Position numbers and translations under genes: made by a program. DNA of 64,000 nt from an uncultured Chlamydiae bacterium (GTDB lineage: Bacteria > Chlamydiota > Chlamydiia > Chlamydiales > Parachlamydiaceae): assembly GCA_963754655.1 (NCBI GenBank), contig CAVWGN010000001.1:736001-800000 (forward strand), given 5' to 3'. Below are positions 1 to 64,000 of this stretch, in pieces (position 1 is the stretch's first letter; each line of letters opens with the position of its first letter). The notes below the pieces were generated by a model, which saw nothing but the letters and a program-made list of their open reading frames with translations, made no database searches and was not told where the DNA came from.

Positions 1-219
1 CCCCTAATTATCAAAGAATGTATGCTGATAGAACCTACTGAAAGTGAATCGAAGAGAACTCTGGATCTTTTCGTTGAAATTATTCGGCAAATTGTGCAGG
101 AAATTCAACAGACGCCAGAAATTGTTAAGCAAGCGCCTCATCGGCAATCTGTTTCGCGTTTAGATGAGGTTCAGGCTGCCAAACATCCCATTTTAAAGCA
201 TGAAACCAAGAAAACTTAG
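1..219 (+). CDS. gcvPB: Glycine dehydrogenase (decarboxylating) subunit 2, C-terminal part (5' truncated by window)
   Basis: Open frame from base 1; MLIEPTESESKRTLD...APH...RLDEVQAAKHP matches the GcvPB C-terminus. Confidence 0.9.
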   Translation, partial: PLIIKECMLIEPTESESKRTLDLFVEIIRQIVQEIQQTPEIVKQAPHRQSVSRLDEVQAAKHPILKHETKKT

Positions 220-224
220 GAAAG

Positions 225-470
225 TTAACGCCTTCTGATTTTTTTAACTGTTTCAAAATAAGTCCAATAACAGCACATGCCAATGAGAAAACTCAAATAC
301 ATATAGCGGATATCACTGATCATGGGATTTTGCGCAAAGAAAAGAAGAAGAATCCAAGGAAAAAACAAAGTGATGAGAAGATAAGCTGGTGGAGGGGAGA
401 CATACTTGGCTATAGGGATGCATGCCAAAATTCCCACACTAAAAGAAGCTAAAATCAATAGAATAAACAT
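225..470 (-). CDS. Small hypothetical membrane protein
   Basis: 81 aa, about three hydrophobic segments, GGAAAG upstream. Confidence 0.5.
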   Translation of the reverse strand: MFILLILASFSVGILACIPIAKYVSPPPAYLLITLFFPWILLLFFAQNPMISDIRYMYLSFLIGMCCYWTYFETVKKIRRR

Positions 471-497
471 TTCACTTTCCTTGGTTAATTTCTATCC

Positions 498-851
498 TTA
501 AGAATCCTTGCCGCGCGTTAAGTAAAAATACTTAATCAACATGCGCACTAAATAAATGCTTAATGAGGCACAAGCAAACAGCCATAATCCTCCATATAAG
601 AATTCAACAGGATGGCGATAAGCAAGAAAAAAAAGATCTGTCCCCCATTGACGTGCAGCATAAATGCCTATGCCCACAGTCAATAAATACAATCCAAAAA
701 ATAGACTTCCCAAACAGAGGGTCATCCATATTTTGCGATTAAAATCTTTGAAAAGCAGCTTGAAAGACCATCCTCGTTTTAAATGCTGAAAGGTATAACA
801 GGCAAGTGCACACACTGCGATCAATCCTAAAATCAGAATCAAATAAATCAT
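498..851 (-). CDS. Hypothetical membrane protein
   Basis: 117 aa, three TM-like segments, basic C-terminus. Confidence 0.65.
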   Translation of the reverse strand: MIYLILILGLIAVCALACYTFQHLKRGWSFKLLFKDFNRKIWMTLCLGSLFFGLYLLTVGIGIYAARQWGTDLFFLAYRHPVEFLYGGLWLFACASLSIYLVRMLIKYFYLTRGKDS

Positions 852-1071
852 TGGTTTAACTACCCTATCGCACTACTGATAGAAAGAGGCTTATTTCTTG
901 AAATGCCAGAAAAAATTCATTTTCCACTAGAGAATAAATTTAATAAAACAAAAATAAGTTGTGTTGATTGACAAAATTTAATTTTGGTCTTGAAATTAGA
1001 TTTTAAAGCTGTTTTAATCATTGAAAATGATTAACAATCACATTAATTCAACAATTATATAGGTCATATTC

Positions 1072-1677
1072 ATGAAAACAAAAATGGCGATCTCTCTTCA
1101 TGCAGAACAGCCTGTTGCTTGGTATTCACAAGGACTACACGTTTTGTTAGGAGGACTGTATATTGCTTTATTGTCTCAAATTGAAATTCCATTGAAGCCC
1201 ATTCCCGTTACTTTGCAAACATTTGCAATTTTTAGTTTGGCTATTTTTCAAGGTAGCCAAAAATCTTTCTTTTCTCTTCTTCTTTATCTCTTGGCAGCCA
1301 CCATGGGGCTTCCCGTTTTTCCTGTTGCTTATACAGATCCATTATGGATTCTTCAGCCTTGGGCTGGATATTGCTTAAGCTTCCCTTTAGCTGCTTATCT
1401 CTGTGGAAGGTTTGCAGAAGTTGGAAATCCTCCATCTTTAATACGCATGATACTGGGATTATGCTTAGCCCAGCTTACGATCTATTTCTTTGGAGTCGCA
1501 TGGCTAAGTTTAGTGGTGGGTTGGCAGCAAGCTTTGATTTTAGGTTTTTATCCTTTCATCCTATTCGACATTGTGAAACTTTTGACGGCATTATCTGTCA
1601 AAATGGCTGCAAAACCTATGGCTAGCTTGTATCAGATGTGCTTAAAAAGGTGGGAGAATTTCTATGCACGCTTCTAA
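1072..1677 (+). CDS. bioY: Biotin transporter BioY (ECF S-component)
   Basis: PIPVTLQTF, YLLAATMGLPVF, G..PFILFDIVK motifs; multi-TM protein. Confidence 0.9.
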   Translation: MKTKMAISLHAEQPVAWYSQGLHVLLGGLYIALLSQIEIPLKPIPVTLQTFAIFSLAIFQGSQKSFFSLLLYLLAATMGLPVFPVAYTDPLWILQPWAGYCLSFPLAAYLCGRFAEVGNPPSLIRMILGLCLAQLTIYFFGVAWLSLVVGWQQALILGFYPFILFDIVKLLTALSVKMAAKPMASLYQMCLKRWENFYARF

Positions 1678-2581
1678 TATTTCTGTAGAAATCAGGGGAG
1701 TCAATGCTCATTATGCAAGTTGTCTAAAACAGCTTGTGAAGGAAGTTAATAATTATAACTTAACAATTTATAGTTATGCAGGAGACGAAAAACATGAACC
1801 GATTTATTATGAGGAAATTGATTTATTTAGGAAAATGGTAGAAAAAGCAAACCTAAATTGTCCAGTCATAGAAATTTGCGATGCAGAATTTTTTCCAAAT
1901 CAATGGAATCCTAAGAATTCCCTTCTTTACATTCCTGGAGCTCCCTCTTCAAAGCTCGATCTCCACCTTGGCTCCAAGGTCACACAAATTCAAGAATTTG
2001 TCAATCAGGGAGGAAGGTTTATAGGATGGTGTGGAGGAGGATATTGGGCATGCCGCGAGGTCCAATATAGAATAGATGAGACGACAATCCTTCATAAAAT
2101 TCGGAATCTTGCTTTTTGGAAAGGAATGGAGAAAGGACCTCTTCTTCCTTTGAAACACCCTGAAAGAGGAAGTGAATACTCTCATGAGACCGTCAAAGTG
2201 AAATGGGCAGGGTCGGAATTATTAAAAAAATATTTGCCGCAGGGATTAGAGCTCAATGTTCTCTTATCAGGCGGTGGATCTTTTATTCCTGCCGATGAAG
2301 AACATTGCTATAAAGTGATTGCAACCTATGGCGATACAGAAAAAGAAAAGGCTCTTGCTGGAGTCAAAATCTACGTTATGGATGGGATAGCCATTTTGAT
2401 GAATCCTTACTTTATATATGGAGCTGAATATTTCAAAAGTGGCTTAGATTTATATGAAAGAGAGCTTTCTAATCATAATTGGTCCAAGATTATTTCTGAT
2501 CTTGAAGGAGAAGAGCTCAAAAGTACTCTTTGCTTTGTTGATATGTTGCTTGAAGCAACGCAAAAGTCTATTTCTAGTTAA
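1664..2581 (+). CDS. BPL_N-domain (class I glutamine-amidotransferase-like) protein
   Basis: LLYIPGA...IQEFVNQGGRFIGWCGGGYWAC, LAFWKG...GP; overlaps the bioY stop. Confidence 0.75.
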   Translation: MHASNISVEIRGVNAHYASCLKQLVKEVNNYNLTIYSYAGDEKHEPIYYEEIDLFRKMVEKANLNCPVIEICDAEFFPNQWNPKNSLLYIPGAPSSKLDLHLGSKVTQIQEFVNQGGRFIGWCGGGYWACREVQYRIDETTILHKIRNLAFWKGMEKGPLLPLKHPERGSEYSHETVKVKWAGSELLKKYLPQGLELNVLLSGGGSFIPADEEHCYKVIATYGDTEKEKALAGVKIYVMDGIAILMNPYFIYGAEYFKSGLDLYERELSNHNWSKIISDLEGEELKSTLCFVDMLLEATQKSISS

Positions 2582-3311
2582 GAAGGCGAATTAAAAGCTG
2601 TTCAAAAAAACGCTTTCTCTTTTCTTCATAGGGAGCAAGCGCTTGCATCATCGCCTGTTTGAAAGGAACCGGCTGTGAATGGACAGCCCCCATTTCAATA
2701 TGCACACCAGAAAGAATGACTTTGCCTTTACCTACTGGAATCTCGATAATGGCTGCAGGATGACCCTCAATATCGAGATATCGTGAAAGTACTTTCACAT
2801 GGGCGTATTGTTCAGCCTCTACAAAATAGCAGCCTCCATTATAATAGCTCCTTAAAGTTTCTTCCTCTAAGTGATTTGAAATAAGCGCTGCTCGGGCTCC
2901 GAACTCGCTTTGATAACGAAAGGTATCTAAACCATAAGCAGGACCGCGAGCAATTCCTGGAAAAAAAGCTAGCTCTCTTGAACCGACCACTTCGAGTTTT
3001 CTTCCCAGATCAAATTCTACTTTTCCACAGCCATAATAGGCGCCGGCACAAATCCCCAAGAAAGAACCGCCATTTTCAACATACCTTTTAATGCGTTGAT
3101 TGCCTTCACCTTTTAAAGACAGATGAAAGGGAATATCTCGTCCGCCTGGCAGAACCAGCAGTGAAGTATCCAATCCCCAAGGAGTACGAATGATCTCTTG
3201 AGAAGTAATAAAGGTGGAAGTCCATTTCGATAATTCATTAAGAAGCAAAGGGAGGCATTTCTTCTCTACTCCCTTATCTTTATAAATTTTAATTGAATTT
3301 ACTTGTTGCAT
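2574..3311 (-). CDS. BPL_N-domain (biotin-protein ligase N-terminal-like) protein
   Basis: LLVLPGGRD, YVENGGSFLGICAGAYYG, RELAFFPGIARGP, YYNGGCYF, GKGKVILSGVHIE. Confidence 0.9.
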   Translation of the reverse strand: MQQVNSIKIYKDKGVEKKCLPLLLNELSKWTSTFITSQEIIRTPWGLDTSLLVLPGGRDIPFHLSLKGEGNQRIKRYVENGGSFLGICAGAYYGCGKVEFDLGRKLEVVGSRELAFFPGIARGPAYGLDTFRYQSEFGARAALISNHLEEETLRSYYNGGCYFVEAEQYAHVKVLSRYLDIEGHPAAIIEIPVGKGKVILSGVHIEMGAVHSQPVPFKQAMMQALAPYEEKRKRFFEQLLIRLLN

Positions 3312-3772
3312 TTGCTCATATGAGTCATATGTTTAGCAATGATAGTACCTTTAGTAGCTGTTTCAATCAACTCTCTCTTAAAATCATTTTCAGAAGCTTT
3401 CTGACCGTAAGACAGTTCGCTAATCATATTTGTAGCACTATTAAGTGCTATTTTATCGACAAATACTTGTAGATTTTGAGCAGCTTTGTGCATATCCCAT
3501 CCAAGGACGCCTACACCAAGGCTTGTGACCGTTCCCGCCAAAGCTAACAGGGGGCCGACATAAGGAATGTCCCCAGCTATATAACTTACCGCGATACCTA
3601 TGATACCGCCCCCTATAGCTAGCTTGCCAACCAAATCCATTTTAGCAGTATCGGCAGCAATCTGAGCGATTTGTTGTCGCGCTGGAACTTGAGCCTTTCC
3701 TTGGGAATAATAAGCTTCCATAATGTGGTCAAAAGTGTTATCAATCATAACGTTGTTAATTTGAGAAAACAT
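3299..3772 (-). CDS. Hypothetical protein with bilobed hydrophobic segment (Inc-like candidate)
   Basis: ATG at 3772 with AGGAGGAG RBS; about 45-aa two-lobed hydrophobic stretch. Confidence 0.65.
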   Translation of the reverse strand: MFSQINNVMIDNTFDHIMEAYYSQGKAQVPARQQIAQIAADTAKMDLVGKLAIGGGIIGIAVSYIAGDIPYVGPLLALAGTVTSLGVGVLGWDMHKAAQNLQVFVDKIALNSATNMISELSYGQKASENDFKRELIETATKGTIIAKHMTHMSKCNK

Positions 3773-4022
3773 AATCTCCTCCTTTTTTAAAATTAAAATT
3801 AGCAAGTTTAAATTATCATATGATCAATCAGGAGGCAATATGAAATTCGAATTAAAAATCTTGATAAACATTGCTATTCTAGTTTTTCCAGATATCCGGA
3901 CGAAGGAAACAGTATCTGAATAGTTTATCCATAATTTTAAATTTGCGGAATTTCACTTAGATGTCAGTTGTATAAGAGTTTGCTCAAACCAATCATCTTT
4001 AGAGTAAATTTCATTTGAGCTT

Positions 4023-4640
4023 ACGCTTGGGCGGGTGTGATTAATTTTTTAGCAGATCAATACGAAATGGTAGGGCGGTGGTAGCCGCTTTTAGTGGGAA
4101 GCCCCGTATGAAACGAGCTTGCGAGTGGAATGCGGGGTGGGCATCAATAAAATATAAACCGCGGAAGCGGTGTGAGTGATCTTACGCTGCTTCCGCAGCT
4201 CAATGCTATCTTGCCTACACCCCGCATTCCGCTCGCAAGCTCGCTTCATACGGGGCTTCCCACTGAAAGCGGCTACCGCCGCTCTACCATTTCGTATCGA
4301 TCTGCTAAAAATATAAACTTCCAGATTTAATCACACCCCCGCTTGGGCTGTGGGCTAAAAAAAGAATAGGGCAAGCGCTAAAATTTAAGCCTTAAAGCAC
4401 TTAAAATGATAGCTGAAGTTTTGCAAATGTGAAATTATCTCATTTGATCACGCAATCTTGTACAATTGTTAATCTTTTCCTCTTCTGCCTGAGAAAGTAG
4501 TGATGATGCTCTTTTTTAGTGGCTTACATTTGATTGTGCAACCAGTAGATTGAAATTTGCAAAACTTCAGCTATCATTTGAAGTGCTTTAGGCTTAAATT
4601 TAGCGCTTGCGCTATTCTTTTTTAGCCCACAGCCAAGCGT
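4023..4640. mobile_element. MITE-like element B (about 90-bp imperfect TIRs) with element A inserted in its left end
   Basis: ACGCTTGG(G)CTGTGGGCTAAAAAAAGAATAG...TTTGCAAAT is mirrored by ATTTGCAAAA...CTATTCTTTTTTTAGCCCACAGCCAAGCGT. Confidence 0.75.
4033..4338. mobile_element. Palindromic MITE family A, copy 1
   Basis: TIR GGGTGTGATTAA/TTAATCACACCC; flanking direct repeat GCTTGGGC (4025-4032 and 4341-4348); near-identical to 14476-14797. Confidence 0.85.
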
Positions 4641-4697
4641 CAGCGCAGCTGTGGGGTCAGGAGAAAACTGATTGTTCCCAGAGGGGGACGTCGTGCG

Positions 4698-5038
4698 CCC
4701 GGGTTGGGATGAGATGATTCTCTTGTAGTCCTTCAGACTACATGACGAGGGTTAATCTAACCCAGGGCGATGCCCTGGGCTATTTTTATTTGAAGCCTTT
4801 CAGGCTCTGAACAATTAGACATCTTTTTATTAACCGTCTCTAAATGATTGTGGAGTATGTACCATTTAATAAGGCATGGCCCTACAATCGTTATAGAAGG
4901 AGTTCTTTCAAAAATGTCCAATGTTCAGAGCCTGAAAGGCTTCAAATAAAAATAGCCCAGGGCATCGCCCTAGGTTAGATTAACCCTCGTCATGTAGTCT
5001 GAAGGACTACAAGAGAATCCTCTCATCCCAACCCCCGG
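4698..5038. repeat. Palindromic REP-doublet element C
   Basis: About 115-bp inverted arms GGTTGGGATGAGA...CCCAGGGCGATGCCCTGGGCTA...GCCTTTCAGGCTC around a ~100-bp spacer; also at ~38356, ~48298 and ~55223. Confidence 0.9.
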
Positions 5039-5040
5039 GG

Positions 5041-5493
5041 CTAGGGTGTTCATTTTGTGCAAAAAATGAGCTTTATTTTTCACAATAATTGGCATAATTA
5101 AATTAAAGGTCGCATGTTTATGCCGTCCTTTCAGGACTCGATGTCTTTTTGATAGAACCCAGGCCTCCGCTTCGCTGCGACCTGGGCTGTAACATGACGG
5201 CCCTTCAGGCCTTAACAAAAAGATGATTTAGGGTCTATAGAAGAGGGACTTAAACATCTCTTGTTAAGGCCTGAAGGGCCGTCATGTTACAGCCCAGGTC
5301 GTAGCGAAGCGGAGGCCTGGGTTCTATCAAAAAGACATCGAGTCCTGAAAGGACGGCATAAACATGCGACCTTTAATTTAATTATGCCAATTATTGTGAA
5401 AAATAAAGCTCATTTTTTGCACAAAATGAACACCCTAGCCCCGGGGCTTTGAAGCAGTTCCAATGGGCAAAAACTAATGTGGTTGAGTACTAG
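5041..5493. mobile_element. Palindromic element D (shell CTAGGGTGTTCATTTT, containing shell G and REP doublet F) followed by the right arm of shell E
   Basis: 5041-5438 is a near-perfect ~400-bp palindrome bounded by CTAG; 5439-5493 reads ...GGCAAAAACTAATGTGGTTGAGTACTAG. Confidence 0.9.
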
Positions 5494-5539
5494 CTCGGAG
5501 CGAAAATTGACTGTTTTGCATAGCACAACCAATCTTTAG

Positions 5540-8500
5540 CTATTTCTGTTTTACCCTGATAGGTTGAGGGATTAGCCTTTGCCTTCTGAAAAAATCAGGC
5601 ATGAAATAGAACGGACTTGAAAAAAGTTGGTACAAAGCTGGCAACACTAAAAGAGTCAACAGTGTTGAACTGATCAATCCGCCAATGACAACTGTTGCCA
5701 GGGGTTTTTGGACTTCAGCTCCTGTGCCTGTTGCCAATGCCATCGGAATAAAGCCCAGAGAGGCGACAAGGGCGGTCATTAAGACGGGGCGAAAACGAGT
5801 GAGTGCTCCCTGCATAATGGCGTCATTTAATTCTTTTCCCTCTTGCCTTAATTGATTGATGTAGGTGACAAGGACTAATCCATTGAGTACGGCAATTCCC
5901 GAAAGAGCAATAAACCCAACGGATGCAGTAATAGAAAAGGGCATATCGCGTAGCCATAAAGCAAGAATACCGCCCGTTAAAGCTAAAGGAACACCCGTAA
6001 AAACTAGAAAGGCATTTTTAAAAGAGTTAAAAGCAGTATATAAAAGGAGAAAAATTAAACCAAAGCAAAGAGGGACGACGAGAAGCAAGCGGTTGCGGGC
6101 GGAAATCAAATTTTCAAATTGTCCTCCCCAAGTCAACCAATACCCATCAGGAAGAGAAACTTTCTCATCAATTTCTTGTTTGGCCATTTCCACAAATGAG
6201 CCCAAATCTGTGCCTCTGACATTTGCTTCTACAGAAATAAAACGTTTGCCATTTTCACGGCTGATTTCGTTCAATCCATCGGTAATGTTCAAATGGGCAA
6301 TTTCTCCCAATAAGACTGGTTGAATCTGTGCCCGGCGTTCATGAGGCAAAGGAATCGGTAAGCGATGCAAACTATCGAAATCTTCTCTAATGGCATCGGG
6401 TAATTTGACAATGAGATCAAAACGACGGTCACCTTCAAAAATTTGTCCTGCTTTTCCTCCACCCATGGCAACTGAAATAACGTCCAAGGCATCAGAAACA
6501 TTAAGCCCATACAAGCTTGCTTTTTCACGATCGATTTGAATATCTAATAGGGGAAGTCCGTTCACTTGCTCAACTTTAACATCGGCTGCTCCTGGAATTG
6601 TATTTAAGGTGTGGGCAATCTCTTGGGCTGTCTGTTGCATCTTTTCAAAGTTGTCCCCATAGACTTTGATAGCTAAGTCGCTTCTTACGCCAGAAATAAG
6701 CTCATTGAAACGCATCTCAATGGGTTGTGTAAATTCATAATTATTGCCAGGCAGCTGAGTGACTACCTCTTGAATCTTTTCAATCAGATTCTCTTTCGAT
6801 AAGCTTGGATCTGGCCACTCTTCTCGGGGATTTAAGATAATAAAAGTATCGGACACATTTGGAGGCATGGGGTCAGATGCCATTTCTGCTGTTCCCGTTT
6901 TTGAATACACGTAGGCAACTTCTGGGAGCTTTTTCAGCGTGCGTTCAACTTCCATTTGCATTTCAGTCGATTGTGTTAAAGAAGTACTGGGAATGCGCAT
7001 GGCATGCATGGCAATGTCTCTTTCGTCCAAGGTAGGCACAAATTCTTCTCCTAGCTTGGAAAATAAGGAGAAGGAGAGGGCAACAATCATGACGGCAAGT
7101 GTTGTGACCAACCAAGGCGCTTGCAACGTTTTGGCTAGAAGAAACTGATAGGGGCGTTTAAGTTTGGAGACCAATCCATTTTCTTTTTCGCTGAGGGGCC
7201 CATTGGCAAAAAGGGCAATCATGGCGGGAACAAAGGTGAGTGACAAAATAAAAGCACCGATAAGAGCGAAAATAACGGTAAGGGCCATGGGATGAAACAT
7301 TTTGCCTTCTACACCAGAAAGAGCCAAGATGGGAATATAGACAGTAATAATAATCCCTTGTCCAAAAACAGAGGGTTGAATCATTTCACGGCTGGCGATG
7401 AGGACCTCTTGGCAGCGCTCTTGAAAATTGAGCATACGCCCTAGCTCATGCTGTTTTTGAGCTAAACGCCTTAAGCAATTCTCTGTGATAATAATCGCGC
7501 CATCTACGATAAGTCCAAAGTCAATGGCGCCTAGGCTCATCAAATTCCCGCTGATTTTCGTGTGTACCATTCCAATGGCAGTCATGAGCATTGATAAAGG
7601 AATCACTAAAGCAGCGATTAAAGCTGCTCGAAAATAGCCCAAAAAGGCGAATAGAACCGAAATGACTAAAATCGCTCCTTCACCTAGATTTCTGGAAACA
7701 GTATGAATAGTGGCATTGACTAATTTCGTGCGATTGAGAACGGCTTTGGCTTGAATATCAGCCGGCAAAGTTTTGTTGATTACCTGCAATTTAGCATCCA
7801 CTGCTTGTGAAACAAGGCGGCTATTGGCTCCAATTAGCATAAGAGCGGTGCCAACAACTACTTCATGACCGTTTTCCGTCGCGCTGCCTGTGCGCATTTC
7901 TTTGCCAAGGCCTACCGTGGCAATATCTCGAATGCGGATGGGAATTCCCTCGCGATTGGCTATGATAATCGTTTCAACTTCCTCAAGCTTTTCTATTCGT
8001 TCATCAGATTTGACAAAAAGTGATTCTCCTCCTTTTTCAATATAGCCAGGACCAATGCTTGTATTGTTTTCTTTCAAAGTTTTAATGATTCTTTGAAAAC
8101 TCAGACCCAAAGCTGCCATTTTTTCAATGTTGGGTTCAATATGATATTGACGGACATAGCCTCCAATAGAATCAATGCCCGCTAGCCCTTGAATGCCTTT
8201 CAGTTGGGGCTTAATTATCCAGTCCTGAATTGTCCTTAAGTAAGAGGCTTTTTCAGCATCAGTTTTCAGAAGAAGTCCCTCAGAAGTTAAATAAGCACCC
8301 CCTTTTTGCCATCCTGGTTTGCCAGTTTTAATTTTCGCTCCTATTCCATTGGGATGTTTGAAATTCACTGTCCACATATAAATTTCGCCAAGACCTGTTG
8401 AAATAGGACCCATAGAAGGTTCCGCTTCATCTGGCAGATGTTCTTTGATTTCGCTAAGTCTTTCATTGATTTGTTGCCTTGCAAAGTAGACATTGACATC

Positions 8501-8797
8501 GTCGTCGAAGATGGCCGTGACTTGTGAGAATCCATTGCGTGAAAGCGAACGAGTCATTTGCAGACCAGGAATTCCTGCCAATGCTGTTTCGATCACATAC
8601 GTGACTTGTTCTTCTATTTGAATGGGTGAAAAGCCGGGCAAAAGGGTATTAATTTGGACTTGATTATTGGTAATATCGGGAACGGCATCGATGGGCAAGC
8701 GTGTAAAAGAGTAAATGCCATAGCCTGCCACGAGAAGTGTAAAAAGTAAAACCCTAAAGGGATGAGAAATAGAAAATTCTAAAATCTTATTCATCAT
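5540..8797 (-). CDS. czcA: CusA/CzcA family heavy-metal efflux RND transporter
   Basis: LPIDAVPDITNNQVQI, NLMSLGAIDFGLIVDGAIII, RFRPVLMTALVASLGFIPMA; 1085 aa. Confidence 0.95.
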   Translation of the reverse strand: MMNKILEFSISHPFRVLLFTLLVAGYGIYSFTRLPIDAVPDITNNQVQINTLLPGFSPIQIEEQVTYVIETALAGIPGLQMTRSLSRNGFSQVTAIFDDDVNVYFARQQINERLSEIKEHLPDEAEPSMGPISTGLGEIYMWTVNFKHPNGIGAKIKTGKPGWQKGGAYLTSEGLLLKTDAEKASYLRTIQDWIIKPQLKGIQGLAGIDSIGGYVRQYHIEPNIEKMAALGLSFQRIIKTLKENNTSIGPGYIEKGGESLFVKSDERIEKLEEVETIIIANREGIPIRIRDIATVGLGKEMRTGSATENGHEVVVGTALMLIGANSRLVSQAVDAKLQVINKTLPADIQAKAVLNRTKLVNATIHTVSRNLGEGAILVISVLFAFLGYFRAALIAALVIPLSMLMTAIGMVHTKISGNLMSLGAIDFGLIVDGAIIITENCLRRLAQKQHELGRMLNFQERCQEVLIASREMIQPSVFGQGIIITVYIPILALSGVEGKMFHPMALTVIFALIGAFILSLTFVPAMIALFANGPLSEKENGLVSKLKRPYQFLLAKTLQAPWLVTTLAVMIVALSFSLFSKLGEEFVPTLDERDIAMHAMRIPSTSLTQSTEMQMEVERTLKKLPEVAYVYSKTGTAEMASDPMPPNVSDTFIILNPREEWPDPSLSKENLIEKIQEVVTQLPGNNYEFTQPIEMRFNELISGVRSDLAIKVYGDNFEKMQQTAQEIAHTLNTIPGAADVKVEQVNGLPLLDIQIDREKASLYGLNVSDALDVISVAMGGGKAGQIFEGDRRFDLIVKLPDAIREDFDSLHRLPIPLPHERRAQIQPVLLGEIAHLNITDGLNEISRENGKRFISVEANVRGTDLGSFVEMAKQEIDEKVSLPDGYWLTWGGQFENLISARNRLLLVVPLCFGLIFLLLYTAFNSFKNAFLVFTGVPLALTGGILALWLRDMPFSITASVGFIALSGIAVLNGLVLVTYINQLRQEGKELNDAIMQGALTRFRPVLMTALVASLGFIPMALATGTGAEVQKPLATVVIGGLISSTLLTLLVLPALYQLFSSPFYFMPDFFRRQRLIPQPIRVKQK

Positions 8798-10061
8798 CTT
8801 TTGCCGATTCTTTTTTCATTTCAGCTTTTAATAAAAAAGATTGATTAATGACATACTTTTCGCCTGGAAGCAATCCGGCTAGAACTTCGACATTGTCATG
8901 ATCGTTTCGGCCTAATTGAAGAGATCTTTTTTCAAAACCTTTGTCAGTGGATACGAAAGCACAGTCTATACCATCCATTTTCTGAATAGCCTGTTTAGAA
9001 ATCAAAAGAGGACAGGCAATGGAGTCAGTTGCGATATTGACTTTGACAAACATTCCGGGTCGCCAGGCTCCATGCGCATTATCTAAGAGAGCAATGGCCT
9101 TGGCTGTAAGGGTTTCATGGGCAACGACCGGGCTGACATAAATCAATCTAGCCTGTGCCGATTGATGGATGTCAGGATTAATCACCTCCACCATTTGACC
9201 TTCTTGAATGCGATGAAGATCTTTAGGATAAATTCCTGCTTCTACCCATACGTGATTGAAATCGGCGATCTCATAGATGATCGTTGTATGATCAATGTGT
9301 TCTCCTTGAGTAATATGGCGCATAATGACTGTGCCATCAATGGGAGCATAAAGGGTGTAGTAGCGTAAATTAGGATCGTGATGATTTGCTAGACGCTTGA
9401 GCTCTCCTTCCTGAATGCCCAACGCTTGCAATTTTTGAATCGCCAGTTGCAAGTTAATGCGTGCCTCATCATAGGCACTTTGAGCATTTAAGAGATCTTG
9501 GCCTGCTGAAACACCCTGACGAAAAAGCTTGTTTTCACGCTGTAAATGGGATAAAGCGAGAGTTTCTTTATTCAAAGCCATTAAATACGTCGCTTTAAAA
9601 TCGGCCATTTCTTCGCTTTCTAAAATGGCAAGGACTTCTCCTTTGCGAACATGGTTGCCAATATTTTTTCGCGCCTCTTTAGCAATGCCTGAGATCTTTG
9701 GAATGATATGGGCTAAGCAATCAGGATCAGTAGTGATTTTTCCCGTGGTCGATAAAGTTTGAAGCATGTTTCCTGAAGCTGCCATTTGAAGTTTTAATCC
9801 GGTTTTTTGGATTTGATCATTGGTGAGTTTAACAATGAGTTCTTCCTCATGATCAGTCTCATGGTCATTTTGAGGTTCTTGATCAAGAGAACGTTCTTTT
9901 TCCTCATTTTCCATTTGTTGAGAGGCTCTCTGCTGCTGCTTTTGAAGCAACAGTTTGGCAAAGGTCTTATCTACATCGATGGCATTTTCTGGGTAGAGTG
10001 TAAATAAGGCAATTGCTGCAATGACTAAAACACATAAAAGAAAAATAATCATTTTTTTCAT
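8787..10061 (-). CDS. czcB: RND efflux periplasmic adaptor subunit (CzcB-like)
   Basis: N-terminal TM, lipoyl-like halves, APIDGTV, WRPGMFV, VEVLAGL..GE; between czcC and czcA. Confidence 0.9.
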   Translation of the reverse strand: MKKMIIFLLCVLVIAAIALFTLYPENAIDVDKTFAKLLLQKQQQRASQQMENEEKERSLDQEPQNDHETDHEEELIVKLTNDQIQKTGLKLQMAASGNMLQTLSTTGKITTDPDCLAHIIPKISGIAKEARKNIGNHVRKGEVLAILESEEMADFKATYLMALNKETLALSHLQRENKLFRQGVSAGQDLLNAQSAYDEARINLQLAIQKLQALGIQEGELKRLANHHDPNLRYYTLYAPIDGTVIMRHITQGEHIDHTTIIYEIADFNHVWVEAGIYPKDLHRIQEGQMVEVINPDIHQSAQARLIYVSPVVAHETLTAKAIALLDNAHGAWRPGMFVKVNIATDSIACPLLISKQAIQKMDGIDCAFVSTDKGFEKRSLQLGRNDHDNVEVLAGLLPGEKYVINQSFLLKAEMKKESAKDDE

Positions 10062-10068
10062 AGATAAC

Positions 10069-11364
10069 TCAATCTGTCTGGCTGGTTAAATAATCAATCT
10101 CTGCTTGCTTATTATGATAAAGCACTAAAGCTTGGATATATTTTTCTTGGGTTTCAAAGAAAAATTTTTGCGTATCCAAAACATCTCCATATTCCAATTT
10201 TCCCTCTCGGTATCCCTCTTGAGTCAGCTCAAGTGATTCTTTAGAAAGTCGCAAAGCGATGTTTTTAAGCTCTTCAGCTTCCTGATAGGTTCTGTTGAGT
10301 TCTAAATAGGCATTAGAAAGCTTGGTTTCTAAAAAAAGCCAAAGTTGCCTACCTTCATCTCCAGTCTTGAGCATATCATAATAAGCTCTTTGTATGTTGC
10401 CTTGATTGCGATTCCAAATAGGCAACGGAATGGACACACCCGCGACGGCGCCTTTATCTCCCGAATTATACGCATAGCCAAGAGTGACATACACATCGGG
10501 AATGCGAGCCGCTTTTTCCAAACGCACAGTGTGATAGGCTGCCATGTATTTATATAAAGATTGAACCACTTCCGGTTGTTCGCAGAGCTTGGCAAGATAT
10601 TCTTCTAAAGGAATAGGCGAGGAAATATCGAAAAAAGGATAAGTCACGACATCAAAATCAGGACATGGACTTGCCCATAAAAGGGCGAGACTATTCTTTG
10701 CTGCTTGAAATTCTGCAAGTGCTTTTTTGAGACTTAAATTCGCTAGTGATTGAGCAACTTTTATTTTATTTTGTTGAATAATTGAAACTTTACCAGCTTC
10801 AACTTTAGCTTTTATTAAGCGAACTTCTTCTTGGGCATTTTGTTGATGATCGATCGCAAGTTTGAGGAGTTCCTGTGCCGCAAATACACGTATAAAGGCT
10901 TTACTTAAGCGGCTTAAACGCTCTAATTTAGAGGTTTCATAACCAATCAAAGCGGCATAATATTCATAAGAAGCCACCTTGATTTGTTTTTGACGTTTGC
11001 CTCCTAATTCAATCAATTGGCTGAGAGCATAGATGTCTTGCCTTTGCTGCCATCCCTTTTCGGAGGTTTCTAAATCATAAGCAAAGTCAGGATTAGGATA
11101 GAGGCGTGCCTGTGTGACTAATCCTCTTTTCCCTTGAATATGATCTTTTGCTTGGTTAAGGATCAATGATTGATTTAAAGTCCGCTGCACTGCCGTGTCA
11201 AAATCTAAGACTCTTGGCTCATAGGACATAGCATGAGTCCTTTCATAACTCTCTAAACAACCAATACAAGAATAAAAGCACAGGATAAATAATCCCATTT
11301 GCTGTGAGCAGGCTCTTATAAAATAAAATTTTTTGTCAATTAGCATAAATAGTAAAATGAGCAA
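10069..11364 (-). CDS. czcC: TolC-family outer membrane efflux protein (CzcC-like); true start probably downstream of 11364
   Basis: ARLYPNP, SQLIELGGKR, VSIPLPIWNRNQGNI, YREGK...VLD. Confidence 0.9.
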   Translation of the reverse strand: MLILLFMLIDKKFYFIRACSQQMGLFILCFYSCIGCLESYERTHAMSYEPRVLDFDTAVQRTLNQSLILNQAKDHIQGKRGLVTQARLYPNPDFAYDLETSEKGWQQRQDIYALSQLIELGGKRQKQIKVASYEYYAALIGYETSKLERLSRLSKAFIRVFAAQELLKLAIDHQQNAQEEVRLIKAKVEAGKVSIIQQNKIKVAQSLANLSLKKALAEFQAAKNSLALLWASPCPDFDVVTYPFFDISSPIPLEEYLAKLCEQPEVVQSLYKYMAAYHTVRLEKAARIPDVYVTLGYAYNSGDKGAVAGVSIPLPIWNRNQGNIQRAYYDMLKTGDEGRQLWLFLETKLSNAYLELNRTYQEAEELKNIALRLSKESLELTQEGYREGKLEYGDVLDTQKFFFETQEKYIQALVLYHNKQAEIDYLTSQTD

Positions 11365-11514
11365 ATAAGTTGTGGAAATTTCTTGTCCCGATTTATTTAA
11401 TTAAGAGATGTGCCTCTTTTTTTCAATCTAAATGCTGATACAAACAAAAAAATTATTGCCTAATCGATCAAAACCTCATATGGTGGCGAGTGGATTTTAA
11501 TTCTTGATTAAAGC

Positions 11515-12720
11515 ATGGAAATAGAAAATTTTTTTCTGCAACTCTTCATTATTTTATTTGCAGCCAGGCTTTTAGGTGAGTTTGTTGCTAAATTCAAAAT
11601 CCCTTCTGTCATTGGAGAGTTATTAGCAGGTGTCCTTCTAGGGCCAAGCCTGTTTCATCTCATCGAACCGACACAGATCATCAAATTATTAGCTGAAATC
11701 GGAATTGTTCTTTTGCTTTTTGAAGTTGGGTTGGAATCAAATTTTACTCGATTGAAAAAAACAGGACTTAAACCCTTTATTGTGGCTTTAGGTGGAGTGG
11801 TTATCCCTTTTATACTGGGTTTTTGGGTTAGCTATCAATTATTTCAATTACATCTTTTGATTTCTCTTTTTATAGGGAGCACGTTAACGGCAACAAGTAT
11901 TGGAATTACGATACGAGTGCTAACAGATCTCAAAAGGCAAAAAGGGGATGAATCCCAAATTGTGCTAGGAGCCGCAGTCATTGATGACATTATTGGAATC
12001 ATTTTATTATCAGTATTATATGAATTTTCTTTAGGCCAGGGAGTCGATTATTTAGGCGTTGGCAAAATTGCTCTATTCATTGTCCTTTTTCTCTTATTAG
12101 CTCCTCTTATTGCAAAGATCATTTCTAGCATGATCAAATATTATGAAGATAAAAGTGAAATACCGGGTTTGATCGCTAGCATGACCGTTGCTTTGATTCT
12201 ATTTTTCGCTTGGCTGGCACATCAAGTGGGAGCGCCTGAGTTATTAGGGGGATTTGCAGCTGGTCTTGCTCTATCTCCACATTTTTTTTCTCCCTTGGGA
12301 AAGTTTCTGAATATTACTGAGGAGTTTTCTCATAAAATTGAAAATCAGATGAAGCCTATCATTTATCTTTTTGCGCCCATCTTTTTTGTCACAGTCGGCC
12401 TCTCTCTTAATTTACGCGAGATTAATTGGCAATCAGGCTTTATTTGGTTATTATCACTCTCTCTGATTCTTGCAGCTATTATAGGAAAACTTCTGTCAGG
12501 TTTTCTTTTATTAAAAGAAAAAAGATGGATGAAGTGGGCTATCGGTCTTGCCATGATTCCACGTGGAGAGGTGGGACTGATTTTTGCTGAATTGGGCCGA
12601 ACGAATCAGATTCTTGACAATGATCTTTATGCAGCTTTAATCATCGTTATTGCTGTCACCACCATCCTCACTCCTTTTGCCATGCGGTATTTTTATCAGC
12701 AGTACAAAGAACCTAAATAA
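11515..12720 (+). CDS. Cation:proton antiporter (CPA2/KefB-NapA family)
   Basis: PSVIGELLAGVLLGPS, TATSIGIT, GAAVIDDI, MIPRGEVGLIFA. Confidence 0.9.
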   Translation: MEIENFFLQLFIILFAARLLGEFVAKFKIPSVIGELLAGVLLGPSLFHLIEPTQIIKLLAEIGIVLLLFEVGLESNFTRLKKTGLKPFIVALGGVVIPFILGFWVSYQLFQLHLLISLFIGSTLTATSIGITIRVLTDLKRQKGDESQIVLGAAVIDDIIGIILLSVLYEFSLGQGVDYLGVGKIALFIVLFLLLAPLIAKIISSMIKYYEDKSEIPGLIASMTVALILFFAWLAHQVGAPELLGGFAAGLALSPHFFSPLGKFLNITEEFSHKIENQMKPIIYLFAPIFFVTVGLSLNLREINWQSGFIWLLSLSLILAAIIGKLLSGFLLLKEKRWMKWAIGLAMIPRGEVGLIFAELGRTNQILDNDLYAALIIVIAVTTILTPFAMRYFYQQYKEPK

Positions 12721-12801
12721 GCTCAAGTTTTACAAATAATCTTCTTGAGAAATTGAATTTAAATGCATTATGATGATTTAAAAAATTAAACTAGGTAAAT
12801 T

Positions 12802-13542
12802 ATGAATACAAATTTTTTATATTATGCTTCCCCCGCTAACGAACTTCAAACTCACTATGGTGATGATTTTGAGCAACCATTTAAACACAAAATCACCACT
12901 CAATGGCCAAAAAATATTGTAGTGATTCGATTAGCTGCCATCGCAGTCTTTGGAGCTCTTTTGGTTTTGATCAGTCCGGTTTGGATTTGGCCGGTTGTAG
13001 TGATTGGCACAGTTGCTTATGCAGGTTGGACAATTTATTCTCATGTATTGCGAAAAGATCCTTTAGTTGAAATGTTCTATAAAATTGTGGGGGGAAAGGA
13101 TCAATATGATAATCTTCCAGAAATTGTTTTAGCGGGAGAAAAGACAGTTGAGGAAAATATAAACGATCTCAGTTGGAACGCTTTAGATCAACCTGCTTAT
13201 AGAGCAGAGACTAAAGATGGCCGACGAATATTTATTGTAAGAGCGTTGAGTCGCAATCCAGAACAGGATATAGGGTTTTCTGCTCAAGTGAAAACTATTT
13301 TTACATTGGTAGAAAAACTAGGACCCGCTGATCTTATATCTCCTAAAGATTTATCACCAGAGAATAACTGTCTTTTTGAATCATTAATTCATGGCCTTAA
13401 TTTACGGAAAAATGATAACACATTCCGTTCATTTAGGTTTGATTCCTCTTTTAGTGGAGGGAGTGGCTCAATTCGTAGAAAATATTTTCTTTCCTCTTTA
13501 GAAACTGACATAGCAAACGAATTTTTTGCACAAATGAGTTAA
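12802..13542 (+). CDS. Hypothetical protein with N-terminal bilobed hydrophobic domain (Inc-like candidate)
   Basis: About 40-aa two-TM hairpin at residues ~40-80 followed by a soluble domain. Confidence 0.7.
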   Translation: MNTNFLYYASPANELQTHYGDDFEQPFKHKITTQWPKNIVVIRLAAIAVFGALLVLISPVWIWPVVVIGTVAYAGWTIYSHVLRKDPLVEMFYKIVGGKDQYDNLPEIVLAGEKTVEENINDLSWNALDQPAYRAETKDGRRIFIVRALSRNPEQDIGFSAQVKTIFTLVEKLGPADLISPKDLSPENNCLFESLIHGLNLRKNDNTFRSFRFDSSFSGGSGSIRRKYFLSSLETDIANEFFAQMS

Positions 13543-13706
13543 AGATGCTAGGCAATGTATGCAATCAGTCGCCTCGGCGAAGTGCTCTGGCGCTGTGAGC
13601 GGTTAATCACCGCCATACATCTTCTAAACATTGACAAGCTTTGAAAAATCTTTTATGACTCAATCAAGAATAAAAAATATCAAGTTAATTTATAAGAGGT
13701 AGATGT

Positions 13707-14369
13707 ATGCTAAAAAAAATCATTCTTGCTTTAGCACTCTTTTTATTAACAATCCAATTAGGTTACTCTGCTGGGACTGAGATTTCGCGTTCTAAAGAGG
13801 AATTATCTCACTATTTGAATGATCGCATTCAGACATCGGATAAACGTTATGCCTCCTTTTTATTGGCTTTACAGTTACTTGAAAAATGCAGTGGCAAAAC
13901 AATTGTTGAAACAGGCACAGCCAGATATGGAAATCAGCAATTTGTAGGAGATGGTGGATCGACGATTATTTTTGGAAATTGGGCTGCTCAACATCATGCC
14001 ATGCTTTATTCAGTTGATCATGCCCCTTCAAGTATTGAAAATGCAAAAAATGTCACAAAAGATTATGCCGAACATATCCAATTTTGTTGTTATGATTCTG
14101 TTCAATTTTTAAAAGAATACTCTCAGCTCATTGACTTCTTATATCTAGATAGCTATGAATATGATGTCAATCATCCTACACTTTCACAGACTCATCATTT
14201 AAATGAATTAATTGCTGCTTATCCTTGCCTTCATGAAAAAAGTATTGTGATGATAGATGATTGTGATTTGTCTGGCGGTGGCCAAGGCAAACTCGTCATC
14301 GAATTTTTGACAGATTGCGGATGGAGAGTTGCTTATAATGGTTGTCAAACTATTTTGACTCAAAATTGA
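13707..14369 (+). CDS. Class I SAM-dependent methyltransferase with signal peptide
   Basis: IVETGT, YSVD, DSV, IDFLYLDS, VMIDD motifs; MLKKIILALALFLL N-terminus; GAGG RBS. Confidence 0.8.
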   Translation: MLKKIILALALFLLTIQLGYSAGTEISRSKEELSHYLNDRIQTSDKRYASFLLALQLLEKCSGKTIVETGTARYGNQQFVGDGGSTIIFGNWAAQHHAMLYSVDHAPSSIENAKNVTKDYAEHIQFCCYDSVQFLKEYSQLIDFLYLDSYEYDVNHPTLSQTHHLNELIAAYPCLHEKSIVMIDDCDLSGGGQGKLVIEFLTDCGWRVAYNGCQTILTQN

Positions 14370-14475
14370 GTTTATCATTTCGGTTCTTCCTCCTCTCGTA
14401 TTTAGTTACATGAGTTTTACCTTTTGGGTTTTAAATCCGTCCCAATAGGCTAAAACTAATGTGACCGAGTGACTA

Positions 14476-14797
14476 GGGTGTGATTAACTCTGGGAGTTTA
14501 TATTTTTTAGCAGATCGATACGAAATGGTAGAGCGGCGGTAGCCGCTTTCAGTGGGAAGCCCCGTATGAAGCGAGCTTGCGAGTGGAATGCGGGGTAGGC
14601 ATCAATAAAATATAAACCGCGGAAGCGGTGTGAGTGATCTTACGCTGCTTCCGCAGCTCAATGCTATCTTGCCTACACCCCGCATTCCGCTCGCAAGCTC
14701 GCTTCATACGGGGCTTCCCACTGAAAGCGGCTACCGCCGCCCTACCATTTCGTATCGATCTGCTAAAAAATATAAACTCCCAGAGTTAATCACACCC
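14476..14797. mobile_element. Palindromic MITE family A, copy 2
   Basis: Long TIRs starting GGGTGTGATTAACTCTGGGAG; exact 8-bp TSD AGTGACTA (14468-14475 and 14798-14805). Confidence 0.9.
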
Positions 14798-14930
14798 AGT
14801 GACTAAATACTAGATAGGGTAGGAATCTAATTGAATTTAATTTAGCAAATAATTAAAATCGCACACAAGTTAATTTAATATTTTTTAAATTAAATTTAAA
14901 AATTCATTAATAAACAATAAGAGGTCTTGG

Positions 14931-15608
14931 ATGTTCCCATCTATTCGTTATAATACTCAACAGCTACAAAACTATTTGAAAACTACCAGTGATTTTTTTT
15001 CACAAGCGATTCAAAAATACGCGAAAATTACCGCTGTTGTGTTTACAATTTTTGCTGCAATGACAGCCTTATTTTTTATTTATCGCCATTATAAAGGAAA
15101 AAAATTAGATGGCGAGAAATCAGATATTCCTTCTCCTATTAATCTCCATTCACCTGCAAAAGTTGTAGTAGATAATATCGCAGAACAAGAAGACCAAGTA
15201 AGAAGCAAAATACAAGAAATTGCTTGTTTACCACTCGCTCCTTATTCTGCTGACCGAGAAAATATTGTTTACCAAAGCGAAGATGAGATTAAAGGAAAAG
15301 GTGGGGTTTTATTAACAAAGAATTGCAATTTTATTGGTGGCGACCATTATCACGGAATTGTTGCCTTACCTGAAAAAAATGGAGGGTATTGTCTCCATTT
15401 ATGCCCAGGCGGTGGAAACATGTCTTTTACTAAAGATCAGATTGATCAACTGATGGCAGAAGCTATCAAAGAACTTGTAAAGCAAAAAATCACCATCACT
15501 GTAATTACAGGATTTATTGGACGACATCCAGGGAATACGATCACAAATTTCCAACAATGGCAAGCTGAACAGCTGGCTAACGACACTAAGCCAAAGCCTG
15601 AAATTTAA
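14931..15608 (+). CDS. Hypothetical single-TM protein (candidate secreted/membrane effector)
   Basis: 225 aa, GAGG RBS, TM at about residues 33-51. Confidence 0.7.
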   Translation: MFPSIRYNTQQLQNYLKTTSDFFSQAIQKYAKITAVVFTIFAAMTALFFIYRHYKGKKLDGEKSDIPSPINLHSPAKVVVDNIAEQEDQVRSKIQEIACLPLAPYSADRENIVYQSEDEIKGKGGVLLTKNCNFIGGDHYHGIVALPEKNGGYCLHLCPGGGNMSFTKDQIDQLMAEAIKELVKQKITITVITGFIGRHPGNTITNFQQWQAEQLANDTKPKPEI

Positions 15609-15660
15609 AGGTAAATGTTCGCGGTATGCATCAAAAGTCCAATTGATGCATACCATTCAA

Positions 15661-16419
15661 TCAACCACCATTAATCTTTTCCTCCGTAGGGGCCCCTTGA
15701 ATAGGCGATTGTCCCAATCCTGTTGGATCCATAATGGGAAAGGGTTGTTCCGGGCCTGTGGCAGGAGAAGGATTGGCGAGTTTGATTCCCGTGAATCCCA
15801 TAAAGGCCATGGACATGAGTCCGGACATGATGAAGGTAATTCCCATTCCCCTTAAGGCTGGGACAACATTGGCTGTGACCAATCTTTCACGAATGGCTGC
15901 AATAAGGGCAATAGCTAACCACCAGCCCAGCGCTGAGCCTAAAACATAAATCAAATTAGGCACGAAGGGATAATCACGCGTTACAGCAAAAAGGCAAGCA
16001 CCCAAGATTGCACAGTTCACTGCAATAAGAGGAAGATATAATCCTAAAGACATGTAAAGGGTGGGGGAAAACTTTTCAATGATAATTTCTAGAATTTGTG
16101 TAAAGCCTGCAATGACTGAAATGAAAAGCAAGAACTCAAGAAATCCAAGATTAATGTTGGCTGTTTGTAGCCCCAGAAATTCTAGCCAAGATAGCGCTCC
16201 CGGCCCTGTGACAAAGCGATGGACAAACCAATTGAGAATTCCTGATACAGTCAAGACAAAGACAACAGCGATTCCTAGTCCGTTAGCTGTTTTTAACTTG
16301 TTTGAACAAGCTAGATAGGTACACATGCCTAGAAAGTTAACCAACAAGAAGTTTTCAATAAAAATGGCTTGAATGAGCAAACCAAAGAGATTTAAGATTG
16401 AATAGCTACCCATCCACAT
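15661..16419 (-). CDS. nqrE: Na(+)-translocating NADH-quinone reductase subunit E
   Basis: NFLGMCTYLACS, LPLIAVNCAILG, LRGMGITFI. Confidence 0.95.
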   Translation of the reverse strand: MWMGSYSILNLFGLLIQAIFIENFLLVNFLGMCTYLACSNKLKTANGLGIAVVFVLTVSGILNWFVHRFVTGPGALSWLEFLGLQTANINLGFLEFLLFISVIAGFTQILEIIIEKFSPTLYMSLGLYLPLIAVNCAILGACLFAVTRDYPFVPNLIYVLGSALGWWLAIALIAAIRERLVTANVVPALRGMGITFIMSGLMSMAFMGFTGIKLANPSPATGPEQPFPIMDPTGLGQSPIQGAPTEEKINGG

Positions 16420-16447
16420 AGAAATGATCCTTTGTTAGGATTTTTTA

Positions 16448-17083
16448 TCAGGCATTTCCCTGAAACTTTCTCGATAAATAAATCAATCCTCCGATAATAA
16501 AAAAAGCTGCTGGAGGGCTAACCATGAGGACAAAATTGTCATAGGCATCTGGACGAGCAGATGTTGCATACCAGGATAGGGGAATAATTTGATAACCAAG
16601 TAATTGTCCAAATCCAAAGAGCTCTCGAATAAATGCAACGATAAATAAGACAATTGCATAGCCCATTCCAGCTCCCAACCCATCTAAGAAAGCGGGCAGA
16701 GGCTCGACATTTTTAGCCATCCCCTCCGTGCGGCCCATCACTATGCAGTTTGTAATAATGAGTCCGACAAACACGCTTAAAACTTTTGAAATACTAAAAA
16801 AATAGGCTTGTAGAAACTGATCAATGATAATGACAAAGACAGAAATGATAGCCAGCTGGGTAATCATTCGAACGCTATCAGGGGTAATCTTGCGCAATAA
16901 AGAGACGAAAAGCGAAGAAAAAGCAGTTACAAATGAGACCGAGAGTCCCATCGTGATAGCTACGCTAAGGCGATTGGTGACACCTAAAGCAGAGCAAATT
17001 CCCAGTACGGCAACAAGCACTTGATTGCCTGACCATAGCTGAGAAGTAAAATAAGTCGAAACAGGGGGTTTAGGTGTTGTCAT
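16448..17083 (-). CDS. nqrD: Na(+)-NQR subunit D
   Basis: [26 protein letters not shown]. Confidence 0.95.
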
Positions 17084-18009
17084 TTTTTACCTTTTTTTTC
17101 GTCTTCTTCATGAAGGCGTATCAAGAAAGGGCGATAGGCTGCCAACACCTCTTGATAGGCATTTGTTACTCCATTACCCGTTAAGGTGGCTCCTGCCATG
17201 CCATCAACGGCACTAAGAGATTTAGGAGAATCATCCAGCACCTCTTTGACTTTACCTTTGACGACTATAATTCCCAAAGGAGCCGTTTTAAAGTTTGTTT
17301 GTCCATTAGCAGATTCTTGAAAAATGTGCTTATCCGGAAATTGACTTTGCCATTCGGGTTCGGAAATATTGGCTCCAAGCCCTGGCGTCTCCTTTTGGTC
17401 ATACCAAGAAATTCCAATGACACTATTGCCGTCAGTTTTGATAGCTAAATAGCCATAAATGGCATCCCATAATCCCATGCCATTCACGGGAATGACATAT
17501 CCTGCTACAGTCCGATTATGTTCATTTATCTGCTCATCTGGCTTGGGATTGGAAAAAATCTTATAAATGAGCTTAAAAGGCTCTTTGTAATAGCCTGTTT
17601 TGCGAAAGTCTCGCACATACTTTTCTTCATCCATACCCGCTTCATGAAAAGAAGTCGACTCTCCTTGATCATTGACTAGAAAGGCTTGAATGCGGGCACG
17701 GTAAACAGTTAGAACCTGGGCTTGATCTGGAAACAGGCGCTCATGGGAGGGTTCTAAGGCACCATTTGAGCCTGCTTTGGCCGGAACGTAATTTCCTTTG
17801 TCGTCTGGAACTTGAAAGTAGCCATAAGGACTCAAGATGCGAGCTGCAATCAACATCTGTTTACTGCGATCGAGTTCTCTTGCCATTTCTTGCGGTTCTT
17901 TTAACGCGCTAGCCAGAACTGACAAAATAGTGGCGCAAACTAAACTTAAGATAACCATGAATAGCAGAGTATAGGTGTTCTGTTGACGAGCAGTCTTAAA
18001 TTTTGACAC
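17080..18009 (-). CDS. nqrC: Na(+)-NQR subunit C
   Basis: [20 protein letters not shown] site [16 protein letters not shown] start at 18009 with GGAG RBS preferred over 18072. Confidence 0.95.
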
Positions 18010-19525
18010 GACGCACGCTCCTATTCCTGTAGTAATGGACAACGTAGTAATCAATAAGAGGGGCAAAGACATTTGCCATTAAGATCGCTAGCATCACTCC
18101 TTCTGGATAAGCAGGGTTAATCGCTCGAATAACAAGTGTCACAATTCCTGCCATTGCCCCATAAATCCACCGTCCAAGCTTTGTAGACGGAGAGGAAACG
18201 GGATCGGTTGCCATAAAAACAATTCCAAAAGCTAAACCTCCTAATAAGAGATGCTTATAGGCAGGGAATGCTAAGGGTGCGGGATTCCAAGCGCCTCCAT
18301 CGGCTCCCAAAAAACGAGCTCCGACTTCGAATAGCAAAGCTGTTAGAAAAGCGCCCATTGTCATTCCTGCCATGGTGCGCCAAGAACCTACTCGTGTCCA
18401 AATCAAAATAAATGCGCCAATCAGACAAGCTAAAACAGAAGTTTCGCCCATCGATCCTAATCTGTCTCCTAAAAAGAAATTCCAATTCCCATTATGTCCC
18501 AAGCCATAATTGAGAGCGGCGAAATGGTAAGCGTCTTCATAATTACCAGATGATAATCCAAGTCCTCCATCAGGAATGGAAGCTGTGACAAATTCGCGTA
18601 ATTGATCAGGCTGAAGCTGCGTTAATGTCGCTTGATGGTGTCCTGCCTCGTTCCATTGCTGAAACTGCTTTTCAATGGCAGGATAGGTGCTAACCTTTGA
18701 TCCCAAATCGTTGGATGCAATGGCGTCGACATGAATGCGTTTAATTTCAGGAGAAATGTTGTAGCGGCCAAGCCGGGTGGCTTGGCTATAACCATCAAGC
18801 GCTGTCGTATGGGCTTCTTGATTCATTTTCAATAAGCTTTCGCGTATGACAGTGGGATTTGTTCCCACCCAAACATCACCTGACATTTTACCGGGAAAAG
18901 TAAAGAAAAGAAAAGCTCGGCAGGCCAAGGCAGGGTTGACAATGTTCATTCCCGATCCACCAAAAACTTCTTTGCCCAAGATGACCCCTGCGGCTACACC
19001 CACAGCAATCATCCAGTAAGGAATTGTAGAGGGCAAAATCAAAGCATATAAGATCCCAGTGACTAAAAATCCTTCAGTCATTTCATGTTGACGCACAATG
19101 GCAAACAAAGCTTCACATAGGCCTCCTACTGCATAAGTAATGATCACAACAGGAAGCAGTGCGATCAGACCTAATTTAATAATTTCTAAATAGCGATTTT
19201 CTTTAAAGGCAAAGTCAAAATAACCATTGAGCGAATTAGCTCCTTCGAGATATTCATTCATCAAGTGATAATTGCCGCTGGAATAGACAAAGCTTTGTAA
19301 ACCCGTATTCCATATTGCCATAAGAAGACAGGGAATAAGGGCAAATACCACGATCATCATCCAACGTTTGATGTCCACTGCATCTCGAATATGCGGAGAC
19401 TTCCTTGTATTTAGTGGAGCTTCATAGAGAAAAGTATCTGTCGCTTCAACTAAGGGACGTAAGCGATGAAGAACTTTGCCTTTTTCAGTTAAAGAGAGTT
19501 GATAATCAAGAATGCGCCGCAACAT
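17996..19525 (-). CDS. nqrB: Na(+)-NQR subunit B
   Basis: PHIRDAVDIKRWM, KEVFGGSGMNIVNPAL, MATDPVS, NPAYPEGVMLAIL. Confidence 0.95.
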   Translation of the reverse strand: MLRRILDYQLSLTEKGKVLHRLRPLVEATDTFLYEAPLNTRKSPHIRDAVDIKRWMMIVVFALIPCLLMAIWNTGLQSFVYSSGNYHLMNEYLEGANSLNGYFDFAFKENRYLEIIKLGLIALLPVVIITYAVGGLCEALFAIVRQHEMTEGFLVTGILYALILPSTIPYWMIAVGVAAGVILGKEVFGGSGMNIVNPALACRAFLFFTFPGKMSGDVWVGTNPTVIRESLLKMNQEAHTTALDGYSQATRLGRYNISPEIKRIHVDAIASNDLGSKVSTYPAIEKQFQQWNEAGHHQATLTQLQPDQLREFVTASIPDGGLGLSSGNYEDAYHFAALNYGLGHNGNWNFFLGDRLGSMGETSVLACLIGAFILIWTRVGSWRTMAGMTMGAFLTALLFEVGARFLGADGGAWNPAPLAFPAYKHLLLGGLAFGIVFMATDPVSSPSTKLGRWIYGAMAGIVTLVIRAINPAYPEGVMLAILMANVFAPLIDYYVVHYYRNRSVRRVKI

Positions 19526-19607
19526 GCTTTTGCCTTTATACTTAAAATCATCTGGCGTCAGGCTATCAAATTCAATTGATCTTGCAAATAAAAAAATAGT
19601 CCCCTAC

Positions 19608-20105
19608 TTAAGATCGAGAAGCTTCCGTCTTGATAGGCAAAATTTGGTAGTGTACAAGTGTAAAAGCCGATGTATAGGGAAAAGGGCAAACAACGCGATA
19701 GGGAAGTCCCGTTGGGAGATGATAAACAAAGTAAAAAAGATTGCCATTTTCTAAACGAGGAGCATGCATGACTGAAACATCAAAAAGTTTATAATCGGTT
19801 AAGCGATAAGGAAAAACATCGCTAGGATATTTCTTTTCCAATTCTATTTGTTCTATGTAAAATTTTTGATAATGGGCAATCTGATCAATAAACTGAAATT
19901 GCAGACCCTTCCATAGAAAATTAGAAATTTCCGCAAACTCTTTAAGATAAGCAGGATCAGAAAGACATAAGACATGTTGGTTAAGTAGCCAGACATGATT
20001 GAAAAAAATATCTTCGCATTCTACCACTGGAGTTTGATCTTGCATGATTAAGCGAAGAGTATAGGAGCCAAGAGGAATTTCTTTAATGGCGGCAGAAAAC
20101 GACAT
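19608..20105 (-). CDS. Hypothetical protein
   Basis: 165-aa ORF with AAGGAG RBS, co-oriented upstream of nqrB. Confidence 0.75.
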   Translation of the reverse strand: MSFSAAIKEIPLGSYTLRLIMQDQTPVVECEDIFFNHVWLLNQHVLCLSDPAYLKEFAEISNFLWKGLQFQFIDQIAHYQKFYIEQIELEKKYPSDVFPYRLTDYKLFDVSVMHAPRLENGNLFYFVYHLPTGLPYRVVCPFPYTSAFTLVHYQILPIKTEASRS

Positions 20106-20325
20106 GTTGTTTCTCCTTGATTGGCAAAAGACTAAAAAGACTTAGAAGGCAAAAGAGAATTTGTCTTTTGCTCCTTATGTCCTTTAGGTCCTTTTAGTCC
20201 TAACCTCTAAGTGTGAGTGTGGCATATCAAAGCTAAAAACGCAAGTGGTGAAAATCCTCCAAAAGAAACGTCTGAGACAGTATTGTTTTAGATGTCAGAA
20301 TGAAATGAATCATGAGTAAAGTCCT

Positions 20326-23300
20326 ATGAAGCGGATAAGGTGGATAATTGTTGGCTCTTTGTTCTTCTGTATGCTTATTTTTCATCATGCTTTCTTGACT
20401 TTCCTTGCCAGTTGGGCGCTCCAAGTTTTTTCTGTTTCTCATTGGGGGGGATCTCTTCAATATGAAAATCTCTCTTTGATAGGCACACGATTAGTGATCA
20501 TTCAGCCTCGATTTGAGCATGCCTCTTCCTTTAAAGCTGAACGCATAGCCTTAAATTTTAATGTTCATTTATGGAAACGGCAACTGGATGTTGAAATAGA
20601 AATTGAACAACCTCATTGGCATTTTCAGATGCCTATGACTTCGCAATGGGAAAAATGGGCAAAACTCTTGAGTCAGGAAGAAAATTGGATCAAAATCCAT
20701 CCCCATTTGCATATTAAAAAGGGTTTGGTCACTTGGTCATTTGAAGAGGAGCCTTCTCATCAATTGCATTTTGATTTGGCAATCAATAATCAAGAAGGTG
20801 GCTCTATTCAACTTTATTTCGATTCTGAGGAATCGATGACTCCTTCACTTGTTTTGCAAACATTTCAGGTTGCTCATGGCGTAGAAATCAACTGCACCTG
20901 CGAAAAAATCAGTTGTCCCTCTTTTATTGCTCTAGCTCAATTTTTTGGAGTTAATGTTTCGCCTTGGCAACTCACATCCGGTTCCTTGCATGGGCAATTA
21001 AAGGCCATTTTTCCTAGAATGAAAAGACCCTATCTTGAAGGCGAATTAATTGTTGAAAAATTGATATTTAATCAATTAGGAATTGCACTAAATGGACAAA
21101 TTGAACAGGCACGTCTTAAATTAGAAAAAAATCAACCTGCTTATGAATTGAATGATCAAATTTCGACGACTATTGGACAACTTGACATTCTCAAACCTGC
21201 CTCCTTGTCTTATGATTCTCCAATCCATGCATGGACCCTGCAACGGATCCTGGGAAGCATTCAACTTAACCCGATGGCGACAGCTCTCATTAATCTTGAA
21301 GCTCAAAGAGGCGATGACCCTCATGGCTCTTGTTGGGGTCTAACAGGCAAGGCGAATTTAAATGCTCAACGTTCATTCAATTTAGATTTAACTTTGTCTT
21401 GTTATGCTTGGGGACAGCCTAATGGCAAAATGCATTTAGCTTTAAACCAATTGCAAGAGGGACATAAACATGCTGAAATGCAATTGGAGAATCTTTCTCA
21501 TGCAGACTGCGATTTCTTACAGACTTTGCTTGCGACCTATTGGCCAATTTTTAATGAGGTGTTGCTTACTGATGGCAAACTCAATGCTTTAATTGAAGCA
21601 GATGTGATGCATCAGGGAATTGGAGAACTCCATATCAAGCAATTTGAAGCCTTTGGTTTACGTTCCAAAATTAAACCTTGGAATATGAGTTGCGACTTTG
21701 AACAAATAAGAGGTTCTGGAAAAGTCCATCTTGGAAAACAAGATTTTTGGCAATCGCTTACGGCAGAATTGCATGTAGAAGAGGGGAAAATTCAATTTGA
21801 AAATCTCAGTCCTTCGTTACCTTTAACTGATATTCAAGCCCATTTACTCATTCAACAAGGACATGTCGAACATTCATTAATCACTCTTCAACTTGCAGGT
21901 TTGAAAGGAAAAATGGATGTTGAATGGGGCAAGCATAAACAACTTTTAACTTTTAAATTAGATGGAATTGTAGAGGATTTAGCACATTTGCTGCCTAATA
22001 GTTTACAAGAGGGTTTGCATAAACATTTTCATCATAATCATTTGATGGTATTGGCTAATTTTAAAAGGCAAAACCAACAAATTGAACTTGGTGGTACACT
22101 CCATATTCAACGTACGAATACAGATCAAATGGATTTGATTCACTTCGGCTGTGATCTTAAAAAAATTCAAGAAGGCTCAGAATCCAAATATGTTCCAGTT
22201 GGCTGGTTCCATGCTCAGAAGCTTCCTCTAGAAAAGTTTTTATCTCCCTTCATTTTCCGTAATGGAATTTTACAAATGTCCGGAGAGGCAGAATTTAAAG
22301 GATCATTTGATGATCAATTTCTCCTCATTAAATACGATGTCAATGATTTAAAAATAGAAAATGACAATTTATGTATTGAAATCCCGCAGCTATATTCTCA
22401 AATTCCCGGGCAGCTTGTTGGATCGCATCGTCTCGATCTTCACACCTCTACTTATCAAGGGACTCTTCCTATTCAGTATGCCTCTTATTTTGAAAAAAAT
22501 ACTGGCCTTGCCTTTCAATCTATTCAGGGACTGATGACCTTTAAAAACGACTTTATCCGCATTGCCCCTATTGAAAGCTATTGTGAAGGAATTTATTTTT
22601 CTGGAGAGCTTGAATTAGATTATAGCGATCCCGTCCCTGGAGTATTTGATGTGAAGATTCATTGTCCAACCTTTTCCGGGAAAGTCTCTCAAATTCAAGA
22701 TTTAGTGGCCCATTTAGATCAACCTTCATTATTACATACAGTTCCTTTGGAAGGCGATGTGACAAGCAAAGAGGAGGGATTGCATTTAAACTTTACTTTT
22801 ATTCCTAATGACTATCAGTTCAAGGCCAATATTCGCGGAGCAATGACAGATGGAAGATTAGTCTTTAAAGAGGCTGACATGGCTCTTAAGGGAATTGATA
22901 TGGATATTGATTATGATCACCAGCAACAGCTTTTGGCTTTTACCGATATTCAAGGAGCGTTCTTGGTTGGTAAGCCTCGTCGAGTCGAAGAATATCTTTT
23001 TACTGGACATCACGTGCATTTTTATCAAATTGCTCAACCTAATATCGACATCGATGTTGCCATCAAGGATAAAGAAAAAGAGTTATTACGTTTAGTGGGA
23101 TATACACAGGAAGAGCAAGGAGGTGTCAAAAGTCTTTATTTAAATCAAAAGCTTTCCCATCTCAGTTGTCTTTACCCTCACGTTTGGCAATGCAAGATAA
23201 AAAATGGGGCACATCTAGAACAACTTGAGTTCCGCTCAGAATTTGATGTAGGAAATTTATTTCATGATTTATGCAGCTTTCGTAAAACGGGCTTTTCCTT

Positions 23301-25440
23301 TTTATCACCTAATATCATTGATAAAATTTCTCAATTTTTGCCCCTAGAAGGACAAGGCTTTTGTGCTCTTCATTATCATCCTGATCAAAGTTATACCTAT
23401 CAGCTCGAAGGAAGACGCATAAAACAAGGCAATCTTAGCGAACATTTTGGATGCCTCAAAGGAAGTAAACATGAGAAAAAATGGATTGTCGACCAATTGC
23501 AATGGGATGATTGGAATGTTTATGCAGAATTGCATCAGATGGAAGATAAATGGAAAATTCCTTTTTTAGGATTAAAGGTTGGGCAAGCTGTATTGCTTGG
23601 ATTAGAAGGGGATTGGTTTCATGAACATGCTTTTTTACAAGCAAAACTCAAATTTTGTGAGGTGGACTTAGATGAGTTGGATCATTTTGATGCTTTGAAA
23701 CCCTTCGTAACGAAATGGTGGCCAAAAGGAAAAGTAAATGCAACAGGAGAAATTGAATGGAATCTCCTCACTTCTAATTTTTGGGAGGGTTGTCAAGCTT
23801 CTTTATTAGCAGAGGCCAGCAATTTATCTTTTAGAGATTATCCTTTACGAGTTTTAAATTCTTTCAAAATAGATCTTCATCCGCTTCACCATTTTCGTTT
23901 GGAGAATCTCCACCTTGAACTTTTTCCGTTAAAAAGCCACTCTTATATCGATTTAAAAACATTTGAATATTTGACTGCTCAGGATTCTATTGGTTTTATG
24001 CAAACTGTTTTTAACATTCCTCATACGCAATTAAAAATTGTAGGAGAAGCACTTCATCATCATTTTCCCGATGTGTTTGATGTGACCGTGAAAGAGCTCT
24101 TCGTAAACGCGAAGCGAGAAAAAGCGTTAAAGGGAGTTCTAACAGTTGAACATCGCCTTCCTGGTCAGAATTTTCTGCAGTTAAAACTAGAAGATGGCCT
24201 TTATCTATTCAAAAAACGAGAATATGATCTCAAACAATTTGATCTGCAAATGATTGGAGAAGACTTGCGGTTCTCAGCTTTTTCTCAGCAAGAGTGCTAT
24301 CCATTTCAAGTGATTGGACAATCCAAGTGGCCTGCTTGTCAACAAGTCCAATGTCAATTCATCGGTGCGGGGACATCCCAACCCTTAATGGTCCAATGGC
24401 AGAATCATCCACAACAAGGATGGATGCTTCATGCTATGCAGGGGGATTTTGGCGGTTGTTCTTTCCGTTTAAGAGAAGATCAAGAAGCTGCGCCAAATAC
24501 TGGATGGATGGCTTTACAAGGGCAAATCACAGTAGATTTTAATCAGTTATGCCCGTTGTTATCTCGATCTGTAGCTGAAGCCATTCAAAAATTAAAAATG
24601 GGATCTTTTTATTCTTTTATAGGCCATTTTTGGATGAATTCAGATGTGGGTTCGACTTTTTTGGATACTATTTCTTTTCAGGGAAGCTTGACAAGTGAAA
24701 AGGCTATTTTGAAAGGATATCAAGTGCAGAGTTTGCAAGCAGATGTCCAATATGTGCCTGGCCGCTTAGATATGCAAAATGTGTGGATTCAAGATCCAGC
24801 AGGAAATCTTAAGGCTGCGAATTGCATGGTGATTCAAGATCAGAAGTTTGATAAATGGACTTTTTTTATTCCAAGCCTGACAGTAAAAAATTTGCGCCTT
24901 AATCATTTAAGAGATGCAGAAGATGATGCTCGGATCAATTCTAAATTCCGTTCATTGATTGTGAAGCGAATTGAATTTCAAGATTTGAGTGGGGAATTGA
25001 ATCAACTGCACACTTGGCAAGCGGAGGGAAACTTACATTTTGTGAATCCATCACGCAAGAATTTTTTTCATCCTCTTTTGGCAATTCCAGCTGAAATTAT
25101 TTTGCGTTTAGGTTTGGATCCGCATGTTTTTAATCCTGTCACGGGTATCATTTACTTTCGCTTACAGAACAGACGCTTTTATTTCAATCGTTTTAAAGAT
25201 GTCTATAGCGAAGGTAGAGGATCAAAATTTTACTTAGCACAGGACAACGATTCTTCTTGGATGGACTTTGATGGAAATCTATCGGTCAATGTGCGCATGA
25301 AGCAATATAACCTTATTTTCAAAATTGCAGAACTTTTCACAGTATCCATTCAGGGTAATATCAAAAGGCCCCGTTATAGTTTACAAAAGCAATCGAAAGG
25401 CTCTCGAAAAAGACAAATGCCACCCATGGTGAGTAGCTAA
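20326..25440 (+). CDS. Large hypothetical protein, probably AsmA/TamB/YhdP-like
   Basis: 1704 aa, single N-terminal TM, repetitive amphipathic beta-strand pattern, C-terminal VSIQGNIKRPRY; fold inferred. Confidence 0.7.
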   Translation: MKRIRWIIVGSLFFCMLIFHHAFLTFLASWALQVFSVSHWGGSLQYENLSLIGTRLVIIQPRFEHASSFKAERIALNFNVHLWKRQLDVEIEIEQPHWHFQMPMTSQWEKWAKLLSQEENWIKIHPHLHIKKGLVTWSFEEEPSHQLHFDLAINNQEGGSIQLYFDSEESMTPSLVLQTFQVAHGVEINCTCEKISCPSFIALAQFFGVNVSPWQLTSGSLHGQLKAIFPRMKRPYLEGELIVEKLIFNQLGIALNGQIEQARLKLEKNQPAYELNDQISTTIGQLDILKPASLSYDSPIHAWTLQRILGSIQLNPMATALINLEAQRGDDPHGSCWGLTGKANLNAQRSFNLDLTLSCYAWGQPNGKMHLALNQLQEGHKHAEMQLENLSHADCDFLQTLLATYWPIFNEVLLTDGKLNALIEADVMHQGIGELHIKQFEAFGLRSKIKPWNMSCDFEQIRGSGKVHLGKQDFWQSLTAELHVEEGKIQFENLSPSLPLTDIQAHLLIQQGHVEHSLITLQLAGLKGKMDVEWGKHKQLLTFKLDGIVEDLAHLLPNSLQEGLHKHFHHNHLMVLANFKRQNQQIELGGTLHIQRTNTDQMDLIHFGCDLKKIQEGSESKYVPVGWFHAQKLPLEKFLSPFIFRNGILQMSGEAEFKGSFDDQFLLIKYDVNDLKIENDNLCIEIPQLYSQIPGQLVGSHRLDLHTSTYQGTLPIQYASYFEKNTGLAFQSIQGLMTFKNDFIRIAPIESYCEGIYFSGELELDYSDPVPGVFDVKIHCPTFSGKVSQIQDLVAHLDQPSLLHTVPLEGDVTSKEEGLHLNFTFIPNDYQFKANIRGAMTDGRLVFKEADMALKGIDMDIDYDHQQQLLAFTDIQGAFLVGKPRRVEEYLFTGHHVHFYQIAQPNIDIDVAIKDKEKELLRLVGYTQEEQGGVKSLYLNQKLSHLSCLYPHVWQCKIKNGAHLEQLEFRSEFDVGNLFHDLCSFRKTGFSFLSPNIIDKISQFLPLEGQGFCALHYHPDQSYTYQLEGRRIKQGNLSEHFGCLKGSKHEKKWIVDQLQWDDWNVYAELHQMEDKWKIPFLGLKVGQAVLLGLEGDWFHEHAFLQAKLKFCEVDLDELDHFDALKPFVTKWWPKGKVNATGEIEWNLLTSNFWEGCQASLLAEASNLSFRDYPLRVLNSFKIDLHPLHHFRLENLHLELFPLKSHSYIDLKTFEYLTAQDSIGFMQTVFNIPHTQLKIVGEALHHHFPDVFDVTVKELFVNAKREKALKGVLTVEHRLPGQNFLQLKLEDGLYLFKKREYDLKQFDLQMIGEDLRFSAFSQQECYPFQVIGQSKWPACQQVQCQFIGAGTSQPLMVQWQNHPQQGWMLHAMQGDFGGCSFRLREDQEAAPNTGWMALQGQITVDFNQLCPLLSRSVAEAIQKLKMGSFYSFIGHFWMNSDVGSTFLDTISFQGSLTSEKAILKGYQVQSLQADVQYVPGRLDMQNVWIQDPAGNLKAANCMVIQDQKFDKWTFFIPSLTVKNLRLNHLRDAEDDARINSKFRSLIVKRIEFQDLSGELNQLHTWQAEGNLHFVNPSRKNFFHPLLAIPAEIILRLGLDPHVFNPVTGIIYFRLQNRRFYFNRFKDVYSEGRGSKFYLAQDNDSSWMDFDGNLSVNVRMKQYNLIFKIAELFTVSIQGNIKRPRYSLQKQSKGSRKRQMPPMVSS

Positions 25441-25726
25441 TACATGAGTAGAAGATATATCTTCCTCTTTTAACTTAACCTTCTTAATAATTTTTAGGCT
25501 TTGAGTATGCCGTCCTTTCAGGACTCGATGTCTTTTTGATAGAACCCAGGCCTCCGCTTCGCTGCGACCTGGGCTGTAACATGACGGCCCTTCAGGCCTT
25601 AACAAGAGATGTTTAAGTCCCTCTTCTATAGTCCCTAAATCATCTTTTTGTTAAGGCCTGAAGGGCCGTCCTTTCAGGACTCGATTCTTTTTTATTTTAC
25701 CCAGGCCTCCGCTTCGCTGCGACCTG

Positions 25727-26568
25727 GGGCGTGTTTTAAAAAGATTATTTATGATATAATAATAGTTGTAGGGACCCATAGGAGGTGTTTATGACTAGAA
25801 TGTTTTTAAAAGATAAGGACTGGGAGAAGCTAAGTCCATTATTACCTTCGCAAACAGGTAAACAGGGAAGACCTAGAAAAAATGATCGGTTGGTAATAGA
25901 AGGGATTTTATGGTCTATAAGAACGGGAGCTCCTTGGAGAGATATGCCCCCTGAATTTGGCCACTGGCAAACGATCTATTCAAGAATGCATAACTGGACC
26001 TTAAATGGAACTTGGTCAAAAATTTGGAGTGTTTTGAAAAAAAAATGCATCCCACGAATCACATATTATTGATTCTACAAGTGTTAAAGTACATCAAAAT
26101 GCAATGGGAGGTTTTGGAGGAAAAACATTTAATGGAATTGGAAAGACACAAGGTGGTTGGTCAACAAGAATTCATGTTGTAGTTAATGCTGAAGGGCAAC
26201 CATTAAAAGTAAAAATTGCTCCTGGAAATAGAAATGATAATTTATTTGCTAAATCTCTATTAAATGGGAAACGAGCAAAAAATGTTATAGCAGATCTAGC
26301 TTATGATACAGATGAAATTAGATACTATTTAATGAAAAGAAAGGAACGAGCTGTCATTCCAAGTCACCCAAAGAGAACTGATGAAATTCCCTATAGCAAG
26401 CGTTTGTATAAAAAAAGAAAGGTTGTGGAGAATTTTTTCCAAAAACTAAAAACTTTTAGACGAATTGCTACTCGTTACGATAAGTTAGGAAAAATATTTA
26501 GAGGAGTGGTTATAATTGCGTTTATTATAATTTATATCACACATTGGTAATGTTTTTCAAACACGCCC
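25727..26568 (+). mobile_element. IS5-family (IS427-like) insertion sequence
   Basis: TIRs GGGCGTGTTTTAAAAAGATTA / TAATGTTTTTCAAACACGCCC; TG (or CTGG) target duplication; two-ORF transposase. Confidence 0.9.
25785..26550 (+). CDS. IS5-family transposase, two frames joined across an A9 run (26037-26045)
   Basis: OrfA has GRPRKNDRLVIEGILW...TGAPWRDMP; the OrfB frame has IIDSTSVKVHQ, IADLAYD, YKKRKVVENFFQKLKTFRRIATRYDK. Confidence 0.9.
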
Positions 26569-26894
26569 TGGGCTGTAACATGACGGCCCTTCAGGCCTTA
26601 ACAAGAGATGTTTAAGTCCCTCTTCTATAGTCCCTAAATCATCTTTTTGTTAAGGCCTGAAGGGCCGTCATGTTACAGCCCAGGTCGCAGCGAAGCGGAG
26701 GCCTGGGTAAAATAAAAAAGAATCGAGTCCTGAAAGGACGGCATAAACATACGACCTTCAATTCAACTATGCCAATTATTGTGAAAAATAAAGCTCATTT
26801 TTTGCACAAAATGAACACCCTAGACCAGGGCAACGCCCTGGGTATAAGTGTGTTGTGTCATGCAGCCTGAAGGGCTGCCAGAGTGTCAAATTTT

Positions 26895-26976
26895 TAGTAA
26901 AATACCAGTCATGAAACACGTCCTATGGGCCCTACAACTATATTTATATCATAAATAATCTTTTTCAAACACGCCC
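26895..26976 (-). mobile_element. Isolated, inverted copy of the IS5 left end
   Basis: Reverse complement GGGCGTGTTTGAAAAAGATTATTTATGATATAAATATAGTTGTAGGGCCCATAGGACGTGTTTCATGACT matches 25727-25797. Confidence 0.85.
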
Positions 26977-27337
26977 CAGCCCAGAGCCGGGACTTAATAT
27001 CTAAGCAACTTTTTGGGGTTTTCTCTCTGTTCTTCGCGTCACTTTTGTTACCAGTGATTTTTATCAGTTTCAATGCCTTTTTTCCTTCATCTGTTTCTAA
27101 TTGCTCTTATCGGTTTTAGCACTTTCTTCCTTCGACTTAAGAATGTGGGACCAATATTTTCAACTTCCCATTGCTTAACTTCACTATAGGGATCATTCTC
27201 AAATGCTTAAACCAGTAAATCCTCTTCCATTTGATTACGAATCATTCGTAATTGACATTTTATTTTAATAATTTTATTTCTTGAATGTATACCTAATTGC
27301 CTTGTAATTCTTAACGGCTTAGATTCTTGAATAGGAG

Positions 27338-27910
27338 ATGGTTATGAAGTTATTCTGTTATACAATGTCATTGACGATGATCTTTGGATCTCTTTTGGGC
27401 GAGTCAGCGAATTCATCTAACAGTTCCCAACAATCTAATGGTTTTGATCCTGCTATTTATTTGAAATATGAAGATTATAAATGGGAGAAGCTCATTCCAG
27501 AATTGGGAGATCTATCAGCAGAAATGACAATTCTACATGTCAACCCCAAAACAGGAGGAACTCAATTAATGATTCGTTGTCCAAAAAATTATCATGCTCC
27601 AAAACATTGGCATACAGCTAATGAAACACATTATTGCGTTTATGGCCACTTTCTGATGAGAGATCATGATGGAAAAGTTGCAGACTTAAGCCCTGGTTCT
27701 TACAATTATATGCCAAGCAAAATGATTCATGAGGGATGGACCAATTCAGAGGAAGGAAATCTCCTTTACATATCTCTCGATGGTCCCTGGGATATCAATT
27801 TTATTGACGGAACGCCTACGCCCAAACAAGTGCATGATTTATCTAATAGACCTGTATTTCCCAAATCGTCAAAACCGCCTATATATCCCTCTGTAAGTGA
27901 GGTAAAATAA
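27338..27910 (+). CDS. Secreted cupin-fold protein (DUF4437-like)
   Basis: Signal peptide; PKHWHTANETH and PGSYNYMPSKMIHEG cupin motifs; AGGAG RBS. Confidence 0.8.
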   Translation: MVMKLFCYTMSLTMIFGSLLGESANSSNSSQQSNGFDPAIYLKYEDYKWEKLIPELGDLSAEMTILHVNPKTGGTQLMIRCPKNYHAPKHWHTANETHYCVYGHFLMRDHDGKVADLSPGSYNYMPSKMIHEGWTNSEEGNLLYISLDGPWDINFIDGTPTPKQVHDLSNRPVFPKSSKPPIYPSVSEVK

Positions 27911-28096
27911 CAAGATTGTACTCGGAATAATCCTATTTTGGAGATTTCATTTTATTAGTTGTAGTTAGATAGAGATTATCTCGTCCATTCAGAGATGAAT
28001 GCTTTAAATTTGAAGGAGATCATCAAATTTTTCCAATCAAAAGTTCCGAAATCGTCCAGTCTCTATCGTTAAACTTTACTTTCAGCTTATACTCTT

Positions 28097-28593
28097 CTAG
28101 TACTCAACCACACTAGTTTTTGCTTATTAGGACGGTGCAAACCCTCGAGGCGTTAAGGTAAGAGATGAGCGTAGGCTAAGCGACGCATTCAGTCGCCCGC
28201 CGCTTCGCTCTGGGCTCTAGGTAAGGGGATATGGACCCACCGTTCGGTCGCCCTCCGGGCTCGGTCACGGTGGGCTAGGATCAGTCGTCCTCCGGACTCT
28301 AGCAGCAGTGTAAAAGCCATGGAATATTAGGTAAGACGTTTGATAATGCTGCTAGAATGCTAGTCAAGGCGTTTTGATAATGCCGCTAGAGTCCGGAGGA
28401 CGACTGATCCTTAGCCCACCGTGACCGAGCCCGGAGGGCGACCGAACGGTGGGTCCATATTCCCCTTACCTAGAGCCCAGAGCGAAGCGGCGGGCGACTG
28501 AATGCGTCGCTTAGCCTACGCTCATCTCTTACCTTAACGCCTCGAGGGTTTGCACCGTCCTAATAAGCAAAAACTAGTGTGGTTGAGTACTAG
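28097..28593. mobile_element. 497-bp palindrome: shell E ends (CTAGTACTCAACCACA) around GC-rich cargo J
   Basis: About 205-bp near-perfect inverted arms, CTAG at both ends. Confidence 0.9.
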
Positions 28594-28652
28594 GTATTCA
28601 ACTTTTTTAATTTTGTGGCATTCCATCTTCTCACCTTATTTCAAAGGATCGC

Positions 28653-29232
28653 ATGAATGCGGATATTTGTCATTTTGCAAGTCAGCAGTGGTACGCTGGT
28701 GAGCTAAAATCTATTGTGGCTCAAGAAGATCAAAGACTGAAGTTACCGCGTTATCCATTGTTTAGAGATCTTCTTGATGATCAACTTGATCCCTCTAAAT
28801 CAATGGTTGTTGTTCAGTTAGATCATGTAGGATCTCAGCACTCTTCACAGGAGGAAGCCATGTGGATAGTAAAAGCTAGCAAGTGTCTGATGAATGATTA
28901 TTCAATTTCGTCTGAGCAAATCGGCATTATCTCCCCTCATCGCTTGCAAAATAATATGATTCTCTCCTGCTTTGAAAGAGGCTTTACCTTTTTCATTAAA
29001 GCTGCCAAAAGTGGATACGGTTGAGCGCATGCAAGGATTGGAATTTGATATTGTGATTTTTTCTGCTACGACTTCTGATAAAGACATGATTCATAGTTCA
29101 TTTTTGAAGGATTATCGGCGATTGAATGTAGCGCTTACGCGATCAAAAAAAATTTATTTTGGTTGCAAGCGCCTGTTTTTTCACATCATTTCCAAAAACA
29201 GAAAGAGAACTTATCGCGCAGATGCCTTTTGA
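28653..29232 (+). pseudogene. C-terminal fragment of superfamily I (DNA2/UPF1-like, AAA_12) helicase, frameshifted
   Basis: RMNADICHFAS..WY.G.L, IGIISPHRLQ, VDTVERMQGLEFDIVIFS, RRLNVALTRSK spread over different frames; no N-terminal half. Confidence 0.8.
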
Positions 29233-29315
29233 AAATTTATTTAGATACAAATAGGATTGTTTTAAATCTTTGGAATTGCCAATATTTAAGGATTTTAAGA
29301 GAAAAATAGGCAAGG

Positions 29316-30290
29316 ATGAGCAAGCATTTAAAGAGAGGCATTTATTGGATTTTGGCATTTCTTTTCTTATGGGGTGCCGTTCGCTTGTACTATCAATTGA
29401 CAGATGATTTTCGCTTAGCCAATATTACTTATGAACTGCCTTTTGAAGCGCCTTGGAAGATTCCTGTTTTAAATCCCGACGAATATCGAAGTTTAGAACA
29501 GTTATTAGATCAGAATTTTTTTTATATGGGTAAAGGCGCTCAATGTTATGCCTTTGTAAGCGAAGATGGGCAATATGTCTTAAAATTTTTTAAATTTAAA
29601 CATCTCAAGCCTAATTTATTGGTTGACTATTTACCTTTTATTTCTCCTTTTAAGGAGTATAAGCAAAGGTGCATAGAGCGCAAAAGACAGAAATTAATTG
29701 GCGTGTTTAATGGCTATGATCTTGCTTTTCGCGAAAACCGTCAAACCTCTCAACTTCTCTATCTCCATTTGCTTCCTACCCAGCATTTGCAATTACAAGC
29801 AAAGGTCATTGATAAAATAGGATTGGAGCGCAACATTCGTCTAGATGATGTTGTTTTTCTCATTCAAAGAAAAGGGGAGACGCTGCGGACACGGCTGCGC
29901 CACTTCCTCGATCAAAGGCATGTCCAAGAGGCGAAACAAGCAGTGGCAAGTATTTTCGAGATGTACATATCGGAATACAAAAAGGGAATTTATGATCACG
30001 ATCATGGGGTTTTGCACAATACAGGCTTTATTGGCAGTCAACCTTTTCACTTAGATGTAGGAAAGTTAAAAAAAGACGAACGCATGCAGCATGTTGAATT
30101 CTACAAAAAAGATCTTGAGCTTGTGATCTGGAGATTAGATCGTTGGATGAAAAATTCCTATCCTGAAAATGAGGCTGAGTTTTCCAAATTTTTGGCTCAG
30201 CAATACCAAAAGTGGACAGGTGAAACGCTCGATATCCAAGCGATAGATCCGAAACAAATTAAAAAAAGAAATCGGTTGATTGGACTTTAG
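29316..30290 (+). CDS. Membrane-anchored hypothetical protein with protein-kinase-like motifs
   Basis: N-terminal TM; YMGKGAQCYAF, YVLKFFK, IYDHDHGVLHN, HLDVG. Confidence 0.75.
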   Translation: MSKHLKRGIYWILAFLFLWGAVRLYYQLTDDFRLANITYELPFEAPWKIPVLNPDEYRSLEQLLDQNFFYMGKGAQCYAFVSEDGQYVLKFFKFKHLKPNLLVDYLPFISPFKEYKQRCIERKRQKLIGVFNGYDLAFRENRQTSQLLYLHLLPTQHLQLQAKVIDKIGLERNIRLDDVVFLIQRKGETLRTRLRHFLDQRHVQEAKQAVASIFEMYISEYKKGIYDHDHGVLHNTGFIGSQPFHLDVGKLKKDERMQHVEFYKKDLELVIWRLDRWMKNSYPENEAEFSKFLAQQYQKWTGETLDIQAIDPKQIKKRNRLIGL

Positions 30291-31011
30291 AGCGTATTTA
30301 AAAAGATTGCAAAAATCTTTCCTGCATCTTGTTTATCCCACCAAGTGCTTACATTGCCATACCTTGCTACCGCCTGAATCCCTTGTCTTATGCTCAACCT
30401 GCGCTTCTCTTTTGGATCTCATTCAACCACAGGAACGTTGTCCCACCTGTTTTAACTTATTACCTGAAAATGAAGTGACTCCTTGTCACGAGTGCTTGCA
30501 ATATCCTTCACTCTATTATCGCATGGCTGCAGCTTTTGATTATCAAGGGCCTGCTGCCTCACTGGTTAAGCGTTTAAAGTATGCCAATCAACCTTATCTC
30601 GCTCAAGGCATGGCAGCCTTTTTAATCACACAATTTGATCGGCTCCTCTGGCCTTTACCTGATGCTCTTATTCCTGTTCCTTTATCTTTCACTCATTGGT
30701 TAGAAAGGGGATATAATCAAAGTGCTTTGCTGGCAGAAGAAATGGGAAGCTTATTGCAATGCCCTGTTTGGCATGCTCTCAAGCGTCAAAGTGGTGATTT
30801 TAGCCAAGCAGCCTTAAATTTAGAGCAACGCAAAGCTTTAGATGGAAAGCGTTTCCGACTTAATTCCACTTACTGTTTACAAAGCAAAGTTTTACTTGTT
30901 ATCGATGACGTCATGACTTCAGGTTCAACATTGCAACGCTGTGCCGAAATCCTAAGCACCGGACATCCTGCGGCGCTTTATGCTCTGACGTTCTGTCGCA
31001 CTCTTAAATAA
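30280..31011 (+). CDS. comF: ComF family protein (double zinc ribbon plus PRTase domain)
   Basis: CxxC repeats, LIPVPL, RGYNQS, VLLVIDDVMTSGSTL. Confidence 0.9.
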   Translation: MDFRAYLKRLQKSFLHLVYPTKCLHCHTLLPPESLVLCSTCASLLDLIQPQERCPTCFNLLPENEVTPCHECLQYPSLYYRMAAAFDYQGPAASLVKRLKYANQPYLAQGMAAFLITQFDRLLWPLPDALIPVPLSFTHWLERGYNQSALLAEEMGSLLQCPVWHALKRQSGDFSQAALNLEQRKALDGKRFRLNSTYCLQSKVLLVIDDVMTSGSTLQRCAEILSTGHPAALYALTFCRTLK

Positions 31012-31086
31012 CGGGTATTTTAAAAAAATTAGATAGCACATAGACACTTTGGAAAAGGCTAGTATTTAACTTTGATCCTCTAAAGG

Positions 31087-32155
31087 TTAAATCCATTTCT
31101 TGCGGCGGAAAAATAGAAGCATTCCAATTGCGACGATAGCCATGAAGCAAAGAACGAGGGGATAAGACCAACGATAGTGAAGTTCGGGCATATAGTCAAA
31201 ATTCATGCCGTACAGGCTGCAAATAAAGGTCAGAGGAACAAAAATTGTTGCCACAATGGTCAAGACTTTCATAATGTCATTCGTTCGAATATTAATATTA
31301 GAGAGATAGATATCCAACATTCCCGCAACAACATCTCGAAATCCTTCAATGATATCAATCATTTGTACAATATGATCATAAATATCTTGTAAGTAAAGTT
31401 GCGTTGTTTCGACTGAACCAAAGAGCTTTCTAAGCGTAGAAATCGATTGACGACATCACGCATCGGCCAGATCGCCTTACGTAGAATAATCATATCGCGT
31501 TTGGCGTATTGAATTTTATGCAGTATTGCGGGATTAGGAAGATGCATGAGTTCCTCTTCGAGTTCATCCAGATTGATATCGACTTTTTCTAAAACAATAA
31601 AATAATGATCAACAATAGTGTCTAAGAGAGTATAAGCTAAATAATCTGAACCTTGTGAGCGAATGCGCTGGCTGCCTTGATGCAGTCGATCTTTCACTGA
31701 TTTAAAGATGTCTTCATTACCTTCAAGAAAAGAAATTAAGTAGTTAGGGCCAAACACAATGCTCAATTGTTCATCTTTTAAATCCTTATTGAAAGCTTCG
31801 TATTGCAAGAGACGGACAACAATGAACACTTGATTTCATAAATATCCAATTTGGAGCGTTGGCCTGGATTGACAATGTCTTCGATTACAAGGGAATGCAA
31901 TTTAAAATGTTTGCCAATAGGAACGATCATGGTGGGATCCGAAACTCCATAAACTTGAATCCAAGTCATGGCAGGTGTTGAGATATGCTCTAAGCATTCC
32001 CAAATAGAGACATTGTCTTTCTCAATGAATTTCTCTTCCGTATATTCGACAATAGATAGGCGGACTTTATCCGGTATATCTTTTGTAGAAGATGATAAAG
32101 AACCGGAAGAAAGGCCTTTAATGCCTGTTTTTTTTTTAAATAAGCGAGCCATCAT
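31087..32155 (-). CDS. corA: Magnesium/cobalt transporter CorA, split into three frames (likely assembly indels)
   Basis: LVIEDIVNPGQRSKLD, DYLAYTLLDTIVDHY, YGMNFDYMPEL; frame switches at ~31835 and ~31410. Confidence 0.85.
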
Positions 32156-32182
32156 CCCCTGTCAACTGTAAAGAGACTCCTA

Positions 32183-33529
32183 TTAGGCTTCAATATTACG
32201 GCGCACCATGCCGATTTGACGGCGCAGATTTTCATTTGTTGCGACTTTTTTCTCAATATTCTTGCACGCATGAAGAATAGTAGAATGTGTCTTACCAAAA
32301 GATGCACCTAACATAATCAACGATTCGTTAATCATTTCTTTAGCTAAATACATGGCAACTTGACGAGGTAGAGCAATGTCTTTAGTACGTGTTGAACCTC
32401 GCAAATCGCTGACGCGTACTTGGAATACAGTTGCAACGCTTTTGAGAATTTGTTCAACTGAGATTTTTTCGTGAGGGGCGTGCTGCAACATTTCACGCAG
32501 AGTTTTTGTGACAAGCTCCTCGGTAATATTAAGATCCATCAAGCGACAGTGAGCGCTTAAGCGATTAATCGCTCCTTCCAATTGGCGAACGTTGTTGTGA
32601 ATGTGTTCAGCAATAAAAAAAGCAACCTTGTGAGGAATATGAAGGCCCTTTTGTTCTGCCTTGATTTGCAAAATTGCTACACGCGTTTCTAATTCAGGCA
32701 CACCCATAAGAGCCACAAGCCCACCTTCCATTTTTCCAATGGTTCGTTCAGATAATTTAAGCAAAGAAGGTGGCTTATCACTTGTGATAACAATTTGAGC
32801 TCCCTTATTCTTTAAAGCTTCAAAAGTATAGGAAAGTTCTTCCTCAAAGTTCAGACGATTTTGTAGAAATTGAATATCATCGACTAATAAAATATCAATT
32901 TCAGAACGATAAAACTTCTTCATGCGGTCCACAGATTTATTGCGTAAACTATCCACTAAATCATTGATGAAAGCTTCAGTCGTAATGCATTGAATGCGGA
33001 GCTTTTTATGATGTTCGCGAATATAATGTCCAATGCTGTGCAAAATGTGGGTCTTTCCTAATCCAACACCCCCATGAATAAAAAGGGGATTGTAAGATTG
33101 TCCGGGGCGAAGAGCCACTCCCATGGCAGCTGATTTGACAAATTGGTTAGTAGGTCCCTCAATGAAACTGTCAAAACGATAGGTGTTATTTAATTTGACT
33201 TCTGGATAAGCAAGATGCTCTTGTACCGATTCTATATGGATGCTAGGAATGGGTTGAGGTGACTGTTTTCTTGGCAGTTGGAGCCACAATAAAACGAATC
33301 GCCGGTTCCCCTAAAGCATTAAAGGTAAAAAAGCACATAGATCTTTCTTGTAATTGGCAATCAAATATTCTTGCACAAAAATATTGGGAACTTCTAATGT
33401 AATTTCTTCAGTAGTTGCTTCCAGAACTTGAATTGGAGAAAACCAGTTGCCAAAAGCAGTTAGCGAACATCTCGTTTTCACGAATTGCAAAAATTGAGTC
33501 CAAGACTCACGTGTATCACAAGCTAGCAT
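32183..33529 (-). CDS. dnaA: Chromosomal replication initiator DnaA (chlamydial DnaA-2-type locus), frameshifted near 33240-33325
   Basis: Domain I in 33311-33529; [39 protein letters not shown] in 32183-33289. Confidence 0.9.
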
Positions 33530-34014
33530 AATTTCGGTCCTTAAAAAGTTATGAACAACGTTTCCACAACCCAGTCTGGAGCTGTTTCAAGCAAGAATCT
33601 AGCATGAGCGGTTATAGCTGGCAAGTAATTTCATTAGTCGCCAAATCACTTGAATTGATAACTCCCTGATTATCAAAATTACAATCGCAAAAGAAAAAAA
33701 GTTTTAGTCACTTTTAGGTCTATAAAGTTTTAAAATTTGTTTTAAGTGTTTAACAATCCGTTTGTTAACAAAGAATTCTTTAAAAAATCTTTGGATGCTA
33801 TCGATTCATAATCAATTAGATGAATATCGATTTACCTCAAACCTCTCTTTTTGATAAAGATTTCCAAAAAGAGTTTATTTTTGTCATTCCTGCCATCCAT
33901 TTCTCTTCAAAAGTTTTGAAAATATTATTTGCTTTTACTGCAATTCAGAATTTGGCATTGTAGAAGTGTGCTTAATTTGAGGACTCTCCTAAGTAAAGTT
34001 CAAGATAGAAAATC

Positions 34015-35190
34015 ATGACTTCTTCTTTTTTACCCTATGCTAAGCAATCTATCCAAGAAGAGGATATTCAGGCAGTTGTAGAAGGTTTAAAAGAGGAATG
34101 GATAACGCGTGGCCCTTTGGTTCAACTTTTCGAACAAACCATTGCAAATTATTGCGATGTTCCCTATGCAGTGGCTTTTAACAGTGGGACAGCAGCTTTA
34201 ATGGCTGCCTATTTTGCTGCGCAATTGACCCCCTCCGATTGCGTGATTTCTACCCCTAATACTTTCATTGCCACTGTAGGTGCTGCTATTCAAATGGGCA
34301 TTCGTCCTATTTTTATTGATATTGACCGTTCTACTGGAAATCTTAATCTTAAGCAGTTGGATAGCTATAGGCATTTCCACTCCACACGTGGACGTCTCTT
34401 TATCGTTCCTGTCCATTTCTCCGGATTGGCTTTAAATATGGCAGAATTGGATCGTTATATTTGTCATCCAGATGCTATCGTCATTGAAGATGCGGCTCAT
34501 GCTTTAGGATCTCTCTATCCTTCTGGGCAAAAAGTAGGCAGCTGTCTTTTTAGCCATATGACAATTTTCAGCTTCCATCCTGCTAAAACGCTAACAACAG
34601 GGGAAGGAGGAATGGTAACAACGCGCGATCCAGAACTTTATCATCGCTTGCAATTATTTCGAAATAATGGAATAGAACGTTCCGCTCCCTATTTGCTTCA
34701 ACACGCGGCTCCTGGATACTATGAAGTTCAAGCCATTACAGGCAATTTTAATTTGACAAGTTTTCAAGCAGCTCTTGGTTTGAGTCAGTTTAAGCGCTTA
34801 AACGATTTCATTTCTAAAAGAAGGTTGTTAGTTCAGCATTATCGTCGGCGCTTAAAAGAATTGCCGTATGTGACTCTTTTTACTGAGAAACACGATGCTG
34901 ATACAGCTTTTCATCTCTTTGTCGTGCAAATTGACTTTGAAGCTTGTAGAAGAAAGCGCGAAGAGGTGATGCACGCTTTATATGACAAAGGCATCGGTTC
35001 TCAAGTTCATTATATTCCTCTCTATCATCATCCCGTCCTTCATCGTGATACTTGGGAGGAACGGAGCAAATATCCCCATATGGAAATTTACTCTCAACAA
35101 GCCCTCTCTTTACCTCTTTATTTTGACCTAGAAATAGCAGATGTTGACTATATCTGTAATGAATTAATTTCTATTCTTAAATCAAATTAA
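34015..35190 (+). CDS. DegT/DnrJ/EryC1/StrS sugar aminotransferase (PseC-like)
   Basis: FLPYAKQSI, IEDAAHALG, FSFHPAKTLTTGEGGM, GIGSQVHYIP. Confidence 0.9.
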   Translation: MTSSFLPYAKQSIQEEDIQAVVEGLKEEWITRGPLVQLFEQTIANYCDVPYAVAFNSGTAALMAAYFAAQLTPSDCVISTPNTFIATVGAAIQMGIRPIFIDIDRSTGNLNLKQLDSYRHFHSTRGRLFIVPVHFSGLALNMAELDRYICHPDAIVIEDAAHALGSLYPSGQKVGSCLFSHMTIFSFHPAKTLTTGEGGMVTTRDPELYHRLQLFRNNGIERSAPYLLQHAAPGYYEVQAITGNFNLTSFQAALGLSQFKRLNDFISKRRLLVQHYRRRLKELPYVTLFTEKHDADTAFHLFVVQIDFEACRRKREEVMHALYDKGIGSQVHYIPLYHHPVLHRDTWEERSKYPHMEIYSQQALSLPLYFDLEIADVDYICNELISILKSN

Positions 35191-35302
35191 ATATTTAATT
35201 AAATATCATTAAATAAATTACAAATAAATAATATTTATATTAATCATTTGTTTGTGTTAATCTTTTAAATAATAATTCGTTTTTATTATTTGGAGTTTAT
35301 TT

Positions 35303-36484
35303 ATGGATCTCTTAAATGCAACATTTGAAGATTATCAAGTCCAATACGAAACTTTTTTACCTATAGAATTGCGAAAAGGACTGACTTATTTACAAACCCA
35401 TGTTCATTATGCCGTCACTATTATAGATGAAAGCTTTCCAGCGGTAGAGTTAGTGTTTAGGATTATTCAAGTGAGTGTGGGCATCCTTTGTTTCTTTCCC
35501 TCTCTAGAACCCTCTTTAGAGGCGCCCAAGCAATTTTGTAAAGATGTGAAGAACTTGACAGGTGTTGTAAAAGGATTAAAATCAATTGATGGATTGTTGA
35601 ATTTTAAATTTGTATGGAAGCTTATCATGTTGAATGTATCAGGGATGACGCTTTTCATTGTAAGTGCCCTGAGTTTAATTGAGCGGACTCAGCTTTTAGA
35701 TGTTTCTGCAATTAAAACTTATTTAAGAGCGATTCCTATTTTTGGTATTTTGCCCTACGGAGGGTTATTTTCTTTTTCGGTTATGGGATTAATGGGTCTT
35801 ACGGCCTTCTCAGCTTTAGGTAAAAGAAGCCAGTTAATAGAAGAAGAAAACCGCATTAAAAATGAAAAGCTGACATTTTGGTCGCAATCGTTAGATCTTC
35901 CTGAAGTGCGGATGCAAGAGCAAAAGTATCAAATGCGGGTAGCAGATTTGAAAATGGAAATTACTGCTTATGAGTTATTGATTAAGGAAGGAAGGGACAT
36001 TGAAGATGAATTCAATCAGCGCGGGGATCAAACAAAAGAGTGGTATACTTGTTGCCAAGCTTTGAAAGAGCTAAATTCTACACTTAAAAAGAAACAAACA
36101 GAATTAGAAAAATACGAAGAAAAATGCGCGGATTGGACAGAATTAGACAGAAACTGGAATCAGATTAATCCTCAAGAATTAGAAGATTTTCGAAAAGCTA
36201 AACAAGAAAAATGGGAAGTGAAGCTTAATAAAATTAAGAGCGAAAAAAGATCCGGCTTACTTGCTATTGTGAGTCAGATCATCATTTTCTCTAAACAAGC
36301 TTTAGTGATTATTGGTTTGGCGACTGGATATGGAATGATTGCTCTGCCAGGGTTAATCAATATTGGGTTAGAAACTGTTGTGGCAGGTTGTGGAATGACA
36401 ACTTTCTTCATGAAAAGATCAATAAAAAAGATTCAAATTTCTCCTGTGCGTTTAACTCAGTATGTGAATTTAGCTATAAGCTAG
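35303..36484 (+). CDS. Hypothetical coiled-coil protein with paired hydrophobic hairpins (Inc-like candidate)
   Basis: Hydrophobic blocks flank a ~140-aa K/E-rich coiled coil. Confidence 0.75.
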   Translation: MDLLNATFEDYQVQYETFLPIELRKGLTYLQTHVHYAVTIIDESFPAVELVFRIIQVSVGILCFFPSLEPSLEAPKQFCKDVKNLTGVVKGLKSIDGLLNFKFVWKLIMLNVSGMTLFIVSALSLIERTQLLDVSAIKTYLRAIPIFGILPYGGLFSFSVMGLMGLTAFSALGKRSQLIEEENRIKNEKLTFWSQSLDLPEVRMQEQKYQMRVADLKMEITAYELLIKEGRDIEDEFNQRGDQTKEWYTCCQALKELNSTLKKKQTELEKYEEKCADWTELDRNWNQINPQELEDFRKAKQEKWEVKLNKIKSEKRSGLLAIVSQIIIFSKQALVIIGLATGYGMIALPGLINIGLETVVAGCGMTTFFMKRSIKKIQISPVRLTQYVNLAIS

Positions 36485-36868
36485 GATTAAGGCTTTAGCA
36501 ATATTAGCGACCATTGGATTTTGTTCTTTCTTAAGAATTTGAGCTAGCTTAAGGCCCTCTTCTTTTTTTCCCATTGCAAAGAATGTTTTGGCAAGATTTA
36601 ACAAGGTGGGAGCATGATCAGTGTTCTCAAGCTTTAACGCACGATCAAAATATTTAAGAGCTTTATTGGGTTGATTAAGCTGCAAATAAAGAGCACCTAA
36701 CGTCTGCGCATCATAAGCACTCTCCGGATCTAAAATAGCCAAGGCTTCAAAAAAAGCTAAGGCAATGTCATATTTGCCCTGACGAATATAGGAAAATCCC
36801 GTATAACGTAAATCTTCAATGTGTTCATCGCTCCATCCCAGTTTTTCTATCCAATTAATCGATTTCAT
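36470..36868 (-). CDS. TPR type III secretion chaperone (CT274-like)
   Basis: MKSINWIEKLGW...YSYIRQG-like, YDAQTLGALYLQ TPR motifs; conserved chlamydial position; ATG at 36868. Confidence 0.8.
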   Translation of the reverse strand: MKSINWIEKLGWSDEHIEDLRYTGFSYIRQGKYDIALAFFEALAILDPESAYDAQTLGALYLQLNQPNKALKYFDRALKLENTDHAPTLLNLAKTFFAMGKKEEGLKLAQILKKEQNPMVANIAKALILAYS

Positions 36869-36873
36869 TAGCA

Positions 36874-37323
36874 CTAACCTTGCAAGAACTGACCCACGCG
36901 ACCTACAATAAAGCTTATCCAATTATTAATCTTCTTAATTTGTTCAAAGCAGTTTTTCAAAGTCTTTTTTTCATTCTCTTCTTCTTCTGTTTCGCATTCA
37001 ATCTGATCGAGTTCGCGCTCGTTCTCCTCTTCTTCTTCGAAAGAGCCCAAGCTCGGAGCGACTCGGAAAAATCCAAATGGCGAGCGGCGTTGATAGCGAA
37101 ACTGAGGAGGTGGAAAAAAAAAGGCCCAAGGATTTTGAACAACTCTCACACCCAATAAGATATCCATTTCTGATAATTTGGGATAAAAAGCTAGAACTTG
37201 GAGTTGCGAGGGAATGCTGGCCGCCTCATCCAAATGATATTGCTGGTTAATTTGCTCAATCATATTGGTTCGCCGGGCGTATTGGAGATAAATTCCAACA
37301 TCCAACTTATCTATAGTCGTCAT
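36874..37323 (-). CDS. Conserved chlamydial protein (CT273-like)
   Basis: WAFFFPP...RRSPF...APSLGS, acidic tract, ends RVGQFLQG; synteny. Confidence 0.75.
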   Translation of the reverse strand: MTTIDKLDVGIYLQYARRTNMIEQINQQYHLDEAASIPSQLQVLAFYPKLSEMDILLGVRVVQNPWAFFFPPPQFRYQRRSPFGFFRVAPSLGSFEEEEENERELDQIECETEEEENEKKTLKNCFEQIKKINNWISFIVGRVGQFLQG

Positions 37324-37520
37324 AATATACCTATTATAGAAAAAAGATAACTTCCCTAATTTATTTTACCAATTATTGTATTTTTTAGTAAATCAAGTTC
37401 TTTGCACAAATTTTTATCCTCACTATTTAATTGCTCCAAATAAAATATTGTTCCTTGTTCATATAGAAGCATTTTGGCACATCTTTCGCATCATTGACTT
37501 GTGAAACAAGGGAGACGGTT

Positions 37521-38097
37521 ATGAATCACATGAGTGGTATAGAAATACAAAAAGAAGCATTATATTTATTTGCTGCAGCCAGAGGAGTAGATACTCGCAC
37601 TGATGAGGCTGAAACAGAATTAAAAACCAAAATTAATGAATTATTCAATATTAATTTAGTAAATGCATCTGTAAGGAGTCCTTTTAGTGTAAAAAAACTT
37701 GAATGCAGAAATCATTAATGTTGCAAGCACACTTCATTCCCATAAATTTAAATCAAATACTAAAGAAGAGGCTGAATCCGCTTTAAAATTTTTAGAATTA
37801 ATTTCATTATTAGGATTTTATAAAAATAAATTATTAGATTTAACAGAAATTGGATTGGAAGGGGAATTTAAAGATCAAGATACGCTAATAGTAAAGTCAT
37901 TGTATTATGCTGAGAAAATTAGAGATAAATTAGACTCAAAAAAAATCAATCGTCAATCTTTGACAAAAGAAATTACAGAACTTGAAAATAAAATTGATAA
38001 AGTTTTTTCTAGGCGTCTTGAAACTATTGACCAAATAGCCTTAAAAAAATATGCAACAAAAGCCTTATCGATTTTAAAATCTTATATAAAAAGCTAA
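37521..38097 (+). CDS. Hypothetical protein, frameshifted at an A7 run near 37691
   Basis: Two overlapping ORFs (37494-37718, 37699-38097) with GGGAG RBS before ATG 37521; probably one gene. Confidence 0.55.
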
Positions 38098-38309
38098 GAA
38101 TAGAGAATATCACCTATCGACATAGGGGATCGCAGGACTAATTGAAGAATTGCCCGATGTTTCGTCCAATTTTTGCGCCAGTTAATAAATCTTTATTAAA
38201 CTCGCAAGATGGCAACTTTTGCGATATTCAATTTTTTGATTGAAAACTTTAGATTCAATCGTTAATTTAAGAACCAATTATTTTCAACTTAACGAATTGA
38301 ATCACTAGT

Positions 38310-39354
38310 AGTACTCGTTTACATTAGTTTTTGCCTATTGGATTGCTTCATAGGCCCCGGGTTGGGATGAGATGATTCTCTTGTAGTCCTTCAGACTACA
38401 TGAAGAGGGCTAATCTAACCCAGGGCGATGCCCTGGGCTATTTTTATTTGGAGCCTTTCAGGCTCTGAACATTGGACATTTTTGGAAGACCTCCTTCTAT
38501 AACAATTGTAGGGCTATGCCTATTAAATGGTGCATACTCCACAATCATTTTAGAGACGGTTAAAAAAAAGATGTCCAATGTTTAGAGCCTGAAAGGCTTC
38601 AAATAGCCCCAGGGTTAGGGTGTTCATTTTGTGCAAAAAATGAACTTTATTTTTCACAATAATTGGCATAGTTGAATTGAAAGTCAGATGTTTATGCCGT
38701 CCTTTCAGGACTCGATGTCTTTTTGATAGAACCCAGGCCTCCGCTTCGCTGCGACCTGGGCTGTAACATGACGGCCCTTCAGGCCTTAACAAAAAGATGA
38801 TTTAGGGACTATAGAAGATGATTTAGGGACTATAGAAGAGGGACTTAAACCTCTCTTCTTAAGGCCTGAAGGGCCGTCATGTTACAGCCCAGGTCGCAGC
38901 GAAGCGGAGGCCTGGGTTCTATCAAAAAGACATCGAGTCCTGAAAGGACGGCATAAACATCTGACTTTCAATTCAACTATGCCAATTATTGTGAAAAATA
39001 AAGCTCATTTTTTGCACAAAATGAACACCCTAGCCCCGGGTGGCTGCCTAGGCTATTTTATTTGGAGCCTTTCAGGCTCTAAACATTGGACATTTTTGGA
39101 AGACATCCTTCTATAACAATTGTAGGGCCATGCCTATTAAATGGTGCATACTCTACAATCATTTTAGAGACAGTTAACAAAAAGATGTCCAATGTTTAGA
39201 GCCTGAAAGGCTTCAAATAAAATAGCCCAGGGAATCGCCCTGGGTTAGATTAGCTCTCGTTATGTAGTCTGAAGGACTACAAGAGAATTATCTCATCCCA
39301 GCCGCGGGGCTTTCAAGCAATCCCAATAGGCAAAAACTAATGTGGTTGAGTACT
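38310..39354. mobile_element. 1.04-kb nested palindromic stack E[C-D(G(F))-C]
   Basis: E ends AGTACTC.../...GAGTACT; D at 38618-39030; C modules on both sides; 21-bp tandem duplication in the F spacer. Confidence 0.9.
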
Positions 39355-39406
39355 TAGCTTAACGCATGGGCTCGGTCACAGTGGGTCCACAACCCTCACA
39401 TAAGGA

Positions 39407-40366
39407 TTGCGCATTTCCATGTTTTTATCTCCTCATTATTCTGTTTTATTGACAGAAGTTGTGCAAGCTTTTGAAACTTTGTCCCTTGAAGTCGTTGTCG
39501 ATGGAACTTTAGGAGCAGGAGGCCATGCCCTAGCTTTGCTTGAACACCACCCAGAGATTCGGCATTATATTGGAATCGATCAAGATCCTCATGCACTTGG
39601 TTTAGCGTCTGAGCGTTTAAAACCTTGGGCTTCAAAGTTGATTCTTAAACATGGAAATTTTGCCCAGTTTGACGAATTCTTAAACGAGTTGTCCTTATCT
39701 TCTGTACAAGCTATTTTGGTTGATTTAGGTGTCTCTTCCATGCAATTGGATCAACCTATGCGCGGCTTTAGTTTCATGCAAGACGGTCCGCTTGATATGC
39801 GTATGAATCCTCTCGTGGGTATGACAGCGGCTGATGTGGTGAATCAGTGGTCAGAGCAAGAATTAGGGCGCATTTTTCGCGAGTATGGAGAAGAAAAGCA
39901 ATGGCGAGCAGCAGCTCGTGTCATTGTGCAGGCGAGACGTTCTCATCCTTTTGTCACAACAGGGGATCTTAAAGCTGTTTTAACACCTGTTTTGGCTCGC
40001 TTTTCCAAAAAGGGAATTCATCCCTTGACACTTGTTTTTCAAGCTTTGCGTATTTGCGTCAATCGTGAATTAGAAGTATTGGATGCTTTTATGCCTAAAG
40101 CCATTGATCGATTAGCTCCAGGAGGACGCTTGGCCGTTATGAGTTTTCATAGTTTAGAAGATCGTATCGTGAAAACGCATATGCGTTTGGCAGCGAGTGA
40201 TAAATGGGACACCAGCGGCCTCAGCGGTCTTTTCCAAGATAAAGAACCGACTGTCAAATTGATCACAAAAAAACCCATTGAATCCAGTGAGAAAGAAATT
40301 CAACAGAATCCTCGCAGCCGCAGCGCAAAATTACGTATTGTAGAAAAATTAGCAGTCTTAAGTTAG
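39407..40366 (+). CDS. rsmH: 16S rRNA (C1402-N4)-methyltransferase
   Basis: HYSVLL.E, DGTLGAGGH, DLGVSSMQLD, FQALRI.VN.EL, NPRSRSAKLR. Confidence 0.97.
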   Translation: MRISMFLSPHYSVLLTEVVQAFETLSLEVVVDGTLGAGGHALALLEHHPEIRHYIGIDQDPHALGLASERLKPWASKLILKHGNFAQFDEFLNELSLSSVQAILVDLGVSSMQLDQPMRGFSFMQDGPLDMRMNPLVGMTAADVVNQWSEQELGRIFREYGEEKQWRAAARVIVQARRSHPFVTTGDLKAVLTPVLARFSKKGIHPLTLVFQALRICVNRELEVLDAFMPKAIDRLAPGGRLAVMSFHSLEDRIVKTHMRLAASDKWDTSGLSGLFQDKEPTVKLITKKPIESSEKEIQQNPRSRSAKLRIVEKLAVLS

Positions 40367-40390
40367 GAACTGTTCCTAAGTAGGATATAA

Positions 40391-40702
40391 ATGGGATTAC
40401 TCATACGCTTATTGATTTGTATTTCTTTTGTCGGCTTAGTGCTTTATAAGTATATTGATAAATTGAATGAATTGACTGAGTTAAGATTATCAATTCCTAT
40501 CTTGGCACGCGAAGTCAAAGAAATTCATGAACACAATCTTGAACTTCAGTATGCAATTGATTGTTTTGAGAGTCCTTTGCACTTGATGGAGTTAGCGCGC
40601 AAACCTGAATTTGGACATTTAAAATATCCATTTATTAATGAAATTGTCCTTTTGCCTGAAACTTCTGTTTCATGTTCAGAGGATACTTCTAGTGATAATT
40701 AA
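40391..40702 (+). CDS. ftsL: Cell division protein FtsL-like
   Basis: TM plus leucine zipper between rsmH and pbp3. Confidence 0.75.
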   Translation: MGLLIRLLICISFVGLVLYKYIDKLNELTELRLSIPILAREVKEIHEHNLELQYAIDCFESPLHLMELARKPEFGHLKYPFINEIVLLPETSVSCSEDTSSDN

Positions 40703-40704
40703 CT

Positions 40705-42729
40705 ATGTTAAACGCACCTGTTACAGGACAAGAGAAATATCGCCTTTTGTGGATAGCGTTGTTGATTTTTGTTCTTTTTTCTTTTTTGATTGCTCAATTT
40801 TACCAAATTCAGATTCTTGAAGGCAAAAAATGGGCTTTACAAGCCCAAAAACAACATTTTTTTATCATCAAAGAGCCTTTTATCCGCGGAACTTTTTACT
40901 CTAATCCCTATATTAGAAAGGGACATCCGCCAGAACCACAAAAGTTTGTGATTGATGTTCCCAAATTTCATCTTTATGCAGATCCAGAATCGATTCCTTT
41001 ACAATTAAAAGAGGAAGTGTCAAACCAATTAGGATCTTATCTGACTTTGAATTCGCTTGAGCAATTGCAATTGCATCAGCAATTGAATAAATCCAGCCGC
41101 AGCCGTAAGCTTGCCATGTGGTTAGATAAAGAAACTCATCGTTCACTCAATCAGTGGTGGCAAGCTTACGCTCGCCAACATAAAGTTCCTCGTAATGCTC
41201 TTTTTTTTGTCAAAGATTACCAGCGCTCTTATCCCTTTGGAAAATTGCTTGGGCAAGTTTTGCATACGATTCAAAAACAAAAAGATGAAAAGACAGGTCA
41301 AGCATTGCCGACAGGAGGCTTAGAGCTCTATTTTAACTCTTATTTACAGGGGAAAAATGGAAAAAGGCGTTTGATGCGCTCCCCACGCAATGCGTTGGAA
41401 ACAGGAGAAGTGATTACTTATCCTGAACATGGCGCAGATATTTACTTAACGATTAATCCTTTTTTGCAAGCAATCGCAGAAGAAGAAGTTGAGAGAGGGG
41501 TAAAAAGAAGCAAGGGCAAAGCAGGATGGGCGGCCATCATGGATCCTTATACAGGAGAAATTTTGGCTCTAGCTCAGTATCCCTCTTTTTATCCTCCTGA
41601 TTATCAAAATTACTTCAACCATCCAGAGTGCATTGAACATACAAAATTGAAAGCTGTTACAGATGCCAATGAGCCAGGCTCTGTTTTTAAACCTTTTACA
41701 ATTGCTTTGGCACTTAAAGCTAATAAACAATTACGCCTGCAAGGAGAAAAAGAACTTTTTTCTCCAGATGAAAAAATTTCAACAAGCAATGGCCGTTTTC
41801 CTGGCCGCTCTAAACCCATTTGCGATACCAGTCGGCATGATTACTTGAATCTAGATATGGGCATGCAGAAATCGTCTAATATCTACATGGCCCGTTTAGC
41901 CGAACGCATAGTGTCACGTCTGGGAAATGATTGGTATCGGCGGCAGTTACAAATGTTGGGATTTGGGCAAAAGACAAATCTTGAACTTCCAGCTGAGAGT
42001 TCAGGCGTTTTGCCAACTCCTGGTAAATTGCATCCCAATGGTGTTTTAGAATGGTCAGTTCCTACTCCCTTTTCTTTGGCGATTGGTCACAATATCCAGG
42101 TCACCACCGTCCAGCTCTTACGCGCTTATGCGATTTTGGCAAACGGCGGATTTTTAGTTCAGCCTACTCTTGTACGTTGCATTGTGAAAAAAGATCAGCA
42201 AGGGCTTCCTTATGCCCTAGTGGATCATACATGCCAGGATCGGTTACGCAGCTTTCCTAGAGTGATGGATCCAGAAATCGTAGATCGGGTCGTCTGTTCG
42301 ATGCGTTATGTCACTAAACCCGGAGGAACAGCAATTAGAGCAGATGTCCCTGGTTATACGGAAGTGGGGAAGACGAGCACACCAAAGAAAATCATCAATG
42401 GCGCCTATTCAGAAAAACTCTATTGCCCCACCTTTGTCGGCTTTACTCCTGTTAAAAATGCCGCCCTTGTCATTGCAATTACCATTGATGAACCCGAATA
42501 TGGTTATTTCCGTGGTCTTGGGAAAAATCATAATGGAGGAAATTGTACAGCGCTCGTGTTCCGAGAAATTGCCAAGCGTTCTTTAGAATACCTAGGCATT
42601 CCGCCTGATGATCCTTATGGCTACCCCTATGGCGATCCTCGCCGTGATTCACAAAAAGAAGTTTGGATGAATGAAACGAGAAAGTTGCAAGAAATATATG
42701 ATAAATGGAATAAGACTTCTCAGCATTAA
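40705..42729 (+). CDS. ftsI: Penicillin-binding protein 3 (FtsI)
   Basis: EPGSVFK (SxxK), SSN, GKTST; N-terminal TM. Confidence 0.92.
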   Translation: MLNAPVTGQEKYRLLWIALLIFVLFSFLIAQFYQIQILEGKKWALQAQKQHFFIIKEPFIRGTFYSNPYIRKGHPPEPQKFVIDVPKFHLYADPESIPLQLKEEVSNQLGSYLTLNSLEQLQLHQQLNKSSRSRKLAMWLDKETHRSLNQWWQAYARQHKVPRNALFFVKDYQRSYPFGKLLGQVLHTIQKQKDEKTGQALPTGGLELYFNSYLQGKNGKRRLMRSPRNALETGEVITYPEHGADIYLTINPFLQAIAEEEVERGVKRSKGKAGWAAIMDPYTGEILALAQYPSFYPPDYQNYFNHPECIEHTKLKAVTDANEPGSVFKPFTIALALKANKQLRLQGEKELFSPDEKISTSNGRFPGRSKPICDTSRHDYLNLDMGMQKSSNIYMARLAERIVSRLGNDWYRRQLQMLGFGQKTNLELPAESSGVLPTPGKLHPNGVLEWSVPTPFSLAIGHNIQVTTVQLLRAYAILANGGFLVQPTLVRCIVKKDQQGLPYALVDHTCQDRLRSFPRVMDPEIVDRVVCSMRYVTKPGGTAIRADVPGYTEVGKTSTPKKIINGAYSEKLYCPTFVGFTPVKNAALVIAITIDEPEYGYFRGLGKNHNGGNCTALVFREIAKRSLEYLGIPPDDPYGYPYGDPRRDSQKEVWMNETRKLQEIYDKWNKTSQH

Positions 42730-42777
42730 TGAATAAGGTGTTCTCGCTTTGAGAACATTTCCTAAATCGAGTGAGGC

Positions 42778-44274
42778 ATGAAACTTAAAAAAATTTTAAA
42801 AGATATCCCTGAATGCCAAATCAAAGGATCAAAAGAAATTGAGATTACAGGAATAAGTGCCAATTCAAAGCTCATTGTCCCAGGCAATTTATTCATAGCA
42901 AAAAAAGGTAGAACGTTTGATGGAGGCAATTATATTCCAGAGGCTATCGAGGCAGGCGCATGCGCAGTGGTCACAGACCTTTTTGATCCCTCTTTAAAAC
43001 ATATTGTGCAGGTGATTCATCCTCATATTGCGGCAATTGAAAGCGCTCTTGTGGCTAGCTATTATCAGCATCCTTCTCAAGAATTGTTAATGGTGGGAAT
43101 CACCGGCACAAATGGAAAAACAACAACCTCTTTTCTTATTAAGAATTTATTGGATTGTTTTCATGGTCCTTGCGGACTCATTGGAACTATCGAATACATT
43201 GTAGGAGAGCATCGTTATCAAGCGACTCATACAACACCGGATGTGACCACTAATCATAAAATGCTTCGTGAAATGATCACTCAGAGATGTCGCTCAGCTG
43301 TTATGGAGGTGACATCGCATGCATTAGACCAAGGCCGCGTTGATAAGGTTGACTTTGATATCGCTGTCTTTTCCAATCTGACTTTAGATCACCTCGATTA
43401 CCATGGAAATATGGAAAATTATGGAAACGCAAAAAAAAGACTCTTTGAAAAACTTGGAAGGGAAATAAGCAAAAAGAAGCAAGCGAAATGGGCCATTGTC
43501 AACCAAGATAGTCCTTGGACTCCCCATATGCTGCAAGACTGTGTAGCCAATGTTCTTTCCTATGGCATTGAAAATCATGCAGATTTACAAGCTTCTCATA
43601 TCCATTTAGAAAAGCAAGGTACCCGCGCTAATGTTACCTATCAAGGACAATGTCTCGATTGCTATTGGCCCCTCGTTGGGCGTTTCAATGTGTATAATTG
43701 CTTGGCGGCTATGGCAGTCGCTCTTTCCCAACGTATTCCCTTAGAAATTATTGTCAGTCATCTATCTAGAATGACATCTGTTCCAGGTCGTTTACAAGCC
43801 GTTCCTAATTGTTTGGGTTTGCAAATTTATGTTGATTTTGCCCATTCAGATGATGCATTGCTAAATGTTTTAACTACATTAAAAGAAGTGAAGCCACAAT
43901 CAGGACGTTTGATCGTTGTATTTGGCTGTGGAGGAGATCGAGACCGCAGCAAACGTCCTAAAATGGCAGAAGTTTGTGAAGCACATGCAGATCTCTGCAT
44001 TGTCACTTCGGATAATCCTCGAACAGAAGATCCTCATCAGATTTGTGCAGAAATTATTGCTGGATTCTCCAAGAAAGGAGGATATCAAGTCGAGGTTGAT
44101 CGCAAGACTGCAATTCAACAAGCTATTGAAGTTGCCAACCGAGATGATATGATTTTGATTGCTGGCAAAGGGCATGAGACCTATCAAATTTTTGCTCATA
44201 AAACAATTGAATTTGATGACTATAAAATAGCTGCTGATATGTGCACAAAAGTGACTTCTCACCATAAGAATTAG
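42778..44274 (+). CDS. murE: UDP-MurNAc-tripeptide synthetase (meso-DAP adding)
   Basis: GITGTNGKTT, MEVTSHAL, DHLDYHG, DNPR, AGKGHE. Confidence 0.97.
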   Translation: MKLKKILKDIPECQIKGSKEIEITGISANSKLIVPGNLFIAKKGRTFDGGNYIPEAIEAGACAVVTDLFDPSLKHIVQVIHPHIAAIESALVASYYQHPSQELLMVGITGTNGKTTTSFLIKNLLDCFHGPCGLIGTIEYIVGEHRYQATHTTPDVTTNHKMLREMITQRCRSAVMEVTSHALDQGRVDKVDFDIAVFSNLTLDHLDYHGNMENYGNAKKRLFEKLGREISKKKQAKWAIVNQDSPWTPHMLQDCVANVLSYGIENHADLQASHIHLEKQGTRANVTYQGQCLDCYWPLVGRFNVYNCLAAMAVALSQRIPLEIIVSHLSRMTSVPGRLQAVPNCLGLQIYVDFAHSDDALLNVLTTLKEVKPQSGRLIVVFGCGGDRDRSKRPKMAEVCEAHADLCIVTSDNPRTEDPHQICAEIIAGFSKKGGYQVEVDRKTAIQQAIEVANRDDMILIAGKGHETYQIFAHKTIEFDDYKIAADMCTKVTSHHKN

Positions 44275-44288
44275 ATCAAGGGGCATAC

Positions 44289-45029
44289 ATGTTTTGTCTA
44301 ATGATTCGTTTGTTGAGTCTAATTTATTTAGTCACGAGTTCATGGCTCCAAGCTCAACCTGCTCGTCCTTCTCCGCTCAATTTATCCAAATTGCCGGCCT
44401 CTTTACAAACAGAGAAAGTATCTCGAAATACCACTAAAATTAAACCCCCTTTATTCGTTCAAAAATTTTCTATTGTCATTGATCCTGGGCATGGAGGGCA
44501 TGATATGGGCACTCAATCCATTTCAAAACCGCGCTATCAAGAAAAATCGCTTAACCTTGTAACGGCTAAATTTGTCAGAGACTATTTACAACAATTAGGT
44601 TATCAAGTCTTAATGACTCGCGAGGAGGATAAATTTATCTCGCTCGATCGACGTGCGGAAATGGCCAACGAGCATAAGCCTACTCTCTTTATTAGCATTC
44701 ATTATAATTCAGCTCCCATTGCTGAAGCGCAAGGAATTGAAGTCTTTTTTTATCAATCTAAGGATAGAAAAGAGCGAACGGTCAAATCTAAACATTTGGC
44801 TCAGCTTGTATTGAAAAATATCTTGTTAGAGACTAAGGCTAAGTCTCGCGGCATCAAGCCCGGAAATTTTCTTGTCATTCGACAAACAAAAATGCCGGCG
44901 ATTTTGGTGGAAGGGGGCTTTGTCACTAATGAGGCAGAATTACAAAATCTTAAAGATCCTATTTATCTTAAGCGCTTGGCATGGGGCATTGTCAAAGGCG
45001 TTGAAGAGTATCTCAGCAAATTGAACTAA
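44289..45029 (+). CDS. amiA: N-acetylmuramoyl-L-alanine amidase
   Basis: IDPGHGGHD, EK..NL, FISIHYN, PAILVEGGF. Confidence 0.92.
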   Translation: MFCLMIRLLSLIYLVTSSWLQAQPARPSPLNLSKLPASLQTEKVSRNTTKIKPPLFVQKFSIVIDPGHGGHDMGTQSISKPRYQEKSLNLVTAKFVRDYLQQLGYQVLMTREEDKFISLDRRAEMANEHKPTLFISIHYNSAPIAEAQGIEVFFYQSKDRKERTVKSKHLAQLVLKNILLETKAKSRGIKPGNFLVIRQTKMPAILVEGGFVTNEAELQNLKDPIYLKRLAWGIVKGVEEYLSKLN

Positions 45030-45042
45030 ATGGTTTAAAATG

Positions 45043-45116
45043 CGTCCTCGGCGCGACTCGAACGCGCGACCTGTTGCTTAGGAGGCAACCGCTCTATCCA
45101 CCTGAGCTACGAGAAC
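45043..45116 (-). tRNA. tRNA-Arg(CCT)
   Basis: GTTCTCGTAGCTCAGGTGGATAGAGCGGTTGCCT-CCT-AAGCAACAGGTCGCGCGTTCGAGTCGCGCCGAGGACG folds as a cloverleaf. Confidence 0.95.
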
Positions 45117-45142
45117 TTACAAAAAACCTTCTAGCTGCTTTA

Positions 45143-45450
45143 GGCATGGTTCAATTGAAGGTAACATGTTTATGCCGTCCTTTCAGGACTCGATGTCTTG
45201 TTGATAGAACCCAGGCCTCCGCTTCGCTGCGACCTGGGCTGTAACATGACGGCCCTTCAGGCCTTAACAAGAGATGTTTAAGTCCCTCTTCTATAGTCCC
45301 TAAATCATCTTTTTGTTAAGGCCTGAAGGGCCGTCATGTTACAGCCCAGGTCGCAGCGAAGCGGAGGCCTGGGTTCTATCAACAAGACATCGAGTCCTGA
45401 AAGGACGGCATAAACATGTTACCCAAAATTCACTCTTTTTGAACCATTCC
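45143..45450. mobile_element. Stand-alone shell G containing REP doublet F
   Basis: TIR GGCATGGTTCAA / TTGAACCATTCC; exact 8-bp TSD CTGCTTTA (45135-45142, 45451-45458). Confidence 0.9.
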
Positions 45451-45642
45451 CTGCTTTAGCGCAATTGTCTACTTTTAAGGTTCATTGCAATTATAAACAT
45501 CTACAGAGTTTATACAAAACCAAATTTTTTAAATTAATATTTTAAATGAGCAAGATCACTCTTTATTTTTTTTTTTGATAATTGACACGAAAGATAATAA
45601 ATATTTACTATAAGATAATTTAATTAAATTAGAGGTGATATC

Positions 45643-46455
45643 ATGATTCCAACAATTTCCAATACGTTAGGGGGTTTGTGTCAACATTCAATTTATTCTT
45701 CTTTAGTGACGCACTGTTATAGCAAAACAATTTCGCTATTAAGCCCATCGAGTTCTCAAGCTATTCATATCATTCAAGCCCACGCTAAACGCATCCATGT
45801 TGCTGCTTTAGTCATATTTGGAGCTCTTATGGTTGCCTGTTGTTTGTTTTTTAGCTATCGAGTGATAATGAGTAAACAAGCATCGCCTTCTACGACTCTT
45901 ACAACAGAGTTCTCAGCAGCTAAACAAGAATTATTAGAGAATAGAAGAATGTTGGAAAAAGAAAGCGTTGATCTTGAACACGCTTGCGCGGCTAAGATTT
46001 TTCTTATTCTTATTCATGACACACAGTGTTTAACAAAGACTCATATAATCACTAACATTCCTCATCAGATTTGGACTCATAAACAAATAAAAAATGATCT
46101 CATAACACAAATCGATTCTCTTGTGGATGAATTACAAAATGAGCTTGAATTTCATGATCAGCATAAAACAGAGTTTAGAATTGGCATTTTGTTTAAAGAT
46201 GCTCCTGAAGATCCTATGGTGGATGAATTGCTAAAAAATGAAGACATTCCAATAGAGATAAAAAATCAATACACCTCTCCACAGACTTTTTCAAGGATTA
46301 TAGGCGAAGTCACAACCTATAAAGGAAAACGATCGAATGCGAGTTCTGAATTTGCAAATCGAGTCACGCTTACGGATCAAATTCAACAAGATTTTTGTGA
46401 TGCCCTAAGCATCCCTTTTCATCCGCAAATCGATGCAAGCGGTCAATTCGTTTGA
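45643..46455 (+). CDS. Hypothetical single-TM protein (candidate effector)
   Basis: 270 aa, GAGGTG RBS, Ser/Thr-rich N-terminus, TM at about 51-72. Confidence 0.75.
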   Translation: MIPTISNTLGGLCQHSIYSSLVTHCYSKTISLLSPSSSQAIHIIQAHAKRIHVAALVIFGALMVACCLFFSYRVIMSKQASPSTTLTTEFSAAKQELLENRRMLEKESVDLEHACAAKIFLILIHDTQCLTKTHIITNIPHQIWTHKQIKNDLITQIDSLVDELQNELEFHDQHKTEFRIGILFKDAPEDPMVDELLKNEDIPIEIKNQYTSPQTFSRIIGEVTTYKGKRSNASSEFANRVTLTDQIQQDFCDALSIPFHPQIDASGQFV

Positions 46456-46566
46456 TCATGCTATTGCCTTGCAGTTAAAAATTCTTAAAAGTAAAAATTA
46501 TAAAACGTTTTATTAAATTTTCCCTTCATGTTATGAAACAATATTTCATAAAGAGAGGAGAGTTTC

Positions 46567-48012
46567 ATGAGCTTATGGCGTACGAAGTCTATTGAACTTC
46601 TTGAAGAAGAAGCGAATAGTGGAAACCAAAAGTTGAAACGCTCTCTTGGAGCTTTTAGTTTGGTTTTGTTGGGAATTGGAGCCATTATTGGAGCTGGTTT
46701 ATTCTCGATCACTGGCATTGCTGCTGCCCAGAACGCAGGTCCAGCGATTATCATTTCATTTATTCTTGCTTCCATAGGGTGCGCTTTTGCGGGGTTATGT
46801 TTTAGCGAATTATCCTCTATGATTCCAGTTGCCGGAGGAGCCTATTCTTATACTTATGCGACATTAGGAGAATTTATTGCTTGGATTGTAGGCTGGGCGC
46901 TCATTTTGGAATATGCAGCAGGCGCAGCGACTGTAGCCATCAGTTGGTCTGCTTATGTTGTTTCTTTTCTGCATGGATTCCATCTTGATTTGCCACCAGC
47001 TTTAATTGCTTCTCCATGGCAATCCACTCACTTACCAGATGGAACTCAAGTTTATGGGTGGATAAATTTGCCCGCTTTACTCATTGTTGCTTTAATGTCT
47101 CTTTTACTCATTGTGGGTATTGATAAATCAGCAAAGGTCAATGCAGTTTTAGTCGCCATTAAAGTTGCTGTCGTTCTCTTATTCATTGCCGTGGGCTTTG
47201 GTTATACGCAAGAAGCTAATTACACTCCTTTTATTCCAGAAAATACAGGAGTTTTCGGTGAATATGGTTGGAGCGGCATTGTCCGTGCAGCAGGCATTGT
47301 TTTTTTTGCTTATATTGGATTTGACGCCGTATCAACTGCTGCTCAAGAAGTTAAAAATCCTCAACGCGATCTTCCTATTGGAATTATTGGATCGCTTCTC
47401 ATTTGTACGCTCTTATATGTATTATTTGCATATATTATGGTTGGGGTGATTCCTTTTAACCAACTCAATGTAGCGGCTCCAGTAGCTGCAGCCATCAATA
47501 AAACGCCTTTTTTATGGTTGAATGGTTTAATTAAACTTGCAATTGTTGCGGGCTTGACTTCTGTTGTTTTGGTTATGCTTTTAGGGCAATCGCGCATCTT
47601 TTTTACCATGTCAAAAGATGGCCTTCTACCTCCTTTATTTTCCATTGTTCACCCCCGTTTTCATACTCCATGGATAGCGAATCTGATTTTGATGGTGATG
47701 GTTGGGTCCTTTGCCGCCTTTGCCCCTTTATCCTTGGTTGGACATCTTACAAGCATTGGAACTCTATTAGCTTTTGCCATTGTATGTGCAAGTGTCATTG
47801 TCTTACGTAAGACACATCCCCATTTACCACGGCCTTTTAGGACACCATTCGTTCCTTGGACTCCGCTGTTAGGAATATTAATTTGCTTTGTCTTAATGTT
47901 TTCTTTGGGTTGGGCGACGTGGGCGAGATTAAGTATATGGATCATCATAGGCCTGTGTGTTTATTTCTTGTACGGTAAATGGAATAGCCATCTTGCTAAA
48001 TATGATGTTTGA
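46567..48012 (+). CDS. APC-family amino acid permease
   Basis: LGIGAIIGAGLF, GGAYSYTY, FFAYIGFDAVSTAAQE, RPFRTP. Confidence 0.93.
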   Translation: MSLWRTKSIELLEEEANSGNQKLKRSLGAFSLVLLGIGAIIGAGLFSITGIAAAQNAGPAIIISFILASIGCAFAGLCFSELSSMIPVAGGAYSYTYATLGEFIAWIVGWALILEYAAGAATVAISWSAYVVSFLHGFHLDLPPALIASPWQSTHLPDGTQVYGWINLPALLIVALMSLLLIVGIDKSAKVNAVLVAIKVAVVLLFIAVGFGYTQEANYTPFIPENTGVFGEYGWSGIVRAAGIVFFAYIGFDAVSTAAQEVKNPQRDLPIGIIGSLLICTLLYVLFAYIMVGVIPFNQLNVAAPVAAAINKTPFLWLNGLIKLAIVAGLTSVVLVMLLGQSRIFFTMSKDGLLPPLFSIVHPRFHTPWIANLILMVMVGSFAAFAPLSLVGHLTSIGTLLAFAIVCASVIVLRKTHPHLPRPFRTPFVPWTPLLGILICFVLMFSLGWATWARLSIWIIIGLCVYFLYGKWNSHLAKYDV

Positions 48013-48087
48013 ATACTCTATTTTAAATAGGGGTTTTTGATTAATTGAAAAATCGATTGCTAGCATATGAAATAGTAAAACAGTATG

Positions 48088-48253
48088 CTAGTACTCAACC
48101 ACACTAGTTTTGTGTATTTAGATTGCTTGAAAGCTCCCGCGGTTGAATTGGCGTAAGTGGGTCAATATTAGCAATATGGACCCACTTACGCCAATTCAAC
48201 CCCGGGGCTTTGAAGCAATCTAAATACACAAAACTAGTGTGGTTGAGTACTAG
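48088..48253. mobile_element. Shell E with short palindromic insert H (GGTTGAATTGGCGTAAGTGGGTC)
   Basis: 166-bp palindrome with CTAG ends. Confidence 0.85.
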
Positions 48254-48683
48254 TAATCAGTTAAACTAGTTTTTGCCTATTGGGACTGCTTCAAAGCCCT
48301 GGGTTGGGATGAGATGATTCTCTTGTAGTCCTTCAGACTACATGACGATGGACAATCTAACCCAGGGCGATGCCCTGGGCTATTTTATTTGAAGCCTTTC
48401 AGGCTCTGAACATGGGACATCTTTTTGTTAACCGTCTTTAAAATGATTGTGGAGTATGTACCATTTAATAGGCATGGTCCTACAATCGTTATAGAAGGAG
48501 GTCTTCCAAAAAAGGCCCAATGTTCAGAGCCTGAAAGGCTTCAAATAAAAATAGCCCAGGGCATCGCCCTGGGTTAGGATTATCCCTCGTCATGTAGTCT
48601 GAAGGACTACAAGAGTATCATCTCATCCCAACCCGGGGCTTTGAAGCAGTCCCAATAGGCAAAAACTAATGTGGTTAAGTACT
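48254..48683. mobile_element. Shell E containing REP doublet C
   Basis: TAGTTTTTGCCTATTGGGACTGCTTCAAAGCCC...GGGCTTTGAAGCAGTCCCAATAGGCAAAAACTA around an intact C. Confidence 0.9.
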
Positions 48684-48714
48684 CGTCTAGTCAACTTACG
48701 TTTAAGGTACACAT

Positions 48715-50163
48715 ATGTCTGAAGCAGATATTGGTTTAATTGGTTTAGCTGTAATGGGACAAAATTTAGTCCTCAATATGAATGATCATGGCTACACGGT
48801 AGCTGTCTATAACCGTACAGTATCAAAAGTGGATGATTTCTTAGCAGGTCCAGCGCGGGGAACGCGTGTCATTGGCACGCATTCCCTTGAAGAGTTCATT
48901 TATAAACTCAAACGACCTCGTCGTATCATGCTCATGGTAAAAGCAGGAGATCCGGTTGATGAATTTATCGATTTATGTGTTCCTTTTTTACAACCAGGTG
49001 ACATTATCATTGATGGGGGAAACAGTTTATTTACTGATACCAATCGGCGCTGTCGTGCCTTAAAAGAAAAAGGTCTTCTCTTTATTGGAGCAGGAATATC
49101 AGGAGGAGAAGAAGGAGCGCGATATGGTCCTTCTATTATGCCAGGAGGGGACGCTGAGGCTTGGCCTTATGTGAAAGATATTTTTCAAGGAATTAGCGCT
49201 AAAGTAGAAGGAGAACCTTGTTGTGACTGGGTGGGGCCAGAGGGAGCAGGTCATTATGTCAAAATGGTACATAATGGCATTGAATATGGCGATATGCAGC
49301 TCATTGGAGAGGCTTATTTTATGCTTAAAGAAGCTTTACATGTGAGAGCGGAAGATTTGCATCGTATCTTTGCGGAATGGAATCAAGGAGATTTAAATAG
49401 CTATCTCATTGAAATCACTTCGAAAATTTTTGAAGTCAAAGATGAAGAGGGTGCACTTTTATTAGATAAAATTTTAGATGTAGCAGGGCAGAAGGGGACA
49501 GGAAAATGGACTGTGATCAATGCTCTTGATCTCGGTATGCCTTTGACATTAATTTCAGAGGCTGTTTTTGCTCGCTGTTTATCTACTATGAAAGATCAAC
49601 GTGTAGCAGCAAGTTTTCTGCTCAAGGGGCCTGATGCCAAATTTGAAGGAGATCGCACTGCGTTTATTCATGCCATTCGCCAGGCTCTTTATTCTTCTAA
49701 AATTATCAGCTATGCTCAAGGATTTATGTTGATGCAGCAAGCTGCTGCAGATTATCATTGGCAGCTTAATTATGGCGCCATTGCTCTTATGTGGCGTGGG
49801 GGTTGTATTATTCGCAGTCAATTCTTAGGCAAAATTAAGGAAGCTTTTACTCATAATCCGAATTTAAAAAGTCTTTTATTAGATGACTATTTCTTGAAAG
49901 AACTGCAAGAAAGGCAATCTGGATGGCGACAAGTTGTTGCTAAAGCAGCAGAATTGGGCATTGCAACTCCTTGCTTCAGCACCGCCTTAGCTTTCTATGA
50001 TGGTTATCGTTCGGCGCAACTTCCCGCTAATCTACTACAAGCACAGCGCGATTTCTTTGGGGCACACACCTATGAACGCATTGATAAGCCAAGAGGGCAA
50101 TTTTTCCATAGCAATTGGACGGGAACTGGAGGCAACGTAAGTTCAGGATCTTATAATGCTTAA
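48715..50163 (+). CDS. gnd: 6-phosphogluconate dehydrogenase, decarboxylating
   Basis: IGLIGLAVMGQNL, YVKMVHNGIEYGDMQ, QAQRDFFGAHTY. Confidence 0.97.
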   Translation: MSEADIGLIGLAVMGQNLVLNMNDHGYTVAVYNRTVSKVDDFLAGPARGTRVIGTHSLEEFIYKLKRPRRIMLMVKAGDPVDEFIDLCVPFLQPGDIIIDGGNSLFTDTNRRCRALKEKGLLFIGAGISGGEEGARYGPSIMPGGDAEAWPYVKDIFQGISAKVEGEPCCDWVGPEGAGHYVKMVHNGIEYGDMQLIGEAYFMLKEALHVRAEDLHRIFAEWNQGDLNSYLIEITSKIFEVKDEEGALLLDKILDVAGQKGTGKWTVINALDLGMPLTLISEAVFARCLSTMKDQRVAASFLLKGPDAKFEGDRTAFIHAIRQALYSSKIISYAQGFMLMQQAAADYHWQLNYGAIALMWRGGCIIRSQFLGKIKEAFTHNPNLKSLLLDDYFLKELQERQSGWRQVVAKAAELGIATPCFSTALAFYDGYRSAQLPANLLQAQRDFFGAHTYERIDKPRGQFFHSNWTGTGGNVSSGSYNA

Positions 50164-50327
50164 TTTTTGCTTCATTATTTCCTCTGCTGGGAAAGAAAAA
50201 AATTAATTATTGATTTCACTTTTAAAAAATACTTTACTTTGTTAAAGATGATTTAAGTCTAGGCGTTCTGTAAGGCAGGACATCCGCTACGACAAAACAA
50301 CAAATTTTTTAACCCAATTGAAATGAC

Positions 50328-51116
50328 ATGTATAAGATTAAATCATTTTATTCCCTAGTGTTAACTAGTGCGTTTATATTACTATCCCTGCCTTTATTGG
50401 CTTGGGACTCTTCCAATTCGTTTAACTCTTCCAATTCCTTTAACTCTTGTGATTCTTGTGAGTCCTGTGATTCTTGTGACTCATCTTGGGGGATTACAGC
50501 CGAAGCAAGAGTGGCTTACTACCACCCTTCATCCAAAAGGGTAAGACGTATCTATGGCGATGGATGGGCAGATTATCAGTTTGAACTTTCTAAATCCTTT
50601 AAAGGGTTTGGCGGTGTGTTTGGAGGTGTGTTTGGAGGTGATGAATGCGGTTGCGCTGGCGAAGATGGCTTGGAATGGCGCATTTGGGCGGGTGTCAACG
50701 GATTTTCCAGAAAAGGGGACTCCATTGGTTTTCATGATCGCACGCGATTGCAGTTGATTCCTGTCAACTTTGGACTCAAAATCTTTTATCCTCTATTTTG
50801 CAACGTTAAGGCTTTTATTGGTGGAGCAGCATGCTATAGCTTTTTGCGTATTCACGATGATTCTGACTATGTGCATAGACACGTACGCAAAGAAGCATGG
50901 GGCGGACTCTTCCAATCGGGTTTAACTTACAATTTTTGCGATTGGGGTGTTGTGAGTGTATTTTTTGATTACTTCTTTCAGCGCTTCCATTTTCATGATA
51001 CAGATTATGGTTCCTTTTATGGATCCAGCTATTATCATGAGAGCCGTTATATTGAGCGCTATGACTTGAATATGAATGGTTATAAGGTTGGTGTGGGTCT
51101 TGGAGTGACATTTTAA
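50328..51116 (+). CDS. Outer membrane beta-barrel protein with Cys/Ser-rich N-terminal repeats
   Basis: Signal peptide, SCD/SCE repeats, alternating aromatic strands, C-terminal VGVGLGVTF. Confidence 0.8.
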   Translation: MYKIKSFYSLVLTSAFILLSLPLLAWDSSNSFNSSNSFNSCDSCESCDSCDSSWGITAEARVAYYHPSSKRVRRIYGDGWADYQFELSKSFKGFGGVFGGVFGGDECGCAGEDGLEWRIWAGVNGFSRKGDSIGFHDRTRLQLIPVNFGLKIFYPLFCNVKAFIGGAACYSFLRIHDDSDYVHRHVRKEAWGGLFQSGLTYNFCDWGVVSVFFDYFFQRFHFHDTDYGSFYGSSYYHESRYIERYDLNMNGYKVGVGLGVTF

Positions 51117-51456
51117 AACAGCGAGATAGTTGATTAAGTTATTTTTTAAAAATGCTTAGTCTATTACTTGTTTTAATCTTACTGATTTGCTTGACTGGAG
51201 AACTAACAGCTGCTCCAACTGCTCCGCCTTCAACTTGAACGCAATTGTTCCTGCTCACCTCTGCTCATGCTAGGGTGGGTTTGGTTTCCAAAGGATTAAA
51301 GGATGGCCAAGAATTAAAACTCGATATAAAAAAAGGCAATTCATATTTAAGCAGAGTGATAGCGGCTTGTATATGTTTCTGGTTTCCATGTATTGAGGTA
51401 ATCTTTTCCAGACCCGCCCTATAGTATTGACTGTTAAGAAATAGTTAAGGATTATT

Positions 51457-53922
51457 ATGAAAACTTTAAAAGCATGCTTACTATTTATTTTGCTCTGTCG
51501 TTCATTTTTTATTGATGCACAAGTCACCTTTCAACCTGTAACAGGTTCGCCATTTTCTACAGGCAGTGGTCCTAGTTCAGTCGCATTTTCGCCGGACGTT
51601 TCGGGAAATGTATTTGCCGCTGTTGCAAACAGTGGTGATAACAATGTCTCCGTCTATTCAGTCGACACCATGACGGGTGTCTTTACACCTGTTTCGGGCT
51701 CGCCATTTCCTGTGGGCAGCACTCCTTATTCCGTCGCATTTTCGCCGGACGTTTCGGGAAATGTATTTGCCGCTGTTGCAAACAATCTTGATAACGATGT
51801 TTCCGTCTATTCAGTCAATACAACGACAGGTTTGTTTACGCCAGTGTCAGGCTCGCCATTTTCTGCGGGCAGCGCTCCTTATTCCGTCGCATTTTCACCA
51901 GACGTGTCGGGAAATGTATTTGCCGCTGTTGCAAACAGTGGTGATAACAATGTCTCCGTCTATTCAGTCGACACCATGACGGGTGTCTTTACACCTGTTT
52001 CGGGCTCGCCATTTCCTGTGGGCAGCACTCCTTTTTCCGTCGCATTTTCACCGGACGTGTCGGGAAATGTATTTGCCGCTGTTGCAAACACTGTTGATAG
52101 CAATGTCTCTGTCTATTCAGTCAACACGACGACAGGTGCGTTTACGCAAGTGTCGGGCTCGCCATTTTCTACGGGCAGTGGTCCTTATTCCGTCGCATTT
52201 TCACCGGACATTGCGGGGAATTTATTTGCTGCTGTTGCAAACAGTGGTGATAATAATGTCTCCGTCTATTCAGTCAACACGACGACAGGTGCCTTTACGC
52301 AAGTTCCGGGTTCGCCATTTCCTGGCGATTTTTTGTTTGGCGCTGCTATTTCCGTTGCATTTTCGCCGAACGTGGCGGGAAGTTTATTTGCCGCTGTTGC
52401 AAACACTGATGGCATTATCTACATATATTCAGTCAACACGATGACCGGTGTCTTTACGCAAGTTTCGGGTTCCCCATTTTCTGCAAACGGGCTTCCTAGT
52501 TCCGTCGCATTTTCGCCGGACGTGGCGGGGAATTTATTTGTCGCTAGTGTATCTGATTCTAATGCTGTTACCGTATATCAACTTCTTTCTCCACCAACCA
52601 TCAATGGAGTTTCTCCCAATACAGGGCCTTTTAGCGGCGGAACATCAGTAACGATTAGCGGAACTAACTTTACACAATCTACGACTGTAAATTTTGGCGG
52701 CACTCCTTCTCCCTCCGTGACTTTTGTCTCATCGACAGAGCTCATCGCCATTTCACCTGTTGGCAGTGGGACAGTCGATGTGACAGTGACAACAGCTGCT
52801 GGCACGTCTGCCATTTCTCCTGCCGATCAATTCACTTATTTTTTTCCTCCAACAGTTACTGGAGTATCTCCCAATACAGGGCCTTTTAGCGGCGGAACAT
52901 CCGTGACGATTAGCGGAACTAACTTTACACCCTCTACGACTGTCAAGTTTGGCAACACTCCCTCCTCTTCCGTGACTTTTGTCTCATCAACAGAGCTCAT
53001 CGCCATTTCACCTGCTGGCAGCGGGACAGTCGATGTGACAGTGACAACAGCTGCTGGCACGTCTACCATTTCTCCTGCCGATCAATTCACTTATCTTTTT
53101 CCTCCAACAGTCACTGGAGTGTCTCCCAATACAGGACCTTTTAGCGGCGGAACATCCGTGACGATTAGCGGAACTAACTTTACACCCTCTGCGACTGTAA
53201 ATTTTGGCGGCGCTCCTTCTCCCTCCGTGACTTTTGTCTCATCGACAGAGCTTATCGCCATTTCACCTGCTGGCAGCGGGACAGTCGATGTGACAGTGAC
53301 AACAGCTGCTGGCACGTCTACCATTTCTCCTGCCGATCAATTCACTTATCTTTTTCCTCCAACAGTTACTGGGGTATCTCCCAATACAGGGCCTTTTAGC
53401 GGCGGAACATCCGTGACGATTAGCGGAACTAACTTTACACCCTCTACAACTGTTAAGTTTGGTAATACTCCCTCCTCTTCCGTGACTTTTGTCTCATCAA
53501 CAGAGCTCATCGCCATTTCGCCTCCTGGAAGCGGGACAGTCGATGTGACAGTGACAACAGCTGGCAGCACTTCTACCACATCTTCTGCCGATCAGTTTAC
53601 TTATGTTCCTTTACCTCCTAGACATCTTGTAGGATTCCAAAAAATTAACAAATTTGCCACTCAAATAGATATTGTTAATATCTTAACATGGAAACCTCCT
53701 TTGCAAGGATCCTCTTCAATTGTGGCTTATAAAATTTTTCGAAACAAACAACTTACTGAATTGCTAGCTGTCATTCCAAGTCATGAAACACTAAAGTTTA
53801 AAGATCATAATCGCAAAAAAGGAAAAACTTATCACTATTATATTGTATCCGTCGATCAGTTTGGCAATATGTCTGCTCCGTCTAAGGTAAAAGTGCCATC
53901 CATTAAAGAAAAAGACTTATAG
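51457..53922 (+). CDS. Secreted repeat protein: 7-bladed beta-propeller, 4 IPT/TIG domains, FN3-like C-terminus
   Basis: Seven ~51-aa GSPF..G..P.SVAFSPD repeats; four 85-aa PPTVTGVSPNTGP.SGGTSVTISGTNF repeats; signal peptide. Confidence 0.85.
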   Translation: MKTLKACLLFILLCRSFFIDAQVTFQPVTGSPFSTGSGPSSVAFSPDVSGNVFAAVANSGDNNVSVYSVDTMTGVFTPVSGSPFPVGSTPYSVAFSPDVSGNVFAAVANNLDNDVSVYSVNTTTGLFTPVSGSPFSAGSAPYSVAFSPDVSGNVFAAVANSGDNNVSVYSVDTMTGVFTPVSGSPFPVGSTPFSVAFSPDVSGNVFAAVANTVDSNVSVYSVNTTTGAFTQVSGSPFSTGSGPYSVAFSPDIAGNLFAAVANSGDNNVSVYSVNTTTGAFTQVPGSPFPGDFLFGAAISVAFSPNVAGSLFAAVANTDGIIYIYSVNTMTGVFTQVSGSPFSANGLPSSVAFSPDVAGNLFVASVSDSNAVTVYQLLSPPTINGVSPNTGPFSGGTSVTISGTNFTQSTTVNFGGTPSPSVTFVSSTELIAISPVGSGTVDVTVTTAAGTSAISPADQFTYFFPPTVTGVSPNTGPFSGGTSVTISGTNFTPSTTVKFGNTPSSSVTFVSSTELIAISPAGSGTVDVTVTTAAGTSTISPADQFTYLFPPTVTGVSPNTGPFSGGTSVTISGTNFTPSATVNFGGAPSPSVTFVSSTELIAISPAGSGTVDVTVTTAAGTSTISPADQFTYLFPPTVTGVSPNTGPFSGGTSVTISGTNFTPSTTVKFGNTPSSSVTFVSSTELIAISPPGSGTVDVTVTTAGSTSTTSSADQFTYVPLPPRHLVGFQKINKFATQIDIVNILTWKPPLQGSSSIVAYKIFRNKQLTELLAVIPSHETLKFKDHNRKKGKTYHYYIVSVDQFGNMSAPSKVKVPSIKEKDL
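51529..53605 (+). repeat. Intragenic tandem repeats (7 x ~153 bp, 4 x 255 bp)
   Basis: IPT units start near 52591, 52846, 53101 and 53356 with high DNA identity. Confidence 0.9.
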
Positions 53923-54521
53923 CTTTTGCGATGTCTAATCGGGGAATTTTGGAAAGATGAACAAATCGCAAGCTTTGTATGTGAGTAGAATGACTATTGT
54001 GGCTTGGCAAACAAAAGAACTAGTGTAAATGAGTTTTAGTCCTTGTTATGAAGAGATACAACAGATCGATGGTGAGAATGAATAAATTAAGAACGGATCA
54101 TAATCGCAGCATGCAATTTTTTCCGTTTCTTGAACTGGATCCTACACCCGGTCGTCTGATTGAGCTTTCCTGCCTATGTCTGTTTACTTTTATAAGAGGT
54201 ATGTTTACTAATCTCTTTAAGAACACGAGAACGTGTCTTCTGGCTGCCGTGTTTGGCTTCCACCTGTCCTACAAAAACTAACGAAAAGGTCATTAATAAG
54301 GCAGCTATGTATTGCATGATATTCATGTATAAACCTTGTGTTTTGGTTTTATTAATTAGTTATGTAATTAATTATAAAATAAATATTTTAATATTTATTT
54401 AAGACTTAATTAAAAGTATTTAAAATTTTTTAGGATTTAATTAGACAGATTTGATAAAGGCAAATTATTCGAATAAATTAGGAGAGGGAACAAGATTTTA
54501 TTTATCGCTTTTTCACTTTCT

Positions 54522-55157
54522 TTACGCCTTGTTAGCACCTGCTTCAAACCAAAGACGCAACTTTTCTAGCTCTTTTTGTACTTGCTGTATCATCACTTCT
54601 TGCATTTGTTTTTTAGTCATTTCTGCAGAGGAGGGGGGAAAAATGGGATTGCCAAATACACAGGCAACGGCAGAGCCGAACTTAGGCCAGCGGCTATGCC
54701 GTGGCCACGCTTCAAATGTTCCATGGATATAAACAGGGATAATAGGGCATTGCACACGCAAAGCAAGCATGGCAATTCCTAATTTGATTGTTTGCAGTTG
54801 GCCGGTTGACGATCTTTCGCCTTCTGGAAAAATGACGACTTTTTTTCCTTCGGTTAATAATTGGCAAATGAGGCGAAAGGATTCTATATCTTGAGCTGTG
54901 CCATGAACAGGATGAGCATTGAGGTATGAGAGTAGCGCACGCCATCCCTTGTAGCGAAAAAGACTCGCTCGGGCAAGAAAGTGAATTTCTTCTGGCCATG
55001 CTGCTCCAATCAAGGGAGGATCTAAAAAAGAAGCATGATTAGGAGCTAATATTGCTTTTCCTTGAAAAGGAGAATCAGTCCCATAAATGGAAAAACGATA
55101 AAATAAGCGAAAAAAAGTTCGTAGACAAAATGTTGTGATTCGATAAAAAATTTTCAT
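54522..55157 (-). CDS. plsC: 1-acyl-sn-glycerol-3-phosphate acyltransferase
   Basis: NHASFLDPP, FPEGER motifs; follows cmk. Confidence 0.92.
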   Translation of the reverse strand: MKIFYRITTFCLRTFFRLFYRFSIYGTDSPFQGKAILAPNHASFLDPPLIGAAWPEEIHFLARASLFRYKGWRALLSYLNAHPVHGTAQDIESFRLICQLLTEGKKVVIFPEGERSSTGQLQTIKLGIAMLALRVQCPIIPVYIHGTFEAWPRHSRWPKFGSAVACVFGNPIFPPSSAEMTKKQMQEVMIQQVQKELEKLRLWFEAGANKA

Positions 55158-55174
55158 GGAGAGGAACTTAACTT

Positions 55175-56101
55175 CTAGTACTCATTTACATTAGTTTTTG
55201 CCCATTGGGATTGCTTCAAAGCCCCGGATTGGGATGAGATGATTCTCTTGTAGTTCTTCAGACTACATGACGAGGGCTAATCTAACCCAGGGCGATGCCC
55301 TGTGCTAGGGTGTTAATTTTGTGCAAAAAATGAGCTTTATTTTTCACAATAATTGGCATAGTTGAATTGAAGGTCGCATGTTTATGCCGTCCTTTCAGGA
55401 CTCGATGTCTTTTTGATAGAACCCAGGCCTCCGCTTCGCTGCGACCTGGGCTGTAACATGACGGCCCTTCAGGCCTTAACAAGAGATGTTTAAGTCCCTC
55501 TTCTATAGTCCCTAAATCATCTTTTTGTTAAGGCCTGAAGGGCCGTCATGTTACAGCCCAGGTCGCAGCGAAGCGGAGGCCTGGGTTCTATCAAAAAGAC
55601 ATCGAGTCCTGAAAGGACGGCATAAACATGCGACCTTCAATTCAACTATGCCAATTTAACAAGAGATGTTTAAGTCCCTCTTCTATAGTCCCTAAATCAT
55701 CTTTTTGTTAAGGCCTGAAGGGCCGTCATGTTACAGCCCAGGTCGCAGCGAAGCGGAGGCCTGGGTTCTATCAAAAAGACATCGAGTCCTGAAAGGACGG
55801 CATAAACATGCGACCTTCAATTCAACTATGCCAATTATTGTGAAAAATAAAGCTCATTTTTTGCACAAAATTAACACCCTAACCCAGGGCATCGCCCTGG
55901 GTTAGATTAACCCTCGTCATGTAGTCTGAAGAACTACAAGAGAATCATCTCATCCCAATCCGGGGGCTTTGAAGCAATCCCAATGGGCAAAAACTAATGT
56001 GGTTGCTATTACTTAACCACACTGGTTTTTGCCCATTAGAACTGCTTCAACTCCGGGCTTTGAAGCAATCCCAATGGGCAAAAACTAGTGTGGTTAAGTA
56101 A
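55175..56101. mobile_element. Five-layer nested palindrome E[C[D[G[F]]]] with an internal 180-bp tandem duplication, plus an adjacent empty shell E (~56009-56101)
   Basis: Symmetric order E-C-D-G-F-G-D-C-E; D at 55308-55879; 55476-55655 is repeated at 55656-55835. Confidence 0.9.
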
Positions 56102-56789
56102 TAGGAGGACTTTGCTTGGTCTTAAGAGCATCTTTATATTCTAAAATATGGTAAACCACTTCATCAATTGATAAATTAGAAGTATCAATTACATAGGCAT
56201 CTTCGGCTTGGCAAAGAGGAGAATGCTCTCGCGTAGAATCATAAGCATCTCGCTTATTGATGTCTTCAAGACATTTTTCCAATGTGAGATGTTGGGCTTC
56301 TTCAGGGTATTTGGCTTTTAATTCGTCAAAACGCCTTTTTGCTCGAATTTCATTGCGGCCTGTGAGAAAAATTTTTAAAGAGGCGTCAGGAAAAACAACC
56401 GTTCCCATATCCCGTCCTTCAAAAACAACATTAACCCCTACTGCCAATTCGCGCTGAATAGCTGTTAATTTATCTCGAACAGCTTTAATAGCAGAGATTT
56501 CAGACACAGCAAGCGTAACCTCTTTGCCTCGAATTTTTTGAGTAATATCTTCTCCTTCAAAGAAATACATCCTTTCTCTTCGTATGACTTTGATATCAAT
56601 TTGGAAATGGTCTAAAAATTTTTGCAATTGATCGGGTTGATAAAGGTCAATTTTATGTTTAAGAATGCCATAAGTGAGGGTACGATACATTGCTCCTGTA
56701 TCAAAAAAAATAAATCCAACTGATTCAGCTAATTTTTTAGCAACAGCACTTTTGCCTGTTGCAACAGGTCCGTCAATAGTAATAATCAT
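56094..56789 (-). CDS. cmk: Cytidylate kinase
   Basis: IITIDGPVATGKS, DTGAMYR, EGRDMGTVVFPDA. Confidence 0.95.
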   Translation of the reverse strand: MIITIDGPVATGKSAVAKKLAESVGFIFFDTGAMYRTLTYGILKHKIDLYQPDQLQKFLDHFQIDIKVIRRERMYFFEGEDITQKIRGKEVTLAVSEISAIKAVRDKLTAIQRELAVGVNVVFEGRDMGTVVFPDASLKIFLTGRNEIRAKRRFDELKAKYPEEAQHLTLEKCLEDINKRDAYDSTREHSPLCQAEDAYVIDTSNLSIDEVVYHILEYKDALKTKQSPPIT

Positions 56790-56809
56790 ACCAAATTCCA
56801 TTTAAAATG

Positions 56810-57667
56810 TTAACCTACTATGCGCATCTGCAGAAAAAGATACATTAAAGGCAGGGTAAATACCAGGGAATCTACAATGTCGAGCATTCCTCCTAGACCA
56901 GGAAGACTACTGCTATCTTTTACTCCGGCATCGCGCTTAAGCAAAGACTCAGCTAAATCTCCTAATTGTGCTAGAATGGTGATAGTGAGTCCAATCCAAA
57001 TGCTCTGTATCCAAGTCATCTTAAAAACAGCTAGATTTGAAGCAAAAAGAGTAAAAATCACACTCGTTATTAAAGTGGCCCCTGCTCCTCCTATTGCCCC
57101 TTCAATTGTCTTTTTGGGGCTAATGAAAGGGGCAAGTTTTGTTTTGCCAAATATTTTTCCACAAAAGTAAGCCCCAATATCCGTCATTTTACTAGTCAAT
57201 AACACATAACCTAACCATAAGCGTCCATCTTCTACAGCATGAGGCGGAAAAAAATAATTAATGCCTAGGACGCAACTTAAAGGAAGGGTCAAATAGCCAA
57301 TCCCAAATACAGTGATCGCAACATTTCCTAAAGAAGTGGCGGGTTGATTAAAGAAAGCAAGAAAGCACAATAAAAGCGATAGAAGCAAAATCAAAAAAGG
57401 AAGTCCACTCAGCAAGGGATGATGAAAACTGAGGGCAAAGGCAATGAGATAGGCGGTGGAACATCCAATTGCAAGAGTGATAAGAGGTTGAAAGCCTTTA
57501 TTGCGAGCTAAGTGATAATATTCAATAAGAGCTAAGCTGATGATGCCGGCATTGAGTAGAACAAACACTGGTTTAAAAAAAGAGGTATAGGAATAATAGA
57601 TGCTAATGAATAACCCCACAATGCCTAAGCTGCTTATCAGCAAGCGTTGCTTAAACTGGTTGGTCAT
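56810..57667 (-). CDS. cdsA: Phosphatidate cytidylyltransferase
   Basis: DIGAYFCGK, ISPKKTIEG, GDLAESLLKRDAGVKDS. Confidence 0.95.
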   Translation of the reverse strand: MTNQFKQRLLISSLGIVGLFISIYYSYTSFFKPVFVLLNAGIISLALIEYYHLARNKGFQPLITLAIGCSTAYLIAFALSFHHPLLSGLPFLILLLSLLLCFLAFFNQPATSLGNVAITVFGIGYLTLPLSCVLGINYFFPPHAVEDGRLWLGYVLLTSKMTDIGAYFCGKIFGKTKLAPFISPKKTIEGAIGGAGATLITSVIFTLFASNLAVFKMTWIQSIWIGLTITILAQLGDLAESLLKRDAGVKDSSSLPGLGGMLDIVDSLVFTLPLMYLFLQMRIVG

Positions 57668-57673
57668 AAGGCT

Positions 57674-58453
57674 TTATACTCCTCCCCATCGCCTTTGACG
57701 CCCTTGAAAATCGACAATGGCTTCAATTAAGTGCTGAGGGGTAAAATCAGGCCATAAGACAGGAGCAACATGAATTTCAGCATAAGAAATTTGCCATAAA
57801 AGAAAATTACTGACACGTAATTCTCCACTCGTACGGATAAGCAGGTCAGGATCTTTCCATTTATGGGTGTCGAGATAGCGCGAGATAGTCGCTTCGTTAA
57901 TCTCTTCTTTACTGAGAGAGTCAAGATCATAATCATTCAACATGGCACGAAAGGCTCGGCAAATTTCATCGCGTGATCCATAGTTAAGAGCCAAAATGAG
58001 ATTGATCTTATTGCATTCTTGAGTGGCAATCTTCGTTTCTTGAATAGTTTCGCATAAGAAGGAAGGAAGGGCGCTTAAATCTCCAATTGTTTCAACTTTA
58101 ATTCCACTTTGTACCATCTCTTCGCGCTGTTCAATTAAATAACTTGTAAAAAGGGCCATCAACGCTATCACTTCTTCGGGGGGCCGATTCCAATTTTCTG
58201 TGGAGAAACTGTAGAAAGTAATGCCTTTAATGTGTAATTCTTGGGCAGCTTTCACAATTTCCATTAAAGTATCGGCACCTTCGCGATGTCCCTCCTGTAT
58301 GCTAGAAAGACGCTTTTTAGCCCATCGGCGATTCCCATCAGGAATAATGGCAATATGTTGTGGCATGCGTGAATAATCCAAACGAGCTAATTGGGAGGGA
58401 TGAAACCGACTGGATTTTTCCGTAAAAGGGATTATAGCAACATCAACCGACAT
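57674..58453 (-). CDS. uppS: Undecaprenyl diphosphate synthase
   Basis: [39 protein letters not shown]. Confidence 0.96.
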
Positions 58454-58546
58454 AGTGCTCTCGTAGAAAAGAGGGTTTGCAAAAGAATACCGTAAATAGA
58501 ATTGATTGAGTAGCGTTTTTTTCGGGCTCTGAACACGATAGACATC

Positions 58547-60362
58547 TCAATCTCCAGCTTTTAAAACCTCCATAAACGCATTTTGAGGAATATTCACTTT
58601 TCCGATTTCTTTCATGCGCTTTTTTCCCTTTTTTCTGCTTTTCCCATAGTTTGCGCTTGCGCGTAATATCTCCGCCATAACATTTGGCTGTCACATTTTT
58701 TGTAATGGCTCGAATCGTTTCCCGTGCTACAATTTTGCCTCCAATCGCTGCTTGAATAGGGACTTTAAATAATTGCATGGGAATGACTTCTACCAGTTTA
58801 GCACAAATTGCCCGCCCTTTGCTTTCTGCTTTGGAGCGATGAACAAGGCAAGAAAAGGCATCGACAGGTTCTTCATTGACTCGAATTTCAAGTTTAATAA
58901 TATCACTGGGTTCATAAGTGTCAAACTCATAGTCAAACGAGCCATAGCCTTTGGTAATCGATTTCAGCTTATCATTAAAATCAGTAATGATTTCGTTGAG
59001 TGGAAAGCGATAAGTGAGTAGCAAGCGCCGCGCATCCATGGTTTCTGTTTTGACACAGACTCCACGCTTTTCCATGCCAAGATTCATAATCGCTCCTAAA
59101 TACTCAGAAGGGACCATAATATGGCATTTTACCCAGGGCTCTTCGACTTGCCGAATCAGAGTAGGATCAGGGTAATGAGCAGGATTGTCGACCTCTTTAA
59201 GCGTCCCATCACCCATTAAAAAACGATAGATGACACTTGGAGCGGTCGAAATGATATCAATATCAAATTCGCGTTGAATGCGTTCAAATACAATTTCGAG
59301 ATGGAGTAGTCCTAAAAAACCGCAACGAAATCCAAATCCCAGAGCAGTGCTGCTTTCTTGTTCAATATGCAGAGCTGAATCGTTCAATTGCAATTTGACC
59401 AAAGCATCGCGTAAGGCTTCAAAGTCTGTTGAATCAATGGGATAAATTCCGGCAAAAACGACAGGTGAAATGAGGCGGAATCCTGGCAAAGGAACCTTTG
59501 CGGGATGTTTTTGAAGCGTAAGAGTATCGCCAATTTTAACATCGGAAGTGTTTTTAATATTGGCAATCATGTAGCCGACTTCACCTGGACGCAAGATATC
59601 ACCTGGACGGGCTTTAGGACTAAAAGTTCCAACTTCGAGAACTTCAAAATTTTTATCTGTGACCATCATTCTAATGAGTGATCCCTTCCGGATTTCTCCA
59701 CTGATAATGCGGATATAAACCATGACACCTCGGTAGGTATCATAATGGGAATCAAAGACAAGAGCGCGTAAAATGTCATCCTCAGGTTCTTGCGGAGATG
59801 GAACAGCTGTTAAAATACGCTCGAGAACTTCTTCCACTCCCAATCCTGATTTGGCCGAACAGCCAATAGCGTCGGAAGCATCTAATCCAATGACATCTTC
59901 AATTTGTTTGCGCACACCCTCGACATCTGCTGCAGGTAGATCAATTTTATTGATGACAGGCACAATTTCTAAATTGCGTTCGAGTGCTAAATGGACGTTA
60001 GCTAAGCTTTGAGCTTGAACTCCTTGAGCAGCATCTACTACAAGCAGAGCTCCTTCGCAAGCAGCGAGTGAGCGTGAAACTTCATAGGTAAAGTCAACAT
60101 GTCCTGGAGTATCGATGAGGTTGATTTGATAGGTCTTTCCATCTTTGGCAGGATAATACATTGTCACAGGATGAGCCTTAATGGTAATCCCCCGCTCGCG
60201 TTCAAGATCCATATCATCAAGCAATTGTTCTTGCATATCGCGTGCGGCCACGGTGTGAGTGAGTTCTAATAAGCGATCAGCAAGCGTAGATTTTCCATGG
60301 TCAATATGAGCAATAATGGAAAAATTGCGGATGTTTTTTATATTGTAAGGAGGCTTAGACAT
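58547..60362 (-). CDS. lepA: Elongation factor 4 (LepA), with a one-base frameshift at ~58620-58634
   Basis: [20 protein letters not shown]; the normal tail [24 protein letters not shown] continues in another frame to the stop at 58547. Confidence 0.95.
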
Positions 60363-60560
60363 AGTAAAAGAGTTCTTTCCAAGAATTAGAGATCAATCAA
60401 TTTAATTGATTTTGAGTTTACCATACAGAGGCTAACATATCTAGCTCTTTTTGCCTTTTAACAGGGAGATGAGGACCCTACTATGAATTGAACAATCTGA
60501 ATAGTAATAAATGATTATCTACTTCAAAATTATTTACAAGGAATTCAATAGTACAAGAAT

Positions 60561-60644
60561 TGCGGCCAAGATGACTCGAACATCCACCGAGTTGCCCCGA
60601 CTAGAACCTGAATCTAGCGCGTCTACCAATTCCGCCATGGCCGC
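60561..60644 (-). tRNA. tRNA-Leu(CAG)
   Basis: GCGGCCATGGCGGAATTGGTAGACGCGCTAGATT-CAG-GTTCTAG...GTTCGAGTCATCTTGGCCGCA with long variable arm. Confidence 0.95.
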
Positions 60645-60709
60645 ATGATAGGAAGAATGAAGAATAAGGATAGCTTATTTTTTCATTTAGGTGAAATGAA
60701 AACTGATGC

Positions 60710-61048
60710 TTATTGTTTTTCACTTTCTGGTTTTTGCTTGGAAGGGGGGAAGTACGTTTCTTGACGTTTAGCCCTCATTTGATCTGATATTTCTTGGTTT
60801 TTCTTTGTCTGCTCTGAAGCTTCCTCCTCCTGCTTTTTGGCTCGCATCCCTTTCGCTTGGCGCAATAAGAATGAAGGAACGATTCCTTGTCTAGGAGGGG
60901 CATTGTGATTAGGTAGAGGAAAAGTAGGATTTGGATTACATTCTTCCTTTCCTTTTGTATTGGATGGTTCATTGGAAGGGGGTGGACGACAGCCAGTAGG
61001 GGTAGGGTCGGCTGAATGAAAAGAAGTGCCTCCAATTGTGTGCATCAT
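60710..61048 (-). CDS. Small protein resembling a free-standing protealysin propeptide
   Basis: AAGGAG RBS; Pro-rich N-terminus then GIVPSFLLRQ...ISDQMRAKRQ. Confidence 0.7.
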   Translation of the reverse strand: MMHTIGGTSFHSADPTPTGCRPPPSNEPSNTKGKEECNPNPTFPLPNHNAPPRQGIVPSFLLRQAKGMRAKKQEEEASEQTKKNQEISDQMRAKRQETYFPPSKQKPESEKQ

Positions 61049-61173
61049 TGTCTCCTTAGTTAATGAAAGGAGCCTATTAAATAGATTTTTTATAATAAGT
61101 AATCCTTATAATTGAGGTGAGGTTTCTAATACTCGTTTACGTGCGTTATATCTATTTGGGCGGCTTCACATCC

Positions 61174-61215
61174 CTCTTATGCGTTAAGCTACGAGGTAAG
61201 CTTAACGCATAAGAG
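61174..61215. terminator. 17-bp perfect stem-loop downstream of the M4 protease gene (terminator or repeat remnant)
   Basis: CTCTTATGCGTTAAGCT-8 nt-AGCTTAACGCATAAGAG, 20 bp past the protease stop codon. Confidence 0.5.
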
Positions 61216-61234
61216 AAAATTTTAAAATGATGAT

Positions 61235-62518
61235 TTATAAGACCACTTCTACTTTTTTCCAGGCCCGACGAATTTCATCACGGACTTTTTGATCTTCTTT
61301 GAAAAGAGTATCAGCAGTTTTAATGGTTGCTTGGGCAAAATCTTTCATTGAAGCATTAGGTTTGAAAGCTCTAGGCGTCATCATAGTGGTGAACCATATT
61401 AAGCCTGCTTTTTCCCAAGGATTGCCCCCTAATGCCGTTGCAAATAGATAGAAAGCATGATTGGGAATTCCGGAATTAATGTGTACGCCTCCATTGTCAT
61501 CGGTGTCTTGATATAAATCGCCGTATTTAGCAGGCTGAGGATCCTTACCCAAATCCGGAATATCATAGGCTGTGCCAGGAGCTTTAAAAGAACGCAAAGG
61601 ATAGTTTTTGCCATCGTATTGCAAAATGCCATCTGCCAATAGCCAAGGCGCTGACTCGGCATTCAATTTATTGACGTACATATAGACGAGATAACCCATG
61701 ACATCGGAAAAGTGTTCGTTAAGGGCACCTGCTTCTCCTTCGTATTCCAAACGATTGCCCGTCACACCATGAGTTAATTCATGGCCAACAACATCTAAAA
61801 AGTTCACAAAAGCCTTGAAAAGCGCGCTTCCATCTCCATAAACCATTTCTGATCCATTCCAAAAAGCATTTTCATATTTAACACCAAAGTGAACACTCGA
61901 GTTAATAGCCATGCCTTTGCCATCAATAGAGTTGTGCTTGTATTGATGAAGATAAAAGAGAAAAACGTTTAAAGCATTACTTAGAGCTTGGGTGACAGAG
62001 TCATCACGTGTAGTGCCTTTTTGCTTATAGTGGATTTTGTCAATTGGATCGCCTTGAGCTGTAATGACAAGTTTCCCAGGTAAACTCTGTTGACTTTCAG
62101 CATCGTAGACGCCGCGTACGATCTTTTGAATGAAAGGAGTAGCATCAAATGGATCTTCTTTGGGTACTGGTTGGTGATGCTCGAAAGGGTTCGGTAGATG
62201 AAAGCTAAATGCATGCTGATTGTTGATCACGGATTGACGATGATTGCGAAAAGCTTCATCAGTTGCTCCATGGATATGTGCCGAAGCACGAATATGTTCA
62301 CGCTCATCATTCAATCTGACACCTTGAATTTTTTGTTGAAGATGAGGCGGAATAATATAGCATCGGCATCCACGCGCTTCTTTATGATAAGGTTCGACAA
62401 CTTCAAAGTGATGTCCATAACATCGAGTAGTCTTAGAGGGGGTTTGAAGATGTCCCCAATTTTGGACAACAGAATGAGAATCAGATAAAGGATCTATGGA
62501 TTGTTGGTAAGGATACAT
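61235..62518 (-). CDS. M4-family (protealysin-like) zinc metalloprotease
   Basis: Propeptide CYIIPPHL; NAFWNG, HELTHGV, GALNEHFSD, DNGGVHINSGIPNHAFY. Confidence 0.93.
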   Translation of the reverse strand: MYPYQQSIDPLSDSHSVVQNWGHLQTPSKTTRCYGHHFEVVEPYHKEARGCRCYIIPPHLQQKIQGVRLNDEREHIRASAHIHGATDEAFRNHRQSVINNQHAFSFHLPNPFEHHQPVPKEDPFDATPFIQKIVRGVYDAESQQSLPGKLVITAQGDPIDKIHYKQKGTTRDDSVTQALSNALNVFLFYLHQYKHNSIDGKGMAINSSVHFGVKYENAFWNGSEMVYGDGSALFKAFVNFLDVVGHELTHGVTGNRLEYEGEAGALNEHFSDVMGYLVYMYVNKLNAESAPWLLADGILQYDGKNYPLRSFKAPGTAYDIPDLGKDPQPAKYGDLYQDTDDNGGVHINSGIPNHAFYLFATALGGNPWEKAGLIWFTTMMTPRAFKPNASMKDFAQATIKTADTLFKEDQKVRDEIRRAWKKVEVVL

Positions 62519-62782
62519 ATTTTTTTCTCCTCTTTAATTGATTAAGTGAACTTACCAAGGGAGTTGGGCCAAAGAACACATCTTAGTCAATTTAGAGTGG
62601 AAAAGTAGATAAAGGAAGGGTCGGCTAGCAAGCGATAGGGATCATTGTCGTTATAATTGATTAAGAGAAAATATAAAATAAAATTTTAATTTATGGTGCT
62701 TATTGCTATCATTCCTAAAGCTATAAAATGCTTTATCACAATGTTCTACATAAGAGCATACAACTCAACTGAGTGGGAAGAC

Positions 62783-64000
62783 ATGTTTAAACTTTATCGC
62801 GAATTGATTCATCCATTCAATGACGAAGTAAAAGAAGAAAAGACTTCCTATCTTCCTTTAACAGAACGTCATTTGCAAGTGTTATGGTTAGAGCAGAAAT
62901 GTCTTACAAACTTAGTCACAAATCAAGGCGATGCAATAGAGGTCATTGCGCCTGGCATTTGGAATAGGGAAGCGGGTCCCGATTTTCTTAGAGCTCATCT
63001 GCGCATTGGGCAGCAAGATTATCGTGGAGATATAGAAATTCACCTGCATGATAGCGGTTGGTATCAGCATGGTCACCATTGCGATGTTCGGTATAATCAC
63101 GTGATGCTTCACCTTTCTTATGAAAGCTCTCCTCGTTCGCTTCCTATCAATAAAGAAAATGGCCAGCAAGTTTTTTCTTGTTATTTAGATCAAAGTCTAA
63201 CAGTTTCGCCATCTCAACTGATTTCCTTAATTGATTTTGATTTTTATCCTAGTAAGCAATTTTTAACTAGTGGACGCTGTGCCAAAGAATTGTTTCAACA
63301 CTTGCCAGATTCGCAAATTTACAATTTATTTCAATCAGCAGCTTATTGGCGTCTGGAAAAGAAATTAAATGATTTGCAGCTTGCTCATCCTACACGCTCT
63401 TTGCAATTTGCATGCGGAATTGCAATGGCACTTGGCTATAGGCATAATGCAAAGGCTTTTTTGGAACTTTTTCTTTATTTAATGCACTATCGCGATTTAC
63501 CTTATCAAGAGCTCTTAGCGATTGCTTTAGGATGTTGTGGCTTTTTAGAGGAGGGGAGAAAAAGCAGCTGGGAAGAATCGACTTATTATCAATATATGCG
63601 CTCCTTGTGGTGGGGAAGAAAGGATCAGATCAATTATCAAGCTCTCCTTAAACTGAATCAGATTCGTCCTTTTCATCATCCAATTAGGCGTCTTGCCTAT
63701 TTAGTTCATTTTTTACAAGATTCCTCTTTAGAGCAGCTTTGGTCTAAGAGCTTGCGCATTTGGGAAACGGCGATCGATAAGCCTGAGATCTTTTTTAAGC
63801 AGCTAAGAGAAAAATTATTAAATATGATACCTCATTATCAAGATGCTTATTGGGACAATCATTACACTTTTGAATCTCAAATACAAAAAAAGCAATTGCC
63901 TTGCTTAGGCAACGAGCTTAAGCAGCATATTTTGCTCAATACCACTCTTCCCCTTATCTATGCCACCCTTAAGGAGGCAGGAAATTTCCAAAATTGGGAG
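62783..64000 (+). CDS. DUF2851 family protein (3' truncated by window; absent from the ORF track)
   Basis: TERHLQVLW...PGIWNREAGPDFLRA...GDIEIH...WYQHGHHCD.RYNHVMLH read directly from the sequence; alternative ATG at 62741. Confidence 0.85.
   Translation, partial: MFKLYRELIHPFNDEVKEEKTSYLPLTERHLQVLWLEQKCLTNLVTNQGDAIEVIAPGIWNREAGPDFLRAHLRIGQQDYRGDIEIHLHDSGWYQHGHHCDVRYNHVMLHLSYESSPRSLPINKENGQQVFSCYLDQSLTVSPSQLISLIDFDFYPSKQFLTSGRCAKELFQHLPDSQIYNLFQSAAYWRLEKKLNDLQLAHPTRSLQFACGIAMALGYRHNAKAFLELFLYLMHYRDLPYQELLAIALGCCGFLEEGRKSSWEESTYYQYMRSLWWGRKDQINYQALLKLNQIRPFHHPIRRLAYLVHFLQDSSLEQLWSKSLRIWETAIDKPEIFFKQLREKLLNMIPHYQDAYWDNHYTFESQIQKKQLPCLGNELKQHILLNTTLPLIYATLKEAGNFQNWE

Follow-up and report, generated by a model that had tools for sequence, protein, structure and literature searches.

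Sequence changes that set single copies apart within the palindromic repeat families of this genome are mirrored on both arms of a copy far more often than expected by chance. The mirroring is real yet partial, and among changes that are truly private to one locus it represents the minority state. Very probably, one arm was copied from the other in place, by one route or another, and we lean slightly towards quasi-palindrome template switching during replication as the process by which one arm was re-copied from the other and the changes became mirrored.

The genome comprises 3.16 Mb on two contigs, and the window, i.e., the whole stretch of 64,000 nucleotides analyzed here, represents C1:736001-800000. 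By means of a seed-and-extend scan, 953 local inverted-repeat pairs with arms of at least 30 bp were detected in 275 loci, covering 220,663 bp (7% of the genome). These repeats belong to a few families, which were named A, B, C, D and E after their examples in the window.

The focal element is a gene-less, palindromic, MITE-like D repeat of 396 bp (5042..5437) with the ends TAGGGTG...CACCCTA. It consists of a left arm (5042..5218, plus strand), a non-palindromic loop of 42 bp (5219..5260, plus strand), which lends orientation to every D copy, and a right arm (5261..5437, minus strand). Both arms are 177 bp long, and the stretches 5030-5218 and 5261-5449 are 99% complementary, so that the element was predicted to fold into one hairpin (-252 kcal/mol, z -52). 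The outer ~75 bp of the left arm constitute the element end, while the inner ~100 bp, starting at 5117, form a three-hairpin core that is identical at 91/100 positions to the 3' flank of an IS200-like Y1 nuclease gene at C1:395846. Compared to the family consensus, three G>A changes of the left arm (5097, 5100 and 5105, plus strand) are mirrored at 5382, 5379 and 5374 of the right arm, respectively. Taken singly, these changes were found at 15, 56 and 3 loci; only their combination is unique genome-wide. The right arm also carries a one-sided change, namely a T at 5302 facing G at 5177, and the flank pair 5032/5447 beside the element is mismatched as well. The two copies of the target (5032..5041 and 5438..5447) are nearly self-complementary and of the NCCCNGGGN type, the direct and the inverted reading being equal but for one base.

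On its left side, the focal D adjoins a B element (4701..5034) with 113-bp arms and a 108-bp spacer, which resembles the sequences flanking the Y1 gene at C1:2542121 and has the D element at its right end. On the other side, the arm of an A shell element follows (5439..5493, minus strand), with a CTAG duplication recognizable in comparison with paralogous empty sites. A rarer palindromic family, F, with 11 matches genome-wide, is located at 4334-4645 between C and B elements. In the Rfam comparison, a tRNA was the sole match at the gathering threshold, and sub-threshold matches to miRNA families reflect a generic resemblance among long hairpins. The D core (5158-5212 and 5267-5321) reached 36.4 bits for Acido-Lenti-1, the gathering score being 37; as judged from its sequence, this 'sRNA' motif may be a DNA hairpin derived from Y1 nuclease flanks.

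The window contains further palindromes. The C element at 14476..14797 is bounded by a direct target duplication and has a rare A>C change in mirrored form, 13 bp away from either end. An E element (28097..28593) lies within an A shell. The D copy at 38616..39032 possesses a private mirrored haplotype (38679/38958) in addition to one-sided changes and a loop duplication. A D core at 45143..45430, adjoining a tRNA gene (45043-45116), features a mirrored T>G common to other loci. Both arms of the A shell at 48088..48253 are of one sub-type, which is not private to this locus, and a symmetric nest of the order A-B-D-B-A occupies 55175..56000, where the D flanks are mirrored at 114/115 positions and the mirror stops at the module edge. 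Another D copy (25515-26979) is split by an IS5-family element with a CTGG duplication, whose transposase is split over two frames that meet at an A-run; one arm of this copy retains the Y1-flank type of the variable segment. The window also harbors an ORF of 1704 aa without Pfam match (20326-25440) and an M4 (thermolysin-family) metallopeptidase gene (61235-62518).

The original prediction had proposed that motifs private to one locus appear on both of its arms. All quoted motifs were indeed recovered at the respective loci, one per arm. The assumed privacy was not borne out, since only three of the seven occur once per strand genome-wide (5091, 38679 and 55224); the other four were found 24, 5, 10 and 21 times, and on both arms in only some of their loci.

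To determine whether the mirroring exceeds chance, observed counts were compared with those obtained after shuffling the arm partners. For family D, 95 mirrored vs. 149 one-sided changes were counted in 80 arm pairs (shuffled partners: mean 13.4, maximum 28). Corresponding values were 31 vs. 86 in 34 pairs for C (shuffle 9.1, maximum 16), 187 vs. 93 in 31 pairs for E (40.6, maximum 61), 22 vs. 113 in 26 pairs for B (3.1, maximum 11), and 10 vs. 21 in seven pairs for A (mean 2.5, with the maximum under the observed value). Hence, the predicted appearance of variants on both arms was upheld as an excess over the shuffle in every family, but it applies to only a minority of private changes, of which 8/25 (D), 10/40 (C), 6/26 (E) and 1/11 (B) were mirrored. 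Counted irrespective of family, 296 loci with 34,128 sites yielded 38 mirrored and 117 one-sided private changes. After one outlier locus had been dropped (C1:1102450-1104047, with 413-bp arms, a 772-bp spacer and 11 mirrored private changes), 27 mirrored changes in 23 loci remained vs. 103 one-sided ones, with fewer than 0.08 double identical hits expected. Mirrored and one-sided changes occur together in 26/58 D loci, homopolymer indels and multiple simultaneous changes are also mirrored, and in the A shells like pairs with like in 54/68 cases. A bias of G>A over C>T among mirrored D changes (43 vs. 6) was rejected as pseudo-replication of shared alleles, as it amounted to only 6 vs. 2 among private changes.

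Among full-length D elements (n=45), partner arms differ by 0.98 bases, compared to 3.80 (a-a), 3.73 (b-b) and 3.77 (cross) between loci. Identical arms were found in 24/45 of these elements, and exclusive sisters in the tree in 21/45. When truncated D copies were added, the partner was strictly nearest for 25/156 arms, 64 arms were tied, and 67 were nearer to an arm elsewhere. The expectation that the two arms of one locus are sisters was therefore borne out in part, with partners closest on average among the full-length D elements. The pattern named as contradicting the idea, left arms clustering with left arms across loci, was absent in D. Furthermore, all four gametes were present in 11/36 pairs of shared D variants, indicating that the arms are also subject to exchange between loci or to recurrent mutation.

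The timing of copying can be read from target sites and from duplicated loci. It had been claimed that the focal D is flanked by inverted rather than direct copies of its target; this was not confirmed, as the TAG/CTA part belongs to the element, clean direct duplications exist at other D copies, and CCCCGGGG is self-complementary, so that direct and inverted copies are indistinguishable at 5041 and the arrangement is not diagnostic. For 12/80 D end pairs, the target site was reconstructed from two or more matching empty sites of the genome. The target duplications were unchanged at two of these 12 sites, and of the 21 bases that changed, 17 have become complementary to the flank on the other side. 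As homopolymer slips are involved at three of the 12 sites, and some empty sites may represent junctions of modules, the nominal P of 1e-5 overstates this symmetry. Since a target duplication exists only after insertion, such changes would place the copying either at the locus itself or in the gap-filling step.

Duplicated loci point in the same direction, with an exception. In the pair C1:1429823/1434157, which was duplicated together with neighboring genes, five columns group the arms by locus and none by side, and the 41-bp loops are exact reverse complements of each other (orientation as assembled, between 240-bp arms). As a counter-example, the pair C1:1917522/1909857, whose arms are only 87-89% alike, features 14 side-sister columns and no locus-sister column. 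The automatic search for duplicated loci recovered C1:1917522/1909857 and 2521535/2528555 and missed the loop-inversion pair 1429823/1434157. No pairs passed the filter by which loop orientation was to be compared among 'sister composite' D copies. C elements retain their direct 9-bp duplications, yet carry ten mirrored private changes.

Mirrored outer flanks of 51-119 bp were observed in 20/80 D copies, with at least 95% identity in 15 of them. A fold-back intermediate had been suggested to account for such symmetric nests. It is not needed: fold-back duplication of unique DNA around D was found in 0/20 symmetric nests, the mirror stopping within or at the edge of a module and never reaching unique DNA (20/20). 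Central excision between mirrored sites followed by ordinary homogenization is enough for the nests, and such an excision was described for REPINs in PMC3337134. Of the repeated re-templating of one arm from the other that had been proposed, the copying in place was supported by the target sites and the duplicated pair; it is, however, slow, partial and not constant, and was not seen in more diverged pairs (family B and C1:1917522/1909857) as well as in three relatives.

D-like sequences were detected in 11/40 other genomes searched. In total, 40 regions around the best listed matches in four of these genomes were compared, which are fragmented assemblies with repeat problems of their own. In G016 (8/10 regions), symmetric doublets with 29 mirrored vs. 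21 one-sided changes were found (shuffle 4.8, maximum 13). No excess was seen in G020 (10/16 regions; 8 mirrored vs. a shuffle of 11.4), G017 (9/10 regions; 14 vs. 16.5) and G015 (4/4 regions; 5 vs. 3.8), all of which have side-specific arms. Homogenization thus is not a fixed family property and would require arms that are already close.

Regarding the origin of the families, the genome contains nine matches to Y1_Tnp, of which seven are nearly full-length, and the flanks of these genes correspond to the inner parts of the repeats. Inner cores and Y1 gene flanks agree at 91/100 positions for D, 67/90 for B, 38/56 for C and 126/141 for E. Six divergent genes of the subclass 1.2 type have open frames (C1:395846, 2429452, 2542121, 2544251, 2802252 and 2939324); five of them are flanked by sequence matching repeats of the B, C, D or E family, and one by a hairpin of its own. 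D and B represent inside-out doublets of the Y1 flank, and C keeps the flank in the gene's own arrangement. The signature Y---Q--(H/Y)H is present in 6/7 Y1 proteins and the Y---NP of class 2 TnpA-REP in 0/7, and the one protein that was scored reached 64 bits on the IS200 model and 23 of 80 on the RAYT model. As this signature denotes, according to Quentin et al. (10.1101/279083), subclass 1.2 and not class 2 RAYTs, the repeats are REPIN-like in their working, yet fall outside that group by the type of their nuclease. REPIN/RAYT traits that were observed comprise high-copy intergenic inverted doublets folding to hairpins and the same repeat flanking a Y1 HUH gene, and no GTAG/GTGG tetranucleotide of the kind at the foot of REP hairpins was evident by eye at the D core hairpins.

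Traits of DDE-type MITEs were present, too, namely terminal inverted repeats, no coding capacity and, for A, C and D, direct target duplication. The element ends also differ from those of REPINs: 9-bp duplications delimit D and C, and CTAG duplications delimit A, both being typical of DDE MITEs. For C, direct 9-bp duplications were found in 23/26 complete copies and inverted ones in none. D elements feature direct 9-10-bp duplications of the nearly self-complementary target located in other modules (clean examples at C1:453199, 2368395, 3073639 and 2342037), and A elements show CTAG duplications when compared with paralogous empty sites. An autonomous partner with D, C or A ends was not found in this genome. 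A 375-aa DDE/DUF772 ORF between D ends was considered as the autonomous partner of D and rejected, since the alignment revealed a separate IS of 1460 bp inside one D arm. This IS encodes 375 aa with DDE_Tnp_1 and DUF772 domains, is weakly IS1182/IS5-like (under the NCBIfam cut-offs), and is located at C1 sites 8222, 553827, 1378660, 1830431, 2370773, 2391580, 2494234, 2762294, 2928624, 2955055 and 3110744; all 11 plus-strand and 10 minus-strand ends found lie at one site within the first hairpin of the D core. It is apparently a repeat-targeting IS with a putative 5-bp duplication. At C1:1334333 and 1366229, D has shrunk to 36 bp consisting of the two tips only, and these remnants are likely products of hairpin deletion. 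Neither a published description of these families in chlamydiae nor one of arm conversion in bacterial MITEs was found among the literature matches listed; bioRxiv supplements might list such flanks.

According to the template-switching model, the process would start from gene-less elements combining Y1 hairpin flanks with MITE-like ends, as seen in the ~275 loci to which they spread with direct target duplications. Long hairpins would be tolerated where no SbcCD is found. New mutations are one-armed at first, a state in which most private ones still are. At times, the nascent strand would pair with either the first arm or the sister strand, copy it and return, whereby a one-sided change would be either erased or doubled; in the cross-fork form, the loop would be flipped as well. 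Such copying is confined to existing homology, as it was seen to enter the near-palindromic target duplication and not unique DNA. Near-identical arms would presumably be copied best, so that symmetric families would remain symmetric and diverged ones asymmetric.

Gene content is compatible with the second of these steps. A check of sbcCD and the mismatch-repair genes, recommended along with the original prediction, revealed intact mutS and mutL, and SbcCD was not found: sbcD had no match in the genome and sbcC only matches of 21-22 bits at a cut-off of 478. The C-terminal family of exonuclease I was likewise not found in the genome, and recA and xseA are intact. As sbcD exceeds its cut-off in only 4/41 genomes of the group, its absence is permissive at most and does not explain why this genome in particular is affected.

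The distribution of mirrored changes is partly informative about direction. Rare changes were mirrored in 16/50 cases in the outer halves of arms and in 4/43 in the inner halves (pooled P=0.011), an excess that would be expected if copying ran outward from the loop. Per family, it amounted to P=0.046 for D, 0.15 for C and 0.63 for E, and is significant only when pooled. Mirroring is lower inside the core than outside it. When the order of changes within loci was tested, no significance was reached (P=0.19 and 0.82), and no replichore bias of mirroring was seen; a strand bias is reported for template switching in PMC7202029. Mirroring was no rarer with spacers of more than 500 bp (15 vs. 35 private changes, outlier locus included). 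A rough mutation-conversion model that ignores age spread and loss gave ~0.8-3 conversions per site per residence time and a conversion rate of ~140-800 times that of mutation (c/mu). Of the features that characterize template switching, arm complementarity raised over chance, change in place and, in one case, spacer inversion were found.

Homogenization of adjacent inverted arms and flipping of their loops would also result from RecA-dependent gene conversion or crossover. Homologous recombination is named for long inverted repeats in PMC5941160, recA, mutS and mutL are intact, and the restriction of copying to homology, with diverged arm pairs left unconverted, suits this route, as do mirroring across long spacers and the four-gamete patterns, which point to exchange between copies. 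However, ~300 near-identical D arms are available as donors and the partner is strongly preferred nevertheless, and outward polarity would not be predicted, which makes RecA-dependent conversion rather unlikely in our view. Template switching and RecA-type conversion between arms are both compatible with the analyses of this study, recA being intact. Another route would involve an IS200-like Y1 nuclease that nicks the hairpin in one arm, with repair synthesis off the paired arm rewriting the sequence outward of the nick. The match of the inner D, B, C and E cores to Y1 gene flanks, the six Y1 genes with open frames, and the scarcity of mirroring in the core relative to its surroundings are consistent with it. 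On the other hand, G020 and G015 own Y1 genes and still have asymmetric, unconverted arms, and the A shells, which may be unrelated to Y1 flanks, also pair like with like (54/68 pairs), so that nicking by the nuclease appears distinctly doubtful. The same doubt applies to the broader idea that subclass 1.2 HUH nucleases would actively keep their own long palindromes symmetric by putative nicking. If true, Y1-driven symmetrization would mean that non-autonomous elements possess a built-in means of repairing themselves, and it would account for the start of mirroring outside the nuclease-derived core.

Many mirrored changes are common to several loci, among them four of the seven motifs of the original prediction, and inheritance from a parent copy that was mirrored beforehand certainly accounts for many of these. 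The stronger claim, that symmetry arises only at birth, when a new copy is built from one arm, the rest being due to shared ancestry, is very improbable, because it fails for changes within post-insertion target duplications, for the pair duplicated with its flanking genes (C1:1429823/1434157), and for elements mixing mirrored and one-sided changes (26/58 D loci). An artefact of assembly or polishing, with reads placed on the wrong arm, deserves attention in that the arm sequences depend on the assembly consensus alone, random cross-talk would be expected to yield a mirrored share of about a quarter to a third, as was seen, and short reads could leave a loop between 240-bp arms in the wrong orientation. 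Yet four private mirrored C changes are located 8-28 bp away from unique flanks, which anchor most of the reads there, mirroring peaks in the outer halves, one element can hold mirrored and one-sided changes together, and the independent assembly G016 repeats the pattern. Moreover, the high copy number of D is real, given a depth of 171-228 vs. 0-3 in the neighboring gene on soil metagenome contigs, in which the arms are not resolved (one public run, share 0.08, contigs only, and no evidence of habitat). Taken together, an artefact is considered very improbable. Selection for a perfect hairpin, fixing independent compensatory mutations, is hardly credible: PMC3116915 describes compensatory changes as frequent in the spacers of REPINs, but here mirrored changes are fewer than one-sided mismatches and include homopolymer indels as well as multiple simultaneous changes, and 27 double hits were seen where fewer than 0.08 are expected.

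In Y-chromosome palindromes, long inverted repeats are known to evolve in concert through homologous recombination. For the arms of inverted repeats, concerted evolution via template switching or homologous recombination is established according to PMC5941160, and arm homogenization together with spacer inversion are documented products of template switching (PMC5941160, PMC8604942), the latter source referring to yeast. Quasi-palindrome template-switch mutation goes back to Ripley 1982, as cited in PMC5941160, and is followed in E. coli with the lacZ reporters QP5 and QP6 (PMC7202029). The repeats studied here resemble such cases in that an arm is templated off its partner, changes are mirrored, the spacer is invertible and homology is needed. 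They differ from the cases described in these sources, with arms of ~5-20 bp, by arms of 60-300 bp, ~275 loci, dispersed mobile families and no detected strand bias. As in the chloroplast inverted repeat outlined in PMC5941160, the arms of one locus can be sisters and the spacer can invert; unlike there and in Y palindromes, the arms are far shorter, homogenization is incomplete, and hundreds of other donors reside in the genome.

Symmetric ends and compensatory changes have been noted for REPINs (PMC3116915, 10.1101/119743 and RAREFAN, 10.1101/2022.05.22.493013). Like the REPINs and RAYTs presented in PMC3116915, 10.1101/2022.05.22.493013 and PMC3337134, the repeats are gene-less intergenic hairpin doublets, each family being tied to the flanks of its own Y1 HUH gene, and symmetric and asymmetric forms occur in both; inside-out doublets and a central excision by which long palindromes are left behind (PMC3337134) are described for REPINs. 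In contrast to the REPINs and RAYTs of these papers, the nucleases belong to subclass 1.2 and not to class 2, and the arms measure 100-180 bp vs. ~25 bp in REPINs. The Y---Q--HH signature and a C-terminal extension are shared with TnpA-Y1 subclass 1.2 (Quentin et al., 10.1101/279083). That subclass is described there as generally lacking terminal secondary structures and occurring mostly in Cyanobacteria and Bacteroidetes, whereas multi-hairpin flanks and many gene-less copies were found here.

The homogenized arms are a large natural example of a known process and not a new system; their scale is unusual. With ~275 long palindromes on one chromosome, intact mismatch repair and no detectable SbcCD, the genome represents a natural experiment from which the rate, reach and polarity of arm copying are estimable, and its relatives provide symmetric and asymmetric versions of one core. 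Arm copying also offers a selection-free account of the 'compensatory' changes that are often taken as evidence for a functional hairpin or RNA in REPIN-like repeats.
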